A stretch of 56,859 nucleotides of DNA, counting the filler, from Sphacelaria rigidula (lineage: Eukaryota), in the NCBI GenBank assembly GCA_964200075.2. It is 4 parts of 4 records of this genome, joined end to end, with 100 filler letters (N's around TTAATTAATTAA, not from the genome) between each part and the next. Parts side by side here need not be neighbours in the genome. Positions count along the whole stretch, not along the records: positions 42,722 to 56,859 come from CAXNAA020002435.1; 3 more parts are not named here. One strand, 5' to 3'. The notes beneath the pieces were generated by a model. It was given only the letters and a program-made list of their open reading frames with translations. It was not told the DNA's origin and ran no database searches. Every line of letters starts with the position of its first letter. The first letter of the stretch is position 1. The translations under genes and the position numbers were made by a program. Shown one piece after another: positions 1-56,859 of this stretch.

Positions 1-164
1 TGGATGAAACTTTCGTTCTTCGTCATAACCCTGCGGTTACATACGCGGATTATCAGCAACACGCCACTGTTTCGTGCAGACGCCAGACATGTCATTCCTA
101 ACCAGCCTCATTGTTCGTTCTGGAGGCCCGGTCCCAAAAGGGTTAATCTCGTATATCTCAAGGC

Positions 165-537
165 GATGCCGGTGACTCAGCTCGTATCCTCGAAACATTT
201 TGATTGTTCGGACCTGGGCGCGAATCTCTATGAAGTCACGACCTCGGATTTTTCTCACATCCTGCCCAGCAGTGGGAAGCGACTGTGTTGTGGGTACACG
301 AAGTTTTCGGATTCACCATCGACCAGGGAAAGGGACTGCTGAACCCTCCTCATGGTGCAAAAGAGGAGGGCAAGCACCGCAGAAGGAAGGTGGGGTACTA
401 TAACAAGGAATGAAAACTCCTGCGTTGACCGTCCTCCCGTGTGACCCCGGCCGAGACACCCACATGTACCGAAAGCTGTAGGCTGGCGTCCAAAACAGAC
501 GGGTGACAATACACACACCCACACCCACACCCACACC
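165..537 (+). mobile_element. tRNA-derived SINE copy (degenerate)
   Basis: Body (GGGAAAGGGAxTGCTGAA...GGGCAAGCACCGCAGAAGGAAGGTGGGGT) is shared with the 32798-33153 copy. Degenerate A/B boxes and a CA-rich tail. Confidence 0.65.
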
Positions 538-539
538 AT

Positions 540-1400
540 GTTCGGTCTTTTCAAAGGAAGCCTTTTTCACGATCGTGTTCAAATCATCGTGTACGAGAAC
601 CCGGCAGACGGCACATCCCGAGGAAAACCAGTGCATAGAGAAACGGGATTTGATCCCTGCATCATTTTCTCGTTGTCTGAGTACCGCGGTCATGTGGGCC
701 AACATCGGTGCCGACCGGCGTTTTGGAGTCGAAGTTTTAGTGGTGATCTTGGGGAACGGATGGCCTTGTGTCATATTCCACCCCATGGATGTTCTTACCG
801 CTACCCATTTTCCCACCGTTCCATAGGGCATGCCATGTGCAGAGGAGAGCCCATCATACGGTACTGAAAGCAGATGATCTGCGCCTCCTAGAAGTATTCC
901 CCCCTTCATGGAACCGCTATGGTTGGGAAGTTTGAGAATCTGTTGGATGAGGGTCCTCGTGGGTTCGTCGCCGTGTTTAGTGGTGCTGAACGCTGCTGTA
1001 AATAAGACGATGTCTCGGGCCAGGAGCACCTGCTCCGTCGCATCTCGGGTACATTGTAGAGCTGACCTAATTGAGGTTATCAGTCCAAGGAGGTGACTGC
1101 GGAACACAATCGGCGCTCGTTTGACCACGCAGTACGTCCGCTTTGTTTGCTCCTCTCTGGTGAACATGGTGTATTGCGTAGTGAGGTTACTGCGGGCAGG
1201 GATCCCTATTCGTGGTGCATCGCTCCAGTGTGACCTCGTTCCAGGTTTATTCTCAAATGCCATCGCGAGTTTCAATGTGTACTTTGTCCGTATAGAGTCA
1301 TCTGATTATCTGTAGTTTTACTTCCCCGAGATCGTTGAGCAGTCGAGTTCGGAGGTACCTACTGCAGCGCGTCGCTGGGATGTACTGGGGTACGTTATTT
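540..1400 (-). pseudogene. Tyrosine recombinase of the DIRS-like element (inactivated)
   Basis: REEQ...ARDIVLFTAAFSTTKHGDE (catalytic R replaced by H) and MHWFSSGCAV (degenerate HSFRxGGA). The C-terminus is cut off by a SINE. Confidence 0.8.
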
Positions 1401-1527
1401 CCACATGCGTCAAGAGAGCATCGAAAAACTATAATGTCGATCGGCTGCGCTGATGCCCAGTATCGGGGACCGTGACGAGATCGTCAGGCTAACGATCTGT
1501 GTAATGGCTCTGCTGTGGGATTCTGTC

Positions 1528-1812
1528 TTTTTGTTGAGGCTAACGCTGCCATGGCTAGCGTACATTGGTCCTATCGCGTCGGTACAGCCTCCTGGTCGAC
1601 TTTTGACGTCACTCCCGTCGTTACCCCCGTGGCTAGTACCGAACCTCTTGTTTCGCACCATTAGCAATATCGGAAATTGTCGTTTGTTGAGGCTGACGCT
1701 GCTATGGCTTGCGTATATTTATCATTTCGTTTTTGTATTGCCTCCTCGTCGACGTTTGACGTTACTCCCGTCGTTACCGTCGTGTCTAGTACCAAAACTC
1801 TTGTACCGCACC
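1528..1812. repeat. Two diverged ~154-bp tandem copies
   Basis: TTTGTTGAGGCTxACGCTGC...ACTCCCGTCGTTACC...CGCACCA at ~1528 and ~1683. Confidence 0.8.
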
Positions 1813-4260
1813 ATGGGCGGTTTGGAAGTCGTCGTCGTTCTCTCCGTGACAATCGGGACATGAAACTCGGTGACATGAACCACGGTGGAGGAGGGTGTCA
1901 TGCCCGTGCTGTAGCTGGTCGGATTGCGTTTGTGGCCTCGGTGGAAGCTAATAAAGGCTTCACCAAAGCGAGGTTCAGAAGAGAAGTGCCTGGATGATGG
2001 AATGATCACGCGATGAGGGCATTCGTCAGGCTTCTCCCATGTGCTCCACGTGTACTCTGTCGCCTGAGGTAGCAGCTCTTTTATTTTTTTCAACAAACGA
2101 TATGTGTCATCCAGAACATCAATTATCAGATCGAAAGTCCACTTTGACGACGTGAAGATCCCATCCATGAAATACAAGTTCCTCCTGTCCGCGTTGGTGG
2201 TGGGTACGAACAACTGCCTATGTCTCCCTTTCCATAGCTATGGCCTTAGTGCGTGCGGCCACTTCGGCGAGCGTGGCATGCCATGATGCCAGCCTCCCTG
2301 GAACCACTATCATTGCCCAAACTTGCCTGCTTTACCTGCAAGCATGGTGCATGGTCTGATTATCAACATCTGTTGATAGAGTGATCCCCACCACTTTATC
2401 AGCTTACTCCAAGCAAAAGAGCGCAAGAACCTTGTGCAGTGTTCACGTCTCCTTGACGTTGATATGTCCTGTCACCCATTCAGCTGGGAAATTTGCGGCA
2501 GCTGTGAAGGTGACGCCCCCCCCTGCAATTGAGGAGACGTCCGTCGCGCCGCAGTGGGCGATGATGTGTTGAGCTGGGCTAGACCGGGCCACGCTACTCA
2601 TATTGTCTCGGAGTTGTCGGCATGCGATTATCTCAGTTCTGAGACCACCATTTGCAGACAACTCTATCGTTGCTATGATACTGTTCATTGTTGCGGGCCC
2701 TAGTTGGAATATTGGGTATGGGCACGAATCACCCGCAGCGATCATAGATGGACAACGCCAGAAGAGCTGCTGAGCATGCTGCCGCGTTCTGGATGTCAAG
2801 TGGGCCGTTTTTTGTCCAGCGGGAACCCGTCAGCCAATAGACGTTGATGCGCGCCAGTACTGGTAGTTCTCGAAATCGTGGGTATTGTACTACCGCCTCG
2901 TTTTGTGTGTGCTAGATCTGGAGGGAGCTGCACCAACCGACACAGATAACAGTCCGTACGTAATATTCCCATTTCTACTCAACCCGAAGTATTCCCATGA
3001 CGCTCGGTCGCAGGGCACATTGGGAAAGCCTGATATGTGGTCCATCGTAGCCTGGTATGCGTCTTTCCACGAGCACTGGGCCGCCTTCCCCCCTACCCTG
3101 TGCCCCCTACCCCGTCCATCTAAAACGCCACCTCCTTGTACATGAGATTCAGCCATCGGCCGTCCCAGATCAGGCGTGGTGTCGACAGTTTTATACCTGA
3201 CAAATAGGACATGCGTGGGTTTACTGTAGATGAGTGTGGACGTCCGCTATCTCCGCCGGGCGTACCGCACAGCCGTTATCGACATGTTTACGTTTCTCGG
3301 AGTCGATCAACGGTTCGTGTTCTCGGTTCATGTGGTTGGGTAACTTCACCGTTGTCAGGTCGGCGCCACGATACGGGCGCCATTGGAAAAGTCCTGTCGC
3401 TGATACGTACACCGTTGATACAAGACAATGGCAATTCTTGTTGCATATGGTCCTTGCGAGCATCACTCTCTCTAGACGGAATCGCCGCGTTCGATGCCCT
3501 GGAACGAAATGTTTTTTCATATAAAGGGGTTGTTGTAATGCTTGCGGTGGTTCTCCTAATTCCCGATATACCCGGACCTGGTTCGCAGAGGGATTCTGGA
3601 TCATGTGCTGGCCATAAGCTGAAGTTTGGATCCCTGGTACATTCATTTGATCTGTTTCAAGATATATATCCACCGCGTCCGTACGTCTGGGCCTACCTGC
3701 ACAACACTCTCCAAATATCGCATGGCGCTGACAAAATCACGGCATCAAACGTGAGCAATCTCATGAGTTATGTCACGTTCTTGCTCACAACCCGGCAACC
3801 GCGACGGCGTTGTGGGCAGACCTAGAGTGTTTGCACGAACGGCCACAACGTTGGCAATGCTTGGGTTGCGCGAGCTGCGTCCCATACTGGTTGTACACCA
3901 AGTTGTGCACCGAAATAACGTCGCGATGCGGGCACAGGAGTCGAGGAATTAACTGTCAATGCCGCCAGCAAACGCCTCTTCAACGACCATGCTCAGACTC
4001 AGGGAGTACCAACATGGGGGAAATCTCACGCTGAGGAACCTGCATATTTCGGAGCAATAAAGGTAATCCCAAATGTCACGGTTCTAGCAGATCACCCTCC
4101 CATGAGATCAAAAAAACGTGATACCACGTTCGGGAGATTGGGCGAACCGGAATATTTCACATTTAGATCACCTGCCGCGAGATTCGACCATGGTCTAACT
4201 CCAGCTCGACTCGCGATAGACGCCCACGTCGACACGTTACCTCTCAGATATTTTTCCTCG

Positions 4261-4626
4261 ATGACTCAACCCCTGCCGTCGTTCGTGCCAACCCTGACTC
4301 TCGCCGATACTACCCGCAAAACAGGCTCAGCAGTAGCAATGGCATACGCGTCAGCACCAGCCCTCGTGGATGACGAAGGCGAGGCGTTCGCAAGAGCCGT
4401 TTTCGGGCGCTTTCTACGCCAGGCCACGATATGCCGAGACGTGGACGACGCGATTGAGCACATGCACATCGTCAACGATAACTCCAGGACGTTCGATATC
4501 CGCTTGGGGGGCGACGCAAGGATTCCGGTGGGAAGCCAGCTTATCCTTGCTCTAGCCGCGAAGAAGAAGGAGTTGCTGGCGCTGTGCGAGGCACGCTTGC
4601 GCCATCCACGGGTAAGCACGGCATGA
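4261..4626 (+). CDS. Hypothetical orphan ORF or exon (~121 aa from ATG 4261; frame open from 4102)
   Basis: GC-rich, stop-free, protein-like composition. Possible GTAAG donor near 4612. No recognisable motif. Confidence 0.3.
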   Translation: MTQPLPSFVPTLTLADTTRKTGSAVAMAYASAPALVDDEGEAFARAVFGRFLRQATICRDVDDAIEHMHIVNDNSRTFDIRLGGDARIPVGSQLILALAAKKKELLALCEARLRHPRVSTA

Positions 4627-5994
4627 CCGGTGTGTGGTTAGGGTTAGGGTAGGTTTGGGGGGTACGGTGTGCTTTGAGTGGTACAGTGGATTGGGTTCGA
4701 CTCAGTGGCTGATGGCAACTGGCGAAAACAATATGAAAAAAACCCCGGGTATTGCCGTCGAATCCGTGAACCGGGATTGTGATACGCTGTTTATCGGATG
4801 TTTGGAGTATCGGTACTTTGACTTGCTCGGGCGAGGAGCGACCCCTACCAAACAGAATATCCATCACTGGGTGCACCGTTTTCCTTCGGAACGGTTGATA
4901 TCCAGCACAATACAGTTCAACATATACATTTAGTTGCAACCTTCTCCCGGCATCAGCATCGACCGGTCAAAAGAGGTGGGGTGTATATTGCATGTGGCGA
5001 GGACGTCCCTCGCATATTGACAACAGCAAACCACGAGCGAGCAGCTAACACGAGATACAATATTGAGGGGAAGTGTGTTGATATACATCATACGCACCGA
5101 GCTGCCATAATGGAACCCAGAAAACCGCCCTTAACAGCGATACATGCTTCTAACAATGAGATGAGATTCGTTTCATTGCTTGGCAACATACAGAAGCAGC
5201 ATGTTACCGCAGTAACAACCGTCAGCCCTACAACGGCATGTATGTAGTGAACGAAAAAATATGTTCGAAACATGGCAGGAGGCTATAGTTTCTCCGCGCA
5301 CTCCCACCAGCGTAGACAGCAAAGGAATGCCCGGCAGAGCATTGTCATTTCATCGGCGAATCCCCCTAGATCAACCCCGCGAGGAACACAAAAATCATGG
5401 CATAGTAACGGAGATTCCTGGCGAGCAACACGAAGCGGATAGTATTCGTGAGACAGTAATTTCCAAACAATCGGGCAAACCGGCGAGTGCCTTCACTGAG
5501 AGTACCCGGTAAGGGTGTACCTGGTGTCGAGGGTACCCGCCGCTTCCCCCAAATGTGTGACTGGGTTTGAATGCGGCAATCCACTGCTGGCTGTGTGTGT
5601 GTGTGTCTTAATACCGGTGCCTCCATCGACCAATGATATAAATGCAATCAGCGGGATGGACACCGGCAATTGAAGTAACAAATCTGCCTACAGAAGAATT
5701 TTGGGACCATATAACGGTGCTACATCGCAAGAAGGGTTTCGCCGAATGACATCGTCCGCGCATTCAGCATTCAGCACTGGCCTGTAGCATGGAGTGGATC
5801 GTTCACAAAATCGGGTGAAATACACACGAAGAACCACCAGAAGGAGCAATAAACTTGTCCTCGCTCGCTGATAGCATGAGGCCGTCTACACATCCGAGGT
5901 GACCGCAGCTGCTGCATTATAAATAGCTTGGAACAGGGGTATGGTACAAGTACACGCAGCGCCAGCCAAAAACCATTCAAGCTCCCGCAGCCAT

Positions 5995-6385
5995 ATATCA
6001 TCGATGCAGACGAGTTGGGCTGTGATCCGCAGATGGTATTAATTGCTCAATCGTTCATGAAGGGGGAGAAGCCTATATGCTCACAAGCTCGGGCTAACCT
6101 TTTCTCGTTGATTAAACGCCATATCGATTAAATCCTATACCGGACGGAGGTAGGGTCCATCCTAACGTCTACACGAAACCCCGAACGCTATGTATAGCGG
6201 ATGACGGGCTAGGCGTGAAGACTCTCTGGAGCACGGAGAAATGATCACTTCCCTAACCTTCACCTTAGTCGGCATCTATGTAGAGATATGACGCACAGAA
6301 AATTCCATACGACCAGACGCACTAATGCACTAAATTGGCATTTCGCGTATCAGTTTTGACAGTTGTGCTTCGAAATTTTGGTAGG
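5995..6385. repeat. Dispersed repeat family copy
   Basis: Aligns by eye with 41598-42005 on another contig (TCATCGAxxCAGACGAGTTGGGCxGTGATC...GAAACCCCGAACG...CTGGAGCAC). Confidence 0.7.
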
Positions 6386-6590
6386 GAGTATCGCAAGGAC
6401 AAACTAAAAACAAAACGTTCATTACCTTGGGATTTGTTAAGGACGTTCTTGTGAAAAGTGGACATTATGGCCCCTGACTCAGCTTCTTAGCTCAGTTTTT
6501 AAAAATGTACTTTGAACTTTAGTACGAATAATTACAAGGGCATACCGAAAGCAGAACATAACTGGGCCTTTATTTTTGGTTTTCCGTGAG

Positions 6591-6900
6591 TTAATCCTTT
6601 GGAAACCCTCCCCTTCCGTCCCCGGTCCAGACGCCTCATTATTCCAAGCGCTGACAGAGAAGAAAAGATGGGAAAAGAAAATACCGACAACAATTATTTT
6701 TACGGCGGATGGCCACAGAAGAATCCACCGACATACGTCATGCTCGCACCAACAATGTCGCCCCGGTGTGGTCGGATTGGTTTTATCAAATGAGGAGACG
6801 CATCGGGTCAAGTATGTTCAACTTTGTGCACACAGCAAAAACCAGCACCGCAGCCTCTGAATTCCATCCAACAAAAATCAGCGCCACCTTCATATTTTCT
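6591..6900 (+). mobile_element. piggyBac-like non-autonomous element, 5' part
   Basis: TTAA followed by xCCTTTGGAAACCCTCCC; homologous to 32597-33423. Confidence 0.5.
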
Positions 6901-7186
6901 ATATATTTAGTCCGGTGTGGCACTGCGGCACACATTCATATAGGTGACGCACCCCACCCGTGTGCTGTGCTCCAGTCCGGAGGTCGTACCCGCCCAACAC
7001 TTGGCAAGCGTGCTCATCCAGATCACAGAAACAAAGTAGTATGGCCGAGCACACAGAAATCCCCTCACCACACGTGATAGGATTGAGGTGCGATACGGTA
7101 TTTACGCGATTCACGGCCAGTTGGAAGCGGTCGCGGGTCTTGACTTTTCTCATTTCACAAAAATCTGACATGTTATGATAAGTGCC

Positions 7187-7538
7187 AATAAATATACGTA
7201 CTTCATGTCCCATGTACCGGGCTGCTACGAGTACAGTCAACCTACAACCTACGGACTTGTGAAGATGCACATTGTACCCGGGCCATGAAGGTCAGCAAGT
7301 GAGGAATACTGAATACGATTTTTTGTATACTTTCAAGCGATGCTCCGACAGTGCACAGCTTCAGCAAAACATGAGCACCCCTACCGTGGAGCAACTCGGA
7401 ATAAATATACATATGCGTACTTCATGTTCAATGTGCCGGCTGCTACAGTCAATTTACGGACTTGTGAGCATGCAGTGTACCCGGGCCATCCAGGTTAGCA
7501 GGTGAAGAGTACTGAATACTGTTTTCTTGTACACTTGA
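7187..7538. repeat. Diverged local duplication (~140 bp x2)
   Basis: AATAAATATAC...GTACTTCATGT...TACGGACTTGTGA...TGTACCCGGGCCAT...TACTGAATAC at ~7187 and ~7400. Confidence 0.75.
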
Positions 7539-10446
7539 TCCGGATCCTACGGATGTGGGAAAGTGTTTCTTGTATACTAGACTCGGATGGATCCCACGGG
7601 TGAGGGGTAGCTTTTGGTATACATGAGATTCAAATCGCGGGGCTCGACAAGCTGCTGGGTTTGCCTGAGCCAATTTATGTAAATGACAACTATGTGGTGT
7701 TGTACAGACGACAGTTCTGCAGATCAGTTGTGCTCGAAAGTATGTGTGTGAAGTAGGTCCTATAGATCGTTGATCGATAAATATTTACGGATCAAGCGGG
7801 TCCTAAAGATCACTACCGGACAAACGTGCACGGGTGACAGCACACCGTGGACAAATCACCATCTATGCCCCAAATGAGCTGGCCCGGATCTGTCACGAGC
7901 TGATCTGTCCAACGTGTCGAAAATTATACAATGGGGTCACAGCCCCCGCCTAGAAACCACGTCCTGCACCATCAGGAGGGCAAAAGTACAGTGTACAGTA
8001 TGCTAGTATGCAACACAGTACAGCACCAGCAGATCTAGATAAGCAAAAAGCGAAGAAATCATGATCATGCTGTGGTTTTGAGCTGCAACTGAATTGGCCT
8101 CCCCCCCCTGTCTGTGGTCAATGGTCAAACGACTAAGGCAAGCAACAAATGAGTACGCCCCCCCCCTGTCTGTGTAAAACTGAGATATTTGTAGCAGGGA
8201 GGGTTACTGTATTGTTTTCCTTGCTCGGTCTGATGTTGCCTTGATGCACCAGGAACGAATCGCGGACGAGGGTGCTGTACGGCCGACTTTGTTTGACCTT
8301 CCGGTCATGTACGGTACTACTGTACAGTTAGACTGAGGCCTGATCGGATGCGGCCGTGCATCGGATATATGAAGGAAATCAATTGAGCTCGAGCTTCACA
8401 TCGGCAAAAACCTTCTTCTCTCGGCCGGCTACTGGGCCGTAATTCTCTGGTCCAAGAGCCACCGCAGCATGTCATGCCGCAGCGGAGAAACACAGAGAAC
8501 TGGTACCTATTGCCGTACCGTCTCTGTATTGTCTGTATCGCAAGAAAACATGCTAGTGTCATCGTCCCTTTATGGACAACTCAATTTGCCCCTACACGGC
8601 TCTGTACGCAAAAATTCCAACTCGTGGTGGCGCAATAATCGCCGGTGCACGACGCAGGGGTATCGGCGATCAAGGCCTGGAAGCGCCTTCGAAGGGCTAA
8701 CGTTGTGTTGAATGTGTGATGACTCAACTTTGCGGTGCCTCAACTTCGCGGTTGCGGCCCGTTCCTCTCATTTCGGTTCATGCATGCACTCATATCCCGT
8801 CATTTTATGTAGCTTATATTTATGACCAGAATGGCATAAAATCAACTGACCACATGTCGGTGTGACTCTGTACTGTGTTGAGTGTACTGTAATGTATATA
8901 CTGGACCGACTAAAACAATCTGTTGTGCTGAGTGCAGCACGCCGTTCTCACAGGAAGCCACGTACACCGTCTTGCTTACAAGCATGGGACCAAAGACTGC
9001 GTAGCATCTGCTGTGATTCACAGAAGTGTTCGACAGTTGAGCAGAAATCCTTCCTGAGTCAATCGCATCGATTACTAATGCGTGCGCTATGCTTGCCGTG
9101 CAACTTTGACCTCTTAGCTGCCCGTTTTCCCTAGAGAACCAGTCGGGAAATACTTCGAGTTTTGGAGAGCTGCTTGGTTTCCCGTGTCCGCATGGACCAA
9201 CTGCTATGTTTGGCCACCCCGATATTTGTTTCCGCGGTGCAGTAGCAAGCCAAGGGCAAAACTTTGTCTTCTAAGAAGTGCACAATTGTTTTTTCTCGAT
9301 TTTCGTCCAATCATCCCAAGCATCGGCTTGGCTGTTCGCAGCGTCTCGAGGATAGGATCGTATTGGTACAAGTTCGGGCGCACTAGATGCCGTCCTAAAA
9401 GCGAGCGGTTCTCGGTCGAAGTTGGCGTTCTAACGTGCATGTCATGGATTTCAACGTTTGTCGAAACAGGCACTCCTAGCCGGATAGAAGACGGAGGAAC
9501 ACCCGTGTGAAAGATTATTAAAATGATGCTTCCCCCCTTCCCTGAATTGCCCAAACATGCCTGCGTTGTACATCAGGCCTCCAACAAACGATGCTGCAGC
9601 CCCACGCATGAGGCTTGCGACATGATGGCATTCAAATTTGTGCACTCTCTCTCTGTGATGCTGATGTCGTTCGGCAGTTGCAGCACCGTACTGTCTTTTG
9701 CTTTAGATCCATCTTTTGTTCGCTGGGTGAATCTCGCACAGTCCAGCAGCAAACTAGTACAGAAAACGCGGTTGGGCCCAAATACTTGGATCGAGCAGTT
9801 AAATATGTTGTACTTAGTATACTGTACTGTACTGTACTGTACTCAAGGCGATGCGCAGTGCACCAGTGATCTTATCGCCCCGTTCTAATGGAATCCCGTT
9901 TGTCGCTAGCTGCTGACGGGCAAAACAGTGTTGAATTCAGCGCAATGCGTGATTATCACACCACTTTCGACAGCTGCGCTGGTTAGTGCTCTGCGGCCCA
10001 AACTTGGGGTACAGGCGTGACGGCAAGTGTCTTCAAGAGCATTGGCACTAAAGTCATGGAGTACCCGAAACATACGCCCGTGCTCCAACTTCGTAACTTG
10101 CGGTCAGAGCTGGCAGTGGAAAGAGTGCGCAGATGCATTCTCATGTGCGAGCTACTCCAAAGACTGTTTTCGACGCCAGTTTACGCCAGTTTTGCGTGCC
10201 GCACGCTTCGACGTCACATGTTTTGAAGGATCATAGGGAGTTAGGGGAGCGGCACGATAACAGCGAAGAAAATGAGCCTTTGTCACATTTAGAATCAAAA
10301 CACCCATCACAAAGGTGGCCGGTCTGTACCCCAAACAAAAATACAGGTACGAGTATTTCAAGCACGTCACTCACTCGAGATGCTTTCGAAATACCCCAAA
10401 TACCCCAAAATGCAGGGTACTGATAGGAACCAACCTCTAGTAATAA

Positions 10447-10740
10447 TGTTTTCGTGAGATCGAGAGTAGAGGATACAATTTAGAGTGAAATGCGGTCAAT
10501 TAGTGAATGAATCGTTTCAGTTCCGAAATGCCCCTCCACGAGGTCCGATATGCTTTCTCTACTAGCTTGCCACTGAGACCCTTGATATCCTCAAGTAAGA
10601 TATCGACGTGAAGCTGTGAGTACACGCCAGTGATCGAGGCAAAGGAAAGCACAAACGGAATGGAAACTTGGCTAAGTTGAAGCGAATGATCAAAACTACT
10701 CTCAATCAGCGCTCTACTCTCAATCTCACGAAAACGGTGT
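10447..10740. mobile_element. MITE (~290 bp), TIR GTTTTCGTGAGATyGAGAGTAGAG
   Basis: Terminal inverted repeats. Related copies at ~20770-21720 (interrupted), 22351-22580, 26006-26291 and 28321-28382. Confidence 0.8.
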
Positions 10741-10921
10741 TTAGTTCGGATTCTGGCAGTCGGTCTCCGGGAAAGCTGGGATTGTAAAGTTCCAACCAGG
10801 GGTTCGGATGATGTCCTCCGTTAGCTGCGGTAGGGGTTACAACAATATGACGAACCACCAACCAGGGTTGACCCGCTTTTTGTTGCAAAATGTCGATGAA
10901 CGTACGTGATAATATTTGTAG

Positions 10922-11482
10922 CATACACCTGCAGGATCGGCAGCGACGACACCAGCAGCGAACCCGCCGTCTACGCAACGCCATCAGCCGACGATAGCAG
11001 CAGCAACCGCTCCAATGTCCACCGGCGCCGCTACCGTGCCGCCAATAATACCTATTCCCGGACACCAGTCACCACAACAGCACAAACCCGTCGCAGGCTC
11101 GGGCGCAAATGCCACCACCACTTCCCCGTGGACTGTGAAGGCTCCCACGCAGTCGTTTGTATTCCCACCCCCGGAAGCCCTTGCCGCGACGGCCTCGCCA
11201 ACGTTTGCCTCTGCTGCTCCTGGTGGCGGGGGTGACGGTGCTTCTGGTGAGGGCAGCGCAGTGGTTGCTGCTGTGCTGGTGCCGGCAGCCTTGTCATCGT
11301 CGGTGGGAGAAGCGGTGGAAGTTGTGGTGCCTAGGGGGGGAGTGGTAGGGGGAACGGCGGTTGCGCAACAGCAGTTGCGACGGCAGCAGCAGCAGGGGCA
11401 AGTACCAAAGCTAGGCGCTGATGCCGTGGATAGTGGCGTTGAAGCCGAACACCAAAAATCGCCGCCCGTTGACGTCGCGCAG
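10922..11482 (+). CDS. Probable internal exon of an unidentified gene (Ala/Pro/Gln/Gly-rich, disordered)
   Basis: TTGTAG acceptor, a stop-free 187-codon GC-rich frame, and a CAG|GTAAG donor. Confidence 0.5.
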
Positions 11483-14141
11483 GTAAGGGGTTAGGGTTAG
11501 AAAGGGTGCCACCTAACCAGAATGTTTCGTATACGCTAATAGCTTCAGTGATCACGGGTAGTAGCACGAGCACACACCATCGCGACTGGTGCATGCAGTG
11601 CATTCTCCCACTTGCCAAGACTTGCTAATTGTTGAGAGCGGGGCCAACCTTGCCTTTGTGATGAGAGTACGTGCAAGTCCATGAATCCTGCTCTCGTAGT
11701 AGGCACCAGCTGCGAGTAGGCAGACTTGAAAAGGGGAGCGAGGAGGGATGAGGGCCCGCGCGAGAGAATCCCGTCTGATTTTCGGCGTCTCCACCGGCAA
11801 ACACCTACTGCGCGCGTACGTTGACCTGTTTCGGCGGGATGTGGAGCTTCAGTTACATCGCAGTAGTCCGCGCCCAACCAAAAGGTGTTTGTACTCTTAC
11901 GACCTTGAAACATTGGCGGACTGCAAGGAAACGAAATGCGTTCCCCTCGACGTCCGTAGCACTTCTTGATCTAAGTTAGCTGATCTAGTCTTGATGAATA
12001 TGGCCAATATGATTCAAAATCCCCTCCTGTTTCACTTCGCGGTGAAGCAGGTGTTTGCAGGCGTAACCCCCTGCACTCTCACCGACTACCCTTCAACCCC
12101 AATCGAATCCCCAATATTACAACACCTGCTATATCTTGCCAACACCTCATGTACCGGATGGTCTGGCTGCATTCGTGGATGAAAACCAAGTCTGCACCAC
12201 CAGTTGCGAGTATTAACCCGGATACCCAGACCCTGAGACCGGCAGGACAACCGCCACCAAGATCTGGGACATCTCCGTCAACGCAAGAGCCAAGAGATAC
12301 CCGAGGGCCGACGACGGTGTTCGTGCGAAAGGTACTCGAGCGTGATGATACGTTGCGCAGGTTTTACTACCATGTCGTGGCCGGTGCAATGTGTATATTT
12401 ACGCGCATGGCAGCGGTCAAGTTAGATTATATCGTGAGAGTGCTTTGGATAGTTTGGATTGTGAAAGTTGGGTGTGGTCGAGTGAAAATATCAAGGAGCG
12501 AGAACCGGGGGTCGACAAACTGTGCCGCATACGTAGTGTTTTCAGTCGATTGCCCTTGAAGCGGACTGCAAGTCTAGATTCAGATATGCTACCATGTCGT
12601 GTCCGGTGCACTGTGTATGTGTATACGTGTAACTATTCTTGTGGTTATCGTGGTGGACAAAACAATGCCACGTTTGGGACAAACTATGTGTGTACGTTGC
12701 GCTGTAGTTAGGGGAAGACACATACATGAACCGATATTGGGCGCCGTCACGAAGGAATATAACAATCAGAATGTTTGTTCAAACAACACTGAAAATACGC
12801 AGTTGTTGTGACTATATTTGCTTGTGATATGCTCATACATATGTACTGGGAGGAGCCTACATTGGTGCGAGGGGTAATCTCTTCGTACTGCCTCGTTTTC
12901 TGTCGCCGAGTGCGTGGTGCGGTCAAGGGCAGACGAAAAATATGATTACCGTTTCCGGAGATGATAACTTGGACTCTTCAAGTAAAAACCAGCACAACTT
13001 CAAGTACCAAGTGTGCAACATTACGCATTGTTGTACGGTTTCAGGGTGTTGTCACTTGTCACCGTTCGCGAGGCATGGAAGGTTGTAGCTGGAAAGCGAA
13101 GAAACATTTAGGAGTTGGACACAACTCAAGATTAACTGCTCATTTCCGAAGTGTGGGCATACCGTTGCGATGCCCTCGCACTGTCGGTTATTACGAAATA
13201 TGTAAAACCCGTTCCGACACGCTTCTAACCCTGCTGCAGCGAGTAAAGTGCAAATCAATACACGTACATGGATGCAATAATACGACTTGTAATCCTCGAT
13301 TTTATTCAATGCACCCTGCTCACGCACACCTTTATTTTTCTCCAGAGATTGTAAGATGAACCTCAACAGTAGGCGGAATGTCGACAGGTCCTACTTATTT
13401 TGTACCGCCGCAGTAGCTGTCGACAAGACCTCTTGTCTTATGGTGTTTTTGTTCGTGGAAGGTGGTATGGTATGCGCAAAATCGTAAATTACGGGAAAGA
13501 TTGCCTGTCGTAAGGGCGGTAATGTTCTTGCTTCGTGCGTATCCGTTTCTTGGACAAGATTATCTGCCTACCCTCGTCTTGTTTTGGTGTTATCTACGCC
13601 ACGTGGCTGATGTCAAACACCATTGCCAGATTAATGGTACTGTACTCATACTTGGTTCTGTGCGGCAGTCTTCGTCCTTAATATAGTTTTTCAGCTCACC
13701 GCTACAATATTTGCCTATTACTTTTTTACGTGTGGATTGCTATTTTCGAAGCAGATAGACACGAAGATATCGAGGGAAGACGTTTTGGAGCACTTCCAGG
13801 CTTTCGGAGATGTTGTCGCCATAAGGTATGGAAGAAAAAAGCTACTGAATTTGTGAATCGCGGCAGCAGTTGTACTGATGCACGTAGGTGCTCTGTGTTA
13901 GCCCATGTTTTCCCGCTTGGTATCTTTCTCGCTTTCATCCGTAGCTTCCGGTGCGTTTCACTTTATTGCGAAACACTGCTACCCTCCACGGTTAGGACGA
14001 ATCATCACGGGCTCGAATCACCAAATCCACGATTTATTTGGCCTGATTGCCCAAAAGGGAGAAAAACGTTGACCGCTGGTCCAAGGGGTATCCACGCAAC
14101 TTATGCGCCATTCCACGTGCCTGGGCTGCGTGTACCTGGGT

Positions 14142-14241
14142 NNNNNNNNNNNNNNNNNNNNNNNNNNNNNNNNNNNNNNNNNNNNTTAATTAATTAANNN
14201 NNNNNNNNNNNNNNNNNNNNNNNNNNNNNNNNNNNNNNNNN
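14142..14241. other. Artificial contig linker (N44-TTAATTAATTAA-N44)
   Basis: Exactly 100 bp, with a central motif giving stops in all six frames. The flanking contigs are of nearly identical length. Confidence 0.97.
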
Positions 14242-16050
14242 TATGGAGATGCCGCCAACCCTAACGCTAACCCTAACCCTAAACCCCGACCAAGGCATAC
14301 CGAGAACCATCGGGCAAGGGGTTGCAGAGTGTTACGTCGGCAAAGTGTGCGTTGCCAGAGCTCAAATCGACGCCTTTCAGCCGATTTTGGACCAAAACAC
14401 GTTCTGAACGAGCTGGGTCCACTGCTCACCTGCCCCAGACCATGAATTTTCTCAGAACTTTGTTTATTCTAAAATAAAGTAAAATCGAGTACCAACCATT
14501 GTTTACGTACGAATCCTCAGCTCTACTGGAGGCTATGGTTTGAATAGCTGTCTGTTTGGAGAGATGCATCATAATCGCACCCACTGCAGGCAACATATCG
14601 GCACCACACCGAACGATGGAGTAAGCTACTATATTCACAACCCCCGAGTACCCTTCGTGTAGTCTTCTTAGATTGCGTATGTGTGTCGGCAGCAGCGGGT
14701 TGTGCTGTTTGCGTCAAGTACGGTCGCCGTTTACCCAGCAGAATCGGACTTGATTTCGAAGTGAAGAGCAGAAAAAATCCAGTACTTCGGAGTAGTAACC
14801 TACCTGCCTGCTGTGCTGCACAAGCTGCACGCTACGGCACCGTCTGTACGATAGGTAATGTCTGCAGCTCGTGGTTTGGTGAGTGTATCTGAGCGCACGA
14901 CTCACAGAAAGCAAGCGTACTTGATATATGCAAACCTGGCATTGAGCGTTTGAGTGCCTCTTGTTTTGTTCGACAGCGATCTACTGCCGCTGACGACCCC
15001 CGCAACAGCAAGGATGTAAATCCTGAGCGATTATCCAAACACAACACAGCTGTCCGGCTGTCTGCGCAGATACTACAACAGCAGATCACAGCAGACATGA
15101 AACAGGTAGCTCCTCCTGGCAAAACACCGTGTGACTGTGATCTAGAATACATGTTGTATCTCCTGCTTGATCATTTCTACAGTTAGTTGGTGTATTCATT
15201 TATTTGTGTCTACTATTACTGAGAAAGTTGGAGTCGAAATTTTGGGATTTTTAGGGGGTCAGTGTGGAGCGTACCGGGGTATCGGCGCGGCAGAGGGCTG
15301 GAGCGTAGGAAAGGGTAGTGGAATACGATCAGGAGGTCTTGACTAAGAGTTGGGACTATCTACTAATAGTATCAAGTTCCAGCGATGGCGATGGCGCTTA
15401 ACTTTTCCTTTTTGTATGTCCGCCCCCCCCCCCGAAATGTGTTGTGATTGCCTTGGCATCCCATGTATTTTGGACGCCAGTCTACCTTTCGCAACATGTG
15501 AGCTCATCTACCGGGGTCGCACAGGAGGGAAGTCAGCACAGGAGTTTTCTGCTTACCTTTTTTTTTTCTTACTCCACCTCCCTTGTGCAGTGGAATAGGG
15601 GCAAATCGCCACCATCACCGGGCGGCATAATTATTTCTCGACTGTTGGCCAATACAGGGTAACGAGTGAGCTGGAAACAAAAAACATAATTTCAACTGAC
15701 AACCGCAAACTATTTTATCACAACAATTATCGCGCATGTATCGGACACGGTTAAGGGCCCGGGCACGCGTAAAATACGTGACTCACGGCACAGAGGAAGG
15801 ACGAATATAGCTACCGGTCGATCACGCCCTTGCCTTTCCGACTGCCCTTCCATTCCAGAAAGAGGTCACGAGAAAAATATCTACCGCAGTTTTGAACGAC
15901 ATTCACGTGCAGCCAGCACCATTCTGCAGTTCATTCATGCGGGGTACTTCCTTGGCATGGGATCGAGAGACGGACAATTCATCCGATGCTGCTTATTTCT
16001 GTAGTAGTACTTCGAAGCAGCATGAAACAAACTCTCAAAATAGTCTGATA

Positions 16051-16652
16051 CTTCCTCTGTCACATAAGTTAGGACCGAATTTTGGCGCAGATCGTATCTT
16101 TTCAACGGAGACGCCTACGATGCTATAATTAGTTTCATCAGAAAGATATTTTTTACAGCTGACTGAAGTAAAAAACGAAATGATTTGCGATTTTATTACA
16201 TCTCAAAGTGTGGGCCAAAAATTCCTCAAAATTGGCCAATTTCGGCTACATTTCGAGATAACGTTTTTAGTGTAGAGCACACCGGGGTATCTGCGCGGCA
16301 GAGGGCGAGAACGTTGGAAAGGACAGTCAAGTACGACGAGGAGGCCTTCACAAAGGCGCGGGACTATCTGGCGTAAGTGATGGAGAGGATGATGAACGAT
16401 TTTTTTCCCCCCCCATGTTTTTTCCTTTTTCGGCACTTTTTTGTTCGTGGAAAGGGGGTAAAAAACGGCCTTTTTGGGGCCGACTTCTTTTTTTCTGGCC
16501 GCTACTCCACCTGGAGTGATGCGAATTGAAAAAAAACAGTGCATTTGACTCAAGAAAACGCCAAGGAAATCAATGAAAGAAACGAAAACAGCATCGGAGA
16601 CCGTTGAGGACGTTTGTGAAAAATTCGGTCCTAACTTATGTGACAGAGGAAG
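16051..16652. mobile_element. Tc1/mariner-like (Stowaway-type) non-autonomous element
   Basis: Perfect ~32-bp TIR CTTCCTCTGTCACATAAGTTAGGACCGAATTT, with TA on both sides (16049-50, 16653-54). Confidence 0.8.
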
Positions 16653-17399
16653 TATAGCGATTTCAGTGCAAATTTTCGTCAGAATAAGGGGTTCGGCGGG
16701 TTGTGCCACCTCAGAAAGACTTGTCGCTGCACTCTTGTCGAGAGCTCCAGCGCACTCTTTCGATCTTTAGTGCGCCCAGTTTGACTTGAGGCCGGGTGAA
16801 CGTTTTCTCAAGCAACCCCAGAATCATACTACCGTATTTCTCTGATATCATCATCATTATTATCGCACATTGGCCTGGTCTCTCGAACCCGTGGTCACAG
16901 ACGTGGACTCTCGCTTTCCAGTGCCGTAACCACTCTCCTTTGCATGAGATAGAAGCGCCCATTGAACGGCTTTGTCTAAGACTCCGAAAACAAAGTAAAA
17001 TAATAATTATTCGAAAAGAGATGAACGTCAAATGGAGACCAGAGCAATGCTACGGTAGGGATGTACTTTTTGCGCGAAATGTTGTCTAGTTCAGGGGCTC
17101 CTAACGATTCTAGATGCACAAGAATGTGGGGTAGGACATCTCCGTCTGCGCATTCAGCCGGGATATCCCCAGCACATTGGAATAGTGCCCCTGGCGTACT
17201 CTCACATATTTTCATAAGTCGTGTTTTGGATGAGATCAAGGGCTCCTAACAATTATAACCTCATGACATATTTGTGCACCCCTACCGTAGCATCACTCAT
17301 CAAGGGAGGGTCGAACAACATCCCCAGGTACTCACGGAGAGAAACATCGAAATTTCCAGGAAGGCGGCAGACACAAGAGCGAGTACACTACTTGATGGG

Positions 17400-19510
17400 C
17401 TACCCGTTATGTTCCGGCGATCTTCGATAGATACAGGGGGAATTCTAGTGGCACAACAAAAAGTTCGTTTGCATGGCGCGCGTTGGTCCAATCCGCCATG
17501 CGCTTCCTAGCTCCTTCCTCTACGACCTGGCACGACCCGGGACCATTTTGCGCAATTTGCGTCCGTCGTGCCGCATCTATTCCGAAGGTGAAGCATTACT
17601 CAGGGATACGATGTTGCAAGCGTTTCGCGAATTGGCCTGCCTCCTTCTCCTCTCCGACCATTTCTCCACGCATGACGATGTCGGGGAGGCGCTCGTCGCG
17701 CTTGCGCGCGACGTGGCCGGCGTACAGTAAGATTTGCCTCGACACGGGTGGTCTCGATGCAATCGCAGCCAGTTCTCTTGAGAACCTGCCGGCGGGCATC
17801 ATAAGGTAGTGCGGGGCCCTGTGCGTTAAGATATGCTCGTTGCGGTACCTCAGCAGTAGCCCGGGGTGGGCTTCGCGCAACAGGCTGAATGGATGAGAAT
17901 GCTTGAATCACGCAGTCGTAGAGCATTATCTCAATCGCTTCTGCCTTCAGGAAACGGACATTTCCGCCCAGGGCAATGCACACGTTGTCGTATATCGGTC
18001 TGCTGTTGTTGATGAAGTACTTCCAGGCCTGTCCAATGCCACGGTTGACGTTAGTAGTGACATCGCCGATGCTGTTGATGGTGCCGCCGAAATAGACGAA
18101 AAGGCTCCACGCGCTCGCACCTTTGGCCTGGCGCCTCCACCTCAATCACGTCCGCCTTCACTCCCAATTGTGTATGGTTCCTGCCTTCTTTTCCGCCACA
18201 ACGAGACCAAACGCCGCACAGACCTGACGGTGGGCGATCTTTGTCAGGCTTGGTTGAGATCACGACGCGATGCCAGCGCCGTCGGCGTGCGGCATGATCC
18301 AAAGCACCTCGCAAAGCAGGTCCGTGGTGTCCCCACCCTAGTAGCGACGCGAATGAAGTCACCCACCGCAGCCTCACCGATCGAGAAGCAGTCGAACGCC
18401 ACCGTCACCAATACCGCGAATAAGATGCTGAACACGTAGGCAACCTCACAGCTTTGGCAGAGGCCCTGGTTAACGTCCAAACCCTCTAAAGTTTCCCCGC
18501 TGTCACGGCGTCCGCACGCCCGCATGCCGTCGTGGAACTGGCTGATGACAGAAACCACCTTTACGGGAACGCCGTATCGTCCAAGCACCTTTTATAGAAG
18601 AGTGTAGTCGACTGAATCGTACTCCTTCCGGAGGTCGATGAAGCACATGTACAGCGGAAGATTCTTCTCTCTGGCCAGTTTTTGACGTCCGCGTACAAAG
18701 TACATCATGTCGATTGTCGGCCGGCGGGGTCGGAAATCGCGTTGAGCTTCTGGGAGGATTCTTTTTCACTCGCAATATTCGCTGAGGCGAATTGTAGCTA
18801 TCTTGAGAACCACCTTGCTCTCGTGGGACCCTAGGGAGATGCCGCGGTAGTTGCCATATTTATGCGAGTCCTCATTCTTGAACATCGCCGCGATGACAAA
18901 CTATTTCCATTCGTGAGCCAATCTGCGATACGGGGGGGGGGGGGGCGTATTTTGGTCTATTTTCCCCACGAAAATCTGCTTCAAATCACCGTCGTACGCA
19001 GAACTAACAACTGTTGTTCGAATGCGCTTATTACGGATAAATGGCACTCATTCATTCCGCTTGACACCGGCTTCTCCCAAATACAAGCGTGCCGCGAGTG
19101 CTTTAGGTCGTCGTACACAGCTATCAAGCCTTTTTTCGTGGAATCCGCCCCCCACCCCCAATGTAGGATCACTTTCCTGTGGCACTACTTCCAAACGCCA
19201 CACTGTTAGCACTAAGTTGTGGAGGCACTTCATTGTATAGCAGAGTCCTCGATGAGGCCAAGCATGAATAGCTTGTCACACAGGTATCAAAATTCAACAG
19301 CCTGGCCATGTGTCAGCTTGCTCGATGCTTCCTTCACTTTTTCCATCGAGGGCTCGGCCGCGAGCGCTTCGTTCCCCGGCATCGGTCCGATGGCATCGAT
19401 GGCAGAGCTGTCGAGCGTAGACGAGATTACGTGCAAACGCTTCTCGAATCGCCCTTTCCACCTCTTCTATACGACGTTGCTTCTCTCGTAACAGCTCGCC
19501 AGACGCGCTC
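17400..19510 (-). mobile_element. Decayed non-LTR retrotransposon (RTE-like LINE) reverse transcriptase
   Basis: Frameshifted LHNLVLTVWRLEVVPQE/WK, NYRGISL, LGRYGVPVKVVSVISQFHDGMRAC...VNQGLCQ and KAEAIEIMLYDCV. Interrupted by an insertion at ~18912-19175. Confidence 0.85.
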
Positions 19511-20866
19511 CTGATGTAGGTTCAGTCACACCCCTTATTCCCTTCTATTTCCAAGGACTTCATGTGCTGGTATACAACATTACCTGGTCCATCCTGCGGG
19601 GTAACTCCGCTGTTGTTGTCCTGGCGGTGGGCTCAAAATAAATTTGTAGACTAGATTGTTTCTCTGAGATCGTCGGTGTGTGTACTCAGATATTTCCAAG
19701 TGTTTCGTGGGCCGTTTGACGGATCGGTAATATTTCTAAAAGTCAAAGTGGGCGTCCGAAAAAAGTCGTGAATGGCGGCGATATCCTCTCGGGAAAAACG
19801 TATCGCAAGACTCTCCGAGGTGGCACAATCCGTGATGCCCCGTGCTACTATTACTGTACTCCGGCGAAAACTAGCGCTGAATCGCCAACATTGCTTTTTC
19901 ATACTTATTTTTCCCCATTAAGAAGTTTTTTCCCATCGAACTGTCGTGCCACGATGTCGCGACCATTTTTTGTCGCACATCACCCACATACCGATACATT
20001 GAGCTCTTCTGCATCGAGGGTTTCTTCAGCGCCGAAACGCGGTGTGCGCGTCCCAGCAGTACCAACTACCCAGACAATAAACGGCCGAAACATGTGCAGG
20101 GGAAGAAAGACACCACCAAGCTGAAATTTCGGACAGCATTCGCTCCATCTTCAGAAGGAAATTTATGCCAGATGCCGTCGTGATGGGCAATAGCTAGTGT
20201 AGTACATATGTTTCCCATATTCAGGGCTTTCATTCAAGCTATAGATCGTTGCTGAGCTCCTGGTATATCAAGAGATATGTCGCCATATTATCGGCACCAA
20301 ATCACAGCTGTTTAGATTTTTGCTGTTCGAAACGCAAAAAATGACCACACTTTACGTGATTTAATTCAGTGCGTTTTAATTATTTCAATGCAGAGGTTAC
20401 CCTCTGGGTGTGGAGCCCTTTAGATCCTGGGAAAAACTATCACTCCACTGCCCTTGAGCAGCTGGGGTGACAACCCTCTTCCCACGATATAAACTAGAAA
20501 TGGCCGGCCTCTGCCACATGGCTCCTGTGGGAAAGGTCTCGCGCTAGAATCACACGCATACCCAATCGTGAAAAACAAAAAACCGTGGGAGCAGAAGATT
20601 GCGGCTCACGCATTTCGACCCAACTATTGTTTGAGTTTGAGGCGGTCATCCATAAACCCCGCGGCAAGGCACCAAACTGGTACTTGCATATACCGGGAGG
20701 GAAAAACAAACAAATATTAGAGGGAGATGGAAAGAGAACGAGAGCAGAGAAGGAGGCGTAAAAGACATGTTTTCGTCAGATTGAGAGTCTAGGATCCATT
20801 TGAGAGTGGGCAGAGCTCAATTCAATAATGTAATGTTTCGGGTCCGAAATGCCCCTCCACGAGGCC

Positions 20867-21632
20867 TGTTGCAGGTTAAGGGCAACGCCCGGTTAAGGGC
20901 AACGTTTCGCTTAAGGGCAAGCGCCCCTGACTGTGGGGAAGCGCACCTGGGTAAGGGGAAGCGCCCCTGACTATGGGGAAGCGCACCTGGGTAGGGGGAA
21001 GCGCACCTGGGGAAGGGGAAGCACACTTGGGTAGGGGGGAGCGCATCTGGATACGGGAAAGCGCCCCTGAATATTGGCATCTGCCCCTAGCGACGGAGAA
21101 GCGATACACGTATCGTCGTCATATTCCCGAATCAGCCGAAGAATGCCAAACTGTCTAGGGCGTGCTAAGTGTAATGCGTGAGAGGACCGCGTGTTTAGAG
21201 GACCGCATCGGAATTTGAATATCCCTAACCCTAACCTGTATCGCGTGCCCGCAAGCGAGAGACACCTGTATCGTGTGCCCACGAGCCAAAGACACACGTA
21301 CCGTGGGTCCTTGGCACGCCCTAGACAGTTTGGCATTCTTCGGCTGATTCGGGAATATGTTGACGATACGTGTATCGCTTCTCCGTCGCTAGGGACAGAT
21401 GCCGATGATCAGAGGCGCTTGCCCGTATCCAGGTGCGCTCCCCCCTACCCAGGTGCGCTTCCCCCTACCCAGGTGTGCTTCCCCTTACCCAGGTGCGCTT
21501 CCCCATAGTCAGGGGTGCTTCCCCTTACCCAGGTGCGCTTCCCCATAGCCAGGGCCGCTTGCCCTTAATCCGGACCGCTTGCCCTTGAGCGAAAAGTTGC
21601 CCTTAACCGGGCGTTGCCCTTAACCTGCAGCA
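20867..21632. mobile_element. Foldback element with ~300-bp TIRs containing 20-bp tandem repeats; TG...CA ends, 5-bp TSD
   Basis: TSD AGGCC at 20862-66 and 21633-37. The empty site CACGAGGCCCGAT is seen in other copies of the host MITE (~10537; ~22540 reverse). Arms carry GGGGAAGCGCACCTGGGTAA units. Confidence 0.9.
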
Positions 21633-21719
21633 AGGCCCGATACACTTTCTGTAGTAGCTTGTCACCCCCAAGACTTTGATTTCCCTGAGTAGGATGTCGA
21701 CGTGTAGGTGTAAGCACAC

Positions 21720-21938
21720 TGGAATGCGTGAGAGGACCGCGTGCTTAGAGGGCCGCATCGTAGTTCGAAACACCTCAGGATCGAGGTTTATCGAAATCAA
21801 TCGGGCCAGTCGATCCCAACAGGGACCACGCCCCTGACCCTAACCCCAACACTGCCCCTAATCCTGACCCTAACCATAGGGGTGTTTAAATTCCGATGCG
21901 GTCCCCTAAGCACGCGGTCCTTTCACGCATCACACTTA
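21720..21938. mobile_element. MITE with ~50-bp TIRs and a TAACCC-like core
   Basis: ATGCGTGAGAGGACCGCGTGCTTAG...CTAAGCACGCGGTCCTTTCACGCAT. The same TIR occurs at 21166-21225. Confidence 0.75.
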
Positions 21939-22228
21939 TTTTATATAGTCATTAACTGATGTTGGCAGGCAGTGCTCTTAACATATTATTGTTGAACCCT
22001 GCATCGTGTTTTGCTGTTTCGTCTCGAATCAGCCGAACAAGGCGCTTCCCGAACCCATCATTTTTATGCCGTAGCTGTCCCTGTGATGTTGTGCATCGAA
22101 GCACTCTGCGACGATCACGATGCGATGTGCGCTGGAGAGTGCCTAAGCGGTTGTACTGCTGGATGCTGTGTTTCGGTCTGAACATAATTGAGGTGGAATC
22201 AAAGTGCTGTTCGAGCGAAGAAAGGTTG

Positions 22229-22910
22229 CAAGGTCAGGTCGAGTAGAGTATACTCAATACTCAGTATTTTCGAAGAGTCTTAATTTCAGCACTCAAATTG
22301 TGAGTATATCATTTGAGGCCGTACTCCACCTTATCAAAATTAGAGTAGTCTACACCGTTTTCGTGAGATTGAGAGTAGAGCACCGATTGAGAGTGGCTTT
22401 GATCGTTCGCTGAAACTTAGCCAGATTTTCATTCCGTGTGTGCTCTTCTTTGCCTCCATCACTGGCGTGTACTTACAGCTTCATGTATACCCTACTTATG
22501 GCTATCAACGGTCTCAGTGGCAAGCTACTACAGGAAACATATCGGGCCTCGTGGAGGGGTATTTTGGAACTGATACTCATTGTAGCCCGTGACGTATCGC
22601 CACTCATCTAATTGATGGCCATCGTTCGCCCGTGTACTCAAACATAGTCGATGAAGTGACATCACGAGGTCGCCGACGGTCACGGTTGCTCATCATACCC
22701 AAGTGATACTCTATAATGCTCGAGTATTGCTGAGAGTGCTTACTCAAAATTTCAGTAGAGTATTTGAGGCCGTACTCAACCTACTCAAAATTTCAGGAGA
22801 GTATTTGAGGCCGTACCACTCGGTCTACTAACAAAACGTAAAGTGAATACTCGGGTATTTTACTCGAGGATATTCGAAAGTACATACTCCACTCGACTAA
22901 CCTGCCCTTA
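22229..22910. mobile_element. Short complete copy of the TACTCAA-repeat TIR element, with a nested MITE
   Basis: Starts CAAGGTCAGGTCGAGTAGAGT and ends ACTCGAC...CCTGCCCTTA. Shares an internal unique segment with 29105-29200. Confidence 0.7.
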
Positions 22911-23137
22911 ACACGTTGGAACAATCGTCATGTGACAGCTGTGCAGCCGTTTGTTGCGTCTTCTTTAGTACCTTCGTTATAGTCGGGTGCTGTGATCGGG
23001 GGAGACACGCTAGGCGGGCGCGTGCAGGTTGAGGCAAACAAACTGAGCCAGTATGGATGTGCTGTATATCATCGTTTATTGACGGTAGCAGCTGCTGCCT
23101 GCCTCGCAGCGACGCAAGGTGTGGGTCACTCATATCT

Positions 23138-23536
23138 GAAAGAGTTCGTTTTTTCAAAGTACGTCGACATGGTTGAAATGACTCTCCTTACCCGAGGGAA
23201 CGTGTCCGCTTTGGGTCCGTTCAAACGTTCGAAGATACTGTCGAACAGCACTCTGAATATTTCCTGGCATTGGCATCTGCCAATTAGTACAGTACCACAA
23301 ATCGACAATTTAACGTTCTTATTAGAAATCAACAGGCTTCAAACTGTTTGCAGGTAGGAAAACGGGCATTTTTATGGACGAGAAACCCCTGTGTTCCCCC
23401 GTGGGCGTTACATGCGGACCCAAAAACTACGTAGTCCTCCTTTCAAACCTGGCTGGCGGACGGGGAAGCCGCAGTCCCTCGGGTAAGGAGAATCATTTCA
23501 ACCATGTCGACGTACTTTGAAAAAACGACCTCTTTC
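23138..23536. mobile_element. MITE with ~62-bp TIRs
   Basis: GAAAGAGTTCGTTTTTTCAAAGTACGTCGACATGGTTGAAATGA...CCTTACCCGAGGGA and its reverse complement. Confidence 0.8.
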
Positions 23537-23764
23537 GTTTCCAAAGGTGTTCCGAATTTGGGTACATAATAACATGTTACAATACCCAGTGTGACCTGTA
23601 TAGGCAGATGCTCTGCAGATGGCAGCCAGTCAGTAGAGTAGATCAACGAAAGCTCCAGATCGCAGCTGACGCACCCCTCTGCACAATACTAGCAACACTT
23701 AGGTAACCACTCCATAGGTATCTTTTTTCACTCTGCATGTCAAAAAGGTCTTCACAAATGTTTG

Positions 23765-24290
23765 ATATCTCGTTCACACCCCCCAATTGGCGTGTGGTCA
23801 AGCGCCCGGTTGGGGGTGGGGGGAAATCGACGGTGAATAACACCCCCTAAGTTCATATTGAATCTATCTAGTCTTGCCGCAGCACCGTCCTTGCGGGCAT
23901 GTGTGTGACCTAACCCAGTAGTAGCGGTGGCGGGAATATTGCCCTCTTTTTCAAGGACATGTTTTTCAGCGCACAGAGGCGCGTGCTGTCCAGAAAGAGA
24001 GCCAGAGAGAAATTGATCTTCGCATCGGTGAGGTGCTCAGGCAAGACGAGGAGACGAAATCTCTCCGCAGCTCAATGTTTTAGCACATGGAAAATTGGGT
24101 ACATGCTGGTAACATCGATGATGTCAATCTCTCGAGCGATTGGTAATCGCCGAGCGAGGACACAACACGGGCGAGGAGCTTCCTCTCTGTCGTTGCTCCT
24201 CTCTCTGGTGATATCGTCATCGACACGCGTGTTTACCGCATTCGTTGGGTGCACCTAGCCCGAACTGCCTAACTCCTCCTGCGGAGTTTT
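23765..24290. repeat. Dispersed repeat family copy
   Basis: Reverse-complement homologue at ~50560-51085 (GCCCTCTTTTTCAA...CAGCGCACAGAxGCGCGT; TCGTCATCGACACGxGTGT). Confidence 0.7.
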
Positions 24291-24817
24291 GGGGGGAAAG
24301 ACTTTCGTTCTTTTTTACTGTTTGATATTTTCCCAACGAAAACGATTTGAGGGTTGAACCTCATTTTTTTGCTCAACCCCAAAAATTAGGATCCGCTGTT
24401 TAGAGCAGACATTGCTGAATCCACGCGTTTTACTCCCCAACATGACAGAATACAATAATTGCTGAATCTACGCGTTTTACTCCCCAAGATGAACATGCGC
24501 CCATGCACTACCATACTCATGGCCGCGATTTTGTCGAACATATGTGTGTACGATGCTCTGCAGGTTGAGACGTCAACAAAAGACCACGTGAGCGGACCAC
24601 AGTATATGGATTGGAGAGCGTTGTGAGGTAGGGACCGTCGAGAAATATAAGGACGCCACGGCTCCAGCTAGAAAGTACGCTTCGGCAGTGTACGGCTCCC
24701 CAAGGGCTTCAGGCGCGCCTAAGACTGTCGCTCCGTGCCGTCATCAGCTTCGCACGAGGTGGGGTTCTGTGTGGTCCTCACCAAAGACGACTAACTTGTT
24801 GTTTATTCAAGTGACAC

Positions 24818-25660
24818 ATGCCTCGAATGTGCTGCCATGTTGGTTGCTCTACGCGAGCATCGTACGGCCGACCAGGCACTCGAATGGCGGAGTTCTGTGT
24901 TGGACACGCCGAGCGCGGTATGCAGGACGTCGTTAGTAGAAAGTGCTGCAGCGTGGGCTGCGGAAGATACCCGTCGTACGGAGCGGAAGGAACCCGTAAG
25001 CCGCTGTTCTGCGTGGGGCATGCCAAAAAAGGAATGATCGACCTTGCGAACAAACGAAAGAAGTGCTTGCATAGCGGTTGCACCAAGAGGCCATCGTTCG
25101 GGTTCACGGGAACTAAGAAGGCAAAATACTGCGTGCAGCATGCTGAGGACGGAATGGTGCACGTGGTGAGCAAGAAGTGTATCCAAGAGGGCTGCAACAA
25201 GCAGCCGTCGTTCGCTCTTGCAGGAGAGACGATAGCGCGATTCTGCTCACAGCATGCCAGTGATGAGATGTTGAACATTGCATACAGGAGGTGTTCTCGC
25301 AAGGGTTGCTGCAGGCGGCCGTCGCATGGTTGGATGGGAACCGGTGACGCGAAATTTTGCAGCGGGTGTGCCGACGACGGCATGCTGGACTTGAGGCAAT
25401 CAAGAAATGTTGGGGCCCGCCGTTTGGAGTCGCTCGCGTGCCCTCCGTCAGTACAACTTGACATTGTTGACCCAGGGTTTCGCCGGGCGCCGTGGAAGTT
25501 TAAGCGCGTGAAAGCCCGTCGTCTGGAGACGGCTGCCAGCTATCCACCGGTACAACTTGACGTTGTTGACCCAGGGTTCCAACGGTCGTTTTGGCAGTTT
25601 AAGCGAGCCAGGCAGGACAGTAAGCGCGTAGTTCAAATCTTATTAGGTCCGCACGCTTAG
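24818..25660 (+). CDS. EsV-1-7 cysteine-rich repeat protein (5 repeats), intronless, 280 aa
   Basis: Five units of C-x3-G-C-x3-(P/A)-S-(Y/F/H)-G-x8-(F/Y)-C-x2-H-A-x2-G-M. The fifth unit has C in place of H. Confidence 0.9.
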   Translation: MPRMCCHVGCSTRASYGRPGTRMAEFCVGHAERGMQDVVSRKCCSVGCGRYPSYGAEGTRKPLFCVGHAKKGMIDLANKRKKCLHSGCTKRPSFGFTGTKKAKYCVQHAEDGMVHVVSKKCIQEGCNKQPSFALAGETIARFCSQHASDEMLNIAYRRCSRKGCCRRPSHGWMGTGDAKFCSGCADDGMLDLRQSRNVGARRLESLACPPSVQLDIVDPGFRRAPWKFKRVKARRLETAASYPPVQLDVVDPGFQRSFWQFKRARQDSKRVVQILLGPHA

Positions 25661-26005
25661 GGCGGCAGCCGGGGTCACCATCCCGCCTGCTTCTTTTAGG
25701 AGAACATGTTCGAGTAGGCTGTAATATTTCGCTGGCAACCATGCTTGAATGAACAGTATTTGCACGCTGCCGCCAGGGCATACGCTAGGACGCCTGGTCG
25801 ATTGTTGTCGTGAGGAAATGCTAGCCAATAGGTTGGGGCTCGGAACATGAGCTTGGGCTATCATGTAGTGAAAGTACATGCAAGTATACTGAGGAAGCTA
25901 ACACTAGGCTGAACAAGGTATTGGACTTTTGCGTTGAAGGGGGGATGGTATAAAGTAAAACGATGAGTTATCGTCAAATAACGTCCTACCACAGTTCACA
26001 ACGTA

Positions 26006-26291
26006 TTCGTGAGATTGAGAGTAGAGCGCTGGTTGAAAGCGGCTTTTATCATTTGTTTTCACTTGGCCGATGTTGTATTCCGTGTGTGGTTTTCTTTTTC
26101 CTCCATCACTAGCGTGTGCTTACAGCTACACGTCGATGTCCTACTCAGGGATATCGAGGGCCTCAGTGGAAAGCTACTAAACAAAGCATATTGGGCGTCG
26201 TTCGGGGGCATTTCGGAACTGAAACGATTCATTCTCTGATTGACAGCTGTTCACTCTCAATCGTACCCACTACTTTCAATCTCACGAAAAC
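26006..26291. mobile_element. MITE of the GTTTTCGTGAGAT family
   Basis: TTCGTGAGATTGAGAGTAGAG ... TCAATCTCACGAAAAC; the body matches 10447-10740 in reverse. Confidence 0.75.
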
Positions 26292-28382
26292 ATCGTTGGA
26301 TGTCGTGAACGTGCAGTAGGTATTCGCTGACAAATTGGGGTAAAATTCGAAGCATAAAAAAATACCATTACTGCTCCAACGCAACACAATTCCGTACGGC
26401 CGTGCACGATTCATTGTTCCTACATTCTCCTGAAGGCATCAGAGGACCTGGTGGAGTAGAATTTTGGATCCTGCTCCCTGCCCCTCCGAGAACCCGGGAT
26501 GCTCCGTACCTGCTTTATAGGGGCGAACCCCCGATGGGTTAGCGTCGGTTGGGAATGATGCTGTGAAACATGTCACTCACTGCGTAAGCTAGGCAACTGG
26601 ATTACCGATTTGTTTTATGCGTTTGCGTATCATTCGCGGTAACCATGACGATAGTCGAGCTAGATCATTTCGTGTGGCGTGGGAGGACCTCAACTCCGCA
26701 CAATGGGGATGATGTGATATCCCTGCAGTTATCACATATCATATCTGAGGAAGAGTGTGCCAGTACTTTCCCTGGCTAGTTCAGACCCCCTTGGGGACAC
26801 AGAGGAGAGACATATTTTGAAAAAACATACAATGACCCTCAGGATACTGTATAATATTATGAGCTTTTCCGGGCAATAGGCTCACCCACCTGGTGGGAGC
26901 TGTTACTCTGTGCAATAGATGGAGCCGTGTCTCTCCCGCACACCTCCTACGAAGTGGCCAACACTGCTGCGAGTAAGTGATATAGCACATCCGCATATAC
27001 ATTTATATAACTGTCCGAAGATGCGAGAATGATGAAAAGTGACTGTACTACAACAGTGAGTTGTATATTTCCTACCTCGTTTGCGGATTGTAAATGAAAA
27101 ACACAATGGCTCGGAGATCGCAAGCGTTCTGCACTACAGTATGCTCTGACAGCCCACCCCGGAACGAGTTTCCAACACAGCCACGGTGGAAGCAGCCATA
27201 CAAGGCGTGATAGGTGGTCCAGACTTGTAGACGTCTGTCACTCAAGATCAGATCGCCATGTGGACTCCTCCCATCACGGGCACATGGACTTCAGCAGCTT
27301 TGGTTATTCATGTATTAACCCTCAGCACAGTACAAGAGAACAGGACCATAGCCTCTCTTCTCCAGAGTAGCAAAACCGGGCTCTCTCGTCATGGAGGTCA
27401 CCCATCACAGAGTTCGGCAATCAGACCCGCAACTCCACGTACACAATGTCCCCAACCTTAGGTAACAATGGTGACTAGAGTCTTCAGAACCCCCAAAGCT
27501 CTCTACTACCAACAAGTATAGTTACATCAGAGCTTGACAAACTCAGACATCATTGGTGCATTTTCTGCAAAGAATAGCAATCTCTTCCGCTGCTTTCGAC
27601 AACAGCTCCATACAAGCTTGCCCTACTTCCGAACAACGCGCAAGAGATCCCAAAACAATATCGCCCATCATGAACATGCAACCACGCTACTTGCACCACT
27701 TCGAGTTACAAAGCGAGAGCTAGCGCCAACTTCTCAAATCCTCGCCCAAAATAAGTATCTTGACTCTTCATCGGCACAAAACCGAAAATGTCAGCGAACG
27801 TCAAATTCCAGAGCATTCGTGACTCATCTTCCCTCTCATCCGAGACAAGGTACTTCTCAACATGCAAAATGCACTCTTTGTACGTTCAACACCTGCGTAA
27901 TGGATTGCAACAGCCAGATGATAAATCATCCTCACGCTAGAAGGAAATAATCACCCAACACGTCTGACACGCACCTGGCCTCTTGCTTCTGCAACACCGT
28001 AAAAACGTGTGCATCGCATGCCTCCCTGCCGTCAAAGCTTCAATGCTTCAACTTGCCATCACTTCATAAAGACAATCAAAGGAAAGCCATGACTCAAACC
28101 GCTATTCAAGTAATGCGTACTCATCCAACGACGGCGAACGGATCGCGACCTCCGTCATCATTGATCTTACGTCGTGATATCGTTTTTGAAGTCTTGTTTC
28201 CGAGAAATTCCCAGATATTTCTATGTCTCGTTTGGATCTTGAACGTCATATCCTATCCGTGCATCAGTCAAATGTAGAAATAATGAATTCCTCGACACTC
28301 TTGCAGTCCACCTATACCAGTGTTTTCGTGAGATCGAGAGTAGATTATACGATTAAGAGTGGCTTTGATCATTCCCTCTAAG

Positions 28383-28482
28383 NNNNNNNNNNNNNNNNNN
28401 NNNNNNNNNNNNNNNNNNNNNNNNNNTTAATTAATTAANNNNNNNNNNNNNNNNNNNNNNNNNNNNNNNNNNNNNNNNNNNN
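28383..28482. other. Artificial contig linker
   Basis: Same 100-bp N-TTAATTAATTAA-N structure. Confidence 0.97.
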
Positions 28483-29947
28483 TTGAGTACTCAAAATTTG
28501 AGTTGAGTATTGAGGTCATACTCAAGTGATACTCTATACTCAAGTATTACTGAGAGTGCGTACTCAATATTTAAGTTGAGTATTTGAGGTCGTACCCGAT
28601 CTACTCAAAATTTGAGAGGAGTATTTGAGGCCGTACTCAACGTACTCAAAAATTGAGTAGAGTATCGGAAGTCGTACTCGACCTACTCAAAATTTGAGTG
28701 GAGTATCTGAGGCCGGATCCGATGTGCCGAAAACATATACAGTAACTTCAACTTCAATATTCAAGTTCGTACGCAAGATGCTCAAACTCGGGTAGAGGAA
28801 ATACCGAGGTATGCCTAGAGTTGCCCACCCATGATGATAGTTGATATGAGGTCAAACTGTCTTCTCAAACCGTGGCCGGTAGAGTCGCTCATTTTGATGA
28901 TACCTACTCGACTACTCGATAACTCGATTACTCGATGAGTAGCACCCTGTACTGAAAGTGATATCGTAGGCGTCAAGAGGTATCGAGTATGAACTGCCGT
29001 GGGTGGGGGCTGGTGAGATGGGGCGCTGGGGCAAGTAGATTCGTTCACCTGCACGCTTCTCGATTTTTTTGTGGCCATCATTCGCCCGTACTCTTTGTTG
29101 GCTGTGATGTAATATCGCCCATCTAATTGATGGTCATCGTTTGCTCATGTATTCAACATCGTCTATGAACTGACGTCACGAAGTAGCGGATTGTCAGGGG
29201 TACTCACCATACTCAAGGGGTACTCTTTAATCAAGTATTACTAAGAGTACTTACTCAATATTTGAGTAGAGTATTTGAGGTCGTACTCGACCTACCCGAA
29301 ATTCGAGTAGTATTTGAGACCATACTCAACCGACTCGAAATTTGAGAAGAGTATTGAGGTCATACTCAAGTGATACTCTATACTCAAGCATCACTGAGAG
29401 TACTTACTCAATATTTGAGTATAGTATTTGAGGTCGTACTCGATCTACTCAAAATTTGAGTCGAGTATTTGAGACCGTACTCGACCTACTCGAAATTTGA
29501 GTAGAGTATTGAGGTCACACTCAAGTGATACTCTATACTCAAGCATCACTGAGAGTACTTACTCAAAATATGAGTAGAGTATTTGAGGTCGTACTCGACC
29601 TACTCAAAATTTGAGTAGAGTACTGAAGACCATACTCAACCTACTCGAAATTTGACTAGAGTATTTGAGACCGTACTCGACCTACTCAAATTTTGAGTAG
29701 AGTATTGAGGTCACACTCGAGTGATACTCTATACTCAAAGATTTCCTGAGAGTGCGTACTCAACCTTTGAGTAGAGTATTTGAGGTCGTACTCGACCTAC
29801 TCAAAATTCGAGTAGAATATTTGAGGCCGTACTCGACCTATTCAAAATTTGAGTAAAGTATTCGAGGCCATACTCAACCTACTCAAACGTCGAGTAGAGT
29901 AAATACTTGAGTACTCAATAGTACAAACTCTACTCGACCTACCCTTG
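28483..29947. repeat. TIR element carrying a minisatellite of ~41-bp palindromic units (3' end)
   Basis: Tandem CTACTCAAAATTTGAGTAGAGTATTTGAGGTCGTACTCGAC units ending in ACTCTACTCGACCTACCCTTG. The contig breaks inside it. Confidence 0.9.
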
Positions 29948-30076
29948 CATAGCTCTCATCTTTTGGCATGAAGGTCTACATCGTACAAATCACCTCAATT
30001 ACATCGAGCAGTACACTACCTTAGGGCAGTACAGTACGTCATGCTTTACCTGCACCAGGTTGTTACATGACCAGTA

Positions 30077-30299
30077 TATCGTAATTGTGCGAGTCATCGC
30101 ACACCCCCTGGACCGAATTTGAAAGCTCGATTACTCCATGACGATGAGGGTGCCAATACCAAACGACGCCTTTTCGGACAGCTATCGACGAGATGTTTCC
30201 AGCGTCACCCTTTTCAGAACTGATGCTCTTCTTGTTGTGGAGTAATCGACCTTTGAAATTCGGTCCAGGGGGTGTGCGATGACTCGCACGATTACGGTA
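30077..30299 (+). repeat. Long hairpin (~78-bp stem); pogo-like MITE and/or miRNA-like precursor
   Basis: 30077-30155 pairs with 30221-30299. TA-(C)CGTAAT...ATTACGG-TA ends. Confidence 0.8.
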
Positions 30300-32596
30300 G
30301 TCGTGCACAACAACAGTACACGCAGCCGCTCTGACGCTCCATTAGTTATACAATCTTCACCACTATATCTGCCTGCACTCGAACAAGAAACTGACTGGCC
30401 ATCACGCCGCCGTTCCAAACGTATGCTATTGCGCCTTCTCATGAAGCTCCCAACGTATTAGTCAGCGATCGCTGTAATCCGTGGCATGGTACTACAGGCA
30501 ACAGCACTTGTAGCACTGACTCAAATATAACAGTATATTCGGCACATGACCCATGCATGAGGATGACATTGTAGTGAATGAAATTATTTGCGCGCAGCGT
30601 GATTATGGCTGAGCGTTCAAGATCGGCACCCTGCAATTACTGACGACCTGTTTGAAATCAGCCAAATAACTGAAACATGAGACATGTCCTATTTCCCGGT
30701 ACTGCAGCACAAACACACTGACGCACGCTCGCAAATGTGCTGTGGCCATCACTGTTCTGGATGTGCTAAGACCTTCCGAAGATGGTTTAGTCTCCGCTGA
30801 GATTGCTTGAGGTACTGTAAGGTCGTGTTCGTCTCTCTGTAACGTAGTATCAGCCGGGACGCAGTGCTGTCTACACGCTTGACTGTCCGTTGAAAAATTA
30901 ATGTTACTCGGACCCATCACTTGCGCGATAACGACCATGGGTGGGTAAAGACACACAATCAGCACCGGTATACACCGCTCGACCGGCTGGGCCAGACCCC
31001 GTGCTCCGACGAAGGGAGCAAAGCACAGCACAGTGCGGTACACCGCCAGGGTACTGCTTGCACCCGTCAGCATCGCGGCTGCTGCCGCTGGCATCGCGCC
31101 AGCGCTCGCGGCCACGGAAAGACACAACCAGCCATACTAAGATGGGGATATGCCGATACATGAGCATCGCACTGCGGCGGCAATGTACCATTTACTGGCT
31201 GTCTGCTTGTCTGCTTGCAGCTTCGTTGCTCTGCTGCTGTTCTATCCGTCTCGGCGTACACTGCAGGTGTGACTGGAGTCTGCGAGCCAATCACAAGCAT
31301 TTTTCACCACGTAATTCACTACGAAGGTCGCATTTCATTGCCGCTAGATTCCGCCGATTCTTCACGGAAGGGCCTCTGATTGGTTGAATTTCGCATTTCA
31401 CTACAAAAAATCCATCCCCGTGTATGGGTGGGGTGCCGTATTTCATCAAATGGGTTAGTCGGGAATTCTCCCGCTTCCACCAAACACATTTTCCCTTGCT
31501 CGGGGATTCCTCCACCAACACGTACGTGCCAGCACAACCTCATCTTGACGCCGTGGCTCAACGGGGCCACAAGAATCACGACCGAAAACACCTTGATTTT
31601 ACGCGCCATGATTCGTCCCTACGATCCCACACCCTCCGAAAAACTCACGATCGATCGTGATATTTTTACGTGATACTGATTTTCGAAAGTGTGATGGGGC
31701 TTCCTGAAACTGATGTCAGGACTACCTCATGAATCAGCTTGAACATACATCACCCCCACGGGGGGGGCGTACTCACGGGGCGGCACATGCGGAGACATGA
31801 CACATATCCAAGCCATTACCACCCATCGCTTCCTATTACACAGAGCATGTCTCTCCCCGCAGCAGTTGATCAGCTGAAAAAGATATCCTTGGTTTGGGGC
31901 AGATTTCCACCTTGAATGAGATCCGATGATTAACGTCGAACGCTTCAAACACGAACACCCGACAGGGTCAACGACTGTGGGTCTTGCTGGCAACTTCTTT
32001 TGGCATGCACAAGGCTGCCCCTCCTTCAGTACTCAGTACTCGATGGATTGCCGTAGAACAAACGTTGCTGTGTGCAGATGGACAAGAGCTAGCGCCAGAT
32101 ATAACGCGCTTGGGTGGCGTGCGTCAGCGCGTACTTGTTTGGGCTGCGTTATGCCGGTGTGACGTATTTCAGTCACTGTCTTCGTGCTGCCTACACAGGT
32201 CTTCAGAGCTGTACTGTTATATGTTCAAAGCTCTTCGTACCTAGATCCAGTGCACTCACCATCCATGTGGGAAATATATGTATTCTTGATTGGACCCATA
32301 CTGGTCGTTACAAGCCAAAATCAAATTCCAACATGATTTCTGAACATGATCTTCTGCCTCGACAAGGCACGGTCTAACCATCCAGCAACCAATGCGCAGA
32401 CACGGGTGCATGCAGGTGCGGCATAGTAAAGTTTTCTCTCCAACTGTTCTGCAGAGGATGAACCTTTCAGATTCGCAGATTGTAGAGTAATCAAGCTTGA
32501 AACAAAACGAGACGCTAATGGATGTGAAAATAAGCGAGGAAGAGCGTGCCAAAGAGATAATACAACTCTGCGTTACTGGACGTGTGTACGATTTGA

Positions 32597-33423
32597 CCCT
32601 TTGGAAACCCTCCCTTCCGTCTCCGGGCAAGACGTCTCAATATTCCAAGCCCTGAAACAAATAACAATAAATGGGAACAAAAAACACCGACGGTAACCAT
32701 TCCTACGGCGGGAGGCCACAGAAGAATCCGCCAGCATACGTCAGGCGCGCACCAAAATGTCACCCAGTTGCGGTTGGTTTAGTTTTTCTCAATGAAGCCG
32801 GTTGCCCCGGTGGCTTAGTTGGTAACCTTGAAATCGAAACCTTCTGACGGTTGAGTCGTGGTTCAAACCTCTGAGCGATCTGGGATTTCTCCTCACACAG
32901 TGCTCAACAGTTGAGAGCGACTATATGTACACAAAATCCGACTTAACGGTCGACGAGGGAAAGGGATTGCTGAATCCCTCTCGCGATAAAAATAAAGGGC
33001 AAGCACCGCAGAAGGAAGGTGGGGTGCTAAAAAAAAGAAAGAAGAAAAGCTTCTGTGTTGACCTTCCTCGTGTATGACCCCGGTGTTGCGCCCAAATATA
33101 TCGAAAGGTGTAGACCGGCGTTCACAAGAGATGGGATGACAACACATACACAAAATGAAGGGACGTGACGAGTCGAGTGTGATCAACTTTGTGCACACCT
33201 CCGAAATCAACACCTGCGTCCCTGAACTCTTTACAAACAAGAATCGGCACCACTCTATTTTCCATATCATGAGTCCCGTGCTGCACTTGGGGCAAATTTT
33301 TATACGGGTCTGAAAAATACGCCTCGCTGATAGTTTCGCATGGAATTTGTCAAAACTCAAACAATATCTCGTTAAAAAACAGCACCTCGAAATTCACGCC
33401 TGTTCATCGCCAATGCTGAAGGG
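32597..33423 (+). mobile_element. piggyBac-like non-autonomous element with a nested SINE
   Basis: TTGA-CCCTT...AAGGG-TTAA ends; homologous to the copy at ~6591. Confidence 0.6.
32798..33153 (+). mobile_element. tRNA-derived SINE
   Basis: A box TGGCTTAGTTGG, B box GGTTCAAACC, CA-rich tail, and TSD AATGAAG (32791-97, 33154-60). Other copies at 165-537 and ~15450-15600 (minus). Confidence 0.8.
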
Positions 33424-35129
33424 TTAATATTAGCAAAATGTTTGTTGGCGAGTATACTTCTAGGTTGAATCACTCGATCTTAGAACAGAGCGGCTCCGCC
33501 ACTTTACCGACTCCAACTCGTACCTATTGATAGCGACGTCATTTTCACAGAAAGGCCAATAGACAATAAGAATGCTGCCCCTTTGACCGTCAGGATGGCT
33601 CAACTGTTGAATCGGCATCATTTTTAATCCAGAAATGAGCCCGAGGCTCAGGATCTACCCTGGTGGTCACAGAGATACCACCTAGGGAACGACCGGCTAG
33701 GCACACGCGGGAAGTACGACCGAGACAGCAATGGCTTTACACAGAATAACCCTCTACTCAGAGAGGCGGGTGATGGCAGCGTACGCAGTGTACGACACGA
33801 GAGCAACCTACTTTATATAAGTAGCTCTGACGACAAGGGCGAACGCAGGGGTTCGTTTCTACAGTCGGCCGTATCATGAATATACTTTCAAGGTAATCAA
33901 CAAGCAGCGCAACGCTGGACGGGCATACTTGCCAACAAACGAGAGGCACGCTTTGGCTGCCCACCCAGTGGCTACAGACAACTAGTCAAGGACAGGTGTT
34001 TACTGTGGACCAAGTAACTCCAACACACGTCGCTGCATAGGCATCGATAGTGCCGCAAGTCGGATTTTGGCCGTGGGGAAGGTGCCAGAAATGGTTCGGT
34101 AGCGTTTCCTCAAGCCAAGGCAACCCGAGAAACCTCGAGTGAAGGGGAATGCAAACGGTGCCTTCTGGTGTGCGTTTGCAGAGCCCAAATCGGCGCTGAG
34201 CTCCGAGTCGGGGATTGATTGATTGATTGATTCTCTCACATTTGCTGATAGCAACAATCCAGCCCGTGGTCAGGAGCAGCAAAAAAAATAAATGGAAAAA
34301 AACAAAGAAACAGGAAAAGACAGAAGCAACGGCCTCAGAAAGAAACGAGGAAAGGAAGTAGCGATAACAACTGTGAGCCCTTCCAAAAACTGAACATAAT
34401 GTACCACACTGAACCCAAGGAATATGGTGCTGGGTTCGCGGGAACTCTTCGATATATTGCTGATTGCTATCCGATGATTTCCCACATCGTTGGTTATTGG
34501 TTTCATACCCGCTAACGGCAACCCTCTCACAGGCTCTCAAGTTTATACGTCGCAATTGCTGAGGGTCCAATCCATTTCAGAACGTTCTTCTCTATCCATT
34601 GCGTGTTACTCGAACAATACATGCAGTCGTTTCGTGTGAGTGTTTCCCGGTGATCCATGGAGCTTGTTGCAGGGGGGATCATGATTAGGCTGATTTTTGC
34701 GCCGACTGCAGATTATGTGCCACGGCATATACTACAGATGTTACCAAATCTCGGCCTCCGGTGCTTGAAGCAGGGTGACACGCAGCAAGAAGCTTTTGCG
34801 TAGATAAGCCTCATCGATCATACCTTCATGTCTCGGAGGTTTCATGTGAGAATTTGGGAACTTGGGAATTCGAGGCGATTCGAACGGAGCTTTTTCAACG
34901 CACCGTATCCAGAATTCAAACAATTGCGGCTGCAGTCGAGTCCTATGAGTCTTCGACAAACGTCGAGGCAAAAATTTCGAGTCACGGGGGGCGATATCTC
35001 AGCGCCCAAACACTATCCCAATCTGTATCGGCACCCATAGAGTGCAGAGTGCAAAAACTACCTTGTTGATAGCATGAGTCCAAGCGCGACATGTCTCCAT
35101 GGCATATCTGCTATGCGCGAAATGATCAC

Positions 35130-38100
35130 CTGGGCTGCATCTGTCCTGTCGAAGCCCAACTCTGCTAGGCGTGCTACAGCTGCTCCCTCCTCTTCTGTAA
35201 GATGAATTACATTTCGCCCGGCAGCATCGGCACCTGGAGGCATGCCTCTCATCCCTCCCATACCGGCCCCTGGCACCCCCCCAGCATTAACCATTCCCAT
35301 TAGCTGCTGGAACTGGTCGGGCGGTAGGCTCCCAATTACCTGGCTTACCTGCATATGCAATTTAGAGTACCAACCACGTACATCACAGACTGGTGTGGTG
35401 CCACAAGACTTCAAGGGCCGTAATACACATGACGCCAGACTTTCACTGATGCTCTTTAATTTTTCTCAAAGTTGTTTCAAACCTCGGCCTGTCAACCACA
35501 GCACTTCGGAGCACACAATCAATGCAAGGAGAAAATAACACGAGAAAATTTGAAGCTGCCACTGCATGTTGTCCTTCACTTAGAAAAAGAAGAGGGGAGA
35601 TGATGCGAAGTAACGCTTGGTGCGTATGAGACCTGACAAAGGCCTGCGAACCCGCCAGGGACTACTGCAAGATCGTAGTATGATTTGCTAACATTTTTTT
35701 GTGTAATTGAGCATCTCCTTACGGCAGGCAAGAATAAAAATCGGGAGAAAGTACCTTGTCGGAGCTACCACGTCTTTTCATGATCTACAAGAGAGCTGGG
35801 CAGATCTTGGACACCTGGAAATGCCTTGCTGTACTTGCAGTTTTTTTCTTGCCCAAAGTTGCATCCATCTCGGAGATCGGTCGAGTCCACACAAATCTAA
35901 ATTTCATGGGCTTGACCGGTCTCCGAGAAAAATGCAGATTTGGGCAAGAAAATAACTGCAACCACCGGAAAAACGCACAGGTGTACTGGAATAGCACCAA
36001 CGAGTACAGCAGGTATTCCAGGTCAGGTCCATGCAAATCTCGGAAATTTTTCTAGACTTGACCGGTCTCCGAGAAAAATGCAAGTTCGGGTGAGAAAAAA
36101 AACGTGACCACCAGAAAAACGCACGGGTGTACGAGAACCGTCTCAATGGGTACCGCAAGGCATTCCGACGTGTCAACATCTGCCTACATCTCTTCATAAA
36201 ACGTAAAACGACGTGAAAACTCCTAGAAAACACTTTTTCCAGATCTTTAGTTCGTCTCCCATAGAGAAGCGTCCTTACGCCGACAATACAAATTTCCAAT
36301 ACTCCAACACCATCACACCAAAGCAAAGCAAAATCATAGGGCGTGTCGAAATGTAGTTTCCTGTCTCAGGTCAATCTGTTCAACTGCCCTGTCTAATACG
36401 GAACTTACCTCACTCATTTGAGCCAGTTACACTATCATCCGTCGTCAGCACAGCACAGCACAGTACAGAACTGCAGTACGGCACACTCTCAATTGCTTGC
36501 GGTATCCAGTCAAGCGAGGTGAGCAATGCTATCTCTACTCGTCGCGACTATCCCTGACATATGTCATGTTGTGAAATGTACAGCACATCCACGGGTCGAG
36601 TACAATACAGCAAAATTTCTTGACTGCAATACGAACACGTCTACGAGAAAGATAATACATGGCGGAGGGAAGTTTTAACGAGTAGTTCACTGGACGTGCT
36701 GCCGAACAGCTACCCACTCATCCTGGTTGGCAGCCCGTGCACCATTCCACACGCTCAGTATCCCCTTTACACTTCACCTGAGCCAGCTGCTGTGGAGAGA
36801 CTCCCATGGCGGCTGCCATCTCCGCTCGTTGTGCCGGAGTCAAGGCCTGGAGCATTTGCGCCATCTGGGCAGGATTGTTCATGCCTCCACCAGACCTGGA
36901 CGTAAAACACCAGGAGAACATGCGAAGACATTGACATCATTTCGAACAACACTCGGAGTGATTATTGGGTGACTTCCCGCTCCTCTTTAGTCTCGTTCGC
37001 TTGACAACGACGGTCGCCGACGGGTACCTATAGAGTGTAACTTCTCAACCTCACGAAACTCACCCCATCATCGAACCAAGAGCACCCATACCGCCCGCAG
37101 GTGCAGGAGCAGCTGCTGGTGGGGCAGATTCGTCAACGGGCTCATTCATGAGCGCAATAAACTCTCCCTGGTTTTCGTGGATCCGCGCAAGTAGTCTTGG
37201 GCTCTGCTGCCCAATCATCTGGAGTACGTTTGACAACATGGCTGGGTCGCGCTGGACCAAACGTTTCAAGTCGTTGAACTGCGGGTGCCCCCTGAAGTCA
37301 TCGAGGGTTTCCATGGCTTCCGGCGATGATGTCGCCGCGGGAGCAGGGCTTGCAGCGGGCGCCGCCTGTGTTGGAACGATACAGCACAGAATGAGGCAAT
37401 ATGTGACGTGTCATGGTGCCCCATTTAAGCATATTTTATGTAGTTTAGGTAATGAGGTTACCATTCTTTCATCAGACTCCACCTCTATGCTTAACCTTGT
37501 GAAAACCAGAGAAGCGGGTCCGCCAGAATCACACCTAATATTTAGGGCCATCTACTTACTGCTTGTGAGCTGAGACGACATATAGAGGCCAGAAGAGAAG
37601 CTTCACAAAATTGCTCACGCTTCCAGCAGGACGGCCTACAACACACGATGCCCAGTACGCGAGGTTCTCGCTACCTCAGCTCTACCCCAGCACACGAAAG
37701 CAAAACACGGCAAGAGCGCGCACCGATCACCGTCCCTGTTTCGGTGTATAAGGGGTGCACAGGAAACAAACGATATTGACAAATAATGTGTCCTGAGCAT
37801 ATTTAACCCTTTTGGCGCCCGCTGCCCACTGGCTGATCTGACAGTCCTGCCGATTCTTGGAGGATTGCAATTGTGTCCGGGCGCTTGATATAATTTCCTT
37901 CGCGTGACGAGGTTGTCCAAAATGATTGCAGCCTAGAGCAGTTGAGAGGCTGGATTTTTTTTTGTAGACCATGTCGGCCAAATGTTAAGCAGCAAAGAGC
38001 AACTGATAAAAGCAAGGGTGTGCGACATGAACAAGCTCATCGCTGCGGTTTCATGCGTTTTGCTGATGTATGTTAGTATGTGCTCATCCTGCTCAGTTGG

Positions 38101-39755
38101 CTTTTGGAGGTGGGAGGGGAACTCCGCAAATCTTCGTGCAGGCCATAATCAAAACACCAACGAACTACATCCCCACGGTCCGCCTGCAGCACGTATATCC
38201 CTCACCAAAAACGCCACGCTGGTCAGCGAACAGCTCTGTTGACAACATGCATTCAACACTGCTTCTTGCGATCACGGCGTCTGTATCGCACTGTAAACAT
38301 ATGTGAGACCGAGCCGATGTGCTATTTGCAACACGCATGTACGTACTATCGTTGGCGCCATCACGGCTTCTGTACCGCACCGTATCAAAATTGTGGGACG
38401 GCAACGCCGCTGGCTGCGCCTGGTCATACAGGAATACCTATAGTACGACGCGCGGCATGTGAGTGACGAAGATGTTCAAATGTGGTCGCTGTCTCGCCGC
38501 CCAACATGATAATTGCCCGCGGCTACACGAAGGGAATAAAATCCAATTGGCCGTCGAGTGCTGGAAGGTTTGGAGAAGCTATGACTTCCCCTCTCATCAA
38601 ACGAGAGTATTTTTGGATTGCCCTACCAGGCCTCACGGCGACTCCCTGAAAAAATGAATATGTGACACCCAGGAAGCGAACTCGAGTGACGTTGCACAGA
38701 TACGGACCTGAAAGTTGTCTGGTATGCCAGTCATGAGGAACTCGACCGCGACATCTGGGTTGCCCATGGCAGCACGGAGTGCAGCTCTGGCTTGGTCTTC
38801 AGGGAATCCCATATCGGTCAATTGGCGAATGTGGGCTTCGTTCGGAGGCGCAGCAGAGTGGGCCGCAGCGGGGGCTGCTGGGGCTGCTACTGGGGCGGCG
38901 GCTGCAGCTGTCGACGGCTCCGCCGCCGCCGCGGCCGCTGGCGGCGCTGCTACTGCTGCTGCCGCGGGCACAGGGGCCGCAGCGACCGGCTTTGGCTGTA
39001 AGTAGCGGTGTCGTAGGAAAACATGGGTGGGCGGGGGTGTGAGACTACAAGAGGCAATCAGAGACAGACAGCCAAGTTGCACGTGCGAGAGTGAGGACGA
39101 AACGCCGTCGTGTGAAGAAAGTCAATATCTTCCTTCTGTTCGGGTGTATCAAATCACCACCACCACGTTCTGAAGTCTCCCGTACTTACAATGTTGGGGC
39201 TTTCCTGCCGGGTCCGTATTATGGGGAAGATAGTATTTCGGCAACTTGTTGGGCATTGGTTATAACCTCGTGAAACACGCGCCGACTTACCTTGGTAACC
39301 ATGCAGACTAAGAACTCATCCTCCTTGATGTTGTACTCCTGCAAGCTGCTCTCATCTTTGAGGATCTTCCCAGAGTGGATAAGCTTGAGTTGGGCAGCTG
39401 GGAACTCGGGATTCGTTGCCTCAATCACGCCCTTGACATCCTTTACCTACATATCAGAGTGTGCGAGGAAAGAGAGGGGCAAAAGATGTAGACAAACACC
39501 ACCATGAAGTCCAGACCATTGTACTGTCCTGACAGGCGCTGCAGTATGCCGTAGTAGTGCACATCCCATGCACTACAGACAGCAAGCAGTGCTACTGCGG
39601 CATCAATGATGCCACCGTCAGGATGGAACCCGTGCAAACACTTTCCTGTTTGCACGCATGAACCAAGCGGAAAACTAGCAGCTCACCAGTTGCGTAGGCT
39701 CCACCTCGATCTGGAATTTTTTCCCCTTGATGGTTTTAACCGTAAGATGGACCAT
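35130..39755 (-). CDS. RAD23: UV excision repair / ubiquitin receptor RAD23; exons 39755-39687, 39446-39291, 38995-38708, 37365-37064, 36895-36778, 35348-35130; terminal exon not located
   Basis: GT-AG exons join in phase. UBL (MVHLTVKTIKGKKFQIEV...LKLIHSGKILKD), UBA1 (LTDMGFPEDQARAALRAAMGNPDVAVEFL), XPC-binding/STI1 (FRGHPQFNDLKRLVQRDP) and the start of UBA2 (IHLTEEEGAAVARLAELGFDRTDAAQ). Confidence 0.95.
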
Positions 39756-40079
39756 CTTCGTTACAGATGTCGGTTAATCGGAAGCGCACTGATGAAGACG
39801 AAGAACTCTACAGCGGGTGGCTTTCGGATGACCAATCATAGGGGAAAATGGAACATGACACTGGTTCTTGGGCCTGTTGCACGACCCCGCGGACCAAACT
39901 GCTGTCCCTTGTGCCGCCCCCTCCTGGGATCGCTGATCTGAACTGGAGGGTAGGCTGTGCATCAGAGTTAGTGCACAGTTTTAGTGGAAAGGAGGAAGCC
40001 CACGAAGGAAAGTGAAGATAGCTCAGCTGTATAGTCGATACGGCAACGGTACGCGGTAACAGTAGTATAGGGTGTGGCA
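39756..40079. promoter_or_regulatory. Bidirectional promoter region RAD23/HCF101
   Basis: 324 bp between divergent ATGs; CCAAT box at 39832-39836. Confidence 0.65.
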
Positions 40080-40997
40080 ATGCAACGACACATGATCGTC
40101 GCTGCTTCAGCCGCCTTGGCTGCGGTCGTGGTTGACGTCGGATACGGCTTTGTGTCACTATCTCCTGTTCCTGTACGGAGCGCGACCAGGGCCACCAGTT
40201 CGCTGTCTCCGACTGGATGGGTAAAGCATTCGTCACGTTTGATATTGCAACTGGAGAGCGGGCGACATTATGCGCAGAGGTCACACATCGCCATGTCCGA
40301 AAGCTTTGCGGACCGCGAGGCTGCTGTTCTTGAAGTGCTGTCGGCAGTAATTGATCCTGACCTCGGACAAGACATCGTCTCGCTTGGTTTCGTCAAGGAT
40401 ATTCAGATAGAAAATCGAGAGGGAGAAACTGAAGGAGCAGCGGTTGCTTTTAACGTGGAGCTGACCACACCCGCATGTCCTGTCAAGGAGGCTTTCCAAA
40501 CAGAATGCCGTGATCTCGTCGAAGAGTTGCCATGGGTTGGACGTGCTGATGTGAACATGACCGCCCAGCCCATGCGACCGCAATCGGACACTGTGCCTAC
40601 CGGCCTGTCGAAGGTTGCCAACGTTGTGGCAGTGTCTAGTTGCAAAGGTGGGGTGGGGAAATCCACGACAGCTGTGAATCTGGCCTATGCTTTACATGCT
40701 CAAGGCGCCAAGGTCGGAATCCTTGATGCTGATATATACGGCCCAAGTCTGCCGACTATGGTCAAGCCTGACAACGATGTGGTTGAATTTGTGGGAAACC
40801 AAATTCGCCCGTTGCAGGCTCACGGAGTGAAGCTCATGAGTTACGGCTTTGTCAATCAGGGCGCGGCCATCATGCGCGGACCGATGGTGTCTCAGCTACT
40901 GCAACAATTTGTAACGCTCACCAGCTGGGGGGAGCTGGATTACCTGGTACTTGACATGCCGCCGGGCACTGGCGACATTCAACTGACTCTGTGCCAG
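40080..40997 (+). CDS. HCF101: Plastid Fe-S cluster assembly factor HCF101 (Mrp/NBP35 family), exon 1; remainder not found on this contig
   Basis: Signal peptide plus GYG-FVS (ASAFAP-type) leader, DUF59 ([24 protein letters not shown]), Walker [36 protein letters not shown], and a CAG|GTGAG donor. Confidence 0.92.
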
Positions 40998-41394
40998 GTG
41001 AGGCTCGAGGATCATTTTCCGCACCTATTTTGGGTGTGTGTGTAATACCAACTTCCGGTAGATTTTGAAACAGTGAACATGATCTACATCGCTCGAGGCC
41101 ATGTTTTATGTGGGTGTGGATTTTTTTTCTCGATTGGATTTGTGTTGGAGAATCCAATCGGCCCAAATGTCGAGTGTTTTATCCCGCTTCGCCAAAGCCA
41201 ACGTGTGCACAGCCCACAACTTCCCCCACACAGTGACGATGAGAGCCGGCTATTTTGCATAACGTACCGACACAGGAAGTAGAGCAGCACACCAAGTATT
41301 GGGGCATGGCGTGGACCATGGCCGTCACATTGCTCCTGGCGGTGACGGAGGTCAGTTATTGAAGATATTCAAGGCTCCGCACCTTACACGTGCC

Positions 41395-41540
41395 ACAGCG
41401 TTACACGTTATGTTCACGTTATGCTTTGGCCAAAACGTAACGTAAATTGACTGTTTAATTTTCAAATGGAACGTTAACGTAACTTTATTTTCTTTAACGT
41501 ACCAAACGAAACGTAACGTGAACGTTAAATTGTCCAAACG
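41395..41540. repeat. AACGT/ACGTT-rich low-complexity repeat
   Basis: Dense TAACGT/ACGTTA motifs. Confidence 0.6.
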
Positions 41541-42089
41541 CTCTAAACACCTACGAGCTGGTCTAGCCTAGAAAAGGATTTGAGCTCTCAAAGAAATATC
41601 TCATCGACACAGACGAGTTGGGCCGTGATCGGCATATAGTATTAATCGTCTAATCAAGGGGAAGATGCCCATCTGCTCAAAAGTCTGGGACAATATTTTC
41701 TCGTCGATCAAACCTCATGTCTAGTAATTCCTACAGTATACCATACGGAGATAGCGTCCATACCAAAATCTAAATGAAACCCCGAACGATACATTCAGTG
41801 GATGATGATTTTTGGTGTGGACACTCCCTGGAGCACCGCAAACGATTGATACCCTCACCTTCACCTAATGCGTAAACCATCTCGAGATATGGTGCGCGCA
41901 AGGTTCCACACAAAAACCACTATATTACGAGCAGAGGCACTAGATGCCCTAAATCTGGATATCGCGTCTCAGTTTTTGAGGGTTGTACCTTAGAATTTCG
42001 TATGGAGAACCGCTGGTGCATGATGTAGTAAAATAAACCATTTTTTTTTTTCGTGCTTTTAGGGGACCTTCGAAAAGAGATGATCATTG

Positions 42090-42621
42090 CAAGAGTAGGT
42101 CGAGTAGAGTATACTCAATACTCAGTGATTTTGAAGAGTCATACTTTTAGTACTCGAAGTTTGAGTAGAGTATTCGAGGTCGTACTCAACCTACTCAATT
42201 AGTCGAGTAGAGTATTTGATATGATACTTAGTCTCCTCGAAATTTGAATGGAGTATTGAGATCATACTCAAGTGATACTCCATACTCAAGTACTACTGAG
42301 AGTGCTCAGTCAAATTTGAGGAGAGTATTTGAGGTCGTACTCGATTTACTCAAAATTTGAGTAGAGTATTGGAAGCCGTACTCAACGTACTATAAATTTG
42401 AGTAGAGTATTTGAGGCCATACTCAACGTACTCAGAATTTGTGTAGAGTATTGAGGTCATACTCAAGTGATACTCTATACTCAAGTATTACAGAGAGTGC
42501 TAACTCAATACTCCGAGTAGAGTATTTGAGGTCGTACTCGACCTACTCAAAATTTGAGTAGAGTATTGGAGGCCGTACTCAACGTACTCAAAATTTGAGT
42601 AGAGTATTTGAGGCCGGATCC
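42090..42621. repeat. TIR element carrying the 41-bp palindromic minisatellite (5' end)
   Basis: Starts CAAGAGTAGGTCGAGTAGAGT, the near reverse complement of the end at 29947. Same units; the contig breaks inside it. Confidence 0.9.
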
Positions 42622-42721
42622 NNNNNNNNNNNNNNNNNNNNNNNNNNNNNNNNNNNNNNNNNNNNTTAATTAATTAANNNNNNNNNNNNNNNNNNNNNNN
42701 NNNNNNNNNNNNNNNNNNNNN
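42622..42721. other. Artificial contig linker
   Basis: Same 100-bp N-TTAATTAATTAA-N structure. Confidence 0.97.
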
Positions 42722-43740
42722 CTACTGGATTTTTCTTATCTTCGTTACAGACGAGTACCGCGCATTTGTTGACGTTCGCTGTCACTCCCCAATTCCTAGT
42801 GTATTCTAGCGCCCTCTCTCTGTTTCTGTAGTCCTTCTGGTGTCCCTAGAATCCCACCAAAATCATCCGCGAGCATCAATCCTGATACCATATATTCCCC
42901 CACCTGATTCCCTTGCTTTGCTGCTTCTATTGCTATTATCAGTTCATTGGTAAATATCTTGAACAAAGTGGGTAATAACGTGTTGGAAGTTGAGAAATAA
43001 CAGTTCCGAATATACATACTCGAGATTAGCGGTTGGACTAGTTACGGTTCATCGTTAGAACAAATATCGTAGGAATAACAGAAGTAATGAGATATCCGTC
43101 GTAGAATAATGAATGACTCATGTACTGTATAGCTCGTATACAGAGAGTCAGCATATTGTCAGAATATTGAAGGGTTGAGTACCAAGAGTTTGAGGTGTCA
43201 TCAGTTTAGATAGAAAGTTTTATGGTGTCCAAGAGTTTTATTGACAGAGTGAAATAGCGCCACGCTATTTACTCTCCAAAGCGACCCACATCAAGGAAGT
43301 CACCACTTTGTGATCAGTGTTCTAAGAGTAGAGACTGATTGTGTTTTTTTTAAGTAACGCCCAGATGAAGCGGCAAGTTTAAGCATCCTCTCTCTCGTAC
43401 AACAAGTGTTTAACCAACACTGTGCAGCCTCTGCGAGCTCTTTTGTTGGAGCTGGGTTCACAAGTTGAACCGATTGTTCCTGTCTACTGACAGTCGAGCG
43501 TTGTGTGTGATACACAAGCCAGAGCCATACTTTTCACAGGTTTATCAGCCTCGCGTACCATAACGTACATCCTTGTGCAACTCCTTGCAGAATCTCAAAA
43601 TGACTCGATATTTCCTCGTCTAGAATCATGGCACTTTTTTGCACATTCTGTCATCTTCTTCACCGTTCTCCACATCTTTCCTCTGATCCCAGCTTCCCAC
43701 AACGTTTCTACAATCGATTTCTCCATACTATGTCATAAGC
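42722..43740 (-). mobile_element. LINE reverse-transcriptase fragment interrupted by an insertion
   Basis: LWEAGIRGKMWR...GVAQGCTL|LPTLFKIF...GLMLADDF. The frame is restored when 42981-43560 plus one TSD is removed. Confidence 0.85.
42981..43560. mobile_element. Solo-LTR-like insertion (580 bp)
   Basis: TGTTGG...CCA ends and a 5-bp TSD TAACG (42976-80, 43561-65). Confidence 0.8.
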
Positions 43741-44678
43741 CTTGTGCACGTCTAGATGAGGTTGGGGGGGGGGGGCGTAGTCATTTATAGTCTACCGCAG
43801 TCGTTTGACCATTGAAGACGCATCCCTTTCGAGACGGATAGGCTACGATATACAGGGGGGGGGGTGATTCTACGAAGAAAAGGCTCATAGGTGTGTTACA
43901 CAACGTAACACACTCGCGGTGCGCTTGCAATTGAGTAAAGAACGGTATCAAGCAGTAATAACTACTTTTCTTTTACCGTAACATGTGCGACAATCGACCA
44001 ATCAAATCAGTCAACACATGCGTTCGAACAACCGCTGCTGTTTTCAACGATTATCTGAAGTGGAATTCGTGAAAGACATTACCCGAAGTACCCTGCTCCC
44101 TATCGTAGCATGACTTAACACTCAATAATATCGGGGACCCGTCACTGATCGTGCATGGTGCTCGCGGCACTGGCACATCTCACTGGCACGTACCATGGAA
44201 TCGGCACGTACCAGTGGCGCCTGACGAACAATGACACGTCCCACTGGCACCCGCCGAGATCCCCCCAAACCTCGCGCTAGTCCCAACCCTAGCTCCAACC
44301 CCAACCCTTAGACTGTTACGCCAGTTCTGAGCGTTGCGTCTGCCGCTTATCACAACAGTTTCTGACTAACGAGCGACCGTTGACGGTACCATGTGGCACA
44401 TTCAAGTGACACCTCCCCAGGAGGCACCAGCAGCGTGCACTCTGATGATTTCTGGGGCAATATCCCCACAACCGCTGATGGAACTGATCAATATTCACTA
44501 TTGGGGTCGACGTCAAATTTTCTCGGTGCATTTAGATCGATGAAATCGTTTTGACGACAGTTTGTCTCCTCTGGATATTCACCAAAATTCTCACGAAAAA
44601 CAAGACTGTTGGAGCCTTCTCGCCTGTTGTGCTCACAACGGTACCCATTGCGCATTCTGTCATAAAATATTGTGCTAG

Positions 44679-47600
44679 GTGTTACGCTTGCTGCGAGAGA
44701 CCGAAGAAACGAGAAAACAATCCAACGAAACTGAAAACCTCCCCGAGGGTACGAGGAGTAGTGCTGCTGCATCTGACTGCATCACCGGACTACGAATGGA
44801 TCACACGGCGACGCCTCGTGGTATTGCCATTCCACAGGCGGATGGCGCGGATGGTACTGATGTGAGCCATGACAAGCAGCAGCAACCTACGGAAACCACC
44901 CTAGAGCTAAGCTTCTACCGCATCAGCAGCTCAACTAGGTCAACCAAAATTTCAGTGGGCACGTGGGTGGTTGTTAGTCGAATGCGTGATATGCCTGGAC
45001 GTCGCCGTATGCGCGGCGACGGTAGTGCAACAGGTGAAGGAAAAGAAGGGTGCAAATCCGGTCGAACGTTCGCGCTTGTGATGGACAGGCCGCCGAAATC
45101 TTCCCAGGTCCCGCCATCGGGACTACATTGTGTGGGACAGGTTGTCCAGTTCAACGAGACCCCAATGAACGTTGTGGTGGCTCTTCAAGGGTGCCTGCAG
45201 GCAGCTCCTTGGGTTGTGAGACGGTGCCTCTCCCGGAAGCACAAGTGGCTATGGAGGTTGGATTCCGTTGGTAACATCACTGACTATCAGCGAAGCATGC
45301 GCAGTCTAAAGCGCGTGTCGGACTTCGGCACTCAGGCTACCCCCCTCCTGGATATTCTCGTTCACAGTCACGGGCACCACAAAAGCCTCGTTCGTGATGT
45401 CGACGGCCTTGCGAAAATCGAGCAAGCCCCCCCGCATGATATCAGCGGGGATTCAATTCTGTGTTCTCCCCAGGGGCCCGTGCACACTCATCAACATACC
45501 TCGACTAGCACAAACGGTCTCCAGCTAAATGCCAGTCAGCGTAGGGCGGTCGAAGCCGCGTTGTCGCAGCGGATAACTCTCATACATGGTCCTCCGGGTA
45601 CAGGAAAGACATCGGTGGTATGTGAGGTGGTTACCCAAGCTGTACGGGCCAACATAATGCGATCGAGGACCGGGAGCGGGAGTAGCTGCATCACCCGTCG
45701 CATGAAGACGTTAGTGGTAGCAGAAACAAATATTGCGGTGGACAACGTCCTGCGCCGTCTTTTGAAGACCACTGACCTTGTGCTCCTACGCCTAGGGAAT
45801 TTGTCCTCAGTGTCTTCAGACCTCGTTTATACTACCCTAGAGATGCAGCTGCGCAGGCGCTGTAGAGACGCTGGACGCGAGGCCACGTTCCGTGTGGCTG
45901 GAGGCGGTGGTACTCATCGCGTCGTGAGAGACAATCGCGCAGCGCAAAAGATCCTCAACGCGGCTGAAGTAGTTTTTGCTACATGTTCAGGAGCCGGGGA
46001 CCCTCTACTGGCCAAATCAAGTCTCCTGTTCGACTTGGTACTGCTGGACGAGGCGACCATGTCAACCGAGCCTTCTACGCTGAACGCTCTTGTTTACGGA
46101 GCCCGTCAGCTTGTACTCATTGGAGATCCACAACAATTGGCGCCCACGCTAGGATTAGACTGTACGCCTAAAGATCCGCAGGCGTCAGGAAGCACAAGCC
46201 AACTACTGGCCCTACGGCAATCGGGCACCACAGATTCAAATGATACTGGTGCGGAAGAGTTCAAAGGGGATTCTCCTCTTCAAGAGGTGGGCGATGATCA
46301 AAAACGCGGGACTCTGGCGAGAGAGCAGAGACACCATGGTGGTGCGTTCGAAGAATGCAAAGCCGAGGCAGCTAATGGAGATGGAGATGACATTGGGCGT
46401 GGTCTGGAGTCTGCGTCACCGCAGCTTGTCGAGCTATCAACGACGCTGTTCCACCGTCTGCATGACGCATTAAACGCGTGTTTCCTCGATACGCAGCACA
46501 GGATGCACCCCGGCTTGGCAGAATTTCCCAGTCAGGAGTTCTACGACGGAAAACTGATGTCTGGAGTCCAGGCAGAAGATCGGATTCCGCCTGACTTTCC
46601 GTGGCCAGACCGAACCAGGTAAGTGGCGCTGTTACGTGGAATCAATGTAACACCAGGGATCAATTCGCCGATGCATTTGATCGCTTCGTAGATCGGTCGT
46701 GCGGACTTGGTCACCGACTTACACTTTTGATGTACCAGACATTGTACATTCCCGCATACACGTACGCAAATACATGGAACCATTTTGAGTATCATGTTTT
46801 ATCAACATTGTGGTCGATCGGGAGTAATAGGCTAGCAAGCCATTACTACATCCGGTCGGTTGATCTGGTGCTGTGCAATCTGGTGCTGTGTGATCTGGTG
46901 CTGTGTGATCTGGTGCTGTGCGATCTGGTGCCTATACATAACCTCTTGGTGTGAAATTTCGACATTCGCGAGGTATGAACCTTGTCATCTTTCACACGTC
47001 GAACAACTCATGAACTAGCTCATCTGCGGCCCGTAGTTCACTCGTAGTAAAAAATATACATGAGAGCTACGTCCGGTAGCTCACCCAGGAATAATTTGAG
47101 CTGATGCGCTACTAGTCGGTAGCTCACCCCGGGCAAACATGCGTAGCTCATGCAGCTTTCATAGCTCACTCAGGGCGAATATGAGCTGATCAGCTACAGA
47201 TTGGTAGCTCACGTAGGGCAAACATGTGTAGCTCATGCAGCTATCATAGCACCCAGGGCAATCATGCGTAGCTCATGTAGCTTTCATAGCTCACTAGGGA
47301 GCTACGCTAAGATAGAGCTAGCTCGAGCTACAGGGAGCTGATTTGTCCGACGTGTGCAACGTTTAGTCTTACGTACGACGTTCGACGCGGGCTATTTTGT
47401 ACCTTGCTTCCACCGCGACCAGACCTCTTTGTTTCATTGACGTCCGAGAAACAACGGAGAGACGTGCTGGTACCTCGTTTGCTAACGACGGCGAAGTTCG
47501 AGCGGTAGTCCTTGTGATCAGACTTCTTTTGGAGAATGGAATGGAACCCCGTCATATCAGCGTTCTCACGCCATACACTGGGCAAGTTCGAGTGGCTCGT

Positions 47601-48683
47601 CAAGAATTCTGCGACCACGGCTACAACCTCGTTGAGGTTTGTTCCATCGATGGATTCCAGGTTCGTGCAACCGGTGCTTAATACATCGAATAAATTGACG
47701 TACATGTCTAGGGTGCAGTTACGCGCTTGAGTAGTTTCACTTCTATAAAGTACGCGTGGATATGTCATCGCCATATCGAGTACCGTATATTTCACTACGA
47801 ACGTGTATGGAGAACCGCGTCAACCTTGTAGGGCACGAGAGGTTCCTTATGCATACCATACGGAGCTTGTGATATCGATGCAAGGCCATTGTTAAATAGA
47901 AACCGCGCAAATTGACTCGAACAAAGACAGCTCAATTACTTTCGCCTCTGAGCAGCAAACAACAGCTCTCAGCCCTTGGAAATAACAATTCGCGAAAACT
48001 TGACGACGGTGTGGTGTTTGTCTCTGGTTTTGTGAAAAACACTGCAGGGGCGAGAAAACGAGGTGATCATATTTTCCGCCACCAGATCGAACTCCTTCGG
48101 GGGAGTCGGGTTCAGCGGGGACAACAGACGCGTCAACGTTCTGCTCACTCGAGCTCGCCGTGGCTTCATTTCCATAGGCAACGCTGAAACCCTGAGCAGC
48201 GGCTCTCCACTCTGGAGCCGGTGGCTAGACCATGTACGGAACAATCGGATGACTATCAGATACCTCGAACGCTTGACGTCAGGCACCAAAGAAAAAGCCC
48301 GTGACGGCCATGAGGCCCCACGGAAGAACAGCGGTGGCGGAATTCAAAGTGCACACCCACCGCCTTTGATGGGGACGATATCAAGTGATCCCTCCCGCGG
48401 CCGTACGGGCGGGGCAATTCCAGCAAATCCACTTTCCGACGGAACGTACCTACGAGAAGGAAGACAGATACGAGTCAGAGACTCCGGTATTCCTCAAGGA
48501 CGCAGGGGGCGGGCAGGTCGAGGTGGAAGGAATGACGGAGGAGAGCGGGTTCCTGGCGAAACCTCCCGATGGGCAGGTGGTAGGCCGGATGTTGGTGCTG
48601 GAGGGCGAGAACAAAGAGGGCGGAGAAGAGGCAGAAATATTCAGCGAGGACAAGGGAGGAGCGCACGATCGGGGAGGGGATGA
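44679..48683 (+). CDS. UPF1/IGHMBP2-like superfamily 1 helicase with RGG-rich tail; exons 44679-46618, 47423-47660, 48048-48683 (5' end uncertain)
   Basis: LNASQ, GPPGTGKT, AETNIAVDN, LLDEAT, IGDPQQL, QHRMHP, TPYTGQ, DGFQ|GRE and NVLLTRAR. Splice phases are compatible. Confidence 0.92.
46858..46930. repeat. 15-bp minisatellite x5 (GATCTGGTGCTGTGY)
   Basis: Directly visible tandem units in the helicase intron. Confidence 0.9.
46993..47356. mobile_element. MITE with an AGCT-palindrome-rich tandem interior
   Basis: TIR CACACGTCGAACAA / TTGTCCGACGTGTG with repeated TAGCTCA units inside. Confidence 0.7.
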
Positions 48684-49872
48684 TAATATCGAACTGACCT
48701 GGGACTGATTGAGTGTGCCATACCTCACTATGCATGTAGCACTCCGGTGATCTACGTGGTACGTGTGATACCAGTTACGATGGAAGGTTGAGGGTCAGAT
48801 TCCCGTCTGATGGACTTGAGTCTTGTCTCAAAATTGAATGATATCGGTCTTTGGAAACGCAACGACGTGAGTAGCAACGGAAGATTTGATGGGAGCCGGT
48901 GCGGAAGCGAGCGCTGATGAATTCGTGACATGCATGGCTTATACGTGGAGAAAAATCGGTTGGTCCCTTGCGAGCACGGCTCGTCCCGAGGAGGGAGAGG
49001 GGTTGAAAACATGATGAGAGGAAATCATACATGAAAATGAGCTTCAGACTCGGTACCTTCATGTTCCGTGTTCTGAGGGAACAAAAGCACGGCCGTACCG
49101 ATGAGAATAGTGTTGCCTTAATCAATATCGGTGCCCTGCAACACCTTATTCCCGTAGACTACGCGGAGTACGTGCTTCTCTCATTCCGTGCAAGGTACAT
49201 TACCTCTTCGTAAAACGGAACGGCAGTTGTATTTCATCGTGCTGTGGTTCCATGGCGTGCCATATGATACTGGGGATATCTTACTGCGTCTGTCGGCGCT
49301 CCACCTCAGGAGATTGATGATACTCTTAATCGACTGTGCTCACGCTCTGCCATGGGCAACAGAAACGCAGGATACAATGCGGTACAAATAGCATGGACCA
49401 TGTTGCAATTGCGGAGGGTTAGGTGACCAATCAGAGGGATGATGTATAATGACGTAGGTTATGCGAGTACATTCACGTGTGCTGTACGAGCATCCTGGTC
49501 GAGCACCGCCCTCCTCAGTCAGTTCATCTTGGTCCATCTTGGTTCTGGGTTCTGGGTGCCAACTGCCTGCCTTGCTCTGGGGGTTATCATAAGTGTACGT
49601 GGTGAGTCTGTGAGAGTGATACTGAAGTGAGAGGGATATTAAGCGTGTATTACTGTGTGACTGAGTTGATTGGATTGTGTGAGAGTGAACAGGGTGAAGT
49701 GAAGAGATAATACAAACGTTGTGGAACATTGCTAATTGCCTGAGCCAAGGTGTTGACTGCTGTTCACCCACTTTATCTGTGAGGACGCTTACCCCTCATC
49801 AGAGCGGTCGATTAACTCTCACTTTGTATAATTCTGCCATTTCATGCAAACGTTACACCCGCAGGCCAGACC

Positions 49873-50100
49873 GCTTCGTCCGTGACCGGCAAAAATCGAT
49901 ATATGATAGCCTAACAGCTGTTTGTGAATAAACTGGTCATCCGTGACGCCAGCGATTCGAATGGTGCCCCTTCGACAGGCAACACCACCACTTCATCCGT
50001 GACCGCGGAAATCGATATATGATAGCTGAACAGCAATTAATTGGTGAATGAACTAGTCGTCCGTGAAGTCAGCGATTCGAACGGTGCCCCTTCGAGAGGC
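49873..50100. repeat. ~118-bp tandem duplication
   Basis: TCCGTGACC...AAATCGATATATGATAGC...CAGCGATTCGAAxGGTGCCCCTTCGA occurs twice. Confidence 0.85.
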
Positions 50101-51086
50101 ATATACCATGGAGCAATATCACGATGGAACTTGACGTGAAACGCAAGATACATAAACCACCGGTGCCATCTCAACCCCTAGCCTCGACGGCCTCCCTAAT
50201 AAGAGGAGTTGACAACCAAGGATCATATGTCTTGGGCTAGGAAGTTATTGCGATTTGAGATAACCAACTACATACTTGCGCTTGGATCTTGACTTTATAG
50301 CAACATCACGGTGCAACATTTGGCGGCCCAACGAAATCATAACCCATGTAACAATTTCAGTATGTCTTGCTTTGAGCCAATGTATACGCTGCATATTAAA
50401 ATATCGTGATTGTCACAATCCCCCGCCCCTCTGCACCGGGAGGTATCCCCCTCCAACGCTGCCTCATTTCGCATATACCGATATGAGGTTCACGTGGCAT
50501 GACTAAATTGCAGGATTGGTGCGAAGCAGTTACGCCCAGGTAGATCATGTTTCCCAAAAAGCAGGAGGTAGCAGTAGAGCCGGCGTGGCTAGGTGATCGA
50601 ACGAATGCGGTGTACACTCGTGTCGATGACGATACCACCGGAAGAGCAACAGCAGAGGGGAAGCTCCTCGCCCGTGTCCTTTGTGTGTCCTCATGTTGCG
50701 AGCATATACCCAATTTGCCATGTGCCGGCAGGCGGGCTATTGCTCCACAGCCCCGCAAAAATGTCGAGGTGCCGAGGGATGCCGTCTCTCCTTGTCTGTG
50801 GCACTGACCAATGCAAAGATCTATTCCTCTCTGCCTCTCCTTTTGGATAGGACGCGCATCTGTGCGCTGCAAAACACAACGTTGAAAAAGAGGGCGATGT
50901 TCCCGTTATCACCACTACTGTTCTCCCTTACACACAAGGCAGTGAGGGCGGTTGCGGCAATAATATCCAATTGAAACTTGAGGGGTGTTATCGTCATCGT
51001 TGATTTTTCCCAACATCTGCACCTGTGCGTGCACGACAAGGACAAGAATGTGCCACACCCCAGTTGGGGAAATGTATGAGAGATCA

Positions 51087-52372
51087 AACACACTTGTGGA
51101 GACCGTCTTAGCTTGCGGATCGAAACATTAATGAAAGCTCCGGCGGTGACCTAACTGTTGCTGGCGTGACCCATAGAGGGGGCGTCATTCCGTAATCTGA
51201 GCTCTTCTGATGCATAACTGGTCCAGAGCTCAGCAGACTGCGTGGGTTCGGGTATGTTTCGAAACGCCCCGTGTGAGTAGGTCATTACAAGCTGGGGCGA
51301 AACATGTGGTTTCCCAAGGAACAAGAGTGTTCTGTGATCAAGCACTTTACGTCGAATTTGTGACCCACGTCATAAACCGCCGACCGTAAAGGTCTTGGCT
51401 GAGAACAGCTCTCATCATGCAGCGTTGGCGGCAGTACGTGAAACAAGACCAGACATAGATCACCTTCTTTGCTTTACTGACTGACTGTACAATCAGGGTA
51501 GCACCGAAAATTACAATGGTTGTGCAATCGAACAGTGTTGTTTTTTCAACTTCTTTCATGTAATCAAAACGGCTCTCAAGAGCTGTGGGAAAATGCCCGC
51601 TTTGAGTTCGATCAAACATGAGAAGATACTGTCCAACAGTTATACCAAAGGGTTATGGGATTGGCATCGACCAACCAATATAGAACAAAACTGAAATGGA
51701 TACGTTTAAGTTCGACATGAAAAATTGTGTCGATATAACGCTTTGCAGGTGGGAAAACGTGGAATCTCATTTAGAGCAAAGTCTCTGTGCCTGTCAATGT
51801 TCCATAGAGCTTGTAAATCATATGTCGTCGCTTTCTAAACACCTGGCGAGAGCGGGGAAGGCACCCTCCCGCAGCCAATGGGAGCCGTTTTGATTCTATG
51901 GGACAAGTTTACAAACAGCACTGTTCGACTGCACAACCATTGTAAATTTCGGTGCTTTGCTGATTGTACAGTCAGTCAGAGTAGAGCAAATAAAATGAGC
52001 TAGGTCCGGGCTTGTCTACTGTACCGCCACCAACACTGCTTGAGCGCTATTCTTAGCCAAGACCTTTACGGTCAGTCGGCCATTGATGGCACGGATCACA
52101 AATTCAACGGAAAGTGCTTGATCACAGAGCACTCGTGTTTCTTGGGAAACCATAGGTGTGGCCACAGCTTGTAATGACCTACTCACACGGGAGGTTTCGA
52201 AACATGCCCACACCCACGCAGTCTGCTGAGGACCGGACCGGCTGTGCATCAGCAGAGCTCAGACTACAGCATGGCGGCCCCTCTATGGGTCACGCCAGCA
52301 ACAGTTAGGTCACCACCGGATCTATCACTAATGTTTCACTCCGCATGCTAAGACGGTCTCCACAAGTGTGTT
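51087..52372. mobile_element. Long-TIR foldback element (~460-bp arms, non-coding), Mutator-like architecture
   Basis: 51087-~51545 is the diverged reverse complement of ~51915-52372. Confidence 0.85.
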
Positions 52373-52374
52373 CG

Positions 52375-52526
52375 TGTTCGAAATTATTAGCTGGCACGGC
52401 ACTGTCTCACTCGACAGTTGAGCAGAGGCTTGCACTATAGCGGTAAAGCTACTTGCGAGGAGCCAGTGTAGTGAGATCAAGATAGTGTAGTTCGGCGCTT
52501 TTGGCCTAAACTATCGTTTCCCAACT
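52375..52526 (-). repeat. 3' LTR (~150 bp)
   Basis: The first ~45 bp match 56713-56760; a polypurine tract is adjacent on the minus strand. Confidence 0.75.
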
Positions 52527-52881
52527 CTCTCTCCCCCCTCAAAAAACACCCTTCCCAAAAGGGAGAAAAAAAAGGACAAAGTAGGCAAGGACGGAAAGAA
52601 CATCGCAAGCCTAGAGATCGTTGCACGCATTGTTCCTATAGCGTGTTTTCTGGACCTTGTATCATAAATTCAGGAGTCTGCACACTGTGGTTTTAGGATG
52701 CTCCTCTGGACCTTGAGACTGCACTCGAATAAAAACAAAACATTCAAAACAAATTTATTCAACGCAGGTAATTTTCCGCGCCTTCTTTATAATGTACGAG
52801 TATTACAGGCATCCTACACCTACTTGGGTTCTATCACTCAATCACACTTCTTGACCGAAAAATCGAACAAAATCAAGTTCC

Positions 52882-53451
52882 TCAAACTCCGGTAACCGCG
52901 TTTGGGTCTCTGTAGTAAATGGTTGGTCGATTAGGACGAGAAATCAACCGGATTCCATAGAATCTGTCAATTAGGGCGTCGTATATCCTCCTCAGCTCAA
53001 GGAAGTCGAATTCCAACGGGCATTCGATGTGGCATGCCTTGACTAAAAAGTTAAAGATCCTAACATCAATAAACAAAAGCAAGTCGTTGTGGAGGTACAA
53101 CTGTGGTAGGCTCCTAAACAAATCACGGATACTGGGATACTCTCGGTCATCGGTGAACCCGTACGTCTTGAGTGTATCCGCCATCCTTGCTCGCTCCTCT
53201 GATTGCTGTCCGGGAATCATGATGTCCAGACAAATGGAAGCTCGGGCTCCCCAATCGCTGTAAGGCATTGCGCGTCCTTGGACTTGTAGTTGTTGGTTGT
53301 TTAGGCGTGCCCGTGCGTTGGGCGTCACCCCGTGTCTTGATCTCTGGCGGTGCGCGGTGCGCGGTGCACGACCATTAGTCGCAGAGTTTTGTGCGGATTG
53401 TCCGCGCGTGGTTTTTGTTCCGTTGTTGTTGGTGTTGACTCGGTAGCTCAT
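52882..53451 (-). CDS. Additional 3' ORF of the copia element, 189 aa, unknown function
   Basis: Intact ATG-to-stop frame, sense to pol, lying between RNase H and the PPT. Minus-strand AATAAA at ~52754-52759. Confidence 0.7.
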   Translation of the reverse strand: MSYRVNTNNNGTKTTRGQSAQNSATNGRAPRTAHRQRSRHGVTPNARARLNNQQLQVQGRAMPYSDWGARASICLDIMIPGQQSEERARMADTLKTYGFTDDREYPSIRDLFRSLPQLYLHNDLLLFIDVRIFNFLVKACHIECPLEFDFLELRRIYDALIDRFYGIRLISRPNRPTIYYRDPNAVTGV

Positions 53452-53492
53452 GGTGTTGGTGAGTGGGTAGAAGATGCTGAAGGTTGGATTAA

Positions 53493-53591
53493 CCCTTGGA
53501 CAGCGAGAGTAGTCTTCTGTTGAATCGGCATCAATTTCAAGTGAAACAAAGTATGCATGACCCAGATAAGACTACCCTCGCGGTCTGAGGG
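53493..53591. mobile_element. 99-bp piggyBac-like MITE
   Basis: TTAA on both sides (53489-92, 53592-95); 24-bp TIR CCCTyrGACmGCGAGrGTAGTCTT. Confidence 0.8.
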
Positions 53592-53693
53592 TTAAAAAAT
53601 GTAGAGGGTTGATAGGTGTTATGATGCTGTGCCCCTGGGATGTTCGAGATGTCGCTTGGGTGATGACACTCGAACAAAATCAGAACGTCGAAA

Positions 53694-53847
53694 GTGAGCG
53701 TTGGAGATGATGGTAGTGGTTGAGCGTTGACGATGATGATCGAAGTTGAACGTTGACGATGATGATCGAGGTTGAGCGTTGACGATGATGATCGAAGTTG
53801 AGCGTTGACAATGATGATCGAAGTTGAGCGTTGACGATGATGCTGAA
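53694..53847. repeat. 26-bp tandem array (5 copies plus 1 degenerate)
   Basis: Unit GTTGAGCGTTGACGATGATGATCGAA. Confidence 0.92.
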
Positions 53848-54794
53848 GAAAAATATCCTCCCAGATCACTATCCGTTACCTCCCAAATTCGGTTATGGCC
53901 TTCAGGAGTCTCTCTGATGTTCGATTCTATTCCAGCTTTTAGTGAGAAGATCCGCAAATTGTTCCGAAGATCGTACATAGTTTATCCTTCGTTGTCCGGC
54001 TCGAATCATATATTTTAAATTAAAGAATCGCATCGCAGTTGTTTCGAGCTGATGCTGAAGTTGGCGTTTGAAGACAGATGAAGTGCGCCTTGTGAATCCG
54101 AGTAGATAGTCGCGGGCTCAATAGATGACCATCCAAGCTCTCGTATTAGATTGAAGAGATACGTTCCGAATTTGCCGCATTTCGAAAGGGCAATTAACTC
54201 GGCATATGTCGTTGAAGTGGCTGTTATACGTTGTAAGCTCGGAGTGAAATGAACTAGCCCGTTAGATAGAAAAAATAACGTCCCCATTGTTGATCGCATT
54301 TCCCCCTGAAGTCCGACATTACCATAGCTTGTGGTTCTCCTGTCGTTGGGTCGAACGTCTCGAAACCAGGCGGTTGTCTCCGGAATACTGTTACATCTAG
54401 CTTGCCGTTCAAGAAAGCAGTGTGTACGTCGGGGGCTAAAATAGGCCAATTTGTTTTTCGCAGTAGGAATTGCCAGTAACAATCGCTGACTTTCCAACCT
54501 GTAAAATGGAGCGACCTGTTCAACTCCGACAGTGCCTTTGTACTGACATACCATTTCCCGTGTTTCTGCAGCATGTTGACCCGCAGAACACATGAAAGCT
54601 AGTCGCTTTAGCTCACTGGCTTGCCATTTGTTGACGGGTCCAGGAGGATGATGATTGGGACCACCGGCTGAACGCAACCTGAGTCATCCTACGATAGGGG
54701 GGGGGGGTATTTGGTTGCACGAAAAAAGAGGCTTATAAGTGTGTCAGACATCCTTCCACACTTGCGTTGCGCTTGTATTTGGTTCCAAACGGTG

Positions 54795-55430
54795 TCAGGC
54801 AGTATGGATGACATTTCTAGAGCTGGATATTTTCCGCGAGTAGCAGTTGTAAATGCGGTATGATGGACGATCGGAATCATACCCTACTAGCCCTCCTTCC
54901 CAAGCCTTTTCTTCTAACTTACTGTGATGACGCTCCCTGTGCACAAACGCCCTCGAGCCGATTGTCCGCAAGGATGATAGCTTCGGTTGCTTGAGAAAAT
55001 TAAAAAAATATGGTGTATCGCCGCCGATGCTCGTGTGCGGTAGGCGATTGATCAAAAAGACCGCAGTTGCAACAATTTCTCCCCAAAGAAATTTCGGCAA
55101 ATTCGATTCATTCAGGAGACAACGAGTAACGTTCAAGATGCTCCGCCCGTCTCTTTCACTGATGCCATTCTGCTGTGGAGTATATGGATTGGTGAACTCT
55201 TGGCGGATGCCCGTAGTCTTGCAGTACTTCTTAAAATAGTCCGCGACGTCCTCACCCCCACGGTCTGACTGCAGACGGTATACACGGAATCCTAACAGAA
55301 TAGCCAAATCTTGGATGAACCTGCAGAGCGTAGTTAGGGTCTCATCCTTCGTTTTGATGAAGTAGACTACCTTGAAACGCGAGAAGTGATCCGTAAATTT
55401 TGCCATGTAGTGGTGGCCGCCCTGCGCCAT
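54795..55430 (-). pseudogene. Copia integrase core
   Basis: FTDHFSRF, LQSDRGGE, PYTPQQNGISER, WGEIVATAVFLINRLP and SKLEEKAWEG. Confidence 0.9.
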
Positions 55431-56094
55431 GGGCGTATTCGGCCCTGTTAGTGCTGACCAATTGCAGTCGTTCCGAAATGTTCGTGGAGTCTACGGTCTT
55501 TGGGTGGTCCTGCTGTACACTTTTATTAAGCTTGCACGTTACACAAGGTGACAGTGACCCCTTAAAGTTCACACCTGATTCCGAAATGTTCAGTAGTTGG
55601 CGCATGACCTGCTCCGTGGGGTGTCCAAGTCGGTTCTGCTCCCGCTGTGGCAGACATGGCTGCTGAATTTCCCGGCATGTCGTGGCGAATGACTTCTGCA
55701 ACAATGGCTGACCCTATGCCCATAGATTCTCCAGACATGATTGCAGTTGTAAATGTTGAGCTGTTATTGATAAATATTACCCGCTTTCCGAGAAACTCTC
55801 ACGCTGATGTACTGTAACGCTCCGTTGCTGTCACTGTTAATTGGCACTGATTCTCTGTTTTGAAGAATTCTGATACTTGGAAATCAAAGCCTCCCATGCA
55901 CGTTTGCCGTTTGGTCTCTCTGAACCTTTCGGTTGGAAACGCAACAAATAACACGCTGCAGGACCAGTTGTAGACAGATACAAGACGTGGAATAATTGTT
56001 GATTGCATCGGTCCCAACTTTCTATCTCACGCGTGTTAGAAACCCGCCTCACATGTGACACCACGCTTGGAGAACGAAATTCTAGTGCAAAATG

Positions 56095-56454
56095 TTAGTC
56101 TTCTTCGGTAGCTCCAGTCCCATCCACCGCTGCAATCGTCTCGTCCCCCGCGGTTGCCTCCACCGATGAGAAGTGCGGTCGAACGGACGACTGCTGGCGG
56201 GTGGTTTGAGAACGAGTTCTAGCAGGGGTAGGTCTTGTGGCAGCTGGTTGTGGAAGATCTACCTCAGAAAATTCTTCTTCTAATTCCGTGGGGCGTTCGA
56301 CCCCGTTAAGGATATCCGCAATCGCCGGATGAGTTAAAGAAATGATAGCGCGCGTGGAGCGCATCCGCTCGACGAACTTTGTACCGTCGAACTTGTTGAT
56401 GCTCTTGATGAGCTGAGTTACAGATGATTCTCCCGACATATTCATCTGCCTCAC
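56095..56454 (-). pseudogene. Copia gag N-terminal fragment
   Basis: INKFDGTKF motif downstream of the PBS; continues out of frame (GKRAWEALISKY). Confidence 0.7.
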
Positions 56455-56859
56455 GTTTCTAATAAAACTAGTCTCTTCACACCAGCAGATCTTTCGGAAA
56501 GATCAGGGTTCTTGGACTCTTGATTGTCGCTGCTGTAGCGACCTTGATATGACACCTCCTCGCTCGTGCTAACCGATGTAGTCTTGACGGAAGGGCTGAT
56601 GACCTGAAGACCTAGGTGGTCGCGAACCAAAGGCACCTGCTGGCTTGTGTGGTCCCGAACCTAGGCCGATAGCCTGTTGATCTATGTGGTCGCGAATCGA
56701 AGGCTCAAAACCTGTTGAAAATTATTTGCTGGTACGGCAGCACTGTCTCACTGGACAGTTAACCCTTCTGGGACCGTACCCCCACTAACACAGGGTTGAC
56801 CATGTGTTAGTGGAATAATAACAAATACGTCTTCGACCGACCTACCCAATCACAGCGAG

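Follow-up and report, generated by a model that had tools for sequence, protein, structure and literature searches.

Does the decayed copia element at the right end of this stretch carry a gene of its own besides gag and pol, and if so, what kind of protein does that gene encode and how did it come to lie there? LTR retrotransposons with extra ORFs have been described mainly in land plants, and for hardly any of these ORFs is a function known. An earlier note on the window (the whole stretch of DNA analysed, 56,859 nucleotides with filler) had described a 189-aa sense ORF in the env position of this element. It had proposed that the gene was captured, perhaps from a virus, by a brown-algal copia lineage, and that it may have stayed under selection after pol decayed. 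The ORF is present exactly as claimed, at 52882..53451 on the minus strand, and starts with ATG. It was characterised by ORF calling, homologues and an AlphaFold2 model.

The carrier is a decayed Ty1/copia element on the minus strand. Pfam matches place integrase before RT on this strand, which is the copia order, and the domains present are of copia type. At the 5' end, the last 48 nt of an LTR (56713..56760, minus strand) matched 52419-52375 within the window (83% over 48 nt, E 4.5e-7). The 5' end contained in the window matches the 3' LTR over these 48 nt only. The remainder of the 5' LTR (56761-56859 and beyond) is unlike the 3' LTR and lies inside a very high-copy repeat, and its outer end falls outside the window. 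Repeat depth was read from the Logan contigs of four runs, aligned to 51000-56859 at a likeness of at least 80%; the runs holding the stretch are labelled with one organism and 'algae metagenome'. In run X1, the bin 56684-56859 had a depth of 87,381.

The internal part of the element is broken in several ways. Two ORF pieces with stops between them (56095..56454 and 55837..56064, minus strand) were assigned to a decayed gag (55837..56454) by their position upstream of the gag_pre-integrase domain; they gave no Pfam match at E<=0.01. The gag_pre-integrase domain (55342-55704, minus strand; PF13976, E 3.4e-4) and the integrase core with its SH3-like domain (54795-55430, minus strand; PF00665, E 2.4e-9, and PF25597, E 5.3e-17) stand in two different frames. 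Between integrase and RT, pol contains a very high-copy repeat of about 130 bp (54681..54811), seen in contig depth (316,920-548,155 in X1 for the bins 54528-54919) and in loose contig ends at 54681 and 54811 in all four runs. An RT remnant together with RNase H and the pol C-terminus follows at 53890..54680 on the minus strand, with a frame change near 54020 in the three-frame reading. The RVT_2 fragment in this part (54254-54574, minus strand; PF07727, E 1.1e-5) scored 25.6 bits against a gathering score of 31.6, because only positions 73-106 of the 244 in the profile survive.

The three-frame reading puts the end of pol at about 53890, directly followed by six copies of a 26-bp tandem repeat (53688..53842, 86% matches, score 233). 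After the upstream copy of an exact 13-nt direct repeat (53670..53682, minus strand, 13/13 matches to 52875-52863) comes a leader, then the ORF, and 7 nt after its stop codon the downstream copy of the repeat (52863..52875, minus strand). An untranslated stretch of about 340 nt separates the ORF from the polypurine tract (52525..52540, minus strand), which adjoins a 3' LTR of about 149 bp with TG..CA ends (52375..52523, minus strand). The ORF therefore stands where the earlier note had placed it, between the pol C-terminus (~53890) and the polypurine tract and 3' LTR (52540-52375). In the contig of a relative, 52515..52380 runs directly into 56679..56481, that is, from the LTR into leader and gag. 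This junction identifies 52523-52375 as the LTR of the family and places the ORF inside the element. Rfam models gave no match over 51000-56859. About 20 nt upstream of the ORF ATG there is a pyrimidine-rich ..CCTTCAG site.

The leader is interrupted by a MITE-like insert of about 103 bp (53489..53593), recognised by self reverse-complement alignment, with terminal inverted repeats of about 28 bp and a TTAA duplication. It lies 38 nt upstream of the ORF ATG, and its bin had a depth of 250,201 in X1. Contig joints 53488->53592 and 53490->53594 skip 103 nt, with sides of 58-71 nt, indicating that sister copies share the ORF leader but not the MITE. Altogether, three short and extremely abundant repeats, this insert among them, are nested in or beside the element.

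Pfam matches and three-frame reading agree with the claim that gag-pol is frameshifted and deleted while the ORF is intact. The gag part is interrupted by stops, a protease would hardly fit in, the frame changes, a repeat is inserted at 54681-54811, and most of RT is lost. Three-frame reading counted at least six disabling lesions in about 2.5 kb of gag-pol. We estimate that, at this density, an ORF of 570 nt would escape damage in about 1 of 5 cases, so that no special selection need be invoked for its intactness in the window copy. That copy may simply be a dead element whose short ORF has not yet been hit, and the suggestion of selection acting after the decay of pol is superfluous.

Evidence for a real gene has to come from elsewhere than from the length of the reading frame: the window holds nine ATG ORFs of at least 189 aa, so length alone is within chance. 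We counted the ORF as real because homologues exist. A phmmer search of 1.84 billion representatives returned 23 relatives at E<=1e-3, seven of them at E<=1e-10 and two at E<=1e-30. The best one, P0017, aligns with residues 2-189 at 55% identity (E 5.5e-50). A word-index search led to the P0002 cluster, which is 53% identical and ends at the same final residue as the ORF. This cluster comprises 15 near-identical yet distinct variants, as expected for a gene carried by a repeat. The ORF, P0017 and the P0002 cluster have the C-terminus ..TIYYRDP(N/D)AVTGV in common, and the start methionine is also common to the ORF and its relatives once the upstream extensions added by gene callers are trimmed (MSYRVN../MSLRFN../MSGRTF../MNARNG..).

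An alignment of 17 members kept the architecture of the protein down to 24-30% identity. In these 17 members, G98 and D129 are invariant, and seven further columns are at least 90% conserved (M90, L94, D101, Y105, L115, L118 and R131). The helical C-domain is conserved, and the N-terminal arm is variable yet basic or Q-rich. Two subtypes could be distinguished by the arm. The first carries a short TPNARARL motif. In the second, the motif is RRYVLRAVR-like and the arm is long and rich in R/Q/E; the AlphaFold2 model shows this arm as one helix of 76 residues. A profile search of a 5.8-billion set with an alignment of the family gave only six matches, all without names. As judged from these homologues, the ORF is a genuine protein-coding gene of a conserved family, and constraint appears in the start, stop and domain kept across homologues at 30-55% identity. 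On this evidence, selection is visible at the level of the family and not for the copy in the window. Our scan of metagenomes for the contexts of homologues yielded 473 pattern stretches, none of which was confirmed as a relative; one metagenome locus obtained with P0011 as query was discarded as a pattern artefact (hhalign probability 5.8%).

The predicted protein has two parts, as the earlier note had read from its composition. Residues 1-62 form an arm with a pI of 12, containing 11 K+R, no D+E and 16 N+Q; it carries the conserved TPNARARL motif and has low pLDDT in the AlphaFold2 model. Residues ~65-175 are modelled as six helices at pLDDT 88-95. This helical domain is acidic (pI 5.7), and a second, separate AlphaFold2 model, that of P0029, shows the same helix layout in its C-domain. 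A hydropathy scan of 42 family proteins, which is not a dedicated membrane predictor, found no convincing signal peptide or transmembrane segment. The ORF protein had a highest 19-residue value of 1.64, reached in a segment with D, R and K among its residues, which the model folds into two buried helices. It was the only one of the 42 proteins to reach 1.6 (0 of the other 41), and the mean hydropathy of its first 30 residues was -1.46. The ORF is thus not env-like, again as had been claimed, and we rejected an env-like ORF of the Sirevirus or Athila type for the lack of a transmembrane segment or signal peptide by hydropathy.

Searches for a named relative were negative throughout. Pfam gave no match for the ORF protein or for any of the 17 members (best RQC, E 0.22), a sequence search of PDB found nothing below E 0.58, and Foldseek against PDB returned no match at E<=1e-3. 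Leads from the ESM Atlas (phage hypotheticals and AbiEii/DUF6036 nucleotidyltransferases) scored 0.86-0.88 with 68-96 of 256 features in common; they were dropped for being below the 0.9 lead level and for clashing with the all-helical model. An origin by duplication of gag was rejected as well, since hhalign gave probabilities of 0.04% and 0.13% against the two gag pieces of the element. With no Pfam or PDB match and 23 relatives, the description of a previously unnamed protein gene in the env position stands. Taking the sequence searches at face value, the protein belongs to a new, non-env family with no relatives in Pfam, PDB or named proteomes.

Structural comparison provided leads only. 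The best VIA-align match was 3sqi_A (Z 5.5, rmsd 3.2, 89 residues aligned), followed among others by 6emy_A (Z 4.1) and by 1kbu_A and 1p7d_A (both Z 3.3). Nine of the 50 best VIA rows, with Z 3.3-5.5, were core-binding domains of tyrosine recombinases (Tn1549 Int, IntB, IntS, SSP1947, BC_1272, Cre and lambda Int) or domain 1 of Ndc10, which we take to be recombinase-like. They align over model residues ~67-170 at 2-11% identity. The best re-scored Foldseek match was the BEN domain 8yzs_D (Z 4.1). For helical matches, Z<8 is below what is meaningful and Z<6 may reflect nothing but a common helical arrangement, and the best Z of 5.5 also falls short of the top score that models lacking a clear Foldseek match usually reach. 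A value this low points to a fold without a close solved relative. The fold search with P0029 was taken up by coiled coils, which fit the long helix at its N-terminus, and was silent on the C-domain. The likeness to the core-binding (SAM-like) domain of tyrosine recombinases and to Ndc10 domain 1 consists in a helical domain of ~100 residues. Against it, all Z are below 6, and there is neither a catalytic domain nor a sequence signal. The protein as a tyrosine recombinase was rejected: it stops after a helical domain of ~110 residues, without the catalytic domain (R-H-R-Y), and none of the 17 members had a Pfam integrase match. We therefore treat the resemblance of the model to helical DNA-binding domains as a lead, not as evidence. 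Composition and the weak fold leads together would suggest a nuclear nucleic-acid-binding protein.

The element is multi-copy, and the ORF is present in many diverged copies in the same organism. Summed depth in X1, which does not equal copy number, was ~29 in the unique flank, ~1500-2700 in pol, 464-1109 in the ORF bins and ~5000 in the LTR bin. Twelve distinct X1 contigs cover ORF position 52972 and ten cover 53126, compared with 5-21 at the gag-pol positions listed. One diverged copy differs over 52876-53122 by 33 differences and 6 gaps in 247 nt. The pieces from run X4 are exact or nearly so, one with 0 differences and another with 5. Two ORF variants were found among the positions listed, one synonymous (L160) and one R109L; every other contig has Leu at position 109, where the window has Arg. 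The runs listed as containing the stretch include none from RNA. Run X8, guessed to be RNA, had almost no cover in the ORF bins (0.12-3.4), which is evidence neither way. We consider that the ORF is probably an integral accessory gene of this multi-copy Ty1/copia family in a genome of brown-alga type, with the linkage of gene and element read in this genome alone.

The best-supported alternative is a secondary acquisition, in which leader and ORF together (~53669-52876) are a later insert or transduced piece in one subfamily. The source would be a host gene or a different mobile element, and the copia lineage would not have carried the block as a functional part ancestrally. We regard this as unlikely. 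The block is bracketed by the exact 13-nt direct repeat, whose score of 26 compares with 17 +/- 2.2 (maximum 28) in shuffled sequence, but 1 of 300 shuffles scored higher. Joints from 52892/52893 to 53754-53806 in three of the four runs suggest that some relatives have neither leader nor ORF between the tandem array and the 3' untranslated part; the shorter sides of these joints, however, measure only 21-26 nt. The accessible part of the curated notes on 13 autonomous and five non-autonomous Ectocarpus Copia families mentions gag and pol only (PMC12477816), which we count in favour of acquisition. Against acquisition, the block itself shows neither inverted repeats at its ends nor LTRs nor a poly(A) tail, apart from the separate 103-bp MITE, and neither a copy outside the repeat context nor a named host gene was found.

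The position of the joints helps to choose between the two histories. They fall inside the last codons of the ORF (..AVTGV), which are conserved in P0017 and P0019. Because these codons are conserved in distant homologues, we read the ORF-less forms as deletion derivatives, which fits better than an ancestral state. The earlier note had named flanking by a target site duplication as a sign of an unrelated nested insert. A direct repeat of 13 nt does flank the block, but together with the ORF-less relatives it fits deletion as well as insertion. For the same reason, the statement that the gene was captured is unproven.

It is very unlikely that the homologues belong to the normal cellular gene set of algae, with the copy in the element an incidental passenger or pseudogene. 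The deep divergence among the 23 representative clusters would suit a host gene family. The gene is multi-copy here, however, at 10-12 contigs per ORF position, and the P0002 cluster has its 15 variants. In addition, none of the 11 clusters looked up had members from annotated NCBI or UniRef proteomes, which is expected for DNA that is masked as repeats. Fused or longer forms were also absent among 470 candidates, although this is weak evidence.

A highly improbable variant is that the ORF is the end of a longer one, a single frame running from just behind pol into the ORF in copies free of the insert. An open frame does extend over the tandem repeats (53537..53869), offset from the ORF frame by one base, with the MITE of 103 nt intervening, and the genes of P0002, P0017, P0031 and P0038 were called with a start upstream of the conserved methionine. 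On the other hand, the methionine is at the same place in P0001, P0012, P0017 and P0031, and an MD- start is common to P0020, P0025, P0029 and P0038. The repeats have a period of 26, which is not divisible by 3, and a resemblance of the leader to the parts of P0002 and P0017 upstream of the methionine, noticed by eye, was not significant (BLASTP, E 45 and 0.096).

Least probable is the proposed viral origin, in which the element would have captured a gene for a capsid, a nucleocapsid or a silencing suppressor: many capsid proteins of RNA viruses do have a basic, disordered arm at the N-terminus, but no computed result favours this reading, with no relatives confirmed among 67 pattern stretches from IMG/VR contigs, no tblastn match in phage records, no BFVD match at E<=1e-3 (Foldseek), no PDB match, no jelly-roll or other capsid fold in the all-helical model, no CCHC zinc knuckle (C-X2-C-X4-H-X4-C) in the protein and no resemblance to gag.

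LTR retrotransposons that carry an additional ORF are known already, and what is new here is a non-env protein family. The env-like ORFs of plants are long. The accessible part of PMC7264820 describes additional ORFs in sense orientation (aORF-3S), located after pol and before the 3' LTR in plant LTR retrotransposons, for example in Sireviruses, Athila and Bagy2. In the same text, such ORFs are called env-like for their transmembrane domains, and a spliced subgenomic RNA is considered necessary for their expression. The ORF described here has the same place and orientation. It also occurs in many copies per family with unknown function, as the plant ORFs do in the accessible part of that paper. 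As to its presence in most copies, the 10-12 X1 contigs at the ORF compare with 5-21 in gag-pol, while depth is lower at the ORF and ORF-less joints occur. In contrast to plant aORF-3S, the predicted protein is a soluble one of 189 aa that combines a basic arm with a helical domain and lacks a conserved membrane segment. Sequence searches found relatives within its own small family only, and its host is an alga, not a land plant.

Two further groups of elements invite comparison. The additional ORFs of rotifer elements reportedly carry recognisable enzymatic domains. Bdelloid rotifer LTR retrotransposons contain a captured third ORF besides gag and pol, according to the accessible part of PMC5408684. 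They differ from the present element in host and in element group, and the ORF described here has no recognisable enzymatic domain. Closer in host are Copia-11, Copia-12 and Copia-N3 of Ectocarpus, for which the accessible notes record an 'internal tandem repeat' (PMC12477816). These brown-algal elements measure 7.2-9.1 kb, longer than gag-pol requires, and have a tandem repeat like the one at 53688-53842; as compared by description only, they differ in that the accessible notes mention no third ORF. Wording for an extra ORF in copia families is absent from the accessible supplementary text of PMC12477816, and the accessible part of a preprint on brown-algal centromeres mentions no third copia ORF. 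Full-text searches of the literature, bioRxiv supplements not covered, turned up no description of a third ORF in copia elements of brown algae or stramenopiles.

The best reading of these data, resting on sequence and models, is a lineage-specific accessory gene for a putative nuclear nucleic-acid-binding protein. Since the ORF lies behind pol, beyond ordinary scanning from the genomic RNA, it would need a spliced or internally initiated message, which would be subgenomic. The protein would be nuclear, would bind nucleic acid and may act in trans on the RNA or DNA of its own element, possibly as a regulator, as a helper in export or packaging, as a targeting factor, or by binding cDNA or target DNA, in a manner comparable to the small basic regulators of complex retroviruses. 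Taken singly, any one specific activity of this kind (expression or export, packaging, binding of cDNA or target) is doubtful, and a role as silencing suppressor or RNA chaperone is pure conjecture.

A more ambitious form of the accessory-gene reading takes retroviral regulators as its model. Rev, Rex, Rec and Tas/Bel1 are small basic regulators encoded near the 3' LTR of complex retroviruses, and we know of no regulator of the Rev/Tas type encoded by Pseudoviridae. The ORF protein resembles them in small size, an Arg-rich N-terminal segment, a gene placed after those for structural proteins and enzymes, and a probable subgenomic message, but no similarity in sequence or fold was found. On this model, brown algae (ochrophytes) would harbour a 'complex' copia lineage with a long-kept third gene. 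Its Arg-rich protein, with a so far unseen helical fold, would bind element RNA or DNA and control expression, export or integration. We consider this quite unlikely as a whole. If it held, the protein would be the first counterpart of a Rev/Tas-type regulator in Pseudoviridae, and the two subtypes of the family would be diversified versions of one regulator.

A short, apparently soluble and confidently folded protein that is conserved over deep divergence amounts to a new family of proteins linked with a mobile element, and this one comes from a poorly studied eukaryotic lineage. If it is a trans-acting factor, copia-type elements can evolve regulatory complexity like that of retroviruses, and the gene would offer a handle on retrotransposon control in brown algae. 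Should the gene be no more than a passenger of one subfamily, this is a case of ordinary gene capture.

The assignment of the element to a brown-algal copia lineage is plausible as far as the host is concerned, given the 'algae metagenome' run label and an EsV-1-7 protein in the window. The EsV-1-7 family is greatly expanded in brown algae. Its member here, a cysteine-rich repeat protein, is encoded at 24818-25660 (E 8.8e-65).

Among the protein relatives of the 189-aa ORF (52882..53451, minus strand), P0020, P0025, P0029 and P0038 constitute a second subtype, in which the arm is much longer and rich in R, Q and E. A conserved RRYVLRAVR-like motif replaces TPNARARL, the arm motif of the other subtype, in these four proteins. 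The arm of P0029 was modelled as a single unbroken helix of 76 residues, with pLDDT values of 90-97.

Upstream of the ORF, a MITE-like element of about 103 bp (53489-53593) is recognizable by terminal inverted repeats of about 28 bp and a TTAA duplication. In contigs from one Logan run of the host (X1), aligned to 51000-56859, its bin depth was about 250,000 compared to about 29 for unique DNA, indicating extreme abundance in the host's runs, although such summed depths do not equal copy numbers. The element was also abundant in a run guessed to be RNA. A frame that covers a 26-bp tandem repeat stays open for 110 codons (53537-53869). Relative to the 189-aa ORF, this frame is shifted by one base, and the 103 nt of the MITE lie in between. 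Comparison of the upstream parts of the homologues with the 53537-53869 frame did not reveal significant similarity.

A further very high-copy repeat of about 130 bp, which contains a C-run, has inserted into pol, in the gap between integrase and RT (54681-54811). Bin depth in X1, again a summed value and not a copy number, reaches about 548,000 there. This repeat and the MITE upstream of the ORF were compared and found to be unrelated.

At the 5' end of the copia element, the LTR region (56761-56859) differs from the 3' LTR (52375..52523), the likeness between the two LTRs being limited to the last 48 nt of the 5' LTR (56713..56760). The region contains a 32-nt palindrome, and its depth is about 17x that of the 3' LTR bin. 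Logan contigs linking both LTR types were found. The mismatch may have arisen because the 5' LTR took up an insert, or because alternative LTRs exist.

The 3' LTR adjoins an inverted pair of arms of about 500 bp (51087-51590 and 51867-52372), which are 84% identical. According to contig depth, the arms are high-copy in the outer 85 bp or so and single-copy in the middle. The copia element seems to have inserted into, or next to, another repeat.

Elsewhere in the window, a 280-aa ORF (24818-25660, plus strand) matches PF19114 (E 8.8e-65) and carries the EsV-1-7 cysteine-rich motif five times. The EsV-1-7 family is characteristic of brown algae and of the phaeoviruses that infect them. Two other plus-strand ORFs are probably host-gene exons, namely one of 608 aa (44796-46622) with the superfamily-1 helicase domains AAA_11, AAA_12 and AAA_30, and one of 321 aa (40080-41045) with FeS_assembly_P and a NUBPL/ParA-type P-loop NTPase. 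A 61-nt direct repeat, 87% identical, is present at 49921-49981 and 50041-50101, with a spacing of 120 nt.
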